Assembly (NCBI GenBank): GCA_010093745.1
Contig: MU006016.1
Coordinates: 1-64,000, forward strand
Source: Piedraia hortae CBS 480.64
Taxonomy: Eukaryota
Reading direction: 5' to 3'
Length of the DNA: 64,000 nucleotides
Part shown: piece after piece, positions 1 to 64,000 of the stretch
How positions within the stretch are numbered: the stretch's first letter is position 1
Layout of the letters: each line of letters begins with the position of its first letter
The notes under the pieces: model-generated
Seen by the model: the letters and a program-made list of their open reading frames with translations, nothing else
What the model was told of the DNA's origin: nothing
The model's database searches: none
Translations under genes and position numbers: made by a program

Positions 1-162
1 ATCGGGGGCCCGCCGATGTTTGCTCATTATGCTAGGGTTTACGGGAAAAAACACCAAAGGGTTTACGCTCATTCGACCAACATACCCCCAGAACCCTCCA
101 GGACCCCTCCAGGGCACTTTGCCATGCTCTACAATGCTATAGAATCCATTTTCACCAACCAA

Positions 163-270
163 AGGGTTTACGCCCAAAACCCTTTGCTCATTGGGCTAGG
201 GTTTACGCCCAAAACCCTTTGCTTATTGGGCTAGGGTTTACGCCCAAAACTCTTTGGTTATTGGGCTAGG
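163..270. repeat. 35-bp tandem repeat, 3 copies (AGGGTTTACGCCCAAAACCCTTTGCTCATTGGGCT), with partial copies at ~19-73 and ~455-493
   Basis: Units start at 163, 198 and 233 with few substitutions. Each unit contains the inverted repeat AGGGTTT/AAACCCT. Confidence 0.9.
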
Positions 271-618
271 TGCATCGGGACCGTGTCATTACCCTGTTCA
301 AATTACATCTGGACAAGTCCATCAAAAGTCAATGGTCATACGGTCTTTGCCACTCACCAAAATCGACCTCCTAGAAAACCTTTCTAACCTACTCTACGCG
401 TCCCTAGAACATTGTGGGATGTCATTTCAGGCGTTTTGGTGAGGGTCGATGAGCATACGCCCTATGCCCATTGGTCATTGAGCTAGGATTTATAGTGGAT
501 ATGAAAAGGGAACGAGATCATCCACCCATACTCTGACTTCCGCAAAGTCATTAGCGTTTCTACATCTTTCCGGGCAGACATAACCGGTGGAAGCCTTGTC
601 ACGTCTCTGCCGTGCACC

Positions 619-1751
619 TCACAGAATCGCCTTGAGCTGTTCCTTTTGTTTAGCCGTCAGCGATGTGGGGAATTTGATGTTTACGCCCACGATAAAGTCG
701 CCCCGCTGATCAGTCTTCTTTATGGGCATTCCCAGCTGCGGGAATCTCTCGTGCCAGGTAGGCGGTGTCGGCCCCGAGTGGCTGACGGTCAGTTGCTTGC
801 CGTCTATTGTCTTAACAGTTTGACTCCAGCCTGTTAAGGCCTCCTTCAGGGTTATTGTGACGTTGGCTCGTAGATCGTTGTTTTCTCTGGTGAAGACGGG
901 ATCGTCCTTGTACTTGATAATGAACTGGAGGTCTTGGGTGCCGCCCTCGACCTGGTCGCCCATGTCCGGGTATCTGATCTTGCTGCCGGCCTTTATGCCT
1001 CTATTGATGGGCACGTTGAGAATCTTTTCTTCTACATTCTGCTTCTGTGTTCGCGGATCAAATGTTTTGCGCTGCACCTTGATCTTCTTGGTTGTGCCCT
1101 TGAAGATGTCCTGCAGCGACACGGGAAGGTCACGGTCTACGACTGTGGTCTCAATGTCTTCGTCTCGCCTTTTTGGAAAGGGCCGTGACCCTTTCATGCC
1201 GCGTCCACCGCCTAGGCCGCCACCCAAAAAGTTGAAGGCATCATCCGAGTCGTCACCAAGACCGCCACCCATGCCGCCCCCGCCACTCCGTAAAAATTCG
1301 GCAAAGATGTCATGGGCATTGGAGAAACCGTAGCCGCCGCCGCCGCCACCGCTGGAGCTGAAATGGAACGTCGGACCTCCCCCTCCCCTTCCTCCACCAA
1401 ACCCGCCAAAGCCTCCTGGCATGCCTCCAGCGCCGGCAAATGGGTTGCCACCCATGTCCTCTGCAGATGGCGGCGGACCAGCCTTGCCAGTGATGAAGTC
1501 GAAGCCATAAGTATCATATTTTTTCCTTTTTTCCGGATCTGAGAGAATCTCATACGCTTCGGAAACTTCCTTGAACTTTTCGGCGCCGGCCGGGTTCTTG
1601 TCGGGGTGATTCTTCAGCGCTTGCTTGCGGTACGCTTTTTTTATCTCGTCTGTGCTGGCGGAGGACGACACGCCAAGGCCTTGAAAGAATTAGTGACACC
1701 AAAGCAGTATCGGGCTTCCCTACGGTCGTATAATTTTGTGTCTGCTGGCAT
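619..1751 (-). CDS. SIS1: Type II Hsp40/DnaJ co-chaperone (Sis1-like)
   Basis: Exon 1 MPADTKLYD(R) from ATG 1751, 44-nt intron 1723-1680, then J-domain with HPD motif, G/F-rich linker and DnaJ C-terminal domain. No Zn-finger repeats. Confidence 0.92.
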
Positions 1752-1824
1752 GGTGAACGATGGCTCGCAAATGCGCGCGCTTCTAGAGGAGGGGTCAGGG
1801 CCTAAGCGCAGAATGACGCACCGT

Positions 1825-1844
1825 AGAAGGTTCGCGAAGGTTCC
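1825..1844. promoter_or_regulatory. Heat-shock element (four alternating nGAAn units) upstream of SIS1
   Basis: aGAAggTTCgcGAAggTTCc, ~75 bp upstream of the SIS1 ATG. STRE-like AGGGG at ~1790. Confidence 0.8.
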
Positions 1845-1958
1845 ATGCACTCATGTCACGTCACATGGCAGGCTGTGCCATACAGTGTCACCCCACAACT
1901 TGCCATGCCCCATCGAAATGCTTCAAAAACTAATGACAAATGTAATGTACATCTAACA

Positions 1959-4900
1959 TCAAGTCCTCTTGGCACTCTTCAATACGTGGGCCTTCTTGGC
2001 CTCTTGCAGTAAAAGTTCCAAATCCCCGCTCGTTTCGCACATGGCGCGAAACGTGCCCTCTTTCTTGCTTATCAAGTCGAACGGATCACCAAACTCGGCA
2101 ATCTCACCCTGGTCCAACACGAGCACCTTGTCGTAGTCAATAATGGTTTGTAATCGATGGGCAATTGTAACAGTTGTGTTTCGAATCTCTCGAATAGTCT
2201 CTTGGATCTTAAAGTCAGTTGCATAATCGATTGACGCCGTTGCCTCGTCCATGAGCAGCACTTTGGGGCTTTTAAGCAACGCTCGCGCAAGACATAGAAG
2301 CTGTCGTTGTCCCTGCGATAAGTTTGATCCAGACTCTGCAACTGGCGAACTGAGGTTCAGGAAGATATTCTTGTTATCTGATGTGATATCTTTAGCTGCA
2401 TTTGAAGCTGGAGCCGTTCCAGAGGCAGTCCTGTCAACTGGAGTCGTTGGTCGTGAGGGGTTTGCCGAAATAGTCAAAGATGGCGAACCAATTAGATGCA
2501 CTTTCTTGAGCGCGGCGAATATTTCCTCGTCTGAAAATAGTCCAAAGGGGTCGAGATTGCTTCTTATCGTGCCGGTGAAAAGAGTAGGATCCTGAGGCAC
2601 CATGACGATATTGCTTCGCAGGTCATTGAGCCCTATAAGGCCAATATCGATGTCATCAACCACAATCTTGCCTTCAACAGCCTCCAAGGCACGAAACATT
2701 GCCAAGGCAAGCGAGCTCTTGCCTGCACCGGTCCGACCAACCACTCCCACCTTCTCCCCGGCCTGAAACTTGACCGATATGTTCTTCAGTACAAATTCTA
2801 GGTTATCCCGGTACTTTGTAGAGTAGCCAACAAACTCCACTTCACCTCTGCTTGGCCACTCGGCTGGGGGTCTGTAATCTTCGATAAATGGCGGAGCCTC
2901 TTGCTCAACGTCAAGATACTCTTTGATTCTCTCTACAGAGTTCATGTTCTGCTCGTTTGTCGCATACAGGCGCACAAACCACAGCACGTTTTCGGTGAAA
3001 GTGACGGCATATGTCATGGCTAGGCCGGCGGCTCCAGCATCCACCGCCCCAGTCCTGGCAATTATAAACACTCCGGTAAAGAAAGAGACCAAGGCACCAA
3101 CAATGTCGACACGAAAAGCTAGCCAGCGATTTGTGCCCCATAAATAGATGAATGGTCGTGAATGCGTGTTGATCTGTTCCAGGTTCTTCCGTATGAAGCG
3201 CTGCTCATCACCGTAAGCACGAATGGTTGTCATTCCAGTCAATGTCTCGCCAAATTGTTGGTAAAGCGGACTTCTTTGCACCGACTCCAATCGCTTTAGA
3301 TCTCTCGATGAATTGATGTAGAGCCGTCCGATGACAAAATACAAGATGGTAATGAACACGGCTGCAATCAAGAAGCCTGGAGTGATGATGGAAATAAGGA
3401 CAATGATGGTGATAATTGAAGCAAGGCAGTGCACGACGCCGGTAGCGACCGGAGCCACCTCTTGATCGAGCGCCTCAATGTCCTTGGAAAACCGGTTCAT
3501 GATCTGCCCGAGAGGTGTAGAATCGAAGAAACGGAATTTTGCGTGCGTAATCCGCTCCATGAGTCTACGGTGGATCCGCGTAGAGGCCGACAGCGAGCCG
3601 TAAAAAAGGATTCCCTCGTGCAAGAAGGTGATGATCATAGATGCCGCTCCAATTGCGGCGTAGACACCAAGGTAGTAGCCAACGTTGACCTGGTGGCTGT
3701 ACATTGTAGCGCGAATAAGGCCATTCTTGGGCATATTCAACATGCAGGACCGACCGCGCAAGCATGCAAGTGAGCTGCTATCCATGACGTTCATGCTTGC
3801 CGTGGAATCGAGACTGGTATATGCATTGGCCCATTCTCTGATCCAGACATTGGTTGCAACCTGCAGTACCTGCTGAGCAGCAAAGCAACTTGCTGCCGTA
3901 GCCCAAAAGACTGGTCCGCCCATGCGTTTGAGATACATCCAGATGATGTGCAGGCCTACCGCGCCTTCGGCCTTCTTCTCATCATTCGCAAACACGTCTG
4001 CTGCCACGTTCAATCCTACCATATCCATGGACATGACGCTTGTCAGAGGATCGCCAATGGTAGCGCCAATGGCATTGCTGCTTGGAACATGCGAGTGGGA
4101 TGCTTCTTCCACGCAATCAAGTGCGTTAACGCCAATCATTGAGGGCACGCGGGAGGGAATGGTTGAAGGGGCTTTGGAGCTTGGGTCGCCGATATCAAAC
4201 TTGCTGCTGTCTTCTGCAAGCACCCCAGAGTCAATCACTTCGGTCGGTATGCCCTGGGCCGTCACCCGACCATTGTCAAGCACAACAGCATACTCAGAGT
4301 ATGGCAGACACAGAGTAACGTTGTGGGTGACGAGAATGCAGGTCCGGTTGCGCATCAATGGGCCCCGAAGCGCGTGGTCGAATATCCACTTCGCCGTGTG
4401 GGAATCAACTGCACTCAGGACATCATCGAGGAGCATATGTCTAGCATTGGAGTATAGCGCGCGAGCCAGGCTGATGCGCTGCTTCTGTCCTCCAGAAAGT
4501 GTGACTCCTCTCTCGCCAACCTGCGTGGAATCTCCAGCCTCGAGAACCTCAAGATCACGCTGAAGCGAGCATGCCACAATGACCTGCTTGTACCGCCTAG
4601 TGTCCCAGTCGCTTTCGAAGACAATATTGTCCTTGATGGTGCCGTTTACCAGCCAGGGTTGCTGAGCACAGTATGCCACACTCTCAGTAAACCCGGTGTT
4701 GGGGTCGGCCTTGAGGCTCCTTCGATCTTTCCCGCACGGTAGATGCACGGATCCAGAGAGGAGTGACATCTCTCCAAGGAGGGCCATTAGTAACGAAGTC
4801 TTACCGCTCCCAGTAGGTCCGACTACAACATTCATTCCGTTATTCTTGAAGCGCAAGTCCAGATTCATCATTCTGAAGCTCTCGGCATCTTGGCTGTTCC

Positions 4901-6920
4901 ATGTAAATGTAGCACGAGTAAAACCAATGACAACTTCACCATTCTCGTCTCGCTCTTCTTTTGCCAGCTGCTTGTACTTATCCGTCTCCGGATCATTGAG
5001 ATATTCCTCGACACGATTCACAGAAACCTTGGATTCCTGCACGTGAGCAACCATATCAGCCAGCTGATCCAAAGGAATACGCAGCAAATTGAATAGTGAA
5101 AGTGCGGTGAACGCGATCGAGGGCACAAGCGGCTTCTTTTCCACAAGCGTGTACACAGCAAATGTCAGCAGGGTAATGACTATGGGTGCTCCAGACCATG
5201 TTGTTGCTGCGATGGCCCAGGTGAGGTACCGGTTGCGGAGCGCACGCAGTTCAGCGGCTCGCTTTTCGTCCACTTTGCCGAGAAATCGTTGCTCCCAGGC
5301 AAAGTACTTTATGATTCTGATATTCGTCAGGACCTCGTTTGTGGCATGGATGCGAGCGTCGGTGGCGGCAAGAATCTGCACTTGAATGGCTGAAAAACGT
5401 CGGGATATAACCAAGTTTACTGGCAAAAGGAGAATCATCATCCCAATACCGACAATGCTGCTGGTGCCAAGAACTCTATAGAGCAGGGCAATCGACATGA
5501 TGAACTGAACAGGCGCTTCGGCCCAGAGAAAATGAAGATACGCGCTTACTTCGGCCACTTCGAAAGAGTCCACCGCCATTAGATTGATAATGGCACCAGA
5601 GCTTACCTGGGACTCGTCCTCGGTTGGTTTGCTGGCTTCGGGGTTATCGTTTTTACTTCCACAAAGAGATGCGAAGAATCGGGAAAACGCGTTCCCCTTC
5701 GATTGCTCTTTTTTAGCCTCGTCGCCTAGTACCTTCTCGGTATTAGTGGCGGCTACGCGCCTTCGCAAGGCTTTAGCATAAATTTCGCCAATGATAATGG
5801 CAGTGAGCCTAATGCAAATCTTCCTGCCTCTCCACAGAGCCTGGCCACTGGCCACTGCGCTAACAGCACCCGTTATGAATAGCAAAACGACATAGAACCA
5901 GGCAGCATTGCGCGGCGTAGAAGATGGGTCTTCAATGTACTGCAGAATTGCTTGCAAAAGCAGTGTCGGCATAAACGTGGTGACGCCCGCGACCGCAGCC
6001 CAGGCTCCTTGGAACAAGAGGCCACTCTTGAAATACCACAGAAGGTGAAAAGCCAAAGAGCTGGTTCTTTTCAGCTGCCGGTAATCCGCAAGTATGGCAG
6101 CGGCTTTGTCTCGGGCATCCAGATTCCACACATCCTTCATCTCGCTGGTCTTACGGTAGCCCTTCCAGATGAGCGAGTCCATCCATGAAAAGGTTGCCAG
6201 AGACAAGATACTGGCACGAGGCTCGCGCGGAGGCTCAATGCTGCCCTCGTGCTCCACAGCAATAACCCTGTTGCCTTTGCGGCATGTCAAGGCGATGAGC
6301 AGCAACAAAGTGTTCAGGACAAACGTTCCAATTTCGATGCGTGAAGCCAGTTTGTTCCGCTGGTGTATCAGCTGAGAACGGAAGACGAGCACGGTGCACG
6401 GCCATAGGAGACCATAGAGGAAGGTGGTGTGATACCAGAGGTTAGGAAGACGAGGCTTGGATATGAGCCGAAATATTGTGAGTAGGGCAATGTAGGCCCA
6501 CACAGCGATACTCGTCCCTATCGCTATGGTGCTTTTCCGGCCCCATACGTTCCATATCAAGGCAAACGTTTGTATGCTGAGCACGGCGAGCGCACACGCG
6601 ACCTCCAGCAGTGCAATCGTGAGTCCAGCTCGCGGTTTACTCCATTCGACCGTTACTGAATCCTCTTCTGTTAGCGGTCCCCAATTCTTCCCGTGCTCTC
6701 TGGCGTCTTCAATAACCGCATTATCCTCCTCCTCGTCTAGCGACTTGTAGCCCCGTTTCCAGCCCCGTGATAATTGCCACCTGTTCCCGATTTCCCATCC
6801 CAGCCACACCAACGACACAGCTGTTCCGCCCAAGGGTATTAAGGTCTGCAGATAGTCGTGTTGAAAACAATGTGAAAAGTCATCGGCGTGCCAGATTCCG
6901 TCTTTGCACCGCCCAAGCAT
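1959..6920 (-). CDS. ABCC/MRP-family full-size ABC transporter, Ybt1/Bat1-like (bile acid transporter type)
   Basis: Intronless 1653-aa ORF with two TMDs and two NBDs (GPTGSGKT, LSGGQKQR, GRTGAGKS, LSQGQRQL) plus an N-terminal membrane extension. Confidence 0.9.
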   Translation of the reverse strand: MLGRCKDGIWHADDFSHCFQHDYLQTLIPLGGTAVSLVWLGWEIGNRWQLSRGWKRGYKSLDEEEDNAVIEDAREHGKNWGPLTEEDSVTVEWSKPRAGLTIALLEVACALAVLSIQTFALIWNVWGRKSTIAIGTSIAVWAYIALLTIFRLISKPRLPNLWYHTTFLYGLLWPCTVLVFRSQLIHQRNKLASRIEIGTFVLNTLLLLIALTCRKGNRVIAVEHEGSIEPPREPRASILSLATFSWMDSLIWKGYRKTSEMKDVWNLDARDKAAAILADYRQLKRTSSLAFHLLWYFKSGLLFQGAWAAVAGVTTFMPTLLLQAILQYIEDPSSTPRNAAWFYVVLLFITGAVSAVASGQALWRGRKICIRLTAIIIGEIYAKALRRRVAATNTEKVLGDEAKKEQSKGNAFSRFFASLCGSKNDNPEASKPTEDESQVSSGAIINLMAVDSFEVAEVSAYLHFLWAEAPVQFIMSIALLYRVLGTSSIVGIGMMILLLPVNLVISRRFSAIQVQILAATDARIHATNEVLTNIRIIKYFAWEQRFLGKVDEKRAAELRALRNRYLTWAIAATTWSGAPIVITLLTFAVYTLVEKKPLVPSIAFTALSLFNLLRIPLDQLADMVAHVQESKVSVNRVEEYLNDPETDKYKQLAKEERDENGEVVIGFTRATFTWNSQDAESFRMMNLDLRFKNNGMNVVVGPTGSGKTSLLMALLGEMSLLSGSVHLPCGKDRRSLKADPNTGFTESVAYCAQQPWLVNGTIKDNIVFESDWDTRRYKQVIVACSLQRDLEVLEAGDSTQVGERGVTLSGGQKQRISLARALYSNARHMLLDDVLSAVDSHTAKWIFDHALRGPLMRNRTCILVTHNVTLCLPYSEYAVVLDNGRVTAQGIPTEVIDSGVLAEDSSKFDIGDPSSKAPSTIPSRVPSMIGVNALDCVEEASHSHVPSSNAIGATIGDPLTSVMSMDMVGLNVAADVFANDEKKAEGAVGLHIIWMYLKRMGGPVFWATAASCFAAQQVLQVATNVWIREWANAYTSLDSTASMNVMDSSSLACLRGRSCMLNMPKNGLIRATMYSHQVNVGYYLGVYAAIGAASMIITFLHEGILFYGSLSASTRIHRRLMERITHAKFRFFDSTPLGQIMNRFSKDIEALDQEVAPVATGVVHCLASIITIIVLISIITPGFLIAAVFITILYFVIGRLYINSSRDLKRLESVQRSPLYQQFGETLTGMTTIRAYGDEQRFIRKNLEQINTHSRPFIYLWGTNRWLAFRVDIVGALVSFFTGVFIIARTGAVDAGAAGLAMTYAVTFTENVLWFVRLYATNEQNMNSVERIKEYLDVEQEAPPFIEDYRPPAEWPSRGEVEFVGYSTKYRDNLEFVLKNISVKFQAGEKVGVVGRTGAGKSSLALAMFRALEAVEGKIVVDDIDIGLIGLNDLRSNIVMVPQDPTLFTGTIRSNLDPFGLFSDEEIFAALKKVHLIGSPSLTISANPSRPTTPVDRTASGTAPASNAAKDITSDNKNIFLNLSSPVAESGSNLSQGQRQLLCLARALLKSPKVLLMDEATASIDYATDFKIQETIREIRNTTVTIAHRLQTIIDYDKVLVLDQGEIAEFGDPFDLISKKEGTFRAMCETSGDLELLLQEAKKAHVLKSAKRT

Positions 6921-8056
6921 GATGCTTCAACCGCCCCACGTTCGCCGCCAATGACCAAACCACCCAAACAGTGCGCACAGATGTGAAGGTCTTGAAAGAT
7001 GGCCGTTTTGCCGCTGCGTGGTGACGTCGTTCAGAGTTTGCGCTTACCCGATTTCGATGTTTGACACAACGCGGCAATCCCGCTTACCCGGTTTGGACAT
7101 GGCATGTGACAATGGTTTGAACGAGGTTATCAAATTGCGACTGTTGATTTACATACAACGCTACTTGATGAGCTCATCTTCATCTCGCAGCGGCCACCGG
7201 TTGCCAGGCACTGTTCTTGGACTTTGTTCTAGCTTAGGTCAGTGCCAAGCATCACCGCAATAGCAACCACAACTTACGTGCTGTATGGCCGGTATGCGCT
7301 CCTTGATAAGGTCATGGAAGGTAGGTGCTCCTTGGGCTCCCATGCGCGAACTTCTCGCTGGAGCAGTTTGTCTTCGGTCGGCGGCTTGTCTACCATATAG
7401 GACATCCAAGCATGCCTAGAAAACGTTAGATATTGATACGGATTCAAATAGACCCTTACCAGCCGGGTTCAATCTGGGATCTTTCCAGCAGTCAGCATTG
7501 TCATGGTACACGGCCAATGTTCTTACGGGTCGAATTCTTTGTCTTTGTAGTCAACCCATCGAGTCCGGACTGTTCCCATGATGAGCATTTGTATCCAGCG
7601 ACGGAGCCCCGGGCTATCTTACGTGGAAGCTCGTCTATGTTTTCGTAGTATTTATTGCCAAACTTGTCTGTGCCAACGATTGTGCCGAATTTAGTGTCGC
7701 CTAGACGTCTTCAGTCGCAACTCTTGATCATATGTGCCAACGCTTGCTCTACCAATGTACTAAACCAAAAGTATCGTTGTCAGTTGCGTGCTTGAAGTCG
7801 GAAGCCAAGTGCTTTGGTACCTGTAGATTGTGTCCATATTGCTTTGTGTTGTTAGCTAGAGTTCGATTCGATAGCCCAAACACAGCATACCTTTATACCG
7901 CCTTTCCACAAGTTGCGCAATGTGCGCGTAATTGTCGACATGGTTGCGGTGCTCGGCCCTTGTCAGAGTGTCGCGAGGTGAGGTCGCTTCAGCGCTAGCA
8001 GTCTGCCCTAAATAGACCGTTCGTTACGTAAGACACCCTATCCAAGCAGACACCTG

Positions 8057-9679
8057 ATGCGGCCAGCCAACTATGCAATGATCGCAAGACTCACTGTACC
8101 ACGTCTTCGGGTCCGTCATGTCCAAAAATTGCGTACGCAAGTATATCGCAAAAAGTTCTCCACCTCACATTGTGCATCAGTGGGGTGTACCAATGCTCAA
8201 GCATCAAGTGCATCTCCATTGGCCGGTTTGATCAGCGAACTGGATAAACTAGCCCCGAAATTCATCATTTCTGGAGATGATATCGATATATTGGATACAC
8301 CGTCGAGTTTTTACGAGACGCTGAAGTCTAGAATACGAGATGCCAAGCGAAGAATCTTCTTATCTACGTTATACATTGGAAAAGACGAAGTTGAGCTAGT
8401 ACGTCGGCCTTGAAAACGAACCCTTGTCTCTAAAAAGTCCTAGGTGGATTGCATCCGAACCGCTTTGCGAGCGAATTCGGAGCTTCAAGTTTCTTTCCTC
8501 ACAGATGCACTTAGAGGCACAAGAGAGGCACCAGATCCATCTTCTGCAAGCCTACTGGTGCCACTGGTTGAAGAATTCGGCAGCCAACGTGTAGAGGTCA
8601 GGATGTATCACACTGCAAACCTTACAGGCTTTCGAAAGAGGATCATCCCAAAACGGGTAAACGAGGGATGGGGTCTTCAACACATGAAGCTTTATGGCAT
8701 GGACGACGAGATCATCATGTCTGGTGCAAACCTGTCCAAAGACTACTTTACTAACCGTCAAGACCGATACCATGTCATCAAGTCGCCTGAGCTCACAGAC
8801 TACTTTGCACGAGTTCATCGTACGGTTTGCGATCTGAGCTATAACGTGATTCCTAGAAAAGGTGGCTATGAATTGGAATGGCCAACTCCAAACTTTCAAC
8901 CTGCTCCACTTGCCAGTGCTGAGCAGTATGTTGCTGCTGCAACTAAAGCTCTCACGCCACTCACTCTACCATTCTCTAAGTCCTGTGAATCAAAAGGAGA
9001 CACAAGCATCTATCCTCTTCTGCAACTGACACCATTGCTGAAACCGGATAGCTCAACAGAACTTCCAGCACTGTCGTGCATTTTGCGAATTTTGGCAACT
9101 CCCAGTTTTTCTGGATCCAAATGGACTTTTACTGCCGGCTATTTCAATATGACACCTGAAGTACGAAACCTGCTCCTTGCTTCCAATCCTGCATCTGCTA
9201 GTGTCGTGGCTGCCTCGCCATGGGCCAACGGCTTCTATGGCAGTAAAGGTGTTAGTGGAATGCTACCAGCCGCGTATACTTTGCTCTCACGACGATTCCT
9301 TGACGCTGTTGCCAAAGCTGGGCTGTCTAAACAGATAACTGTCAAAGAATGGCGAAGGGGCACGGTGAATACCCCTGGAGGGTGGACTTATCATGCGAAG
9401 GGAGTTTGGGTTACCTTGCCCGGCCAAGATCAACCCAGCATCAGTCTAGTGGGAAGCTCTAACTATACGAAAAGGAGCTACTCGTTGGATCTTGAAGCCA
9501 ATACACTCATTGTAACTAGCAACGAAAACTTGCGACGTAAGCTAGGCCAGGAAGTGCAGTGGCTGCAGAAGTATGCTACTCCAATGGCCAGCGATGACTA
9601 CGCGAAAACAGAACGGAGAGTGGGACTGCATGTGCGTGTAGCTATGTGGCTTGTATCCCTACTAGGGGGTGCCTTATAA
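8057..9679 (+). CDS. PGS1: CDP-diacylglycerol--glycerol-3-phosphate 3-phosphatidyltransferase (mitochondrial, PLD superfamily)
   Basis: Arg-rich presequence, RIFLSTLYIG, 45-nt intron 8399-8443, HKD-like motifs LQHMKLYGMDD and YHAKG...VGSSN. Start could be 8057 or 8078. Confidence 0.9.
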
Positions 9680-9995
9680 CCGCTACCACTGCATCTATAT
9701 CAGGAGACAATGCCATGGGGAAGTGGATGGCTTGTAATTAATATACAAGGTCAAAACTAAATGTCTTTGCGACTGTATTTGTACGGGGTAAGATATTGTT
9801 CCAACCGCAGTTGTACGGCGTGAGGTCAATGACATGACTTGCATCCCAAGCACCATGTAAAAGTCTGCCACAACGGAACCATGTAAGCGGTAATCATGAC
9901 ACCTGTCAACAGCTCTTGGCCCAAACCCACTCCAACTCATAAACCCAACGCACCTCTGACCACTGACAAGACCCACTACCAAAACAAACCCCAAG

Positions 9996-10547
9996 ATGTC
10001 CGAGCTAAATCTCCCCAACAACGAGCATCTGCATGCCGGGTTACTGGACGTGAACGTACCAAACGACCCTTCACACACCAACACTTCAAACCACACCCCA
10101 TCCTCTCTCCCCTCGAACACCTCCCCAGAAGATCCATCCACCGAAGAACCCGCCCTTGACGTCATAACCACAACCAAAACAATCGAACCCCCTGATCCCC
10201 TACAACAGGACATCTACCTCGAACACACAATTTCGCGAATTGATTGGCAGCCAGATGTTCAGCCGGTAAATTCTATCCCTGCTGGAAAAACCACAAATCC
10301 ATCTAGTGGAGAAAAAGGTAAATTCTTCATCGCACAGTGTCAGAATCAGCCGAATGACATGATAGTATACAAAGCTGTATGCAGCGCGAAAGAAGAGCGG
10401 AAGCAGAAGAACGGTTCAAAGGAGGAGCGCAAACAGAAGAACAAAGATTGTTCCCAGTCTTCGAATATTTTTACACGCATCGCAAGACGGTGTTTTGGGA
10501 GGCAGGAGCACGAGAAGGCAGATGTAGGCGGTGCTGCGAATGGTTAG
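9996..10547 (+). CDS. Hypothetical low-complexity protein (183 aa, P/S/T-rich N-terminus, basic C-terminus)
   Basis: ATG-initiated ORF filling an otherwise empty gap, with an internal KEERKQKN duplication showing synonymous differences. No recognisable domain. Confidence 0.45.
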   Translation: MSELNLPNNEHLHAGLLDVNVPNDPSHTNTSNHTPSSLPSNTSPEDPSTEEPALDVITTTKTIEPPDPLQQDIYLEHTISRIDWQPDVQPVNSIPAGKTTNPSSGEKGKFFIAQCQNQPNDMIVYKAVCSAKEERKQKNGSKEERKQKNKDCSQSSNIFTRIARRCFGRQEHEKADVGGAANG

Positions 10548-11564
10548 TGGTTCGTACTAAGTTAAGTGTAGGTTTGAGGGAGTTGTGATGATTGTTTTGA
10601 TTGGCTTGTGCGTTATTGGCGGACGCGGCGCTGGACCCTACGCAAATCACATGCAAGGTTTTTTGCTTTGTTGTTGCAGTGGGGATGAAACGTTTGGGAT
10701 AGGTGAGGAGTTGACGTTCCAAAGGTCCCTAGCTGTTTGTACCTTATCTGAGCCTATTCTCGAGAAGATATGGAATCAGACACGTGATACCTATTGGAGT
10801 AGAATATTCTCCGTTCTTTCCCTCGTGTCATCGTTAGTATGGAAATCTAACAGAGTTCTTATGCTGAGTGGTTGATTGCTGTTGTGTAGGTGATGCACTC
10901 TCATTCCAGTTAATATTACACACAAAGTCTTCATTGCCCAGTGGCTCCCCTTGTTCATCACTCGTGAGCCCCCGGTGAAACATTTCCTTTCTCTTATTTT
11001 GCCCTTATCCAAGCATATCACTGGTTGAGATGCAGACGGCCCAATCCAACTTATCTGGATGGGCGAGGAGTGTTATGCACATACTCAGAAGAACGATTTC
11101 TCTAGTGACTGGTATGGTACCCTATCTGGTTCTTCTCTTCCCGTATCTACTGTCGAGCGCGCGTTCACTCGTTAATACACATCTATCGGTTGATCCCTCA
11201 TACAATTGACGCGAGGCGGAGAGATTCTACCCAGTTGATTGGTCTCAGCATCGACTAGAACCGTAACGCGGTCTGAGTGCCATTTATCATTTGAACAGGA
11301 TATGACTGCGAACCCCTGCTATTATAGACGCTGTCGTCAGAATGCAGTAAACAGAGTGGCATCATATCTTAGTTTCTGCTTGTCGTGCGGCTGTGGTGTT
11401 CAATTCCAGTCAGGGATGTGTAACCACGTACCTTTATAAGAATGCCTCCTTGTGAGTAGACTTGAAGTGTCGTTGGACTCTATTGGAATAGACATTGGGA
11501 AACCATCAAACAAAGTATTAATTCACTCAGGCTTTAGGCCTGTCCATGCAGAAAACGAACATAA

Positions 11565-12651
11565 TCACCCACTCCAGTACCAACCCCACGGACTCTTCCC
11601 CTTCACCACATCAACAAAATGCTTCGCTATAGCCCGCGCGGTTTGCTCACTAGGATGCAATGTATCCCACCACAGAAAACTGTCTGGCGAAGCCGGCACC
11701 TGTCCTGGAATCTCAAAATGTCTCGCATAGCCCGTGGAATTTGCTGGTGCACTCCCGTTCAAATAACGTCCAGGGTGTTTATATATCTCCATCATCTTTC
11801 CCCATCAGTAACCATAGTTATGATTTTTAAGAGTGACATACCAAACCATGCACATCAAAAACTGCGACCTCCGCGCCCTGGAGTCTCGCAGTGCGAGTCT
11901 TGTATGCTTTGTTGGCAGTTTTAACCAGTTTCTTCATCTTTCGTGCGACAAGAGCGTGGTCTTTTGGTTTGTTCGTCCAGATGAAACTTGGGCCAACGTC
12001 ATACGGCGGCGCTGCGTACAGAGGCGCTTTGTCCAGGGGTGCTACGTTTATGAGAATGAAATACCTTGCTCCACTGTTGTATAATCGCTCCAGTTGGTCG
12101 TAGACACAGTCTATATAGTCGTGTACTCCTTTTCCTGGTCGTTGTTCGTTTTTGATGATGGTGCCAAGGTCGTTGGTTCCGATCCAGATGGTGTATACTG
12201 TGGAAGACGGTGGAGTGGTGAGATAGGGCTTTGTGGTATTTGCTTCCGAGACGCACATGGGGAGCTGGTCATGTTCAAGATCGAAATAGGTCATGGTTTT
12301 GTTGTACCAGATGGGAGTTATTTGAATAGAGCACACTGAACCACCAATAGCATAATTGTGAAGACTGCAGCCGGTGTATTGCTTCACGTACTGGACCCAG
12401 CTACGGCCACCATCTGCTGCGCTATAATTTGCTGGGGTCCTCCATCTAGGCGGTGGTAAGGTTCTATGTAAAGAAAAATAACTCAAACGGGAGTCGTCTG
12501 TGAAGCTGTCGCCGAACGAGACCAGATTTGTCAAATTAAATTTGGACCATTTGGAACTCGCGGCTCGGGTTATGCGGTGTGCTTGAATGAATGATGTTGG
12601 ATACGAATAAACTGCCAGAGCAGCGGACAACAACAGCAATAGCAGTTGCAT
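11565..12651 (-). CDS. Secreted SGNH/GDSL esterase (CE16 acetylesterase-like)
   Basis: Signal peptide MQLLLLLLSAALAVYS, block I FGDSFTD, NYAIGGS, WIGTND, 46-nt intron 11841-11796, block V WWDTLHPS. Confidence 0.88.
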
Positions 12652-13701
12652 TCGGCGTGCATGAGAGCGAAGACGAGACATCAAACCTCCGGCTCTTGGT
12701 TGAGCCCTTATCACGCATTCTTGAGGGTAAAAAAGTCATCTTAGCGAAAGGATCGAGCGTACATTTTTGTACTGCACCCCAGCGCCCCTTTCTTTGATTT
12801 TGAGGCTGATTAGACATGACTATTTTGAGTCCTTTGCAAAACGCATTTCCAAAGCTTCCAGCTGGACAGCTCCTTCCTCAGATGCTGATTGCTGTCTCTC
12901 GTCATAGATATCGGCACTCGAATCAACCTTGGTGTCTCTTCAGTCTAGCTGAATGGTGAAGTACTGGGAAGCGGCAGAAAAGTAATGTATTTGCCTTATC
13001 GGGCGACCTGTGTAAGCCATTTTCCAATCGTTGAATGTATGCATTCCAGGCACCACAGTCGTTGGTGATTACTAACAAAGAGGCCTGTTGAAAATGAGGC
13101 TGGATTCGCTTGCCCGTACGCCCCTGAGCCCGGAATCCTTGGCAAAAGAAACGGTAGGATTCAAACGTTCATATCTGAGCCCCTTCCTGTCGCTTGCTAT
13201 TCATCCAGGCAGTCCGATTGGCGGCACAGACTTACATATCTGAGGCTGCATTCGTTTCACCGCCTGCACCTGCATTTCGAGGCCACCATACGCGTGTCCT
13301 CAGCTCGATGCTTTATCCTCAATTGTCGGGCTAGATCTAAGACGATTGCACATCTATTGCTTTGTGGTATGGCTCAGAGGTATCATATTGAACAAAAAGT
13401 ACACGATACTTCACATATCTGGCAGCTGAAGTCAGTCATAGGGATATCAGTTCCAACTCGTTTCTTCTCGCAAACGTGTTCAAGTTAGTTATTGTCGAAC
13501 TTCCAATTTATTCAACCCAGGAAGATGGTTACATTGATTGCAAAATGATTGATTCCCTCTTGCCATGGGAAGGGCTCCGAAATATCTTCTATCAGCGGAA
13601 ACTCAACGGGCGGGGTAGCCCCACATAATACTCCGTCCGCGCGAGCACGTGTACTCCCAGGTGGTATAGAACGGTTGAACTCTTTTCAATATTATTATCA
13701 A

Positions 13702-15352
13702 ATGGCTTCCGAGTCTCAGTCCGAATGGTCGAAGCTGGCAGCTCAGGCAAAAGAGAAAAGAGACGGAGCGATTCCTGTAGAATGGCGCCTTTCAAGCAGC
13801 CAGTTGCCAGCAGGAGGAACACTCGATGTAACAAAGTTCCCACAAGAGTGTGGGCTTTTGAGCGAAGTCGAATTGGACATAACTGACAGCTTTGCCACTG
13901 ACATCTTGACCGCAATCAAAGACGTCAAATGGACAAGCGAACAAGTTGTTCGCGCCTTTTGCAAGCGGGCTGCTATCGCACAACAAGTTGTATGTGCTCG
14001 GTTCCCACCTGTACGCATGGCTAATCCTGTAGACCAATTGTCTAACCGTTATTATGTTCGAAGAAGCGATTGATCAAGCCAAAAAGCTTGATGAGCATCT
14101 GAAGAAGACGGGCAAGACCATTGGACTACTACACGGTCTGCCAATATCGCTCAAAGACTGCATGAACGTAACTGGTAAGCCCTCTTCGGTGGGTTTCAGT
14201 GCATGGGCTCTTGTTCCCATGAAGAGTGACGCCGTTCTTGTAAGCACTCTACGGGAACTTGGCGCGATACCCTTTGTCAAAACCAACCTACCCATGTCAA
14301 TGATGTGTCCAGACACGGTCAACAACTGCTACGGTAGGACTGTCAACCCCAGGAACCGTGAGTTGACACCAGGCGGCTCCTCTGGTGGGGAGTCTGCCCT
14401 CATTGCCATGCACGGAAGCGTTCTGGGCGTTGGTACCGACATTGGTGGTTCAGTACGCATACCTGCTTCATGCACGGGAATCTTCGCTTTGAGACCATCT
14501 CATGGAAGGATCCCACACAGCGAGGAACGTACGCCGCTGGCGGGGTTGGAATCTGTCTACTCGGTGGCCGGCCCTATGGGGCGCTCGATTTCTGACCTTC
14601 AGTTGTTTTGTTCCAGCGTCATCTCGACGCAACCGTGGCTCCGAGACCCCAAGTGTCTTCCAATTCCCTGGAGGAAGGTGGATATGCCGTCCAAGCTCAA
14701 AATCGGCGTGCTCGAGCACAATGGTGAAGTGACGCCTACGCCGCCAGTGAAGTATGCCCTCGATGCTTCGGTTGCAGCATTAAAACGTGCCGGCCACGAG
14801 GTTCGCTCGTGGGATGCTAGCGACTATGCGGAAGCTGTTCAGATACTCCTCAAGTTCTTTGATGCAGATGGTGGCAAGGGCATTAAGGCGGCAGCTGAAC
14901 CGGTAGGGGAGCCTCTGATACCGGGAATAGAGTCATATACCTTGGGGTCAGACCGCCCGACATCCGAGATGTGGCGATTGCAGATGCAACGCACTGAGCT
15001 ATCAAAGCGCATGCTCGACCGATGGGGTGATATCGATTGTATTCTCGGTCCGGTGTCGCCATATGTTGCACCAAAGCATGGGCAATTTCGGTCATTCGCT
15101 TACACTGGCGTGTATAACTTGCTGGATTACAGCAGCGTCAGCTTCCCAACCGGCTTTGTTGCCGATCGTGACCGCGACATCTATCCATCCGATTTCAAAC
15201 CATGCAGCAAGACGGATAAGCAGACTTGGGCTGAATATGACCCCAACGCTGTGCACGGTATGGGAATCAACCTCCAGCTTGTCGGGCGTCAGTTGGAAGA
15301 GGAAAAGGTTTTGAACATGACGCAGCAGGTCTTGCAGGCATTAAGAATGTAA
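13702..15352 (+). CDS. Amidase signature family enzyme (acetamidase/general amidase-like)
   Basis: HGLPISLKD, GGSSGGE, GTDIGGSVRIP. 43-nt intron 13990-14032 joins AQQV to TNCLT. Confidence 0.9.
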
Positions 15353-15530
15353 TGAGGGCCATGCAAAAGCGCATGACAGTGCGAGAGAACCTGTCTCTGC
15401 ACCATAGTAAAAGAGGTGCATAGATTGCCGTGGTGCAAATGCTGCATTTGCGAACATATCCCTCACCACATGAGATTTCATTAAAATTACGAGGACAGCC
15501 TATATTAAGTATCCAGTGAGCATCCTGCGT

Positions 15531-17164
15531 TCAGTACGGGGCTCGTCGATATGGATCTCTGTCTCGACGGTCGCGTCTGATGTCGTTGTCTGCAGACTTC
15601 CTGTCTGGGCTGCGGCTGCGCGTACGTCTGTGGGTGCTTCCTCGATGAGGTGCATCCGGATCTCTGTAGGTTCGATAGTCATCTCTGTAGCCATCGCGCC
15701 GGGAATATGCTTGGTTGCGGTCTGGAGGAGGCCGAGGACGGTCATGTGGAATGGCATATGATGGGATATAGGTATCGCCATTGGAAATACCTCGCGAGGG
15801 TGGAGGTCCCCGTTGAGTATTCTCTGGTCGTGATTGAACGTCCATTGGCCGAGGGGGCAGAAGGTGATGTGGCCTCGAGTCTCGGACATCAGGCCTCCGA
15901 GCAGGCATCCGGCCGTTATCCGGGAACTGGTGTCTGTTGCGGCCATCGTATCCACGGGGCAGGCCTCTATCCCGGGGGTTAGGATAGCCGTTGATGTAAC
16001 CGTTCCATTCGTTTCCCGCGGCGCCGCCTACGTGAGCTTGAAGTGGAGCCAGTGGCTTCTCTTGTCCACGACGACGGGAGTCGAGTTCATGCGTATCTCG
16101 GTATTTTGGCAGCCTGTGCGGTGGCAATGGCAGAGGTTCGGTGCTAAAATACGGGTGGCGCATGGCATCGACGGCGTTGATGCGTTTTCGCCAATCAAGA
16201 AGCAGCAGCTGCCGCAGCAAATCCAACCCTTGAGGGCCCAGATGTGGGCCGAATCGTCTGTCAATGTCACCCTGTTTGGGTTCCCAGTCCTTCCTGCCCT
16301 CGCACCCCGGCAGACTGGACCAGCCCGGCATGTTTGTTTCCGTAGGAGAGCCCACTAGCTGAAAGATGCGGAAACACTGATCGACGTCAGTCTTACCTTC
16401 CAGGATCGGCTTCCTCTCAAACATTTCGCCAAGAACACAGCCAATGCCCCACATGTCAATGGCTGGAGTGTAGTGCTTAAGATTGAGGAGGAGCTCCGGC
16501 GGACGGTACCACCGTGTGACTACCAGGCTGGTGTATGGACGGGTGGCGGTACCGTTTCCCTGGCCCGGCTGCGGAGTTGGGCCGTGGTAGTGACGGGCAA
16601 GGCCAAAGTCGGCTATTTGAAGTTTGCCGCTGTTCGATATGAGCAGATTTGCGGCCTTCATATCGCGGTGAAGAATGTTGGACTGTAACGGTCAGCAGAT
16701 GCAGCAGCAATTCGGCAGCTACCCACTTCGTGAAGATATGCAATCCCGTCAAGCAGCTGCATCATGTAGCATTTAATCTGGCCCTCCGACATCTTCACTT
16801 CTGGGTTTGACAGTAGACCGCTGAGGTCGTGCTCCACATAAGGCATGGCCATGGACAGGGTTGTTCGCCGTCTCCCATACTTGCAGCGCTCTTCCGCCGT
16901 TTGCGGCTCGACGGCCATCTCATCCAGGCGCAAAATGTTCGGATGATTTAGCATCTTCAGCAGCTTAATCTCTCGCAGGGCAGTGATCGGGAATCCGTCC
17001 TTTTCGTTGTGCATGAGAATCTTTTTCAGCGCGACGAGGGCGCCGGTACGCCTGGAACGCGCCTTGCTGACGACTCCAAACGTTCCCTCGCCCAGCTTCT
17101 CCGTTATCTCATAGTCGGTGATGTAGGTGCAGCCACGAAAGCGGCGGTCTGCGAGATCGGCCAT
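15531..17164 (-). CDS. BUR1: CDK9-type cyclin-dependent kinase Bur1/Sgv1
   Basis: GEGTFG, PITALRE helix, HRDMKAAN after 44-nt intron 16726-16683, [19 protein letters not shown]-rich tail. Confidence 0.9.
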
Positions 17165-17370
17165 GTTACAAGCGTCTGCAGCGGGCGAGGTGGAGGCACT
17201 GATGGTGCGTAGCTAAGCCCGGTTCGGGTTAGGCTGACGCGAACTGCCGACAGCGGCACGGCCCGCAGCGCTCGGCTGAGCCCTGAAGATTTTCGGTCTA
17301 CGTCATTTCTCTTTAGGCTGCAATCGGAGGGGTCGCACACAACCCAAGCCGTCAAATCTTTTCCCTGCAC

Positions 17371-17398
17371 CGCACACACACACACACACACGCACACA
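17371..17398. repeat. (CA)n microsatellite immediately 5' of the ARB1 start codon
   Basis: cgcacacacacacacacacacgcacaca directly before aaaATG (17402). Confidence 0.9.
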
Positions 17399-17401
17399 AA
17401 A

Positions 17402-19404
17402 ATGGTGTCGGCGTCCAAAGCAGCCCGCCAGGCCAAGCGTGCGGCAGATGGCAAGGACACAAAGAAGACGCCGTCTTCGAAGTTGGCGTCCAAGAACGCA
17501 TCCGGAGCGTCGTCTGTGAATGGCGACGGCGAGGCTGGCGGAGACCAGACTCTGGCAGAGGTCAACCAAAAGGTCAAAAGCATAGCACTGCAGAAAGATA
17601 AGTCGGGCATCTCGGATCGCGTCACGACTGGCGTGTTGGCGAGTCTGGAGGCTAGCCGAGACGTCAAGATCACATCAGCCAGCCTGGTATTCCACGGCAA
17701 GGTGCTCTTCAACGACACCACCATTGAGGTCAATTACGGCAGACGATACGGTCTTTTGGGCGAGAACGGCTGCGGCAAGAGTACGCTGCTCAAGGCCATT
17801 GCAAGCCGTGAATTCCCCTTTCCCGAACACATCGACATCTATCTGCTTAACGAAGGCGCCGAGCCCTCGGACACGGGAGCCCTTGACTGGGTGGTCCAGC
17901 AGGCAGAGAACGAGATGAAGAGGCTGGAGGCGCTGAGTGAGGAGATTCTGGAGAATGAGGGTCCCGACAGTCCCAAGTTGGAAGACATTTATGAACGCAT
18001 CGACGGCATGGTAAGTAATTAGACCTTGATCTTGCCGCTTGCTTACGCAGACAGGACCCTTCCACCTTCCACACGCGCGCGGGCCTGATCCTCACGGGTC
18101 TCGGCTTCAACAAGAAGACAATGGACAAGAAGACCAAAGATATGTCCGGAGGCTGGCGTATGCGTGTAGCGCTGGCCAAGGCCTTGTTCGTCAAGCCCTC
18201 TCTTCTGCTCCTGGACGATCCGACGGCCCACTTAGACCTTGAGGCTTGCGTCTGGCTGGAGGAATATCTCAAGAAGTGGGAACGGACGCTGATTCTGGGT
18301 AAGACGCTTCCTCTCTTCGTACATCCTCCAGTGCTGACGATATGCAGTTTCACACTCTATGGATTTCCTTAACGGAGTGTGCACCAACATGATTGACATG
18401 CGCATGAAGCAGCTGCTCTACTATGGCGGCAACTACGATTCGTACGTGAAGACCAGAACAGAAAACGAGGTCAATCAACAAAAGGCGTATGAAAAGCAGC
18501 AGGAAGAGATCAAACACATCAAGGAGTTCATTGCCAAGGCCGGTACCTACGCCAACTTGGTCAGGCAAGCGAAGTCGCGGCAAAAGATCCTTGACAAGAT
18601 GGAGGCCGAAGGCTTCATACAGCCTGTGCAGCGTGAGCGGGTGTTCACGTTCCGCTTTGCCGATGTAGAGAAGCTGCCGCCGCCAGTTCTTTCACTGGAC
18701 GACGTGACATTTTCGTATTCGGGCAAGAAGGAGGACAATCTGTACGAAAACCTCGATTTCGGCGTGGACATGGACAGCCGAACCGCGCTGGTGGGACCCA
18801 ACGGTGTGGGCAAGTCGACTTTGCTGCGCATCTTCACCGGTCAGCTGTCGCCCACATCGGGCTCTGTGAGCAGACACACGCATCTGAAACTCGGCATGTA
18901 TTCGCAGCACTCCGCCGAGCAGCTCGATTTGACAAAATCGGCACTGGACTTTGTGCGCGACAAGTACCCGTCGATATCTCAAGACTATCAGTACTGGCGG
19001 CAGCAGCTGGGCCGTTATGGCCTTTCCGGGGAAGCTCAAACAGCCGTCATGGGCACGCTGTCCGAGGGACAAAAGTCTCGCATTGTCTTCGCCCTTTTAG
19101 CAATCGAGAGCCCCAATATGCTGCTGCTTGATGAGCCGACGAACGGTCTCGATATCCCCACCATTGATTCGCTGGCAGAGGCAATCAACGCCTTTAGCGG
19201 TGGCGTTGTTGTGGTGTCCCACGACTTTAGGTATGTGTCTTCACCTCACTACTATATCCGTGCTGACAGCATTCTAGGCTACTAGACAAGATCGCCAAGG
19301 ACATCATGGTCTGCGAGAACAAGACCGTCACTCGCTGGGACGGTTCCATTGGCGAGTACAAGAACCATTTGAGGAAGAAGATGCTGGCTGCCGGTGGCGT
19401 TTGA
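17402..19404 (+). CDS. ARB1: ABCF-family ATPase Arb1/ABCF2
   Basis: Two NBDs and no TMD ([32 protein letters not shown]). Introns at 18011-18054, ~18299-18348 and ~19232-19278. Ends ...KMLAAGGV*. Confidence 0.92.
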
Positions 19405-19845
19405 ACGCTTGACCGGTTGTCATTTGTGGCGGAGATGACGATGCTGATGAGCATGACCACGAACAGATGAAAGTTGGGTGCCAGACCGAGCAACTCGCGG
19501 TCTACGAATGCGTGGCATGAGGCCTCGCAACGGTGCTACATAGAGGATATCGCGGGCATCGCCCATGTCAGAAATTGCCATAGATCACAAAAGCCATGAG
19601 GAATTGTCACGTGTGTATCCACAGTTTGCACTTCGGCTGTTGTAACTGCAGTTCAGTGTCGATTTATCCAGCGGCCGGATTTCTCGCGAGCCACTGCGTA
19701 TCGCCTAGCTGGCCTCCACCGTGACAAGTTGTGGCACCGGTGGCCCCTTCTACCATACGAGCACAAGAGTGCTGCCCAAATGTCTTCCAGGTTCATCCTG
19801 GCTTAGGGTTCATGTAGATACATCGTCGGCTGGAATCCGCCCAGC

Positions 19846-22737
19846 ATGGCTCTCGCCAAAACCGAACAAGACGAGCAGCTACCGTTATTCGATGTGCAGC
19901 GCGTGCAGCTGCGATTCGACATCTCGGCCGACTTCGTTGCGGCGCAAGTGGCCAACAACGTACTCATTCTCGCCCTCTCCACCAACCGTCTCCTCAGATT
20001 TGATCTTGATAATGCCCAAGACATTGACGACATAGACCTGCCCAAGCGGGCAGCTGACATTGGCGTCGTGCGGCGGCTGTTTCTCGACCCTAGTGCCAGC
20101 CATCTGTTGATCAGCACCACGCTAGGGGAGAACTACTACCTGCATACTCAAAGCCGCCAACCGAAAGCCTTGACGGGTTTGAGAGGCGTGCAGGTTACGA
20201 GCGTTGCCTGGGCGCCCAGTCAACCGACAGCTAGCACCCGGGAAATACTGGTTGGCGCCGCAGACGGCAGCGTCTACGAGACTTGTATTGATCCCTCCAA
20301 CGAGTTCTATCGAAGGCCAGAGAAGTACGTCAAGGCCATCTACAACGCTCAAGATGCCGTGGTGGGGCTGTACGCCGATGTTCTCAGCGCCAGGCCAGAA
20401 ACAAGGCGACTGATGCTTGCCACGTCCCATAAGCTCCTACATTTTTTAGGTCGTGTTGGGACTGTGGGAAGTGGTCCAATCTATGCCCCTATCGTGGGAG
20501 AAGCTCCAGTGGTGCATGATGTTGATTGTGCAGGAACCGGTGTGTCTTCCATGCTAGCGATTTCGCCTGACCAGTTAGGCTCGCCGTCTCCTTCGGCCGA
20601 TGCCAGTTCAAACGAGAGAACGTTCGCTTGGCTGACTGAAATGGGCGTTTTATACGGCAAGCTAATCACCGCTGCTACTGGTCCAGACGCTCTCGGCAAG
20701 CAGCTGTTCAGGGAGGCCAAAATTTTGCCACGAGTGAAGCTGTCACAACCAAAGAATAATAAGCAGGGGCGTTTGTTGAATTTGGGCATTCTGTTGACGC
20801 AGTTTCACCTTTTGTCGCTTGCTCAAGGAAGAATCTCCGCAGTCAATCGTATTGACGAAAGTGTAGTGTACAATCAGCAGGTTTTTGAGTCTGGCCAGAC
20901 TCCAGTCGCTTTCGTAGCTGACCCGAGAAAAAACACGTACTGGCTGATCGGCCCCCGTGACATATTCGAGGTGGTTGTACAGGAAGAAGACCGCGATATA
21001 TGGCGGATCTTCCTACGGCAAGGGCTCTACGAGCAAGCACAGCGCTATGCAAAAACATGGCAGCAAATGGATGCCGTGGCCTTCGCTTATGGTGATGCTT
21101 TGATACGCAGGAGTAAATTCAACGAAGCTGCGCTTATTTTGGGAAAGAGCAGCAAGCCATTCGAGGATGTTGTATTGGATTTCATAGATCGTGGCGAACA
21201 CGATGCTTTAAGGAAGTATCTTCTTGTGAAGCTCAACGCAATGCCCAAAAAAGCTGTCATGCAGCGAATCATGCTGTCGAGTTGGTTAATAGAGCTGTTC
21301 ATGGCCAAGCTTAATGAGCTGGACGATACACTCTCAAGCAAAGTGGAGGATTCAGGCAATGACAGCAGCCAACCTGACACGAAGGCGGGAAAGGAACAGC
21401 TTCCTGTTGTGCGCAAAGAATTCCAGGATTTTGTCAGCAAATACAAGACTGATTTAGACCGGCGCATTGTCTATGAGATCGTCAGCTCTCACGGACGGGA
21501 GGAGGAACTTTTGTACTATGCCAGCGTGGTGGGAGATGGTGACTATGTCGTAAACTACTGGATCCAGCGCGAGAAATGGCAAGACGCCATGGCAGTGTTA
21601 AAGAAACAAACGGATCCAAACATGTTTTACAAGTACTCGACCACTCTCATGTCAGCACCAGGTCAGGCAGTGCAACTGGTGGAAGTGTTGATGCGGCAAG
21701 GCACGAATTTAGACGCAAAACGGCTCATTCCAGCATTGCTCAACTACAACAAGTTGAGCGGCGGGTCAATCTCGATTGCCCAGAACCAAGCCATCAGATA
21801 CTTGTTGTTCTGCATCACCCATGCCCAGTCCACTGATTCAGCCGTGCACAATACCCTCGTTTCCTTGTACGCATCCCATCCCACATCAGACGAAAACCAA
21901 CTCCTTTCCTATCTCGAATCTCAATCAACGAACCAACGCCATTACGACACCGACTTTGCACTTCGCCTCTGTATCTCACACAAACGCGTCCAGTCAGCCG
22001 TGCACATTCTCACAGCCATGCAACGCTATCCAGAGGCCGTAGATCTAGCCCTAAAATTCAACTACATCGATCTCGCAGCTACCGTCGCCGACCGCCCAGG
22101 TACAGACGATGTTTTGCGCAAAAAACTCTGGCTCAGGGTAGCCAAAGCCGTAATCCAAAACGAAAGGGGTATCAAAGCAGCCATGGAATTTCTAAACCGT
22201 TGCGAACTCCTCCACATCGAGGACCTAATCCCTTTTTTCCCAGACTTTGTCGTCATTGACGACTTCAAAGACGAAATCTGCACTGCATTGGAGGACTACT
22301 CGCGCCAAATCGACAATCTTAAACGAGAGATGGATGAGTCCGCCTCAACGGCGCAGCATATCAAGGAAGATATTCGTGCTCTGGACAGACGATACGCGAT
22401 CATGGAACCTGGAGAGAAGTGTTGGAAATGTAGACTTCCACTTCTGGTGCGGCAGTTTTTTGTTTTCCCTTGTCAGCATGCTTTTCACGCTGATTGTCTA
22501 GAGAATATGGTTATGAAGTTGGGGGAATTGAGGGCTGGGGCTGAGGGGGCTAAGACGAAACGTATCCGTGAACTACAACGTGAACTGGCAAAGGGAATTG
22601 GCCAGGCAAGAAAGGCAAAGATAGAGGCTGAGTTGGACGGACTAGTTGCCGGTGCGTGCGTGCTTTGTGGTGATTTGGCCGTTAAAATGGTCGACTTACC
22701 TTTTGTTTCCGAGGATGATGTCAAATGGGAGTTGTAG
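19846..22737 (+). CDS. VPS18: HOPS/CORVET subunit Vps18/Pep3
   Basis: 963-aa ORF with N-terminal beta-propeller region, LRKKLWL, IEDLIPFFPDFVVIDDFK and C-terminal RING-H2 (CWKC...FPCQHAFHADCL...CVLC). Confidence 0.93.
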   Translation: MALAKTEQDEQLPLFDVQRVQLRFDISADFVAAQVANNVLILALSTNRLLRFDLDNAQDIDDIDLPKRAADIGVVRRLFLDPSASHLLISTTLGENYYLHTQSRQPKALTGLRGVQVTSVAWAPSQPTASTREILVGAADGSVYETCIDPSNEFYRRPEKYVKAIYNAQDAVVGLYADVLSARPETRRLMLATSHKLLHFLGRVGTVGSGPIYAPIVGEAPVVHDVDCAGTGVSSMLAISPDQLGSPSPSADASSNERTFAWLTEMGVLYGKLITAATGPDALGKQLFREAKILPRVKLSQPKNNKQGRLLNLGILLTQFHLLSLAQGRISAVNRIDESVVYNQQVFESGQTPVAFVADPRKNTYWLIGPRDIFEVVVQEEDRDIWRIFLRQGLYEQAQRYAKTWQQMDAVAFAYGDALIRRSKFNEAALILGKSSKPFEDVVLDFIDRGEHDALRKYLLVKLNAMPKKAVMQRIMLSSWLIELFMAKLNELDDTLSSKVEDSGNDSSQPDTKAGKEQLPVVRKEFQDFVSKYKTDLDRRIVYEIVSSHGREEELLYYASVVGDGDYVVNYWIQREKWQDAMAVLKKQTDPNMFYKYSTTLMSAPGQAVQLVEVLMRQGTNLDAKRLIPALLNYNKLSGGSISIAQNQAIRYLLFCITHAQSTDSAVHNTLVSLYASHPTSDENQLLSYLESQSTNQRHYDTDFALRLCISHKRVQSAVHILTAMQRYPEAVDLALKFNYIDLAATVADRPGTDDVLRKKLWLRVAKAVIQNERGIKAAMEFLNRCELLHIEDLIPFFPDFVVIDDFKDEICTALEDYSRQIDNLKREMDESASTAQHIKEDIRALDRRYAIMEPGEKCWKCRLPLLVRQFFVFPCQHAFHADCLENMVMKLGELRAGAEGAKTKRIRELQRELAKGIGQARKAKIEAELDGLVAGACVLCGDLAVKMVDLPFVSEDDVKWEL

Positions 22738-22783
22738 TAGCATCAGACACTTAATGCATAATACAGTATAAAGATTTCAATTC

Positions 22784-24375
22784 TCAAAAGAACCCAGAGA
22801 GATCGATAACGACCCCTTTTGCAGCAATCGATCCAATCGTAGCCACAATCTCAGCCACTAGCATCGGCAGACTAAACTCATCCCCCAACTCAGGCAGTTC
22901 CCAAAACGGCATTTTCTTCAAAGCAGTCGGTTGCACAACACTTTTCGAGATAAACCTCACGTCTCCAACATCGACTTGATTCAAAACTTCATCAAGACTC
23001 ATAATCCCCGGCATGCCGAGGTCAAAAAGCGATTGGTAACACGTTGTCGCTTCCATGGGATCAAGGAGGATATAGTTCTCCTCTGGGAGGGGTTTACCTG
23101 CTTGCTTTGCCCTTTCGCGGGAAATACTGACACATCGCGTTTCGGACATGTATTGCTTCAGTTCATCGTCCAAGGGCGTCCAGTCTTTTGTGGCGTAGTC
23201 GAGGACGTACTGTGGATTATAGTCGGCTTTGTAGCGCATTTTGGGACATGAATGGATGTAGTAGCCCATGTTGTAAAATTTGTAACCTCCTTCGAGACAC
23301 AGTTTTGCTTCGTGGAGGGCACTGAGTTTTCCAAAGGAAAACTTTTCAAAGTCGGTGTGGTAGATGAAATAGACTGAGCTGACGCTGGTCGGGAGGAGGT
23401 CTATGACGCTCATTGCGATTAGACAGCCGTCTAAGCGGAAGCAATAGTGATAGCTCCCAAGCTTGGAATGGCCAGGGGTTGGTGCGTAATGGTGAATGGG
23501 TGAGTTACAGAGAAATCGTTTAAAGCCGTCTCTGGAAATGTCGGTTTCGCTTTCGTGGTGGACGTTTCGCTGGTAGTGATGGAATAGTTTATATTTCTCT
23601 TCGGTAAAATCTGTTGGTTCCAGTGAAGTCTCGAATTGATGTTCTGGAGGTGTCAATCCTGGTTTCAAATGGGACTTTTGTGCAAGGTTGGCTATTTCCA
23701 CCAAGTCGAACGACTCGTTCGTTGCTTTCTTTTGCCTTTACTGTGAGCCTATTACTTGAATGCATCATATCCGTGGTTACGACCCCGCCTCCACCACTCT
23801 CCGCCTGAAAGATGAAGGAAACGGGGCCGCGTCCACAGATAGGGAAACTCACTCTTTGGTCTTGGGGTACTTCTTCTTCATCTCATTGAGGTATTTATCT
23901 CCCAATATAAAGCGATTCCATCGATGAAGCGCTTGTCGCTGATCACGCCTTGGCTTGAACTCTGCCACGGGTATCCTTTTGAGAAGATAAGCGACGACAG
24001 AAGCACCACAGAGGACACATACCTAATGGCATAGTGCGGACAGCAAGATCGAATAAGGTCTGGAAGATAAAGGTATGGTCCAGACCGTCTCCAACCACGG
24101 TCGAGAAGTGCTTGATAGACGTCGGGATCAAGTGATGTACTTTCGAGAAAATATGAAGTACCTTGAACGAAATAGTTCAACCCAGCCCCTTGAATGGAAT
24201 GGGCGTAACATACGTGACTTTGGGGTCCGCTGACTTGAACCTTCTTCCTTGCAATAGCCACAATCGCCAAGCTGGAATCCTGTCAGAACAAATTGTTAGC
24301 ATCTCTTTAGAAGTGATGGAACATTCCAAAATACTTACCCAGCGGTCTCAAGGTAGATATTGAAGTGCTAGGCAT
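22784..24375 (-). CDS. ATE1: Arginyl-tRNA--protein transferase
   Basis: Multi-exon gene from ATG 24375 (MPSTSISTLRPLG). Motifs CGYCK, YQALLDRGWRRSG, SCCPHYAIR, GSYH...VIDLLP, GKLSALHE, MGYYIHSCPKMRYK. Confidence 0.88.
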
Positions 24376-24625
24376 GCTTTGTACAGAATAGGCGTTGATG
24401 GGTCGTTGCATTTGCCTTCCCTCAGCTGACTAAGGCGGTGCTAAAATTAGGTTAGCACCCGCAAGCCAAGACCGCACATCGATAGAGTTTGAATACAGGG
24501 GTCATTCAATGGGTTTTACTCATGGACAAACGTGGAGCAGCCGCCAAAACCGCTGCCAAATCCAAGTGACATGGATTGAATAGCTTGTAATTATACAGGT
24601 AAAGAACCTATGGTTGCCTCGTATG

Positions 24626-26352
24626 TTATTGCGAATCTTGCTGCATGTGGCTTGGCAAATTATAGCTAGCATAGTCTAGGTGAACAAAAGCGCGGTCAAC
24701 TGCTCTTTGTCAATACAGAATTCAGTCAAGGTGATTGTAATGAACTTACCATTTGGAACGCTTTCAAGCACGTATTGCAGGCTCTCGCCCAAGTCATGGC
24801 TATCCCTCAGACTCGTCTGCTCGTCCAGAACTAAGTCAACCTCCACGATGAGCTTATCGCCAGAGTGATATGCCTGCAACCCTTGTATTTGCTTTATCGT
24901 TTTTGCGAATCTCATTGTCAAGTAGAGCAACACATTCCTTTCATCAGCGCTGGCAGCACGGCCTGTCAGGTTTCGAATGTGCTCGCTGCTGGTTCTGGCC
25001 CAGTTGATGATGACATAGAAGGACAGCAGGACGCCTCCCAAGGGATCCAGCCACCATATATGAGCAAAGGAGCCAATTAGTGGGAAGATGATGGAAAATA
25101 TGTTGAAGACAATGTCGGTCATGGCATCCTGAGCCAACGCTTGGACGGAGCTGTTCTTGACGAGACGACACCATAGCCAGCAAAAGAATTTAATGACCAC
25201 CGTCGAGCCCATAATGGCTATTGATGGGATAGTTAGCTTGACGACTGTGTGGTCATCCCCAAGAAGCTTCTGAATGCCGTCAAGGGCGACCTGTACAAAG
25301 GCAGTAATCATCACAACAGAAAAAATAAGCACGCCAACAGGTTCCAGTCGCCGACGGCCGACAGGATACGCATACTTGTCTATCCGTGACATCAGAAACG
25401 TTGACAAGCCAATGATTGCCGTGGAGAGAAAGTCTAATGCAGCATCGACCAGCGACGCATACACCGAGACGGAAGATGTGAGGGCGGCCACCACGGCCTT
25501 CAAAATTAATAAGATTACGTTGGCTGTGAAGTTGATGGCGATGGCAAGATTCACGATACGCGAGCCCGAGCTATCATCATCCACATTAAGCTCGGGCGGC
25601 ATGATCTGCTGCTCAACGTCACCACCATTTGCCGGCTTCTTAAGCAAAGGCGTTGATTCGTCGGTGTTGCCATCTTTGTGACGGTAGATATTGTTTGGTG
25701 TGCGCTTGACGCGTGGGGTGCTGCCGTTGTCGCCATTAGAATTTTCAGACTGGCCATCCAACGGCGAGAGACTTGACGTGGGCTCCTCTGTGATTGTTGC
25801 GGGAATGTTTGCTTGGCCAGACAGCGAATTGACCCCGGTATGTTGATACTCCTGAATCAGGTTGTGCGGAAGACTACTGTCCAAAAGGGAGTCGATGTAC
25901 AGATAATGTTGTATCAGCGAGTTCACACGGGTGTAATACTCCCGTATGGGCTTTTTCATCTTCTTCAACTGCTCATCAGACTTCCAATACTGCTCCCAGC
26001 GATATCTGGGGTTACTGTTGCCAATCAATCGTTGGCTTCGCATCTCTGGCGTGTTCAGAATACTGGCGGCAGGGCTTCTAAACCTGTCGTCCCAGTTTTC
26101 ATCGTGGCGAATTTGTGGTGGATCAACATGATGAGCCCGCTCACCTTCTCGGCCGGTGGTGGAGTCTACGCTGTTGCTCTTCCCTGGAGACTGACGGTGA
26201 CGTGGAATGCCTGAGGTGGAATTGGAGCGCAACGCTATCAAACCCGGTAGAGTCTTGCCTCGTGACGTTACAGAATCCTCGGAAGATTGCGCAGGTTCTC
26301 TAAGCGTCAATGTGCGATGCAAGCGCGGTGGGGAAGTCCCTGGCTCGCTCAT
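24626..26352 (-). CDS. Cation diffusion facilitator (Mn-CDF/MTP-like metal transporter)
   Basis: SLVDAALD, YPVGRRRLEP, ALAQDAMTD, WLDPLG, HDLGESLQ. A last intron after ESVPN leads to VDRAFVHLDY...DSQ* (stop 24628-24626). Confidence 0.88.
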
Positions 26353-26589
26353 GTCGATCTACGTACTTTACGTATCGTACCACGATGGTTGCAGATGGCC
26401 GACGATTAATGCGGCTGGGAATCCTTAGTGCGGCCGCTAGCGCGACACGTCATCCACGTGGTTTACGTCATCCCAAGATGTGGGGATGATTAGTGATGAT
26501 AGCTTAGTCAGCATATCGGTTATTTTTTACGGCGGCAGTCTCTTCGAGGCTCCTTAGGGATAATCGCGCTCGCTGGGGAGAGTGGTAAT
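26353..26589. promoter_or_regulatory. Short bidirectional promoter shared by the CDF gene and YCF1, with bZIP/bHLH-like sites
   Basis: ACACGTCAT 26445-26453, CACGTG 26455-26460, TTACGTCAT 26463-26471, TTAGTCA 26504-26510, plus ACGT cores at 26361 and 26370. Confidence 0.55.
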
Positions 26590-29500
26590 ATGGCCAATTA
26601 CATTCCCCCTCAGTCCGTCTTCCATGCTTCATCCAGCTTCCCCAACTATCTCAGCGCAACCAGCCAAAAATCTCATTCTTTTTGTGGCAATAGCGAGGGA
26701 TGGGGCCCTTTAAGCCCGTACCGATGGGATTTCACTCCCTGTTTCCTAGATCTCTGGGTAACGGTGACGTCTGCTTGGGGCATTATAGGCGGAGTAGCGG
26801 CGGCGTGGTATCTGCACAAGAAATGCCTGCCACATCCCGTCAAAGAGAATTGGCAATTTTACGCCAAGCTGAGCGTGATGGGCTTCTTGTCTGGAACGAT
26901 AGTTGTTCAAGCTGCACTACAGATAGTCAGCTATCCGGGCGTTTGGTTCGGTGATGTGCGGTTCTGGACGACGATCCTCAACGTAGTCAGCTTGCTCGTG
27001 GTGGGCTACGTACAGTACATCGAGCACTGGCGTTCGCGGGTGCCGAATGGTGTTGTGCTATTCTACTGGCTATTTCTCCTGATTGCTTACGGCGTGAAAC
27101 TGCGATCATTGATTTCACAGCAGCTCTTCCAGTCGCAAACGCCATATTTCATTCTTTTCGCCGTTGGTGTTGGCTTGGCAGCTTTGGAATTTGGACTCGA
27201 ATGGCTGGTCCCAAAAGCACAGCCATCGTATGAAGCTCTTGGCGAGAATGATGAATGTCCAATGGATCGTGCGACCGTGTTCTCACGGCTGACGTTCAGT
27301 TGGATGACGTCCACAATGAAAAAGGGCCACAAACAATATCTCGAACAGGATGATCTTTGGAACCTTCGCAAAAGTGACACAACCCACGATACGTTCGAAG
27401 CTTTTGACCGAGCATGGGAGCGTGAGCTCCAACGGAAGAAACCAAACTTGTGGATTGCAATGTTCCGCGCCTTTGGGGGCCCATACTTTCTTGGCGCTGT
27501 GATCAAGGTTGGCTCTGATGTTCTATCTTTTGTGCAGCCGCAGCTTTTACGCCTCTTGATCGCTTTTGTGGACTCGTATCGCGCGGGTAATAAGCCAGAG
27601 CCTCCTATAAAGGGCGCTGCCATTGCGTTGGCCATGTTTGCTGTTTCCGTAGGGCAGACGGTGTGCCTCCATCAGTATTTTCAGCATGCATTTGAAACCG
27701 GCATGCGTGTGAAGAGCGCCATTACAGCTGCTATTTACCGAAAGAGCCTCCGTCTGAGCAACGAGGGTCGGGCATCAAAGAGCACTGGGGACGTTGTTAA
27801 TTACATGGCTGTAGATTCTCAACGCCTCCAGGACCTGGCCCAATATGGCCAACAGCTGTGGAGTGCTCCTTTTCAAATCACGCTGTGCTTGCTCTCATTG
27901 TACCAACTTCTTGGCCTTAGCATGCTGGCCGGACTGGGTGTAATGTTGTTGATGATTCCCATCAATATTGTGCTGACGAGGATCAGCAAAAAGCTCCAAA
28001 AGACGCAGATGAAGAACAAGGATGCACGTACCCGTCTCATGACAGAAGTGTTGAACAACATGAAGAGCATCAAGCTCCATGCTTGGACAACGGCTTTCAT
28101 GGACAAACTCAACCATATTCGCAATGTCTGCGAGCTGTCCACTCTACGAAAAATTGGTGCCATGACAGCCGTTTCGAATTTTACTTGGAGCACAACGCCT
28201 TTTCTTGTCTCTTGCTGTACCTTTGCCGTCTTCGTTGCCACTCAAAATCGGCCTCTCAGCACTGATATTGTCTTCCCTGCACTCACCCTCTTCAATCTGC
28301 TTACCTTCCCCCTGGCCATGTTGCCTATGATCATTACTTCAATTGTCGAGGCGTCTGTTGCTGTTGAAAGACTGACAAGCTACTTTGTTGCCGCAGAACT
28401 GCAACCTGATGCTGTAGTGCAGCAAAAGAGCGTTGGGCGTGGTGAAGAGAGTGTGCGCATTCGCGATGCCACCTTTGCGTGGAACAAGAACGATGTACGC
28501 AACACGCTTCATGACATCGACTTTAAAGCCTATCAAGGCGAGCTCACTTGTATCATTGGCCGTGTCGCTTCCGGCAAGTCGAGCTTGCTTGGTGCCATGC
28601 TGGGCGATTTGTATAAAATCAGCGGGGAAGTTGTGGTTCGGGGTAAACCTGCCTATGTAGCCTCGATGCCATGGGTCATGAACGCCTCTGTTCGTCAAAA
28701 CATTCTGTTTGGCCACAAGTGGGATCAGCAATTCTACGAGAGGACGATCAAGGCATGTGCGCTGGCTGATGATCTCGCAACGCTACCTGACGGCGACGAG
28801 ACTGAAGTAGGCGAACGGGGCATCAGTCTGTCAGGAGGCCAAAAGGCACGCCTCACTCTAGCCCGTGCTGTGTATGCCCGGGCCGACATCTACCTCCTCG
28901 ACGACGTCCTCAGTGCTGTTGATCAGCATGTTGGCCGCCATCTCATCGACAATGTCATTGGGCCCAGCGGCCTATTGAAGGGCAAGACGCGAATCTTAGC
29001 CACAAACTCAATTCCTGTCTTGATGGAAGCGAACTACATTTGCCTGATGCATGGCGGTCGCATCATCGAACGGGGAACGTTTGCGCAATCCATGGCCATG
29101 AAAGGTGAGATCTCGGGGATTGTACGTTCGGCAAGCTCGGAAGAGCATAGTGAAAGTAGCGCTAGTCAATCGTCAGAGTCGGTTGAAAAGGCCACCGATA
29201 CTGAAAACGAGTCTGAAGAGGCACGAGAGACCATAAAGCCTCTCGATCCACAACGGAAATCAAGTATGGCGTCCCTGCGAAGGGCCTCGACAGCAAGCTT
29301 CAAAGGTCCCAGCGGAAAATTCGGTGATGAGGAAGAAACCAAGACCAAGTTGAAGTCAAAACAGACTAAGGAGTTCTCGGAAAAAGGTCAGGTCAAGCGA
29401 GATGTATACATTGAGTATGCCAAAGAGAGCAATCTGCCGGCCGTCATCGTCTATCTCCTCATGTTGTTAGGAGCTCAAACGGCCCAGGTTGGTGGAAGCG

Positions 29501-31146
29501 TGTGGTTAAAGCGATGGTCAGAAGTGAACAATGAATATGGCGGCAATCCAAGCGTGGGCAAGTACTTGGGAATTTACTTTGCGTTCGGTGTGGGGTCATC
29601 TTTGCTGGTTGTGCTGCAGACGCTCATTCTCTGGATTTTTTGCTCGATCGAAGCGAGTCGGAAACTGCATGAACGCATGGCGTATGCCATATTCCGCTCT
29701 CCAATGAGCTTTTTCGAGACGACCCCAACTGGCAGGATTCTGAACAGGTTCTCGAGTGATATCTACCGCGTTGATGAAGTCCTTGCGCGGGTATTCAACA
29801 TGCTCTTCACCAACTCTGCAAGAGCCCTGTTCACTCTGATTGTGATCTCGGTAACGACACCTGCTTTTGTTGCGCTGATTGTGCCGCTCGGTGCACTTTA
29901 TCTTTGGATTCAAAAGTACTATCTCCGGACGTCGCGAGAGTTGAAGCGTCTGGACAGCGTCAGCCGTAGCCCCATCTATGCACACTTTCAGGAATCGCTG
30001 AATGGTTGCAGCACCATCAGGGCGTATCGGCAAACGCAGCGGTTTGCTCTGGAAAACGAATGGCGAGTGGATGCAAATCTTCGCGCCTATTTCCCATCCA
30101 TCAGCGCAAACCGCTGGCTGGCGGTGCGGCTGGAGTTCATTGGCTCCGTCATTATCCTGGCCGCAGCCGGCTTCGCCATCATGTCCGTTTCGACTGGCAG
30201 TGGCTTGTCGGCTGGAATGGTGGGTTTGGCAATGAGTTATGCGTTGCAAATCACGCAGTCTCTCAACTGGATTGTGCGTCAGACGGTAGAGGTCGAGACG
30301 AACATTGTGTCGGTAGAACGAGTGCTGGAGTACGCACGGCTGCCGAGTGAGGCGCCTGCAATCATTTCCAAGCATCGGCCGCCGGTCAGCTGGCCGTCTC
30401 GAGGTGCTGTAACCTTTGAAGGTTATAGTGGCCGATACCGTCCTGAACTGGACTTGGTCCTCAAGAACGTCAGCCTCGACATTCAATCGCACGAGAAGAT
30501 TGGTGTTGTAGGCAGGACTGGGGCGGGCAAGAGCTCGCTCACTCTCGCCTTGTTCCGCATCATCGAGCCCGCTATGGGACATATCACGATTGATAAGCTG
30601 AACACCAGCACCATTGGTCTTATGGACCTCCGTCGGCGCCTTGCCATCATCCCGCAAGATGCAGCGCTTTTCGAGGGCACTGTGCGGGATAATCTTGATC
30701 CCGGGAATGATCACGAGGACACTGAGCTGTGGACTGCGCTGGAAAATGCTCGTCTGCGCGATTACGTAGCCTCGCTGCCCGACGGTCTTCAGTCACCAAT
30801 CCATGAAAGTGGCTCCAACCTCAGCCACGGCCAGCGACAGCTGATCTCGTTAGCCCGCGCACTATTGACGCCAAGTAATATTTTGGTGCTAGACGAGGCT
30901 ACAGCTGCCGTGGATGTGCAAACGGATGCCCTTCTTCAAGCAACTCTCCGAAGTGATATGTTCCGTCATCGTACCATCATCACAATCGCCCATCGCATCA
31001 ATACAATCCTAGACAGCGATCGAATTGTGGTGTTGGACAAGGGTGAGGTGAAGGAATTCGACACGCCTGCACGCCTAGTGGAGCAAAAAGGCTTGTTCTA
31101 CGAACTGGTGCGTGAAGCCGGCTTACTGGGAACCATGACAAAATAA
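26590..31146 (+). CDS. YCF1: ABCC vacuolar glutathione S-conjugate/metal resistance transporter Ycf1
   Basis: Intronless 1518-aa ORF. N-terminal CGNSEGWGP...DFTPCF TMD0, linker LRRASTASF, two NBDs (LSGGQKARL, GRTGAGKS). Confidence 0.92.
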   Translation: MANYIPPQSVFHASSSFPNYLSATSQKSHSFCGNSEGWGPLSPYRWDFTPCFLDLWVTVTSAWGIIGGVAAAWYLHKKCLPHPVKENWQFYAKLSVMGFLSGTIVVQAALQIVSYPGVWFGDVRFWTTILNVVSLLVVGYVQYIEHWRSRVPNGVVLFYWLFLLIAYGVKLRSLISQQLFQSQTPYFILFAVGVGLAALEFGLEWLVPKAQPSYEALGENDECPMDRATVFSRLTFSWMTSTMKKGHKQYLEQDDLWNLRKSDTTHDTFEAFDRAWERELQRKKPNLWIAMFRAFGGPYFLGAVIKVGSDVLSFVQPQLLRLLIAFVDSYRAGNKPEPPIKGAAIALAMFAVSVGQTVCLHQYFQHAFETGMRVKSAITAAIYRKSLRLSNEGRASKSTGDVVNYMAVDSQRLQDLAQYGQQLWSAPFQITLCLLSLYQLLGLSMLAGLGVMLLMIPINIVLTRISKKLQKTQMKNKDARTRLMTEVLNNMKSIKLHAWTTAFMDKLNHIRNVCELSTLRKIGAMTAVSNFTWSTTPFLVSCCTFAVFVATQNRPLSTDIVFPALTLFNLLTFPLAMLPMIITSIVEASVAVERLTSYFVAAELQPDAVVQQKSVGRGEESVRIRDATFAWNKNDVRNTLHDIDFKAYQGELTCIIGRVASGKSSLLGAMLGDLYKISGEVVVRGKPAYVASMPWVMNASVRQNILFGHKWDQQFYERTIKACALADDLATLPDGDETEVGERGISLSGGQKARLTLARAVYARADIYLLDDVLSAVDQHVGRHLIDNVIGPSGLLKGKTRILATNSIPVLMEANYICLMHGGRIIERGTFAQSMAMKGEISGIVRSASSEEHSESSASQSSESVEKATDTENESEEARETIKPLDPQRKSSMASLRRASTASFKGPSGKFGDEEETKTKLKSKQTKEFSEKGQVKRDVYIEYAKESNLPAVIVYLLMLLGAQTAQVGGSVWLKRWSEVNNEYGGNPSVGKYLGIYFAFGVGSSLLVVLQTLILWIFCSIEASRKLHERMAYAIFRSPMSFFETTPTGRILNRFSSDIYRVDEVLARVFNMLFTNSARALFTLIVISVTTPAFVALIVPLGALYLWIQKYYLRTSRELKRLDSVSRSPIYAHFQESLNGCSTIRAYRQTQRFALENEWRVDANLRAYFPSISANRWLAVRLEFIGSVIILAAAGFAIMSVSTGSGLSAGMVGLAMSYALQITQSLNWIVRQTVEVETNIVSVERVLEYARLPSEAPAIISKHRPPVSWPSRGAVTFEGYSGRYRPELDLVLKNVSLDIQSHEKIGVVGRTGAGKSSLTLALFRIIEPAMGHITIDKLNTSTIGLMDLRRRLAIIPQDAALFEGTVRDNLDPGNDHEDTELWTALENARLRDYVASLPDGLQSPIHESGSNLSHGQRQLISLARALLTPSNILVLDEATAAVDVQTDALLQATLRSDMFRHRTIITIAHRINTILDSDRIVVLDKGEVKEFDTPARLVEQKGLFYELVREAGLLGTMTK

Positions 31147-31459
31147 TCGTAAGTGTTCAATCGGATGATGCCTACCATAAAAGCCAAACCACGTAGCGAG
31201 GGGTTGAAGATTTGACGCCTCGCTATATGGATCGGTTCGATATACGTCATCCGACCGAACTGGTATGTTTGTGTGTGTTTTTGCTGTACTTTAGCACTAG
31301 ATGAGACTGTTTTACCTGTACCGCATACTGTGAACCAGTGTTGCCATTGCAAGTAGTTGTGATCGTTGCTGTATCTCGATGATTGCGCTGGATAAATGTT
31401 CAAGACACTTTGGACAGACTTCTTAGTAGGATATATTCATTACTTATACTCAAGTCATC

Positions 31460-31578
31460 ACTTACGGCCATAGGTTGCAGAGAACAGAGGATCCCGTCTG
31501 CTCTCCTGAACTTAAGCTGCAAACCGGTGGATTAGTACTACGGTGGGTGACCACGTGGGAATCCCCGCTGCTGTAAGT
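31460..31578 (+). rRNA. 5S rRNA gene (dispersed copy)
   Basis: 119 nt. Helix I ACUUACGGC/GCUGUAAGU pairs fully. Conserved GATCCCGTCTGCTC, TTAAGC, TTAGTACTA..GTGGGTGACCAC.TGGGAA. T-run follows and ATATA lies at about -29. Confidence 0.95.
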
Positions 31579-31585
31579 TTTTTTT
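31578..31585 (+). terminator. RNA polymerase III oligo-T terminator of the 5S gene
   Basis: T8 run directly at the 5S 3' end. Confidence 0.85.
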
Positions 31586-31764
31586 AAGCCGTTGTGCTGA
31601 GTCTGCTATGATTGAAGCCTGCCCATTCCTATTCGAAAATCCAACGGCGAGTACGCTCACAAGCAAAACTCCCATCATTACCAATACCCCACACAAGAAA
31701 TTCTATGTACTCCCGGCTCCTCGCCACAAGGGCATAATACCCATGTTAAAAATCACCGCCAACT

Positions 31765-34482
31765 CTATGTAGGCGGCTCAACCCCCCAAGCTTTCCATAT
31801 GAAATACATTGATCTTCGGGCAGTAGGGCGAGGCGAATTGGATCCCTTGGGGTTTCTAAAACCGAGATAGGCGGATTTGCGTAGGAGTTCGGCGTCGGGG
31901 TCCGGGTCTGGTTCGGGTTCCACCCGCCTCTCGGTTGATGGGGCACGGGTACGAATCGAAAGTCCTTGTAATGAGGACAGGGAATGTTTTGGTGATGGAG
32001 GGCATTCTGGTGGGGTAGGGGGTCCTGGTGGTGGAGGATAGGGTTGGATGTCATTACTTCGTTGACGTTTTACCACTGGTTGAGGCTGGTCGTGATGAGT
32101 GGCAGAACGCTTCATGCCTGCTACCGGTTCGGTTCGATTGGCTATGACTGGCTTTTTGCACTCGGTCAATACCTCTGGGGAAGATGTATTTTGTGTGTCG
32201 GTTTGTCTTGCCCTGGACTCTCTCAGTCGCCTCAACTGATTTTCGCGATACTGAGAGGTGCGTCTTCTACGTTTCCGTCTTCGAGCCTTAACCCTCCAGA
32301 GTGTGACGTATTTCTGAGCTAGATGCAGAATGCGATGCTGCTGGGCTAAGACTTCTGCCTTTTCCATCCCAACTTGCTGATTTATCTCGAGAATGTGCTG
32401 CTGCACAGTAAACTCAATGAATTGATCAAGCCAACCTTGACGAACACCAGGTTGCGTCTCCGTCAGTTCGCGGGCTATTCTCATAAGGGTATCATTAAAC
32501 GAGGGTGCGTCAGGCTTTATTTTAGGGGGGTCTTGAATGGATGTCGTAGGCCTCGAGAGGCCAAGCCCTTTGGGTTCTGACTTCAGGAGTTCTGGCTTCT
32601 GAGACTCTGATCTGGGTGCTTCGAATTTGAAAAGGTCTAGCTTGGGAGGGTCAAATTTCAAGAGTCCCAGCTTGGGCGGCTCTGGCTCCGGGATGTTTGG
32701 CTTGAAAATGCCCGGCTTGAAGGGCTCCACTTTAAAGATTGCGGGCTTAGGAGACGCTGCATTAGAGGTCTCAGTGACAAGTCCTTTCTGCGGCAAGAAT
32801 GTGGGCATCTGTGGCTCCACAGGCGTGTCATCCTGGTACATGAAAGGGCGCGGCGTCTGGAAGCTCGCCTCGGGGCTAAAAATGTAGCGTCTGGGCGTTG
32901 GAAGCTCAGGCGAAGGAAGTTTTGGTCCATCGACTGGCATAAATAGCGATGATTCATCTTCGGACTCGATATCTTCCGCCACTTCAACCTCTGCCTTTCT
33001 CTCCACCTCCACTGCGTGGTTTCTCGGCGTCTCTGGAGGCGCTGCGGAGCCGAGGCCCCTGATGGCATCCGTGGTAGAGAGCCCAAGCCGCTTCCGCTCG
33101 ACCAGCTCGCTTCTCCACTGCTGCGACAGGCTGGCAAATGGAGACGGAAAGTACTTTCCGGACACCGAAGTTAGATCCAGATACTCTACGCCGCTCTCAG
33201 ATGTTGCAAAGTGAAACTGGTAGGCCCCGCAGAAGGTCCGGACCTGCTCTGGAGTGTCCAGCCTCAGGCGGCGGAGAAGAACAGGGATCGTCCAGTCTTC
33301 AGGGGATTTCTTGGGACGCGCCCTGAAAGCCACCCAGATCGCATTCAATGCAGTGCGCCGGATGAGCTGAAAGTGCACTTCGGCGGCACAAGCCATGGTA
33401 AAGGTAGTTTTGGACGACTCCAGCAGCCTCCAAGCACGCTCAAAGTCCTGCTGGGCGATTGGATGTGGCTCAGTCGGCTGAAAGGGGCCGTGGGAGTCCA
33501 TTGTGTTGTATATAGCGGCATAAATGTCCAGCGCAACGCGGACGCGTGGGTCAGACAGTACATGCAGTGGCCACGTTTGCACCTTGTACTCCAGATCGGT
33601 TATAGGTGCTCGCAGCTGGAAAAGAATGGAGTAGGCGCGGAATTCGGGCTCGTGGGGGAAATCGATGTGATGGCTGTGGTCCGAATAGTACTGGAACAGC
33701 GACAGCAGCGTAAACTCCAGCTGGTCGCGCTCTTGCTGTGCGTTGTACTGCTCATATGCCTGCGGAGTAGCCGCCAGTTCGTGCAGGGCCATAATGTGGA
33801 ACCGCGCAATGCGCTCAAAACAATCGACGGCAATGCGCACATGGTCTGGCTTGGCGATTTGCTGGATGGAGAAATCGTTGCGAATAGCGCGCGTGCGATC
33901 CCATACGAAGTGATGCACCTTGTCCAGCGGCTGTCGCGCCACGATTTCATCAAATAGGTAGTCGCATGTCCGCTGTAGCACCGCTGGTGGCCGTAGATCT
34001 GATGGAAGTTGCTCCTCCATGCCAGCTGCCGCCCGCCGGAACTTCTTTACCATGCGCCGCTCGTCCGGCTCACGGTTGGGGCCCATTTCTTCGCGCCACA
34101 CGTCCTTCTGTACCGCCCGCTCCACTCGCTCGTACTCAGCACACATGTCCTGACATGTTCCGACCAGCGTGATGGCGTCGGCGAGCCGTCGCGGCTTGTC
34201 CGGATCCTCCATCAGCCCGCGGTTGATAAAGTCTTGTCTCGCCGCCTTGCGCTCCGTCTGCATGCGGTCGAACCGCGCCGCTAGACCCTCCGGGCTCTTC
34301 TCCGCTGTTGTCACCGGAGCGACGTGGTTGTTGGCTCCGCCCCGCTGTCCGCCGACACCTGTTCCGCCGCGACCGCCTCTGGTAGACTCTCGTTGGCCTC
34401 TGCCCCTTAATCCATCGCGTCCCCGGCCTCTCTGGCCGCCTCTGTGCCCATCTCCACCTCCGCCCCGTCGACCCGAAGACAT
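31765..34482 (-). CDS. SAC3: SAC3/GANP-family mRNA export factor (TREX-2)
   Basis: RGG-rich N-terminus, LVGTCQDMCAEYER, MVKKFRRAAAG, DLRPPAVL, FVWDRTRAIRNDF, ERIARFHI, EFRAY. Confidence 0.88.
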   Translation of the reverse strand: MSSGRRGGGGDGHRGGQRGRGRDGLRGRGQRESTRGGRGGTGVGGQRGGANNHVAPVTTAEKSPEGLAARFDRMQTERKAARQDFINRGLMEDPDKPRRLADAITLVGTCQDMCAEYERVERAVQKDVWREEMGPNREPDERRMVKKFRRAAAGMEEQLPSDLRPPAVLQRTCDYLFDEIVARQPLDKVHHFVWDRTRAIRNDFSIQQIAKPDHVRIAVDCFERIARFHIMALHELAATPQAYEQYNAQQERDQLEFTLLSLFQYYSDHSHHIDFPHEPEFRAYSILFQLRAPITDLEYKVQTWPLHVLSDPRVRVALDIYAAIYNTMDSHGPFQPTEPHPIAQQDFERAWRLLESSKTTFTMACAAEVHFQLIRRTALNAIWVAFRARPKKSPEDWTIPVLLRRLRLDTPEQVRTFCGAYQFHFATSESGVEYLDLTSVSGKYFPSPFASLSQQWRSELVERKRLGLSTTDAIRGLGSAAPPETPRNHAVEVERKAEVEVAEDIESEDESSLFMPVDGPKLPSPELPTPRRYIFSPEASFQTPRPFMYQDDTPVEPQMPTFLPQKGLVTETSNAASPKPAIFKVEPFKPGIFKPNIPEPEPPKLGLLKFDPPKLDLFKFEAPRSESQKPELLKSEPKGLGLSRPTTSIQDPPKIKPDAPSFNDTLMRIARELTETQPGVRQGWLDQFIEFTVQQHILEINQQVGMEKAEVLAQQHRILHLAQKYVTLWRVKARRRKRRRRTSQYRENQLRRLRESRARQTDTQNTSSPEVLTECKKPVIANRTEPVAGMKRSATHHDQPQPVVKRQRSNDIQPYPPPPGPPTPPECPPSPKHSLSSLQGLSIRTRAPSTERRVEPEPDPDPDAELLRKSAYLGFRNPKGSNSPRPTARRSMYFIWKAWGVEPPT

Positions 34483-35149
34483 GACGGTGTGTGGATGACA
34501 ATGTTGCCGATGAATTGCTCAGCAATGCTTGACAAAATGCTGGGTGGGTCGATGGTGTCGTATCCGGATGCGGGGTGGAGCTCAAACAATGGAGCGTGGG
34601 CGTCGTGTCAAGTTTACTTACCCACCACTCCCACCTCCAAGTGAACTGTCATCGTCTTCTTGTCAGCTCCCATCGGGTGTTGTTGATGGTCGCAATGGGG
34701 AAACCGTTTGGCTACACCTCTTTCGGTCTAGCGAAACAGGGATCTTTATGTGCGACTCTGTAAGATGACATCAGGACCGACTTTTCGGAGATATTAGTGG
34801 ACTGTTATGGCGAAATTCGTTATAGAATGAGACCTCGAGGTCAGGTAATAACAGCTCGAATTGATACAATAAGCTCATTCAGGCATTTGGTATTGCTGAT
34901 GTAGAGCGGGATGTGAACGGGCTTGGCACGGTGCCAAGCCTGAGTCCAATGCACCCCCATGGCTCCACCATAATCGCTTGAAACAACTGAGCATTTTTCT
35001 CTTCACCTTGATACATGAACGCATGGAACACTTTCCTTCACGAAGCAGAGTATTGGCCATCTCAGGCTTATGTAATCAATACTACTGAGCGGAACATTTC
35101 CGGCTTCTGCAACGACCTCTCCTCTACCGCAAACCTCCTCCACATCCAC

Positions 35150-35356
35150 ATGGCCGGACCACACAATCATCCGATACACGTCCACCCGGCACGACCATTT
35201 TACCGCTTTGCGGCGACGGGACTTGGCGCAATGATGTGGTTTTTCGTATGTTGCCTTGTCTTGGCGAAGCATGACTAACGCCTGCGTTAGCTTTTCTATC
35301 GCGCACGATATGATGGACCTGCACTGCTCGGACTGAAACATCCCTGGGATCATTAA
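35150..35356 (+). CDS. Complex I accessory subunit NDUFB2 (AGGG)-like, 53 aa
   Basis: MAGPHNHP...YRFAATGLGAMMWFF, 45-nt intron 35246-35290, LFYRARYDGPALLGLKHPWDH*. Confidence 0.85.
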
Positions 35357-37914
35357 ATCAGCGGAGTTTGTGTACACAATGAATGTCAGGGGTTTTGGAA
35401 TGCACATTATGGTCGACTACTGTACACGTTCAATTGCAATACGAATCTAAGCCAGATCAGTACCGACTACCAAAGAGTCTGGTGTGTTCAGACATGATCA
35501 GCTCAACGGCTACTTCTGTGACTTCTGTGATTTGTTTTGTGCTCATTCATGTAACTTAGTCCAATTATTTCAGCACTCATTTTCATTCAAGAGGCCATCC
35601 AATATACGCAATCTCCACCTTCTCGCCAGATGACTTCTCGGCTTGCACTTCATAGTGCGCTGGACGTGTCTCTGCAGAGTTAATATTATACTTCATCGTA
35701 TCTACTAGCCATGAATCGCGTTGAAGGTTGTCATCTGAAACCTAGCTGCACCAAATCATGGGTAGCAAATGAGGAAAAGAAAACCTCAGGATCTGCATTC
35801 TCCATCCAAGTTCATAATGATTGATTGTGACAATATGCTTATACAAAGCTCCGCTCAGAGCTAGCAATCTTATGTTAGCGTATTGTGTGCCTGAAATGGC
35901 CTAGTATTGTTTGTTCTCCGCTCACGGTTGCGACCCTAATTACGCGAACTGGCCTCAGGCCTTCGCCAACTCTCACGATATAGGCGTTCGTGGAGGTCTA
36001 AACTTGCCCCAGCTAGAGCGGAGAGGATGAAGCCGGTACCACGGCCAGGCGGTATTGCTACACTACTGAGTCGCATCATCCGAAATCAAGTAAGCATGAC
36101 AGGTTTGGCAACCAAATCCGAGCTATGAGTGCGCAGCTGTGTTAAAATTCCTTTTCGATCGCAACTCTACATGCAGTGGGGAACAGTCTGAATTTGGAAG
36201 CAATACCCAGTGAGGCAAAATAGCATCAAGAAATCCAGTACAACGAAGAGATGTCGTTGAATCAATTAGCTACTTTGAGAAGCTGGAGAACGACTTGAAC
36301 CCAGAAGCAATTCTCAGTGGACTTGATAAAGATCCAGAATTTCAGTCCAAGACAGACCAGTAACCCACGGCTTACAAACTAGTGACAATGAGCTAAACGA
36401 AATCCTCTCATCCTTACACCGCCTCGAGTCCGAGTCTGGTTTTACAATCATGCCAGCACTGCAACGATAAGCCCTCCTTTTACAAACAATCCTACTCTCC
36501 CATCTTTTGCAATGTTTTTCAGTATTGGTATTCTCTCCTTACTGATCCTGAACGGGCCATTATGGCCAAGGCTGGTGCAGATGTATTCTCAAGACACACC
36601 CTCTAATAAACGAAGTACTCGAAAGACACATGCCTTCCCTTGAAAGGATTTGGTCAGGCTTTTTGAGTCCGACATCCACATGACACATCGTCGGTGCATC
36701 GTACGATCAGTAGATCGAAGATAACTATTGCGGAACAGTCGTTACGATGTCAATATGCCACGCTTGGCCGAGTGGCAGAGCTATAAGATTCATATACACA
36801 ATTATTATGCCGAGAGGGAGAGCATATAGATCATTATAACCCTTCTATCGTTACTCGAACTAAAGTCGTCGAGTTCGACCAACTTGTCTCCCGGTAGACC
36901 GTATGGCGCAATCAGATACGCCAAGATGGACTGAAAAAGGCGGTGAGAAACCCATTCGACATCCGCTCGATGTATGGTTGATGGACGGGAAATGTATCTG
37001 AGGCGTCTGTACACGCTTCGATAGTTGGTACGTTTAATGGTAGTAGTAAGGAGTGATTGTTATTTGTCTATTCTATGAATCTTCCCTAAAACTTATTCGT
37101 AGCGGCGCTACTTCACCTCGTTGTCATAGTGCATGACAACGCTTCCTACAATGGTAACTAGGAACGGTCCAGCTAGGTAAAGCCCGGTGACTCTGGGGGC
37201 AAATTTTTTGAATTCTGACGTTGTCCGTTCAGACGTTGTACTCGACGACCTCCCCAAGGGTACGCCATCATGCACAGACACATTGAAAGACGTTAGATCG
37301 CATCGTCAACACACCATACGTGCTGCTAGACAAGCGCTCCGTCTTTGCGGACGACCTCAATGCCATGTCACTGGCAATCACACTTTCCAGGGTTGCCATA
37401 CCGGCAGCGACCCCCACCGGCGAACTCAAGCGACCAAGACCAGCGCCACTCTGTGGGCAGCTCGAATTCCTCAAAAGCCTCGGCCACCTCAGCCGATCAA
37501 AACCAATCCCGCCCGTCCACGAGACCAAGGCCCAGGCCTGTTCTTTGCCACTCACTGCTATAATGTGATACCAACACAAGAATGGCAAGCCTCACCCATA
37601 GTGGTTCGAGGCTGAGCTTGAGGAGCTTGGGACGCAAAGGGCAAAGCAAACCATCGTGCCGTGCCAATATCCGAGATCTCAGGCCAACAAGTCTTTGCGC
37701 GCCTCTAGACCTTTGCAAATATATGAATTCTCACCTTCTTCCGCCCCTAGGCCCAGATAGTATGGATTTATCTCCTCCAACACTTCAAAGGGCGACAGCC
37801 GAGCCATCAAATCCTTACACTAGCGAGGAACTAGAGTCTGTACTTAACCTCATGCCTACGCTTAACGCTGAACCCATACCCCAAAAGTCGATACGGAAGC
37901 CAGCGACCTGGTGA

Positions 37915-38684
37915 AATTATCAGTACAAGGGACGACAGAGTACGTGTAGCAATCGATGCCTTGCGACAAGGGATTGGAGTCAAGAAAAAAAAGGGTCCTC
38001 GTAGTGGTTTTCGATCCTTAGCAAACAAAACAAGCCCGGTATGGGGCCGTACTCCGACTCCTAAGTCTGTGGAAGACGGACATGACACTTCAACTGGCCA
38101 GAACTTTTAACCAAGGCGGATATTTTGCAAGGGGTTTGCTCAGCTGGGAAAAGAGCTGGGTGAGCTCCAGGACAATCGAAGAGGGCAAATGTGGAGCTCA
38201 CCCAAAGACAAGAAGTCATTTTGATGACGAGGAAGTCCAGCTGTCTGGGCACGGGTTTGTGGGAGAGAAGTATGATGCTGTGATCTGCTTTTCCGGTTCA
38301 AATTACATGATCAAAGCAAGCAATGGCCTCTCCGTCATCGGCCGGATCGATGATGAAGTTGGGTCTCCGTTGGTCAACAGTCCAGAAGGGGTATAACTAC
38401 GATGGCCATGAAACTTTCATTTCGTGATGAAAGACCTGATGTAGTTGCCCACTGGAAGGTTTGCAAGGAGCAGCCTTCGGTTGCTAAATCTACAACAGAG
38501 GCAGAGCTCATGGATACAAGCTACAATAGAATAATTCAGGACACTCCCAAGGAACATCTTCTATACCTCGGCTGAGGTCTCTCACACACGTACGAGAATA
38601 TGGCTTTTTATTGGCAACCAGCCGACTCTTTCCAAAGGTGCCGGGAAGCGAATCATGGTGTCAGGGTTCCTGACTCGGCGTTGA
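37915..38684 (+). pseudogene. Degenerate DDE transposase fragment (fungal IS630/Tc1-superfamily type)
   Basis: Frameshifted motifs LARTFNQGGYFARGLLSWEKSW...IEEGKCGAHPKTRSHFDDEEVQL, KLGLRWSTVQKGYNYDGHE and RIWLFIGNQPTLSKGAGKRIMVSGFL. These match the KGxYxDGHE and PKGxGKxIMVSDFL motifs recalled for this family. Confidence 0.65.
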
Positions 38685-38705
38685 AAGCGCCAGGCAACAA
38701 CAATC

Positions 38706-39490
38706 CCCTGGGTAGCTCATCTAGGCCTTGACCGTGCCCTGATTGGTCTAGACAAGGCAACCACCGCTGACTCCATGGAGCCGCCGAAGGTTGGCAAGCC
38801 CAAGGTCATTGCCGACCAGCTCGAAGGCTGCTCCGCAGCATCCTTGATGGTTGTCGCCCTGGGCCGCAATGCTGTCTTAGATTCCAGGCGCATCGGGCGG
38901 TTATCATCTGGCGCGATGAGCACCGAGGGGCAGAGGACAAGCTGTTCCGTCCCAACAAGAGCTCGGACACCCTCACAAAGTATTTCAGCCCCCTTACGGG
39001 GTTCATCACGTTCCTGGCCTCCCTCGAAGAGGAGTATGGTTTTTCGGCGCCAGGAACTTTTGACGGCGTACACGTGCCGCATACGGCGCACGCCGCCTGG
39101 CAGAGCCTCCCGACAGAGGCCGCAGCTGTACGCCCGGATAATAGCAACCTTCAGCAGAGCCCCCTTTCCCTTTTGTGGGCTCTCCTCCGTCAACCCGTGG
39201 GTGCGACGTCCTTCCGCTCGCCCCTTGCGACGTACACCTCCCTTTTCGCAGTCGGGAGAGGACGGGCGGCGTGGCAGGAGGGCCGAAATTATACAAGCTC
39301 GTTATCCGGATTCATCTGGGTCGTCCAGCTTATCATGGTGGCCAAAATTCTCGGGGAGGAGAATGACCTGGCGAATCGGCAGGGCATATACATGGAGGAA
39401 AACTTGCCAACGATACCTCTCCCAGGGTCTGCCAATCCCATGCCCACTATTATGCAGTGATGCTCGTGCATTCGCGGGACGATGCGCTAG
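38706..39490 (+). pseudogene. Fragment resembling the N-terminal region of fungal telomere-linked RecQ helicase (TLH-like) proteins
   Basis: WVAHLGLDR, then after a frameshift CRPGPQCCL...FRPNKSSDTLTKYF...FRSPLATYTSLFAV...WQEGRNYTSSLSGFIWVVQL...GSANPMPTIMQ*. Recalled similarity to the SPL...W..xxNY.S.LSG.IW..QL block. No helicase domain is present. Confidence 0.55.
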
Positions 39491-39570
39491 GATATAAGGT
39501 ATTCAGCTTTCTTATGCCATTCCTCTTGCAGCCAAAGTCACATCATACAAATCCCCTTGAATAAGTAATA

Positions 39571-39782
39571 CAGTACTCCGAAAAATTGGTAATATGTTTA
39601 GGATTTTTGACACATCAAAGCCATGACTTCCGTTACATTGCACCGATACGTTCAAGAGTAGCATCATTCGATAGGCCTTTCAAAGCGCTACCCAACGCAT
39701 GTTGTTTAGCGTTGGTATGTGGTACACAGGTGGAAATAATTGATGTCAAAGTCGGACGATTTAGGTGACCAATCTATCGGCG
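39571..39782 (+). repeat. Left terminal inverted repeat of the Tc1-like element
   Basis: Reverse-complement match to 41382-41593 with 9 mismatches. 39604-39759 is identical. Confidence 0.93.
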
Positions 39783-39920
39783 ACACTTCCAAGTCCCACC
39801 TCTGACCAAATCAACGCGTCGCAAACCACACACAACACCTCTACAAACGCGAAAAGATTACACAACGTTCATTAGAGTCGTGAGTTTCATTGAAATTCGA
39901 TTTGCGCTTTCCTGTTCACT

Positions 39921-41372
39921 ATGCGCCCTCTCGGAGACTCTAGACGCGACAACGTGCTTGCGGGCATCAAAGCGGGCAAGTCTCAGCGACAAATGACCAA
40001 AGACATGGGTTGTAGTAAGACGTTCGTTCAGAAACTCCGCTAGGACTTTGTTGGAAAGGGAGGCGAGATCGAAACGCCAAGGGTCGGGCGTTCAGAGAAG
40101 CTGGACAAGGCCACGAAGAGGCGATCGGCCAGGTTGATGCGCACGAACAAGTGCAAATTGGCGCCAGAGGTTGACCGTATGCTGAAGCGTGGCCTAGGGA
40201 TCAGCATATGTCCTGATACTGTCCGCAATGCTTTCAAAGAGCAAGAGTTAGGGGATGTCAAGAAGAAGGCCTCAGCACTATCGAAGAAAGCAGCCATTCG
40301 AGACTCAATATGGAACATGTCAGCACCATGGATATGACATCGTACAATGACTACATGAGGAAATGTCCCATCCATGATGATTGTCTCGGTAACAAGTGCA
40401 AGCTACATTCTGGAGTCATACTTCCATCACAATCACTTGCAATTGATACGCCTGCAATCAGGAATGATATTGCTCGTGCTGCATCATTTGCGTTTCAGGG
40501 ATCGTCAGAGCTTCATAAGGACAAATAGAAAAAGATACTGCTTGATGTGATGAAAGCAAAAACGGGTCGAATGGGGTCGGGTATTCTCAATTGTAACGTT
40601 GACAGGAGCCTTCGGATGGTCATGAGTCCACACACATAAGATCACAGGATAGTTTACATCCCGGAGTATCTCTGTGGCAAGTGGAAGGTGGTCGAATTCA
40701 ACGAGGAGACCCAGAGGTGGGGCTGATCGCCTTCGGTGGGCCACTGAGCACCTGGAATGGACAGTTGAGGACTGGAAGAAGGTCCTGTTCTCCTACGAAA
40801 CTAAAACCAACTGTGCTGGATCCAACGGCGTGCAATGGTCGTGGACCCCCCCCCCCCCCCCTCCCAACGAGACTGGGTTCGAGGATCATAACGTGAGGGA
40901 CACAGTCAAGCTCGGCGGTGGAAAGGTCTTAATTTGGGGGTGCATGTCCGGAGCAGGAATGGGGAGGTTCGATTTTGTCGTTGGGCGAATGGATGCGCCG
41001 CACTACGTCAGTATACTGCGTATAACCTTTGGGGTAGCATGCGCTTCCTCCGCTGTGACAAGTTCCAGCAGAATGGAGATAGCAAGCATACCTTGAAGCT
41101 TGCCCGGGCCTGGTTTGAGGACAACGAGATCGTTTTTCTGGACTGGCCTGCCTACTCCTCGGACCTCAATCCCATTGAGCATCTGAGGGAGATTATCAAG
41201 AGGAGGCTGGCTGGATATAAGACCGTTGCCGAGAGCCAGGGGGAAGCTGAAGAAGCGGATTGAGGAGGCATGGGCCTCCATTACGCCCGAGAAGTATTAT
41301 GCACTCGTTGAGAGTATGCCGAGGCGTTGTGCAGGTGTTGTCAAAGCCAAGGGAGGTCCGACTAAGTATTAA
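39921..41372 (+). pseudogene. Tc1-family transposase pseudogene interrupted by a 426-bp insert
   Basis: HTH region MRPLGDSRRDNVLAGIKAGKSQRQM with stop at 40041, LSKKAA|insert|ADRLRWA...WKKVLFSYETK (catalytic D to Y), VKLGGGKVLIWGC, FQQNGDSKH (D lost), WPAYSSDLNPIEHL, SMPRRC.GVVKAKGGPTKY*. Two frameshifts. Confidence 0.93.
40296..40721 (+). other. Foreign 426-bp insert encoding a decayed fragment similar to a two-barrel RNA polymerase beta'/Rpb1-type subunit
   Basis: One frame spans the insert with two internal stops (40526, 40637): ...KCPIHDDCLGNKCKLHSG...LLDVMKAKTGRMGSGILNCNVDRSLRMVMSPHT*DHRIVYIPEYL... Confidence 0.6.
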
Positions 41373-41381
41373 GAGTAGCCC

Positions 41382-41593
41382 CGCCGGTAAATTGGTCATC
41401 TAATTCGTCCGACTTTGACATCAATTATTTCCACCTGTGTACCACATACCAACGCTAAACAACATGCGTTGGGTAGCGCTTTGAAAGGCCTATCGAATGA
41501 TGCTACTCTTGAACGTATCGGTGCAATGTAACGGAAGTCATGGCTTTGATGTGTCAAAAACCCTAAACATGTTACCAATTTCTCGGGGTACTA
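41382..41593 (-). repeat. Right terminal inverted repeat of the Tc1-like element
   Basis: Reverse complement of 39571-39782. Terminal base changed (TAGT instead of CAGT). Confidence 0.93.
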
Positions 41594-42404
41594 TAAGTAC
41601 CGGCCCTATTGCCACAGTGGAGGTTATCAATAACGATTTACTACGCACCCTGGTCGAGTTATCTGTTCTAACGAGCGACAGCTCGCCTTCAACTGATTGC
41701 TGAATCCAATGGAATTCAACTTTCGTGGTTACATATTGGGGAAGCAGTACCACACAGATTATGGCAGTATATTTGACAAAGTTGATGATGCGAGTGATAA
41801 CCGAAACTCGTCGATCAAGTCCGGAAGAAGAAATTTTGAATAGGATAAAATTCCGTCCCAGAGATTATACCCGAGATGGTATTGAAGACGTCTCCACATC
41901 CAGAGACCATGTAAAGCATAAAGGCACGCTTGACCTCTCGAGTTATCATCATGATAAGTGACATACCATGACGATAACTCGATGTACCGTACATCCCGAT
42001 TCGAATCAAGACACTCGGTGATGGCATGCAAACGCCGTGTCAGAACCTCCAATTTATGAGCTGGTAGATGATGTTTGATTTGGTGAGCAAATTGGCTTGT
42101 CCATCGGGCCAGAACACTCCCTGCTTGAGTCATTTGCGCTTTGCCTTACGGCACCGGCAGCAAACTTACTGCAGCTACGCAACATCAAGGCTGCTGCAGA
42201 GGTCTCGCCCGAAGTAGGAGCCGCTGCCACGGCGTGAGTGACTACCAAGGGGAAAATTGGCTGCAGAGGAAGTTGCGGGCAGGTGCCCAGTCAGCATTCA
42301 TTGACAGTTGACATCTTGCGAGTTGGGAATAATTAGGTTGTCAAGCACCCTACTTCACTGCTCAGCAAGTTTAATGATATTCATATGGGATACTCCGAAA
42401 CGGC

Positions 42405-42992
42405 ATGGATTCCTCACGTCCGCAGCTCATAACGAACCAGCTCTCGTTGGCCCTGCCACCGAACCTACAACCCTGCGCAACAAGACCCCAAGAAGCCAAA
42501 GCATCATCATTCCAGGAGAACTCGTTGCAAGCGCATCTCCCTCGTGATCCACCACCACATTCTCGCGCCGAACAGGATTTAGCCCTAGTCAGAGTGCTGG
42601 AAGAGCAGATTGGTCCACCACCAACGGAACCACAGACCGAAAAGCAAAGGGCCAGACGCACACGAGCTCTGGACGCAGCGTTTAAATGTATTGGTAAGGA
42701 TAGCTTCACCATGGCTTGGTTAACTCGCCACCCTGCCGATACCAACTTGCCGTTTGAGCGTCGACCTTTCCGGACGCAGTTGTATGACTACCAGGCCGAT
42801 GTTGAGGATACTGGAGAGGATTTCATCCAAGATGCTCAGAGGGACCTTTTCGGGGAGGTTTGGATGAGTAGCACAATACCGCAGGGCACCTGGTGGAAAG
42901 GCGAAAGGAGATTGTCAAGCAGTTCGTTGTCAGAGCCACCAACTCTGGGGGTTTCGAAGAATGAGGATTCCTCTCATGACTCGACACAATAG
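42405..42992 (+). CDS. Hypothetical protein (195 aa)
   Basis: ATG-initiated ORF with a protein-like central region (AEQDLALVRVLEEQ...AWLTRHP...LFGEVW). No domain recognised. Confidence 0.5.
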   Translation: MDSSRPQLITNQLSLALPPNLQPCATRPQEAKASSFQENSLQAHLPRDPPPHSRAEQDLALVRVLEEQIGPPPTEPQTEKQRARRTRALDAAFKCIGKDSFTMAWLTRHPADTNLPFERRPFRTQLYDYQADVEDTGEDFIQDAQRDLFGEVWMSSTIPQGTWWKGERRLSSSSLSEPPTLGVSKNEDSSHDSTQ

Positions 42993-43258
42993 ATTCGATG
43001 CGCCAAGTCTTAGACCTGCTTGTGGCTTAGCATCCTCTGGGTAAGCACTTTCGTTGGAAACTGTGGCATTGCGCTTTGGGGACAACGTGAGTTTCGATAA
43101 TCGATCAACATTGTAACTTCCGATAGAAAGTAGGAGGGTGTTAAAGCTCAAATGAATGATTATCAGTAGCATTACGATCCCCTACGGTTCCCATATAACA
43201 ACTCCCCAGCGCCGGATTGACGTAGGCACACGCAGTGAAAAGCGAAGGCTCCTGAAAC

Positions 43259-43926
43259 TTACATGACGGAGCATTTTTCAGCACCAGGATTGGGTACTTC
43301 TCTTCTGGAGGAACCGTGCTCGATCTCGGCGACGATACCTCGGAACGCTTGAGTGACATTTCGATTGTATCGCGCACTAGCTTCGATGAAACCGCAGCCA
43401 AGTTCTTTGGCTAACTCGCGACCTTTTGTAGGGGAAATTTGGCGATGCACCTCGCTGAGATCGCTCTTGTTGCCGACCATCATGATGGGCACTGTGTCGG
43501 CGCCCTACCAAGTCAATACACGCATCTTTGGACTCTTGAGATTGGAAACACACCAGGTGGTTTAGTATTTTATCTCGAAGGATACGAACCATGTCGAAAC
43601 TGTGTTGGCTGGCTACGGAATAAACAATCATATAGCCATGTATGCCAATGAAATGCTTGCTATTGAGCATGGAGTACTCATCTTGACCGGCTGTGTCAAC
43701 AATTTCTAGAGCATAATCCTCGTCATTGTAATCAACTGATTTGGCAAAGGTGTTTTCAATGGTGGGATAGTAAGTATCAACAAAGTGTCCTTCCACGAAT
43801 TGCACAGTAAGTGAGCTTTTGCCTGTACAATCAAATTAGAGAAGCCAGTAGCAGTAGAGAGTGCATCCTACCAACGGAGCGACTGCCCACAACAGCAACT
43901 TTTCGTTGTCTCAACGGGTTCGCCAT
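43259..43926 (-). CDS. RHB1: Rheb small GTPase
   Basis: G1 VGSRSVGKS with the Rheb-specific Arg, effector loop YYPTIEN, DTAGQDEY, NKSD, EASA and CAAX CSVM. Two short introns. Confidence 0.93.
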
Positions 43927-44664
43927 GGTGCGCGACACTTGTCGAAGTTGGTTGAGGGATTGCGGGCCACTTGCGGTAATTGCCAGCCCCACAACAACGT
44001 GGTAATGTGGGGCCCAAGCGAGGGCACTCCAAGGAACGAGGGTCGTTGAAGTGAGATTCCCAGGTTCCATAGTATCAGGCTTCCATTCGGCTCAGGCTAC
44101 TTTTATTTGGCGGTAAATATCTTGCCTACGTGGAGATCTGTACGAGCGGGAGGAATGCGGTCGACTCGGAAGGATGGGAATTGAATCCTGATCCTGCACG
44201 AAGACACTTCATGGTTAGCGCGTCAAAATCGCTGCTACAGTGATGTGGTCGAGGGTAAAAAAAAAAAACAGAAGTCTCTGATGCCAAGACCCGTGCAGTC
44301 ACGTATGTGCACGTTCAACTGCATTAAGTTTACATGCAGCTTGACTTGTTGGCTAAGGCTTGCCTTTCCCCAACGTGCTAGATGTACAACCATACGATGC
44401 ATCCATCACGTATAGCTTGCTTCTTTGATCGCTTCAAGAAACTCCGTCGTACGGTATCCGCACGATTCGTGTAAGACTTCTTGGCCACACGAGAAGGAAT
44501 ATTTTCCCGTGCTCGCGGCTCTATGCAGAGAGCTTATGAGCTACCTACATCTGATGGGGCCTCATTCTCATCCATTATGGCCCCAAAATGCCGGTTAACC
44601 AGGTTCATTACAATAAGTTATTGGTTGTTCATCATTCGTGCCGAGCCACTATGGGCTTATATCA

Positions 44665-45966
44665 TTAGAATCGAATCTCGTAGTTGCCCGCCCGAGTCAT
44701 ATATCGCACCCACTTGACGCTGCTGTAGTTGCTTTTTTCAAACACCTTCAGATATCGTACCACAAGGCCGCTACTGGTGAACATGAGTAAGGTGAACTGC
44801 ATGCTAAGCGGCGGTCTACTCCATGCTTTGTGGTTTGTCATGGCACTCAATTCCGCTTCAGCACTGAGAACAAACTCTGATTGACCTGTGAATCGAGCAA
44901 TACGCCATATGATTGCATTCTCCGCGGGCTCGTACTTTGCTTTACCCTGACTGGTACGATGCGTGGTGTTTGCGGTATTGAGAGGCGTGGGAATGCGAAC
45001 AACAACATTTGTGGCGAAAAGCTTGGGACCATAGTTTGCTCTTATTGCTATGCTGTACTCAACTTTGGTCTTGCCAAACTCGTTGACTATGGCATGTACC
45101 TTGAACGGAAGGTTGACATTTTCGGTAGCCCGATAGGTCATTAGTTGGAAGCTTCCGTCCGGTGGAATAAAGGATATTGTGCGATCGTTTGTAAATGTGC
45201 TTAGCCGTACGCACTGGTGAAGGGAGACGTCCTCAAGAGTAACAGAGCCGGTAGCGGCACTGGAAGCCCGCTTTCCACCCGCAGGGGCATCAAGGGAGCC
45301 ATCCCCGATGGTTAACCTGTCATTCAGACCGAACTTACACTCGGGAGTGCCGGATAGGTAAGCACGCATCTCGATGGTCCCGTTGACATCAGCCCGAAGG
45401 ACCATGCCCGAAGCAGATACGAGCAGATTGACATCCTCGATGACATCGACAAAGGCCTCGTTTTTGCGGTATTTGATGTTGTCCCGTCGCCAGCTGAGTG
45501 CACCTGTGGCCTGCATTGTGATTCGAGAGCTATCTTCGAGGGCTCGTTCCGACTTGACACCTTCGGTGGTAATGTACATTTTCAACGTCTCAGTTTCTGT
45601 GTTTTGTGGATATCCAAAATCAACAACTTCATCAAGCAGCTCGTAAACGAGTACAAAGTTATTCTTGACGGCCTCTTCATCAAAGCGACCAAAATACGAC
45701 TTGGCAAGGGTAACGAAGCGGTAAAGAAACTCAAACACCAATGCACTGTTGACATTTCCTTTGCTGACCCCCACGACGTAGAGGTTGTCACTGCGAATGT
45801 GGCTAAACGTGGTGCTGCCCAGAGTAAGGATCGGGGAGCGGATTTGGGCATTTGCTATGACTTGAATGCGAAAGACTTCGGCCAGGCGAGGACGCATATC
45901 CTGCCTAAAGGCCCGCATAATAAGCAGTTCGCCTTTTTGATTGAAAAGAAGGACACCTGAGAGCAT
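44665..45966 (-). CDS. APM4: AP-2 adaptor complex mu subunit
   Basis: 433 aa. MLSGVLLFNQKGE, VKNNFVLVYELLDE, ITMQATGALSWRR, FIPPDG, VKWVRYMTRAG.YEIRF. Confidence 0.93.
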   Translation of the reverse strand: MLSGVLLFNQKGELLIMRAFRQDMRPRLAEVFRIQVIANAQIRSPILTLGSTTFSHIRSDNLYVVGVSKGNVNSALVFEFLYRFVTLAKSYFGRFDEEAVKNNFVLVYELLDEVVDFGYPQNTETETLKMYITTEGVKSERALEDSSRITMQATGALSWRRDNIKYRKNEAFVDVIEDVNLLVSASGMVLRADVNGTIEMRAYLSGTPECKFGLNDRLTIGDGSLDAPAGGKRASSAATGSVTLEDVSLHQCVRLSTFTNDRTISFIPPDGSFQLMTYRATENVNLPFKVHAIVNEFGKTKVEYSIAIRANYGPKLFATNVVVRIPTPLNTANTTHRTSQGKAKYEPAENAIIWRIARFTGQSEFVLSAEAELSAMTNHKAWSRPPLSMQFTLLMFTSSGLVVRYLKVFEKSNYSSVKWVRYMTRAGNYEIRF

Positions 45967-46102
45967 TTTGAACTGTTTGGCTGCATGTTGCGGCTTTTCG
46001 GAGTTCTGGAGGCCCCGGGGGAGCGGATCTTGTTCCGCCTTTGAGAGTTTGCCCCCGGCCCAACCTCATCCCACCGCAGCCTCCACCTTCAGACCGAGCA
46101 CC

Positions 46103-46460
46103 ATGAAGCCTGTGGTTTCCGCATTCAATGCATGGACATGGTACGATGTCATACCCACGCAAGACAGCCTGGCTAACAGATTCAGCATCGTCATCTCGGC
46201 GTTTGCGATTGTGATCCTCGGCACCGTAGCGAGCATGTTCGCAAACGGAAATCATGCCGTGATGGGCTCAGATGAGGATCCAGAGGATGGTAAAAAGGTC
46301 GCTGCAACCGTCATGGGGGCAGTTGTTGTCTACTGCGTATGTAGAGCGGCATATATCGGGGAAGTCAAGCTGACAGGGCCAGATGTTCCTCGTCTTTTGC
46401 GCATTTCAGGCTTTCCTTCATCGACGGCAATCACGACAAGGAGAAATTGCCCTTCGATGA
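46103..46460 (+). CDS. V-ATPase V0 subunit f (yeast YPR170W-B / RNASEK-like)
   Basis: Three exons (46103-46140, 46186-46336, 46383-46460) give MKPVVSAFNAWTCIVISAFAIVIL...DPEDG..VAATV..AVVVYCMFLVFCAFQ...IALR*. Confidence 0.85.
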
Positions 46461-46714
46461 TTAACTCACTTCCCTCATTACTGGACACTAACGAGAACTC
46501 GGCAACTACGATGACGGCATGGCGCATGGAGGCAGGTTGCTGGCGAGGGCTGTCGGTTTATAACGAGGACTGTACATCTACAAAGCATGCATTGGTTGAG
46601 TGTACATTGAGGCGTTGTTATTTGAAGAAAAGCGACCGTTTTCGGGCTCACCCAAGCCTTTGTTGGGCGCGTTGTTCGTCGTTAATGTTACAGATGCAAA
46701 GGGTATCAAAGTCG

Positions 46715-47596
46715 TTAACACATAGCCTTTGGGGGCTTCATCTTCCGCAGTGTGGCACGGCGATACCAGGTAAGGATAGTAACGAGGGGCCAGGTGCAGG
46801 CTGCCCAGGAAGCGCGGACGGGTGCGAGGATTATGTCGCAAACGCGGTTTGACGAGCGCGCGGCGACGGCTGCTAGGCTGAGCGCATCCTGTAGCCGTGC
46901 ATCTAGACGGTTCAGCCGCTGCTCAGTAATCATAGCCAACGTCGTTGACCGCTTCTCGTAGCGGCGAACGGCGCGTTCCAGCGCCTGCAGACGGGACTCA
47001 TATCGCTTGCGCATCTCCTCGGCATCCGTGTGGGCTGGCGGTCGCGCTTCGAGCTCTGCAACGCGCATGGCAAGGGCAGCAAGATGCTGTTGGTCGCCAG
47101 GGTCATGCGATTCGGATGCAACACGCTGGAGGTACAGCGTGCGACGGGAAATGAGACGCGCAATCTGGCGCAAAGGCCGGACCTCGGCCGCGAGCACGAA
47201 TATGCAAAGGTTGTAGTCGGACACCAAGCCCGTGGATGTTCGCGACAGTTGAGCCCGCACAAGATGCAGCAGTCCGGCAGCGACGGCAGGCAGCACAAAG
47301 GTCGCAGTCAGTGCGAGAAGTTCGTGTCGTCGCAGTTCCTTTGATTCTTTTTTCACCCCTCGCAGGCCCACAGCCTGTGCGGAGCGGTACCAGTCCCATG
47401 GGAAGCGGATAGACCAGTGCATGAAAACTGCAGCCAGGGAGAGCAAGAGCAGATCGGTGACAAAGGCTGAGCCATTAGGGAAGAAGAGGCCAGCAAGCGC
47501 AGGCAACAGGGCAAATGCTAGGGGAGTGACAGCCAGCCACGATGAAAAGGGCGGCTCCCCACCGAGCGTTGGAGCATCGGACGTGCGGTGGGCCAT
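46715..47596 (-). CDS. Fungal hypothetical membrane/coiled-coil protein
   Basis: 293-aa ORF with several hydrophobic segments (PLAFALLPALAGLFF, WSIRFPWDWY, LVSDYNL.IFVLAAE.RP) and a coiled coil (ALERAVRRYEKR). Confidence 0.75.
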   Translation of the reverse strand: MAHRTSDAPTLGGEPPFSSWLAVTPLAFALLPALAGLFFPNGSAFVTDLLLLSLAAVFMHWSIRFPWDWYRSAQAVGLRGVKKESKELRRHELLALTATFVLPAVAAGLLHLVRAQLSRTSTGLVSDYNLCIFVLAAEVRPLRQIARLISRRTLYLQRVASESHDPGDQQHLAALAMRVAELEARPPAHTDAEEMRKRYESRLQALERAVRRYEKRSTTLAMITEQRLNRLDARLQDALSLAAVAARSSNRVCDIILAPVRASWAACTWPLVTILTWYRRATLRKMKPPKAMC

Positions 47597-48024
47597 TAAT
47601 GGTGAGTTGGCCGATCATTGGGCGCGGCGCGACTCGAAGCGTCCAGAAGTCACTGACCAGTCCCCGTCATCTGCACGTGACGCTGATCGGAAGGGGGAGG
47701 CGCATTCTGCTGCAGGAACCACCCACTGCTGCAGGAGCCCTCCACTGTCTGCAGGAACTCGCGTGAGCTTTTCTTGCATCATGGCACGTATGCGTAACTG
47801 CAGTTCCCCACGTCTGACACCCGTCGGCCTGAGTCATCTGCCACGCATCGAAATGCCAAAACAACTTTCCCCGTCAATATTTCGATACTGTGCTCTATGT
47901 ATGTATCGGTCCAGGTTATCTGTACGGTAGATGATGATCCTCGTGAACTGTGACACGCAGGCTCCTTCTTCGCCAGTTTCAACTCTCCCATACCGTACAA
48001 TCATTGCCAAATTGACTAGTAGGG

Positions 48025-48533
48025 TCATTGAATGGCCACAGCGCTAAAACCCATAAAGCCAGTCAACGCAAATGCAAGCCCGAATGTGAGCTTGAATGCC
48101 GGATCTCGCTTGATGAACTTGTTCAAATCAACCCCAGAAACGTACTTTTGGAGCGCGCGATAGGGAATTACGTGAATGCCGTAGCTTTCAGCAGCATAAA
48201 CACCAGTAATGAATAGGCCAAGAATCAAAGCAAGTGATTTTGAAAGGAAAGACACTGCAAGGCCAGTAACAACGCCTGATGCACTTGAGGATGGTGGCCA
48301 TGTTATAAATTGACAAAAAACTTACCAGATATGCTTCCTGCCGATATTTGGCGGACGACCTTGGCATCTGGTCGGTAACGTCGCGTGGAACTGCGTATCT
48401 GACAGTGGGTAGACGGCAAGTGACCGACATTTTCGAGTCGAAAAAGCGGCTGCGAGCGCAATGTATATGCCGCCGACAAGCCCAGGGTACCACTCAGAAT
48501 AGCAGTACGGCAACGAGGTTGGAGAAGGGACAT
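48025..48533 (-). CDS. FUN14-family mitochondrial membrane protein
   Basis: Exon 1 ends VRQISAGSISG, intron 48325-48276, then GVVTGLAVSFLSKSLALILG...GIHVIP...AFKLTFGLAF. Confidence 0.75.
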
Positions 48534-48967
48534 ATTGATCTATTCGAGCATCCGACTGTAAGCTGCCAGTTGAAGCACTAGTCCCGCAAAAGGTAGCGGT
48601 AACAGAGACCCTTGCAGAGTTGGCTGTAAAGGCCAATGAGAGGGCCGCAATTGGTTAATTTTGCCGCGCGCCTTACGCCTAGCACGTCAATTGTGACAAA
48701 GCGGGATCGTTGACGAAAACGGTTTTGGAATGGGGTGGACGCTTTGGCGGTCAGAGCGAGTATGAAGGAGTGACAGGATGCAAATGGCGATGTTTTCCTC
48801 TTCTCTTCCATTCCCCACCCTCTCTTTGTTCCTGGACGACAGTCCATTGTATATATATTCGCAGCCTTCATTCACAGCATTTGGCTGTTTCCCCTGGCAA
48901 CTGCAAAACTCTCGCGTCGCTGCACACCCAGGCGGTGGTCCAGCAGCAGACACGTCTTGTTGAACAA

Positions 48968-50050
48968 ATGTCTCACTGGCGGTTTGCGTCTTTAGACTCG
49001 GCGCAGTTGCCATTCCCGCCCACAGCCTACATTGGGTCCGAGGGGCGATTGGGGGACGATGACAGCCGTCACTGTGTCAGCGGAGAGACGACTGAACTGA
49101 CGCTGGATCCACCCAGACCCGCTCTTGGCTCTCGTCTCTTTTCTTCACTGTCAGATAAGAAGCGTCAGAGTCTCCTTCACGTTGGCGCGAAAAGTATCGC
49201 TGGACTTTCTTCACGCCAATCCCTTGGTTGGAACATTGGTGACCTCTTTGCTGGAGAATCGGCACCCATTCGGCTCGGCTTGGTCTCGACGTCCTCGTCA
49301 GTTACGGAGGACGAGTCGCCCATGCCGTACAAACCCAGTTTTACACGGCGGCCAGCCAGCGCAACGGTTAAGACGCCGCCCGACACTCCCACACCGAGAA
49401 CCAGCTGGTTCTCCCGGAAACCTGCACCACCTCCTACTGTTCCCCGTGATGAATTCATAAATCTCGACATTGATCGTGCTCTACATCATCCGAATCCTAC
49501 CGCTTTGGCGGCCTTTGATGACCTCATGGAGAATGCCACCGACTTGTTGCGACGCATGCAAAAGGCTTATCGCATCAAAGCCGAGAGGTTGGCTGATATG
49601 CAGCCGACAATGGAGGCACAGAGGGAAGAACTAGCAGAAGCAAATACGAGGGCAAGATATCTAGAAATGCGTCTCAAAGACGCAGAGAGCAGAGCGAATG
49701 AAGAAGCACGGCGGGCCGATGAACTGTGCAGCAAGGTTGAGAAACTTGAGGCCCAGATATGCGAGAGCGAAGACAGCCAATCTTGGGGAAGGCGACGGGA
49801 AACTGAGGCTTCTGATTCCGGGTTCGAAAGCGATCACGACGAAAAGAGAACAAATGACGACACGGAAAGCCACATGACGGCCAATTCCAGCCAAACGTTG
49901 GTGCTGGCATCCAGAGTCGCACTTTCTCCGGTCCACGAAAACATGGACGATCTGCGCCGGAAAAACCTCGAGCTCACCCGAAGGTTGGAGCAGATGGAGC
50001 AAACCTTCCAAGGGTGCATCGATTTTATATCTGCCACAAGTAGACCTTGA
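48968..50050 (+). CDS. Hypothetical coiled-coil protein
   Basis: Likely ATG at 48968 within a long open frame. S/P-rich N-terminus, DLFAGESAPIRLG, extended heptad region, ASDSGFESD. Confidence 0.7.
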   Translation: MSHWRFASLDSAQLPFPPTAYIGSEGRLGDDDSRHCVSGETTELTLDPPRPALGSRLFSSLSDKKRQSLLHVGAKSIAGLSSRQSLGWNIGDLFAGESAPIRLGLVSTSSSVTEDESPMPYKPSFTRRPASATVKTPPDTPTPRTSWFSRKPAPPPTVPRDEFINLDIDRALHHPNPTALAAFDDLMENATDLLRRMQKAYRIKAERLADMQPTMEAQREELAEANTRARYLEMRLKDAESRANEEARRADELCSKVEKLEAQICESEDSQSWGRRRETEASDSGFESDHDEKRTNDDTESHMTANSSQTLVLASRVALSPVHENMDDLRRKNLELTRRLEQMEQTFQGCIDFISATSRP

Positions 50051-50217
50051 CCCGGTTAGCCAACTATCTGGTCGGAGGCTTCCCCTGCAAGCGCTGCGTG
50101 CTACTGTATCGATGGGTTTTTGCAGAGCATACCGTATTCTTTCATCTTCGAACGCGTACAGCTTACGGGGTATCTAATTCATAAATACTCGGATCCATCA
50201 TAACACGTCGCACAATC

Positions 50218-51381
50218 TCAAGTGGTGAACCAATCGACCAGTCTCACACAGACGCTGCCCAAAGCAGCAGCCGTAAAGGCCGGAACCATGAGCTGCAGAA
50301 TTTCCCACCACTTACGCAGACGGATCTGGACCTCGAGATATCCCTTTTCGTTCCCAACAGCCACCGGGTCGGAAGGGAAGGAGCCCGTAGTGTTGAATGC
50401 CTCGAGCAGTTCGTCTTTTTCACGCCAGCGCTGGAGTGTCCAGTCAGCCATGGCATCGCGGTCATCAAGGGGCATGTCCGCGATTTTAAACCGACGCCAG
50501 TACATGTGGACAGCTTTGGGAGGTCTTCCTTGAAAACAGACAGACTTTAACGTAAAGATATCTTGACCATAGCCTCCTGGCGGTATACCCTCATAGGCGG
50601 TAGTGCAGTCGTAGAGATATTCGACCGTATCGTGCAGCTCGCTGAGACAAAATCTAAGGCCAGTCGAGCGCGGGAGAAGCTGATATTTCATGTCCGATAT
50701 CTCCATCTTTTCGCTGTATTTTTTACTTCCACGCCGTGTGTTCGCGCTGAGATTGGTGCCTTCTGGAAATATTAGGAGCCACATTGGCCGCAGCGGTATT
50801 GAGGAGAGTTTCTTCAGCCGATACCGCATTCGGCCTTCGTCCGTCTGCCATTTCCTGGCCATGAAAATGAAGCCGAAGAACATCATGGCCGGTCCGAATA
50901 TAGGAATACACTTTAGGGATTCTTTGAGGATTATGTAGATGTGCCCATGCATAGGGGGCGCATTGGCGTAACATATCCACCAGAGGTATAGCCAATCGGT
51001 GTATATCTGGTGGTTGGCCATGAGAACGATACGCTCACCGAGTCGAAGGCGAAGCATACCATCAGCTTGCTTCTCCATCAATCCGGCCATGGAAGCGTCG
51101 CCACTAATTCGCAGTGTTGTCGGGCTCCAGGTCTGGGTCATGGAGGTGATTAAGAGGCCAAAGTGTTCCTTTGTCATAGCCATCCAGGCATAGTAGCGCC
51201 GACGACTCCATAGGTAAAGAGAGGCACCCATATATTGCGATCCGTGTAGGAAGAGACCGATACCGAAAAAGTGGACCGTGAATAGCAATGCGCGCAAACT
51301 GGATACCAAGACCCCATGTTGTGCTTCACCCAAAGAGTGGTGTCCTTTGTCGTTTGGTGGCAGGCGCGATTCGGTCATCAT
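50218..51381 (-). CDS. PlsC-family lysophospholipid acyltransferase (Cst26/LCLAT-like)
   Basis: MANHQIYTDW, IILKESLK, FIFMARKW, LIFPEGTN, LLPRSTGL. Confidence 0.88.
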   Translation of the reverse strand: MMTESRLPPNDKGHHSLGEAQHGVLVSSLRALLFTVHFFGIGLFLHGSQYMGASLYLWSRRRYYAWMAMTKEHFGLLITSMTQTWSPTTLRISGDASMAGLMEKQADGMLRLRLGERIVLMANHQIYTDWLYLWWICYANAPPMHGHIYIILKESLKCIPIFGPAMMFFGFIFMARKWQTDEGRMRYRLKKLSSIPLRPMWLLIFPEGTNLSANTRRGSKKYSEKMEISDMKYQLLPRSTGLRFCLSELHDTVEYLYDCTTAYEGIPPGGYGQDIFTLKSVCFQGRPPKAVHMYWRRFKIADMPLDDRDAMADWTLQRWREKDELLEAFNTTGSFPSDPVAVGNEKGYLEVQIRLRKWWEILQLMVPAFTAAALGSVCVRLVDWFTT

Positions 51382-52059
51382 GACGTGGAAATTCGTTTGT
51401 GCCTTGATTCTTGATTGTCAGCCGGCCGTTGAAAACGTTACTTTTTATGGCGTCAGCTATTTTTTGCTCTCAATCGTGATTGTATTCGAAGAGCAAACTG
51501 TCTGTCAATGTCATATTTCGAGTTCAAATCATGCACCAATGACGTAAAAACCCGTCCTGTGTGGCATCCTGCACACCACGTTGCTACATAGTTACAGTCA
51601 AACCTGGTTATAGCAAATCGGACTGGCGCAGGCATTCTGTCCGTTATGTCAAGGATCCGCTGTATACATGTACCTACAGGTGGGTGGAGAGAAAAGTGGG
51701 GGTACCGAAAATCCGCTATAAAGAGGAATTCGCTATATCCAGTGTCCGCTATTACCAGGTTCAACTGTAAAGCTTCGTTCACGTCCTATGTGCAGATATT
51801 GGCAGACTTGCAAAAGCCTATAGATCATGAGCAGCGTTAACGGCATGTGTACTCCAGCTCCACCAGGGTGCAATCTGACGGCCACCCAAAATGTCTCAAT
51901 TGACTATCTCTTCCCTTATAGCTTGACAGCTATTGAAGCATCGCTCTTGGAATGAAAGGTCAATTTGACGCTAGCATGTACGAAAAGAGTTTAGCTCATT
52001 TGGACATTTACCAATATCCACGACATGATTGATCAAAACCATAGAGTAAGCGGAATGGG

Positions 52060-53242
52060 ATGAGGCGATTAGCGACTAGGTGCTTTTCCACATCAGCGTG
52101 GAAACAGGAAATTCGTCGCTTGGATGAGTTGCCTTCATGTGTTCGTCCAAGCTTCACAGGTATGATGCTTTTCTAGATGCGCAAGTGCTCTGACAGTTCC
52201 AGAAATACCTTACCATGGCCTGCATTCGCTTAAATGGCCTCAACCTCCGCATAATATCTTGCTAGTGGGAAAATCCAACGATCAACGCGTTCAAGGTGCT
52301 CTGGTAGAATTCTCCCGCCACATCAAATCAACATATCCGGACACGAATGTCATTTTGGAGCCCGAAGCTGCGCAGAATTTGCATGCTGAAATTGAATTTG
52401 CTGTCAGCGCCCAGGGCGAAGGGGATGCGCAGTACCAGGACACGGTCGATATGATTTCGACGTTCGGAGGTGATGGTACGGTCCTTCACGCCGCTTCGCT
52501 CTTTGCTACTGCACCCAGGGTCCCTCCTGTGCTGAGTTTCAGTATGGGCACCCTCGGCTTTCTGGGCGAGTGGAGTTTTAGCGACTACCAGCGCGCATTC
52601 CACACCGCTTACTATTCAGGCATTGACAAGAAGTCCATGTCCCGAGTCATAATGCGTGATCGTTTGCGCGTTGGTATATTCGGGCCAGATGGTAAACGAA
52701 TACCTCACGAACCACCTTTCACTCCTACTGGGCAGCAATGCAACGACGTTTTGGCACTGAACGAGGTCCTTTTGCATCGCGGAGCCCTACCGCACATGGC
52801 TCATATTACCATCTTGATCGGCTCACCCCCTCATCAGCAAACGCTTACGACAGCAATTGCCGACGGGTTCCTCGTTTCTACTCCTACGGGGAGTACGGCA
52901 TACAGTCTGAGCAGCGGCGGCAGTATCGTTCACCCGCTTGTGCACAGCCTACTGTTGACACCCATATGCCCTCGAAGTCTCAGCTTCCGTCCACTTGTCT
53001 TGCCAGCCCACACACCCATAACGCTCCGCATAGATGCCGAGAACCGCGGCAAGGAAATCGAAGTGTCTGCTGATGGCATGAGGCGGCAGCGTGGGCTCGG
53101 AGCTGGAATGGAGGTGCGTGTGGTCGGCGAAAATGGTACCAGCGGCGTTCCATTCGTATTGTCAAGCAACGGCGATGATTACTGGGTCGGTGGGCTCAAT
53201 GGGCTTCTAAAATTCAACAACCAGTTCGGAGGAGACCGGTAG
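52060..53242 (+). CDS. POS5: Mitochondrial NADH kinase Pos5-like
   Basis: Presequence MRRLATRCFSTSA, 43-nt intron 52160-52202, GGDGT, GTLGFL, LNE, DG..VSTPTGSTAYSLSSGG. Confidence 0.87.
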
Positions 53243-53352
53243 GCTGGTTTGCGGACCAAAACCATCCTTCACCTTGCGTTCTAGGGGAGCAAATGTAATT
53301 GCCTCCCATAGTGCCATGCTTGTAAACTATCAGAAAGACTCAACAGCGCTCC

Positions 53353-53838
53353 TCACGAAAACATAATGGCTTTCCGGTCCAGTGGCCTGCCATCTGCACC
53401 AATGCCCTCCCTCCCAAACCGCTCTTCCACGAAGATTCTCCGCGCTTCGTCAAAGTTTACACCGCGCAACTTCATTATGCGATACACTTGTTGCTTAGAG
53501 TGCATGTCCAGACCACTGCGAGAATCGCCATCACCAATGTTCTCGGCTAAGTTGAAGGTACTGCTGTGCAGGCCCGCTTCGGCATCTTCGGCAAACGTGG
53601 CACTGGTTGGCAGACGAACATAGCGGAAGGAGTTGAAGTACTCAGATGTGCGGAAGAGCGGCTCGGGGATGGTGCCTGGGGCGGTAAGGTATGGTATGGG
53701 TGGAGCATAAGGCTTCCATTTGTCTCTCGTTACGTAAAGGACTGGCCTACGATCAGCTTAGGACCACAATCTGGTTTGGAATATACCTGTGGCCGTAAGC
53801 ATGAAAAAGAAGGTCAGGGTGTAGTAGAAGTAGGCCAT
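53353..53838 (-). CDS. DUF2015-family small fungal membrane protein
   Basis: [17 protein letters not shown], 45-nt intron 53786-53742, VLYVTR...[25 protein letters not shown]...FDEAR...[17 protein letters not shown]. Confidence 0.78.
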
Positions 53839-54019
53839 TGTCGTGGTCGACAGTCGACCTGACGTCTCGTTATGGTTACGTGACCGTTGCCTGAATCCGG
53901 GGTCCGCTTGTGACGACTGCAGACCCCAGTCACGCTTAGTCCAAAAAGGTTTGGCTCGAAACACTTTCTCCGACCTCACTTGCGCTGCAACCGCCGACAG
54001 GCTGCACATCCATTGCGCC

Positions 54020-55078
54020 ATGGCTGTCAACCACACACAAGATAAAGACTGCACACTGTATGTTGGAAACCTGGACGAACGATGCACCGATGCCATGGTC
54101 TGGGAGCTGATGCTGCAGGCGGGACCAGTCATAAACGTCCATCTACCCAAGGATCGGGTGTCTCAGTCGCACCAGGGCTACGGGTTTGTCGAATTTGGCA
54201 GTGAAGAAGATGCCGACTATGCCGCCAAGGTTATGCATCAGATCCGTTTGTGGGGAAAGCCAATAAGAGTCAACAAGGCGTCGGTTGATCGGCGCGTGGG
54301 CGCCGGCGCCGGCGGCGATGGTGGCCCAGGAGTTGGCGCAGAATTGTTCGTGGGCAACCTGGATGGAATGGTGGATGAAAAGTCACTATACGATACTTTT
54401 AGCCGCTTCGGTCCGCTGCTTGCTCCACCCAAGATCGCGCGCGACGAAGCCACCAACCTCAGCAAGGGCTACGGCTTCATCAGTTACACCGACTTTGACG
54501 CCTCCGATGCCGCTATGCACAACATGAACGGGCAGTACCTGGGCAATAAACAAGTCAGTGTAGCCTATGCCTATAAGCGTGACGGAAAGGGAGAGCGGCA
54601 TGGTGATGCCGCCGAGCGAGCTCTAGCGGCTGAGGCCAAGAAACATGGCGTCCAGGTGCCAGTACCCGCTATGCCGCCCTCCCTTGTAATGCCGCCCAAT
54701 GTACCTACCGGACCGACCACTCCCGCAGCTTCCGTGCCCGGTCAACCTGGCTGGGGAGCTCCGCCCATGCAACCCTATGGCTTCTCGCCCGTCGGTATGC
54801 CGCCGCCGGGTATGCAGCCAATGATTTATGGTCAAGCCGGAATGCCACAGGGAATGCCACCGGCTATGCCTGCGAAGTCCGGTGGGGCAAGCCGCCCCTT
54901 CAACGTGACCCCTCTGACAGTACCGCCTACTGGTGCCGGATTACCTGCGCGACCGCCTCCTAGTATGGCTGGCTATGGTGGGCCTGCTGTCGCTCCCGGA
55001 TTACCGCCACATCCTGTTCCACACATGGCAGCACCTCCACCAGGATTCCGACCTGGTGTTAACGGCTACCCACGATGA
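54020..55078 (+). CDS. HSH49: U2 snRNP SF3b subunit 4 (Hsh49/SAP49)
   Basis: Two RRMs (LYVGNLDE...[16 protein letters not shown]...KGYGFISY), GKGERHG and a Pro-rich tail. Confidence 0.93.
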
Positions 55079-55493
55079 CCCACGTAGGATACATTACACT
55101 TGTACTATAATGGCCACAAAGCACGTCATGCCTGATACACCGCTTGAAACATCGAGGTATATAGCTATTGGGCAACCTGGAGTGAGTATAGCGGTACTTT
55201 TTGAGGGAAAACTGTTGTAACAAAGTCAAGGGGACGCCTAAAAATGGCCCTGCGGCTTTGAAAAAGGCCATGAGGTCCAGAGTTTGGTAAAGTATCACGA
55301 GTACGACTGTCATAATACCGTCAAGCCATGCCAGCTGATGGCGGCGAGTTTCACCGTTCCCTAAGAGCACCGCAGAGTTTTGGATTCTCTCAATGTAACC
55401 ATTGGCCAGTATAGGCGCGGTATGGAAATGTTGTCAAGTATGGTGAGCACGAAGAAGTTATTGGCAAACATCAGACATGGTCTCTTGAATGAA

Positions 55494-56071
55494 CTACGAG
55501 GATGCGGCCGCTTCCTTGGCCTGCTTCGCCTTTTTGCCCCTGAGCTTGACGGGGTGAGATTTAGCCTTGACTTCCCTCTGACTGCGTTTTACCGCACTTG
55601 CCCTGGCCACAGCCTCAGCACGTAGATCGCTGCGGTAGCCCTTACGCGTCGTTCCATTGACAACAGACTTGTAGATCTTGCGGCTCGGGGTGGACGAAGA
55701 GAAGGTCGTAGTGTGATACCTTTTCCCCATGCCGTCAGTCTAGTTGTTCTGCCCCCATTGTCGGGCGGAAGAAGTCGTAACCTACATCTTGGCCGGGTAA
55801 TTGGCCTTCTTGGGCAGTTTGGTCTTGACCTCGAGTTTGTCCCCCTTTGCATTGATCCCAATAGCCTCGGTGTTGCAGTAGCCGGCGTACTTGCGGTTAT
55901 GCACGTTGGTGAGGTTCATAGGGTCGCGGGAGAACTGGACACCGCCGCTCTGCTTGCGCTTGCAGAGGAATGCATTGTAAGGTCCTTTTCTCGTCAGTCA
56001 CGTTTCCAGTCCACGAGACTCGACCTACGGGTAACCTCCCAGATCAGATCAGCGCTGATGTTGCTGGACAT
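55494..56071 (-). CDS. 60S ribosomal protein eL28 (L28e)
   Basis: MSSNISADLIWEVTR, NAFLCKRK...FSRDPMNLTNVHNRKYAG, YRSDLRAEAVARASA. Two short introns. Confidence 0.9.
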
Positions 56072-56189
56072 TTTTTGCTGTGTTTGTTCAACGGTGTGTT
56101 GACAAGGTCAAAGTCTTGGCACATGGCAGCGGTCCGTGCGCAGGCCTTTGCCGCAACCTCCGCTCCGCACCGCCGCATCGACACCGAAT

Positions 56190-56466
56190 ATGCCCATCAT
56201 GAGACTGCCCAACTTCCAGCTCTCGGAAGAGACCAAAGTAGGCAGTCTGTGCGTTTTAGTAACATCAGTGTTGACTCCTTCAGGAACGCCTCACCAACGT
56301 CCTCGACATCTCCCGCGTCGCCATACACTACGGCTACCTCCCTCTCATAATCTACCTGGGCTATACTCGTAGCTCGCCGCAGCCTTCACTGATCAAGTAC
56401 GACATCGCCGGCTCTTGCGCTATCGACGCTAACAAAATCAGGTTGCTTTCACCGTTGGCGCAATGA
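56190..56466 (+). CDS. TOM7: Mitochondrial import receptor subunit Tom7
   Basis: Three exons: ...[49 protein letters not shown]. Confidence 0.9.
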
Positions 56467-56522
56467 GGATAGACGAGACGAAGCGTGTAGAAATAGCCTT
56501 AATTCAACACAACTAATCTACA

Positions 56523-59077
56523 TCATGATCGGTTCCTGATGCCAAACCGATCTCGCAAATCTCCAAGCGTCTTCTTCTTGGGTTCCTCGGTCACACTGAC
56601 ATTCGCTGGCTCGCTGCCTTTGGGCCGGATCTTGGTCAGAAGCTCCGCTCCCCTCAGCTTATCCACTTTGCCAAACTTCTGCGCCGAAACAGATGTATCG
56701 AAAAACTGCTCGCCCTGTCCCTGTGTCGTCAGCGACATCAGGTGCGCAGTCTGCCGCAGCTCTTCCAGCGAGCTGATCAGCTGCGCAGGGTGGTGCTCCT
56801 CTGGGAGCGCCTGAACAAACTCGATCAAATGCCCGACATCCATGGCATACGCCGACGCTGCCTCTGCAGAGATTGATTCCACAGCGGGGTCTAATGGCAA
56901 TGCCAGCAACGTCTCCTGAATAAAAGAAAGCGCCGACTGGTATAGCGTGTCCTTGATCTTCTCTGGTAAACCCAACAACACTGACGACATGATGTTGGAA
57001 AGGTAGCGCGTCAGCTCTTGCATGTATTCCGAAATGTCTTCGGCTGTCTGGGTGCTGGTCCAGTGATACTCTGCTGTTTCAATGAGATCGTTGACTTTAC
57101 TCTCTACGAGCTCGAAGATGCGCTGCTCTGCCTTTACCTTGCCATCTCGAAACGCCTGTGTAGCCTTGAGCGTAATGGGACCGGCGGCTGAGGACGAAGA
57201 AGGGCGCGCCTGCACCAGTAGCCGCTCCACATGGGCGCACGCTCCTTCAAAATGATCCAAATTAGTAAGGATCTGGACAATTTGTCCCGGATACTGTGAT
57301 GCCAGCCGCGATACCAGCCCCTGACATATACGCTCCACCAAAAGGTCGTCTAGGTTCTCCTGCAGCTTCTGGTCGACGGTGGCAGCGTGGCGGAAATGGT
57401 CGTCAGCGAATAGATAGGTCTGTGTCAGGAGGTTCCGGATATCCATACACACTAGCGGGTACATTTGGCTGAAGGGCAAGATGCACGGATACTCCATTTG
57501 GGACGGGTCCCTCTGTTCCTCTGGCGGCGTGTAGAAGGAAAGTGACAGCACGCGTTCGTAGTCGCTGGGGGTCTCAACTGGCATTGGCATGTAATCGTCT
57601 GTATTGACGATCTCGGTGAAGTCGTCACTAAACCGCTTCTTCAGCAGGCTGTTGTACTTGTCGAACAGCGTAAGCAACAGGCCATCGAGGCTGTGCACTG
57701 GATATGACCAGCTATCCATGGTCTGGATGAAGAGCGCCAGCACACCCTTGATCTTGAGCAGCTTCTCGTCGCTCTCCACGCTGGGAAGAGCGGCGGTGAT
57801 CAGGGAAATGGCCGATTGCACCATGCTGTCCCACAGTTCGTCCACGTCGGACTGCGCTCGGAAATGCGATGTCTTCTGCATTGTGGCTCTCTCTACTATT
57901 GCAAAGCCGGCAATTCCCTCAAGCAGACTGGATAACTCATTGCTGTCCTCGTCTAGCAGGTCAAGCTTTGTGGGAAGGAGCAGATCTCTCTGCCGTCGTC
58001 GCGTTGCTGCATAATCCGTGCGAAACGTCTCCGTCTGGCCGAGCGCTTCATGAATGTGCAACGCCTCAAAGAGCGGGGTGAAATCTACTTGAACCTCGTC
58101 GTTGTTAAGCACGTCAAACTCTTCGCTCTCATCTGCCACCAGTTCCACGGCCGAATTGAGCTTGAAGGAGCCCAAGAGGGGATCCTTCTCAGCTCGCTGC
58201 TTCTGCCGCGCGCGCCGCATCTCAGTGTGGTAAAATGCAATCTCCCCCAGGAATTGCGAGGTTTCACGAATGCGATAGAGCCATGTATTCAGGTCCGTCA
58301 TAACAGCCTCAGATATGAGCTTCTGCGTGGCCGGCACTGAGCGCTCAATGATGGAAGCAATGTTGTAGCGCGTCACCTGCCGTAGATGCACCGTCTGCAG
58401 CTCATCCAGAGCCCGGAGTGCAGCATAATGGCTTTTCTTTCCAAGCAAGTCATGCACCTGGTTTGCTAGACGAAGCACCTCTAGACAGTCCTTCAGAGCT
58501 CTGGTTGCCTCGTTGATGTTCTGGCGAATGCTTCGCGAGTCGACAAGTGCCTTCTTTTGCGCAGCCAGTCGTTCTGTGCTGGCCTCAATGCTGTTGCTGA
58601 GCTCGATGATTTGTGATGCAAGGTCCACGGTACCTTGGCGGACAGACTGCAGCTGCTGTACACTGGAGATGAAGTCTTGATGGTTGTTGTTACATGTCTT
58701 CTCGATTTCCGCTTCTCTATCGGCTGAGACATTGTTCAGCGCGTGGATGAGTGGTGTCAAATGCGTTGGAGCCTGATCGCTCTTCAACAGCGGAATAAGC
58801 TGATCTAAGTAGTCTGCCTCGGATGATGAAAGGATGATCTATTCATCGCATTAGTTGATGGCTATACATGGTGATTGCCCGAAAGGATATGCCAGATTTT
58901 TCAAGTTTCCGTGTTCACCAAGGCAACGCTTCTGGGAAATAATATCATGCATCTGATACTTCGGTCTCGTCCTCATCAAAAATGTCGTCTCCATTTCAGG
59001 GAAAGAGCTGAGGACCATACCTGTTGAACGACCCCGGTGAGATCATCATGAGTATCGTGACCGAGTAAGCCCGGCAT
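56523..59077 (-). CDS. SEC15: Exocyst subunit Sec15
   Basis: Exon 1 MPGLLGHDTHDDLTGVVQQ (59077-59021), 182-nt intron, then IILSSSEADYLDQL...IEKTCNNNHQDF...DDYMPM...LPFSQMYP. Confidence 0.9.
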
Positions 59078-60818
59078 CCTGGAAATGGAGTCAACACCGG
59101 CCTAGACTCTTTGCTCCAGCCCAATTGGGCAGCAGGGTTACGAATTGATGGTTGTTGTGAAAGGTGATTTCCGTCGAGTCTCACCTGAGGTCCGCAAGGC
59201 GTTAACGGTGGCGCACAGAAGCGGACGCCACACCAATTTTGGGTTAGCGCGCTTTCCAACCATGTCCTGGTCACATACGCATCCATTCCCCTAGCGAGTA
59301 AGAGAGTATGACAATCTCTCATACAATACTCGGGCTCATTTCGTTCTGGGCCAGAATCAATTCGAAGTTGTGTATCATACAACTGTGTACCGTAATCGCG
59401 GTACACAACCAAGAAACTTACCCTCTCACAATCACACTCATGGTAGTGCCGTACTTCTATGAAGACAACCTGAATATTAGGAGTGTCTTGGAACTAAACG
59501 GTGGATATTGCCAAGTGTGCATTGACGGGTGTCTTCGTACATATCTAGGTGAATAACAATAATGTTGGCGCGCGTCGTAGTAGCTAAAACGATACGCCAG
59601 CCTGGAGGCCGAAATGCGTGGTCATTGAGTGGGAGCTGCCTTCTACGTATAGTTGCCTCAGGGCTTTCATTGCCTTGTATAGTCCTCACAGAGATGTCAA
59701 GGTATCACGGTCGCTATTTCGCTTTGCCGCAAGATCACGCTCATTCGCCTGCACTATATTGTTTGTTGAGGACCATAGAGCTTGGTACCTGCAACAGTTT
59801 TACACTTGCCCAAGCAAAGAGTGAGGTTCTTGGAATCGGCCTGACGTTTGCGCTAGCAACGGTTCATGCAGGTGGCGACAAGTATTAACGTCTGGTCGGA
59901 ATCACCCGTCTGCGCTATCAAGGATTGCGCATATACACGTGATATTAGAAACGTCAACGCCACACTCGACTTCAATTCTTCATGAAAACAGCGGAGAACC
60001 TCATGGAGCGTAGACGATGCAACTGGCAGCAGTTCGATCAGAACCCCCTTTTTTTTACGCAGATTCACTTTGTTTATGGCCATTCGCACGGGCACTCCCC
60101 GCGACCCACTCCCCGCGGCACGTTTGCGGAAGCGATGACAGGTCACTGCCTCAGAGACCATGACACGCTTCCTTACCAGTAGCATCTTCGCACTCGACAC
60201 AACCACCGTTTAACTTGATATATACTCGCACTCAACTACGCACATTCGCCAATCAATATTTTGTTCTCTCCATCGCTCGTCCAATAACGCTACGTCAGCT
60301 TCACGATTGCCTGGAGTAAGAAACAACCGGACGACTGGCTTGATTGACCTGACATAACAGACAGTCGACTTCATCGTTTTATCGATCTTGCAGTCCGCCG
60401 CAGCTCTCATCTGCAGCAGGTGCTGGAATCGCGCCATTTTGATGCCCATCGCGTGTCGTTTCAGGCATCATCACGACTTCCTAATTTTCCAACACACCCC
60501 TGCCTAGCGTTGCGGCCTTTTGCACTAGGAACCGGTGTCACGAGGCCGCTGCGTGTTCCAAACTTCACCTCAGGCTTGGCGCACTTTGTTAAAAGTCCCC
60601 GCGGCCTTTCTCTCCCTTACCCCTCCACCTTTTCTACATCGTTCACACCACCTTCTTGAATCATCACAGTACCCTTTTGCGCGTATTTGCAACGCACCAG
60701 GAAGATTCATTGGACGGCGTTGCCTTCCTGCAGGTTCTTCCTTTGATATTATTACGTCGCAACTGGGCGTGCGGTCTTCATTACCACACTTCACACGTTT
60801 GCCAGGCATTCGCCAGTC

Positions 60819-62976
60819 ATGTCAGACGCTGTCAGTTCCGGCACCACTGCTGTACCCTCTACCCACGAGGATGAAAAAGCCGGCTTATCGTCACTGAACG
60901 GTTCTTCGTCGTACGTGATTCCTCTGCCGTTTCCTCTGTCGACGGCTAACCACTTTGATATAGTTCGGACTCCGGAGGAGCAGCCCTTCCGAGCGCTCCC
61001 TACCACTCAAATTCTTCGTCGCTCTGTACGGTGGAGAGTGATAATCGCACCTCCGGTGTACGTCTTAATGCGGGAGCTGATGAGTTCAATCCCTCCTGTG
61101 GTCCTAAGGCCTTGATGTATTATCTCAACCAGAACACCGAACCCGACCCAATTATTGTTAGCTCGGGTCCCACCCAGGTCAATGGTGGATACAAGGGAAA
61201 AGGGAAAGCTCCCATGAAGTATTCCGTGGAATCACCGCTGGATTCTACTTCCAAAGTCTTCTACTCCACTGACCCTCACCCTTCAAAATTTGTCGGGACG
61301 CATTTCATGAAACTGGAGCACATTCCCATCAGTGACATAATCGGCCGCGATAGTGCGATATCCAAGTTATTCAATGAGGTGAGCTGCGATTTGGTTCTGT
61401 TGAGTTTTGTTTTATATTAACCTTGGCACTAGGAGAGTCTGTACGACAAACTGATCGACAATAAGATGGACAAGAGCATTGACGAAAAGTGGTCCTACTA
61501 TTTTTGCTACGACGATATGCGTGTTGTTCCATCTTTGCTCGCAAAAGCCGAGCTTTTGGGCAATAGCCGCGGCTGGAGCGTATCACTGTCTGGATATTCG
61601 GAGTATGAAAACGCTGGGAAAGCGGCGGCTTTGCCGGAACCCGCCCAACGCGTTTCGTTTTATGCAGGTCAGGTCTTCTTGGATGTCTCGTTCAGGGGAT
61701 CTTCTGCTGAATATGCTGGAGTTTTTGGCAATATTGCTGGTCTTGTTCGCAGCTTTGCCGCCTCGTTTGGCGATCTTTCTGGCTTTGAATCCGTCGAGGC
61801 CACGCACCCTAACATTCGTTTCCGTGTGGAATATTTCAAAATCTCAGATGCGGAGAATATCATCGATGCCACCGCTGACAAGCCGCGGACTATCGACGTA
61901 AGTTTATCTTCTTTTGCGCAGGACAGTCTGATTTAACGCTCCAATAGAGACTTGCTATCAAGGCCATGGAATTGACTGAGAATCTCTCTCCTGGACATCC
62001 ATCCACTGTTTTCCCTAATGACTTTGAAGAGGAAGCTCAGTACAAATGGATCAGTCCAACCGGCCGCACGGCATTCGTTGCGGACGAACATGGCAATAGC
62101 ATTGCCGTGCCAGGTCCCTATGTTGTCAATAAGGCTATGCCATGGGCGACACAGATGCCTCAGTTCCCGACCGGCTATGATCGTGAGCGGTTCTTATCAG
62201 AGCCGATGCCTCAAACGCCCTTTTCTGGGTTTTATGCTCCCTACACCACTGCTCGTGCCGGTTCAATGCCCCGTGATGCTACGAACGGTCTTGCTTTTGC
62301 AGGAAATGCCTCCACATTCGGCACCCACGCGGAACCGCAGACCGTTGATACGATGAAGATTGCCCAAGGTCAAGATTGTCGTACGACTATCATGCTTCGC
62401 AACATTCCCAACCGCATGACCTGCCATGAGCTGAAGCATGTTCTCGACCAGTCGTCGCATGGACGTTACGACTTTTCCTACCTTCGGATCGACTTCAAGA
62501 AGGGAACCAACGTCGGCTACGCTTTTGTCAATTTCGCAAACCCGGTGGACATCATCCCTTTCGTCAGTATGTGGTATGGTGTACCATGGCAGCCCCATGG
62601 CAAACGCCAGGTCGAGCTGTCTTATGCAACCGTGCAGGGCTACGACTGTCTGGTCGAGAAATTTCGCAATTCAGCCGTCATGTCTGAGGCCCCGGATTAC
62701 CGCCCTAAGTTATGGTACACGGTAGACACGGCCCCTTCGCCTGAACTCATCGGTCAAGAGGCGCCCTTTCCGCCGTCAAATAATGCGTCGAAGCGTCAGC
62801 GCTCCCACGACAATGCAGGGCAAATCGGCCTCTACACGCCGAACTCCGGGAATCATGGACGTGACCGCGGTCGTCACTCTCACTTTGATCGTGGTACCCC
62901 GGCGCAGCTTCAGGAAGAAGCCATGTTCTATGGTCAAGCCACTCAGGCCATTAAATTCGCTCAGCCGTGGTACTGA
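60819..62976 (+). CDS. Mei2-like RNA-binding protein (C-terminal RRM3 of the Mei2 family)
   Basis: DCRTTIMLRNIPNRM...YDFSYLRIDF..GTNVGYAFVNF...SYATVQG.DCLVEKFRNSAVM...YRPKL. Three upstream introns (~60911-60963, ~61379-61432, ~61898-61947). Start codon tentative. Confidence 0.82.
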
Positions 62977-64000
62977 CTGTGGAATGACAAGTACGTCATT
63001 CTTCATATGAAGGGCAGCAGCTTATCTGTGGTCCCGTGAAAAGTATCCGTAGATATGCGTATATATTGCTATGTCGTTTTGATGCGTTTCATTCGTTTTT
63101 AATGCTGTTAAATCTCGCTTGATCGCATTGTTTTGGTGTAGGCGCGTGCAAGTGTGATGGAAAACAAAATGATCAGTGTAGAAGGAAGCACGAAGCAGTA
63201 TTCAGCATTACAGCTCCGCATTTACATCGGTATAGTCATTGATTCAGGTCAATCACCCGAAACGAAACTTTTGAGTGTCCAGTGGCACTTAGGTGGAAGT
63301 GTTAGTGTGTCCGATCAACCTACTCTGACAAAACCAAAGCGATGTCCAAGGGAATGAGGATTTTGGCACGATGTTTGCAAGATTGAAAGTTATATGTGCG
63401 TTGATAGGAACACAATCACATTACAAAGTTCTAGCTAATTGTGATGAATCGGATCTACCTCAAGAGAAATGGCAAAGATATCAAGACCATGGCTCATACC
63501 TGCGTATATTATACGTATTACCTTTGAACGATGTACTACGGGCAAGCATGGGCCGATGCCCACTTGCTTGACCCAAGATCTTACTTCAGTCAAGGTTTAC
63601 AATTTTGGAAAACCAAACATTCAACGGATTCAATTATTGGGTTTTGTGCGAACAGCACAACACGACTCTGGCTGGAAGGTGTGCCATCATATATCCTCTG
63701 TGCAAAGCTTTGTAAAAGCCTGCGTAGTCCTGCATATTTTAGCTCAAAAGTGCTCCGTTCAGGACTTACCTCATCTCCAGTTCTGAGTTTTCGATGAAAG
63801 TTTACTGCACTCAAACTCTTTATATTGTAGATCAGCCGTTACTCAATAGCTTGTGCATTATTAAAGCTAGTCGCCAGTTGAAGGACTTAGTAAGTTTTAA
63901 TGATTCGTTCCAAAACGACTCCATCCTCAGTTTAGATATGTATTGTGATAAAGGTCCATTGCATTCAGCCTGTTCACATGCTGTAAATTAGTTGAAGCTT

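Follow-up and report, generated by a model that had tools for sequence, protein, structure and literature searches.

A decayed piece of a gene for a beta'/Rpb1-like subunit of RNA polymerase inside a Tc1-like transposon copy

Yeast cytoplasmic virus-like elements are described in passages of PMC6211774 as cytoplasmic fungal DNA replicons with a two-barrel RNA polymerase and a capping enzyme. The same passages give their RNA polymerase two parts, a beta-beta' fusion and a subunit of 132 aa, with most of the clamp absent (PMC6211774), and a section of PMC13348850 relates the polymerases of these elements to Polisuviricotina, a different virus group. Early-diverging fungi and budding yeasts are known to harbour large DNA viruses and DNA replicons of the cytoplasm. 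Portions of two papers of 2026, PMC13533422 and PMC13348850, give the opposite picture for the rest of Dikarya; filamentous ascomycetes are described there as being without known large DNA viruses and free virus-like elements.

Here we describe a 428-nt insert in a Tc1-like transposon copy, located in a window (the whole stretch of DNA that was analysed, 64,000 nt) which appears to come from the nucleus of a filamentous ascomycete. The insert is very probably a dead beta' fragment of a miniature two-subunit RNA polymerase, which came from an uncharacterised family of DNA elements, was captured at a break in the Tc1-like copy and then decayed. The chances seem about even that the donor family is an undescribed lineage of cytoplasmic dsDNA viruses, or of capsid-less virus-like replicons, of Dikarya. 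If so, the lineage would be distinguished by a minimal RNA polymerase (beta' of ~590 aa, beta of ~800 aa), a compact archaeal-like family B DNA polymerase (PolB) and a capping enzyme that resembles D1 and NP868R and bears a TFIIS-type ribbon at its N-terminus, and the 428-nt fossil would be the first physical evidence linking it to a filamentous ascomycete host.

The insert and its host transposon

Long exons of eukaryotic housekeeping genes occur in the window, and its Vps18 matches PDB chain 8dit_C with 1103 bits and yeast PEP3 with 280 bits.

The insert lies in a decayed Tc1/mariner-like transposon copy on the forward strand (39569–41595), which is assigned by its DDE_3 domain, inverted repeats, TA ends and multiple copies. 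The arms are 214-nt inverted repeats with 96% complementarity (left, 39569–39782; right, 41382–41595), and TA is found at both outer ends, at 39569–39570 and 41594–41595. The DDE_3 match (E 4e-7) reaches 30.4 bits against the Pfam cut-off of 28.6, and many diverged copies of this Tc1-like family exist in the same organism. The transposase is present as two forward-strand remnants. The upstream one (39921–40292) yields only a weak HTH_29 match, contains one internal stop and differs in frame from the insert ORF; the downstream one (40721–41372) contains frameshifts and a poly-C run and holds the DDE_3 region.

An empty site fixed the boundaries of the insert. One contig of run X2 represents a diverged transposon copy that links 40292 to 40721 via 'AA' alone, and a loose end at 40292 in run X1 is consistent with such a copy. 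Therefore the insert is 40293–40720, 428 nt in place of 2 nt, with a net gain of 426 nt. A sequence-only reading of this DNA had placed it at 40296–40721; its presence was correct, and the exact ends are shifted by at most 3 nt. The uninterrupted copy reads LSKKA-K-ADRLRWA, just as that reading had predicted from the normal spacing of the transposase. Both insert junctions are real because the same 700-nt contig, with 1 mismatch, covers 40172–40865 in both public runs of the organism, which belong to two studies and are possibly not independent of the assembly. The depth over the insert is 15.1, compared with 12–12.7 in the single-copy flanks. The insert is thus single-copy and not amplified, which settles a choice that the sequence-only reading had left between the two.

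The ends of the insert carry no direct or inverted repeats of at least 14 nt, in keeping with the lack of terminal inverted repeats or an obvious target-site duplication noted earlier. The excised piece ends GC..GG, so the claim that GT-AG ends are missing also holds. The flanking sequence is almost intact at the insertion site.

Organelle, plasmid or viral DNA can be captured at chromosome breaks, as in NUMT- and NUPAV-type insertions and 'filler DNA'. The insert resembles these in being a short dead piece of foreign coding sequence with no target duplication or terminal repeats and almost no loss of flank, whereas its donor is not among the known organelles, plasmids and viruses, and a transposon copy was the site of the break. 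Most likely, a piece of donor DNA would have been ligated into a chromosome break within one Tc1-like copy in the nucleus of an apparent filamentous ascomycete, and the decay that followed would have been neutral.

An inspection of the insert indicated a forward-strand frame of 142–143 codons starting from 40295 with exactly two stops, a TAG at 40526–40528 and a TAA at 40637–40639, the latter where Tyr stands in most homologues. This agrees with the frame of about 140 codons and two stops first seen in the letters. A Cys/His cluster, C-x2-H-x2-C-x4-C, at 40364–40399 is a putative zinc site of the N-terminal domain. The cluster is conserved in the family: it is unchanged in 7/7 aligned sequences, and in a 20-member alignment C50 and C56 are invariant, and 90% or more of the members retain H53 and C61. 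The cluster might bind zinc and might be equivalent to the Rpb1 clamp site, a comparison in which the sequence alignments stop short of the CHCC cluster and the structural rows that include it have an rmsd of ~12 A.

A motif resembling switch 2 of the large subunit of RNA polymerase, now decayed, is located at 40544–40624, the coordinates given by the sequence-only reading. The resemblance it had noticed is borne out by the family profile: at positions 107–135, which correspond to the motif, the profile aligns with switch 2 of Rpo1N from archaea and of Rpb1 from eukaryotes (best E 5e-21), and at the level of sequence the likeness is not due to chance. The switch-2 motif marks the DNA-dependent two-barrel members, as stated in a passage of PMC2919709. 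Two family-invariant residues within the motif, R120 and G130, are mutated in the insert (R120G and G130R). The fragment is non-functional now, since it has neither a start codon nor the catalytic motif, does not share the frame of the transposase and contains two stops. RIP was rejected as the cause of the decay, as the insert is not RIP-like (TpA/ApT 0.41; (CpA+TpG)/(ApC+GpT) 1.54); the Tc1 arms are not RIP-like either, with values of 0.73–0.78 and 1.12–1.18, respectively.

Full-length homologues of the fragment

When searched alone, the insert gave no match to Pfam (E ≤ 10) or to PDB sequences (E ≤ 10) because the fragment is too short and too divergent. Its assignment therefore rests on full-length homologues. 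Six proteins of 582–637 aa match 99% of the insert at 39–75% identity (E 1e-23 to 3e-66). The insert corresponds to residues 27–168 of these ~590-aa proteins, the best match showing 75% identity (E 2.9e-66). In a tblastn search of the window with the six homologues, the insert was the single matching place (E 2e-67 to 5e-29).

All six close homologues match the Pfam family RNA_pol_Rpb1_2 above its curated threshold, as do six of the seven beta'-like ORFs in the loci described below; the seventh, from L080, matches no Pfam family at E ≤ 0.01. The DxDGD catalytic motif is found as GDYDGDE in all six, and D218, D220, G221, D222 and E223 are invariant in 20/20 family members. The motif lies beyond the captured fragment, whose last residue is 168. 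R183 and P185 are also family-invariant and aligned to the R-x-P of Rpo1N. The counterparts of R183/P185 and D218/D220/D222 are listed in a part of PMC2919709 among the beta'-side residues universal in two-barrel polymerases (Rpb1 R446 and P448 for the Arg and Pro). An Rpb1_2 profile match and a DxDGD motif downstream of the captured region were both features that the sequence-only reading had looked to for its identification, and the ~590-aa homologues possess both.

Structure comparison led to the same assignment. The family profile produced 120 distinct matches against PDB sequences (best E 5e-21). An AlphaFold model of a homologue, with a mean pLDDT of 74, gave at least 500 Foldseek matches in the PDB at E ≤ 0.001 (best E ~2e-9). 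The best 50 of these at least 500 matches are all RNA polymerase complexes, and the chains matched in these 50 are solely largest subunits of multisubunit RNA polymerases. VIA aligned 404 residues of the model with Z 16.5 and an rmsd of 4.8 A, which gives the model a shrunken Rpb1-like fold. Residues 128–557 of the model cover Rpb1 residues 359–1472, as expected of the streamlined subunit proposed earlier. Judged from sequence and predicted fold together, the homologues are beta'/Rpb1 subunits of the two-barrel, multisubunit type, and the 40293–40720 segment is a captured, pseudogenised piece of such a gene (codons 27–168).

Gene content of the relatives' loci

Seven loci of relatives were examined, six from metagenomes (L077–L081 and L085) and one from a genome collection (L119). 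This context comes from members 24–45% identical to P0003, a set that does not include the closest homologues P0003–P0007 (52–75% identity to the insert), and several of the locus contigs stop inside genes. The loci are dense arrays of intronless genes. In the stretches examined, 6/6 metagenome loci encode PolB, which in the assembly of L119 lies on another contig (L130). All six PolB ORFs scanned match PF00136 (E 1e-23 to 7e-42), and PF03175 gave one sub-threshold match (E 0.001). A beta-like subunit, the predicted partner of beta', is found at L080, L081, L085 and L119 as ORFs of ~800–838 aa with Rpb2_6 and Rpb2_7. The capping-enzyme family is present at L078–L081, L085 and L119. A D5-like helicase is present at L077, L079–L081 and L085 and on contig L134, an assignment based on DUF5906 just under threshold and on PHROG DNA-primase families (E down to 3e-13). 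RNase H and a TFIIS-type zinc ribbon are encoded as well. The beta-like subunit, PolB and capping enzyme thus adjoin the beta'-like genes of the relatives, the neighbourhood that had been predicted for the donor.

The ~720-aa neighbour appears to be a capping enzyme by its predicted fold. Its top 7 fold matches consist of cap N7-methyltransferases and of capping enzymes from poxviruses or ASFV (Z 14.3–16.1), and its OB domain matches that of the Chlorella virus capping enzyme with Z 10.3 and an rmsd of 1.7 A; residues ~405–721 alone were used from a model that is poor at full length (mean pLDDT 51). LEF-4 and LEF-5 matches in this neighbour occur in 2/5 and 1/5 members, respectively, all below threshold. 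From its motifs, the conserved neighbour of ~540 aa (A4) was at first guessed to be a uracil-DNA glycosylase, but neither Pfam nor the PDB supported this and the reading was dropped. Most other locus ORFs have no Pfam or PHROG match, and no terminal structure of the elements was found in the stretches examined.

The gene set of the relatives, with PolB, a D5-like SF3 helicase, two RNA polymerase subunits of archaeo-eukaryotic type and a capping enzyme, is similar to that of the Nucleocytoviricota, and the GTase-OB plus N7-methyltransferase arrangement of the capping enzyme resembles vaccinia D1 and ASFV NP868R. Among viral structures, too, the beta'-like model is best matched by Rpb1 homologues of NCLDV and poxviruses, at no more than 18% identity. 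However, beta' is ~590–655 aa here compared with 1,060–1,430 aa for most of the full-length NCLDV rows listed. In addition, neither a double jelly-roll capsid nor an A32-type packaging ATPase gave a Pfam match in 127 ORFs from these partial contigs, most ORFs being without assignment.

Like the relatives, pGKL2-type yeast elements have their own non-canonical two-barrel RNA polymerase and a capping enzyme. In the relatives, by contrast, beta and beta' are separate genes, and beta' has both the N-terminal domain and switch 2. The DNA polymerase of the yeast elements is of the protein-primed type, Pfam DNA_pol_B_2, whereas PolB here is of the PF00136 type. A yeast-type cytoplasmic plasmid, one of the donors suggested by the sequence-only reading, is disfavoured by the clampless beta-beta' fusion described in passages of PMC6211774 and by the tie of its DNA polymerase to a different virus group in a section of PMC13348850.

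Baculovirus/nudivirus LEF-9 is beta'-like and similar in size (rows of 433 and 495 aa), a weak look-alike in fold and features. The present family has no Pfam LEF-9 match, passes RNA_pol_Rpb1_2 and is closer to canonical polymerases (E 5e-21), whereas the likeness of LEF-9/LEF-8 to Rpb1/Rpb2 is confined to ~40 residues according to a passage of PMC2919709. Jumbo phages, whose RNA polymerases are split or miniature, have a reduced beta' too, and AR9/phiKZ-type chains match the profile at E ~1e-12; the relatives differ from them in having a capping enzyme and a TFIIS-type ribbon. A phage origin was rejected, as 0/50 neighbour ORFs belong to PHROG structural families and a phage tblastn search gave 2 weak core matches. 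Mriyaviruses, which are NCLDV-like dwarf viruses, were rejected as the donor's home, since they are without DNA and RNA polymerase in the portion of PMC11253617 that deals with them.

Distribution of the family and origin of the fragment

The family forms 28 clusters among 1.84 billion proteins; the members listed are ~570–660 aa where full length. The contigs that encode P0003–P0007 and the P0005 cluster are of 26–36 kb, and no contig above 36 kb is recorded. One full-length relative occurs in a prokaryote collection covering one genome each of 185,579 species. The family is not a prokaryotic one, because this sole relative is on a contig with 50.6% GC in an assembly of ~70% GC that also holds eukaryotic contaminant contigs. 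IMG/VR gave no family member, only core matches at 20–38% identity. Tblastn searches gave two weak core matches (27–29% identity) among 50,697 phage records and 3 weak core matches among plasmids. None of the holders listed is recorded as RNA, and that run X2 is RNA is a guess. Full-text searches of a library with few subscription journals found no description of the family, and the terms 'RNA polymerase', 'RNAP' and 'capping' are absent from the Polinton-like virus framework preprint (10.64898/2026.06.19.733378). The donor family therefore seems undescribed as well as uncharacterised.

The homologues, the fold and the neighbour genes all support the proposal of the sequence-only reading that the donor was a non-cellular, compact two-barrel RNA polymerase. 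We believe that the donor was a DNA element, probably extrachromosomal, with its own replication genes and cytoplasm-type transcription genes, and it would have been either a virus or a virus-like replicon. Its gene set would have included beta-like and beta'-like subunits, an mRNA capping enzyme, PolB, a D5-like helicase and RNase H. The fragment indicates that DNA of an RNA-polymerase-bearing element was once in the nucleus of an apparent filamentous ascomycete, and intact relatives are extant in metagenomes. The fragment is a host lead for an unannotated element family, and the ~590-aa subunit offers a search handle for living members in fungal cultures. As a naturally minimised two-barrel RNA polymerase, judged from its predicted features, the enzyme might also bear on how small a working enzyme of this kind can be.

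It is improbable, though the least so of the alternatives, that the template was a larger integrated endogenous viral region of the same genome, copied by ectopic repair or template switching. Endogenous large-DNA-virus regions are known in other fungal phyla, as reported in parts of PMC7017919 and PMC10640383. However, when 84 ORFs of related elements were compared with the 64-kb window by tblastn (E ≤ 0.01), the beta'-like ones alone matched, solely at the insert, and no other donor piece was found in the window. The insert also has the depth of the single-copy flanks, and thus the assembled reads hold no near-identical second copy.

A slightly smaller chance attaches to a donor that infects or resides in another organism (for example a plant, a protist or a fungus-associated prokaryote) and whose DNA was transferred horizontally, with the fungus not being its host. 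The relative from the genome collection (L119, L130 and L134) co-occurs with plant-like contaminant contigs (copia/gypsy, DUF4216/DUF4218 and organelle genes), and PolB and both polymerase subunits obtain their best PDB scores to archaeal enzymes. Against this, a capping enzyme and a zinc ribbon of TFIIS type are what one expects of a eukaryotic cytoplasm, and capture at a nuclear break requires DNA within the fungal cell. The Atlas proteins most similar to a ~360-aa paralogous family of the elements (0.97; structure TM 0.74) come from Basidiomycota and Ascomycota, no more than a lead. We regard a fungal host as the likelier reading.

That the fragment entered as reverse-transcribed mRNA of the element (cDNA) instead of DNA is doubtful, and a little more so than a foreign host. 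The fragment is wholly coding, as cDNA would be, and the relatives' genes are intronless, so that origins from DNA and cDNA are indistinguishable on this point. Nothing specific favours cDNA; the fragment has no poly(A) tract and, being 5'-proximal in its gene, shows no bias towards the 3' end.

That the insert is part of some ordinary gene of the host, or a chimera of the assembly, has nothing specific in its favour and is very improbable and largely refuted, given one contig across both junctions in two runs of two studies, no similarity of Pol I/II/III grade, 0 cellular polymerases among the 28 direct matches and listed family members of ~570–660 aa where full length.

The insertion site and its capture

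The insert lies within a Tc1-like element of 2,027 bp (39569-41595) with a TA at the start of both ends and terminal inverted repeats of 214 nt that are 96% complementary. The transposase is decayed, yet one piece of it exceeds the Pfam DDE_3 cut-off (30.4 bits versus 28.6). Contigs of X1 and X2, two public sequencing runs of the same organism, were aligned to 39300-41900 and showed a multicopy, diverged transposon family. Both runs contain a 700-nt contig that covers 40172-40865 with a single mismatch. Run X2 also holds an insert-free transposon copy in which 40292 is joined straight to 40721 with 'AA' between them, and a loose end at 40292 in run X1 matches this empty-site junction. This places the insert at 40293-40720, where 428 nt replace 2 (net +426), within three bases of the 40296-40721 proposed in the sequence-only reading. 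The transposase frame and spacing predicted there for the excised sequence are kept in the uninterrupted copy. The skipped piece has the termini GC..GG, not GT..AG, and no repeats of 14 nt or longer were found at its ends, in agreement with the earlier description. In the DNA run, depth was 15.1 over the insert, 12-12.7 over single-copy flanks and 33-142 in most bins of the transposon body. Being near the depth of the flanks, the insert is unique to one transposon copy and was never amplified, which settles a point on which the sequence-only reading had asked for a comparison of copies.

Downstream of the insert, the transposase frame is broken by a run of about 14 C (40848-40862), at which other transposon copies differ, as seen from a 997-nt skip (39847 to 40845) in one X1 contig and from loose ends at 40843 and 40846. 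An X2 contig stops at 39536 and ends in a loose poly(A) end. X2 is therefore probably RNA, and the transcript of the upstream gene would have its 3' end at 39536. As X2 holds the 700-nt contig, the decayed, insert-bearing transposon copy may be transcribed.

The insert contains one frame from 40295 of 142-143 codons, interrupted by TAG at 40526 and TAA at 40637, the two stops already noted in the sequence-only reading. It corresponds to residues 27-168 of the best homologue, an internal, 5'-proximal portion without a start codon that ends about 50 codons upstream of the catalytic motif position. Its frame differs from that of the transposase, and two switch-2 residues invariant in the family are altered (R120G and G130R). 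These changes, together with the two stops, indicate that the insert is a fossil. By composition indices, neither the insert nor the transposon has a RIP signature.

The junctions show almost no flanking loss, no duplication and no repeats, a state that fits end-joining ligation of a free fragment. End joining would have ligated a free DNA fragment of the donor element into a double-strand break, and within our main explanation we hold this to be the probable route. End-joining capture of organelle, plasmid and viral DNA at breaks is a known class of event, and the capture itself is ordinary. It is unlikely that the insert was copied from viral DNA integrated at another place in the genome, and a little less likely still that it was captured as cDNA.

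A compact family of beta'-like subunits

At E<=10 the insert alone matched neither a Pfam family nor a PDB sequence. Six of 67 candidate longer proteins (582-637 aa) match 99% of it with 39-75% identity (E 1e-23 to 3e-66). In a tblastn search of the window with these six close homologues, 40295-40720 was the sole site (E 2e-67 to 5e-29); two rows start at 40280, and all other matches have E>=0.19. When 1.84 billion cluster representatives were scanned exhaustively with HMMER, only 28 proteins were found at E<=0.001, 12 of them at E<=1e-10. The longest of these group at ~570-660 aa, and shorter members have the look of fragments. For the five close homologues examined, cluster members come from JGI/IMG, ENA and Logan only and bear no informative names.

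All six close homologues pass the RNA_pol_Rpb1_2 threshold (25.4-39.2 bits versus 25.3) over the second half of the Pfam model, just downstream of the captured part, and all contain GDYDGDE, the DxDGD motif expected downstream of the fragment. Residues invariant in a 20-member alignment include K115, G117, R120, G130, R133, R183, P185, D218, D220, G221, D222 and E223. According to Ruprich-Robert and Thuriaux (PMC2919709), eight residues are universal to two-barrel polymerases, those on the beta' side being the Arg/Pro pair (here R183 and P185) and the three Asp (here D218, D220 and D222), and switch 2 is a mark of the DNA-dependent two-barrel enzymes.

The family profile matched 120 distinct solved sequences in the PDB at E<=0.01, best archaeal Rpo1N (5e-21), then eukaryotic Rpb1 (~1e-18), bacterial beta' (2e-14) and vaccinia rpo147 (3e-10). 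Profile positions 107-135 fall on the switch-2 segment of archaeal Rpo1N and eukaryotic Rpb1, a computed result that confirms the alignment given in the sequence-only reading. The best homologue was also modelled with AlphaFold (mean pLDDT 74), and the 50 rows listed by Foldseek for this model are RNA polymerase complexes only (E ~2e-9). VIA-align placed the model on Rpb1 with Z 16.5 and an rmsd of 4.8 A (404 residues aligned). Model residues 128-557 cover Rpb1 359-1472, and a whole largest subunit is therefore compressed about 2.5-fold. The best matches among predicted viral structures were NCLDV and poxvirus Rpb1 homologues at no more than 18% identity, with LEF-9 and phage beta' ranked below. 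A Cys/His cluster of the form C-x2-H-x2-C-x4-C (40364-40399) is conserved in the family. It lies outside all sequence alignments, and structural rows taking in the N-terminus have an rmsd of ~12 A; its assignment as the clamp zinc site is a guess.

Gene content of related elements

No family member was found in IMG/VR, where the best 80 of 327 confirmed stretches align with ordinary giant-virus polymerases over the core only, at 20-38% identity. Among JGI metagenome contigs, 42 loci were found, of which 11 (L077-L087) match beyond the core, nine of these over most of the length. The loci annotated were L077, L078, L079, L080, L081 and L085, a set that does not include the contigs of the five closest homologues. 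All six have dense ORFs on both strands, no signs of introns and a GC content between 31% and 49%.

The recurring genes encode the beta'-like subunit (610-655 aa; Rpb1_2), a beta-like subunit (799-838 aa; Rpb2_6 and Rpb2_7), a family B DNA polymerase, PolB (~720-795 aa; PF00136, E down to 7e-42), a D5-like SF3 helicase (~445-530 aa; a DUF5906 match narrowly below threshold and PHROG primase families at E down to 3e-13), RNase H (169-357 aa for the whole ORF, sometimes fused to NADAR) and a putative capping enzyme with an N-terminal TFIIS-type zinc ribbon (~720-746 aa), no one locus having all of them within the stretch examined. Thus the beta-like subunit, PolB and capping enzyme, which the sequence-only reading had suggested seeking beside intact relatives, do occur in their loci. 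Among the six, the beta-like subunit was found in L080, L081 and L085. PIF1 helicase also occurs in L077 and in L119, a contig of assembly G001. The RNase H-NADAR fusion occurs in either order (L077:8491-9438 and L079:5593-6609), and in L080 a macro domain is encoded by an ORF of its own. Phage structural families had no match among 50 neighbour ORFs, and neither capsid nor packaging ATPase was recognised in the annotated loci, where most other ORFs are without assignment. The element genome measures at least 36 kb, the longest contig recorded for a family member; several contigs end inside genes. Among solved structures, PolB and both polymerase subunits score best to archaeal enzymes: PolB (L081:16892-19051) reached 4e-25 with a Thermococcales-type PolB versus 1e-15 with Pol alpha, and the beta-like subunit (L081:625-3138) 2e-13 with Rpo2. 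This likeness may stem from ancestry or from compactness alone.

The zinc-ribbon protein gave weak Pfam hints of LEF-4 (two of five members), mRNA_cap_C (one of five) and methyltransferases (two of five). As its model is poor overall (pLDDT 51), the fold comparison against 48,161 representative chains was made with the C-terminal 300 residues, the usable part. The top seven fold matches were cap guanine-N7 methyltransferases or vaccinia D1 / ASFV NP868R (Z 14.3-16.1), as against Z <=12.0 for generic methyltransferases. A further match, to the Chlorella virus capping enzyme, pairs residues 404-480 with its OB domain (Z 10.3, rmsd 1.7 A). We read the protein as a capping enzyme, which would place transcription outside the host nuclear machinery.

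Known systems and the candidate host

The donor represents a so far undescribed lineage of DNA elements with polymerases of their own, which work like the NCLDV replication-transcription module. Two defining features of yeast cytoplasmic elements are foreign to the donor family. One is their protein-primed type of DNA polymerase. The other is their fused, clamp-less RNA polymerase (PMC6211774); PMC13348850 relates the polymerases of the yeast elements to another virus group. Mriyaviruses differ in being without both DNA and RNA polymerase (PMC11253617), and known endogenous fungal giant-virus sequences belong to other phyla and have a full-size, split Rpb1 (PMC7017919). For polinton-like viruses, a term search of the framework preprint (10.64898/2026.06.19.733378) found no mention of RNA polymerase. 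Full-text searches, chiefly of journals open without subscription, found no description of the family.

The location of the insert provides a candidate fungal host for this lineage. Vps18, SAC3/GANP, Sec15, an AP mu subunit and ABC transporters are encoded in the window in long uninterrupted frames, and no other matches to virus-like elements were found in its 64 kb. Vps18 matches PDB chain 8dit_C, which we take to be a Chaetomium thermophilum protein, over its full length (1103 bits), and yeast PEP3 with 280 bits. The window thus probably derives from a filamentous ascomycete. The window is a gene-dense stretch of eukaryotic chromosome; it also encodes an amidase and a cation efflux protein, and its ABC transporters number two.

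Among prokaryotes (one genome each of 185,579 species), the single full-length relative was L119, a 10-kb contig of 50.6% GC in an assembly filed as Streptomyces (G001), whose sampled bulk contigs have 67-74% GC. L119 (10.1 kb), L130 (2.0 kb, with PolB) and L134 (12.7 kb, with a D5-like helicase, RNase H and nine ORFs without assignment) all have ~49-51% GC (L130 and L134 49-50%) and belong to the same element family. Together they encode the beta-like subunit, capping enzyme, PIF1 helicase, beta'-like subunit, PolB, D5-like helicase and RNase H. Many other contigs of the assembly, of 29-58% GC, bear copia/gypsy retrotransposons, DUF4216/DUF4218 and organelle genes. From these eukaryotic contigs and the GC contrast, L119 is eukaryotic, plant-like contamination; its occurrence is no evidence for a bacterial host and names no host either.

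A further protein family of ~280-450 aa occurs in one or two copies per element (L080:16615-17703, L077:9501-11600, L081:8604-9767 and 15574-16557, and L078:7103-8443). For this paralogous family (~360 aa), the nearest ESM-Atlas look-alikes (0.97; structure TM 0.74) are hypothetical proteins of Basidiomycota and Ascomycota, which is no more than a lead towards fungi. The family also has a more distant likeness to the nucleotidyltransferase/Gad2 fold.
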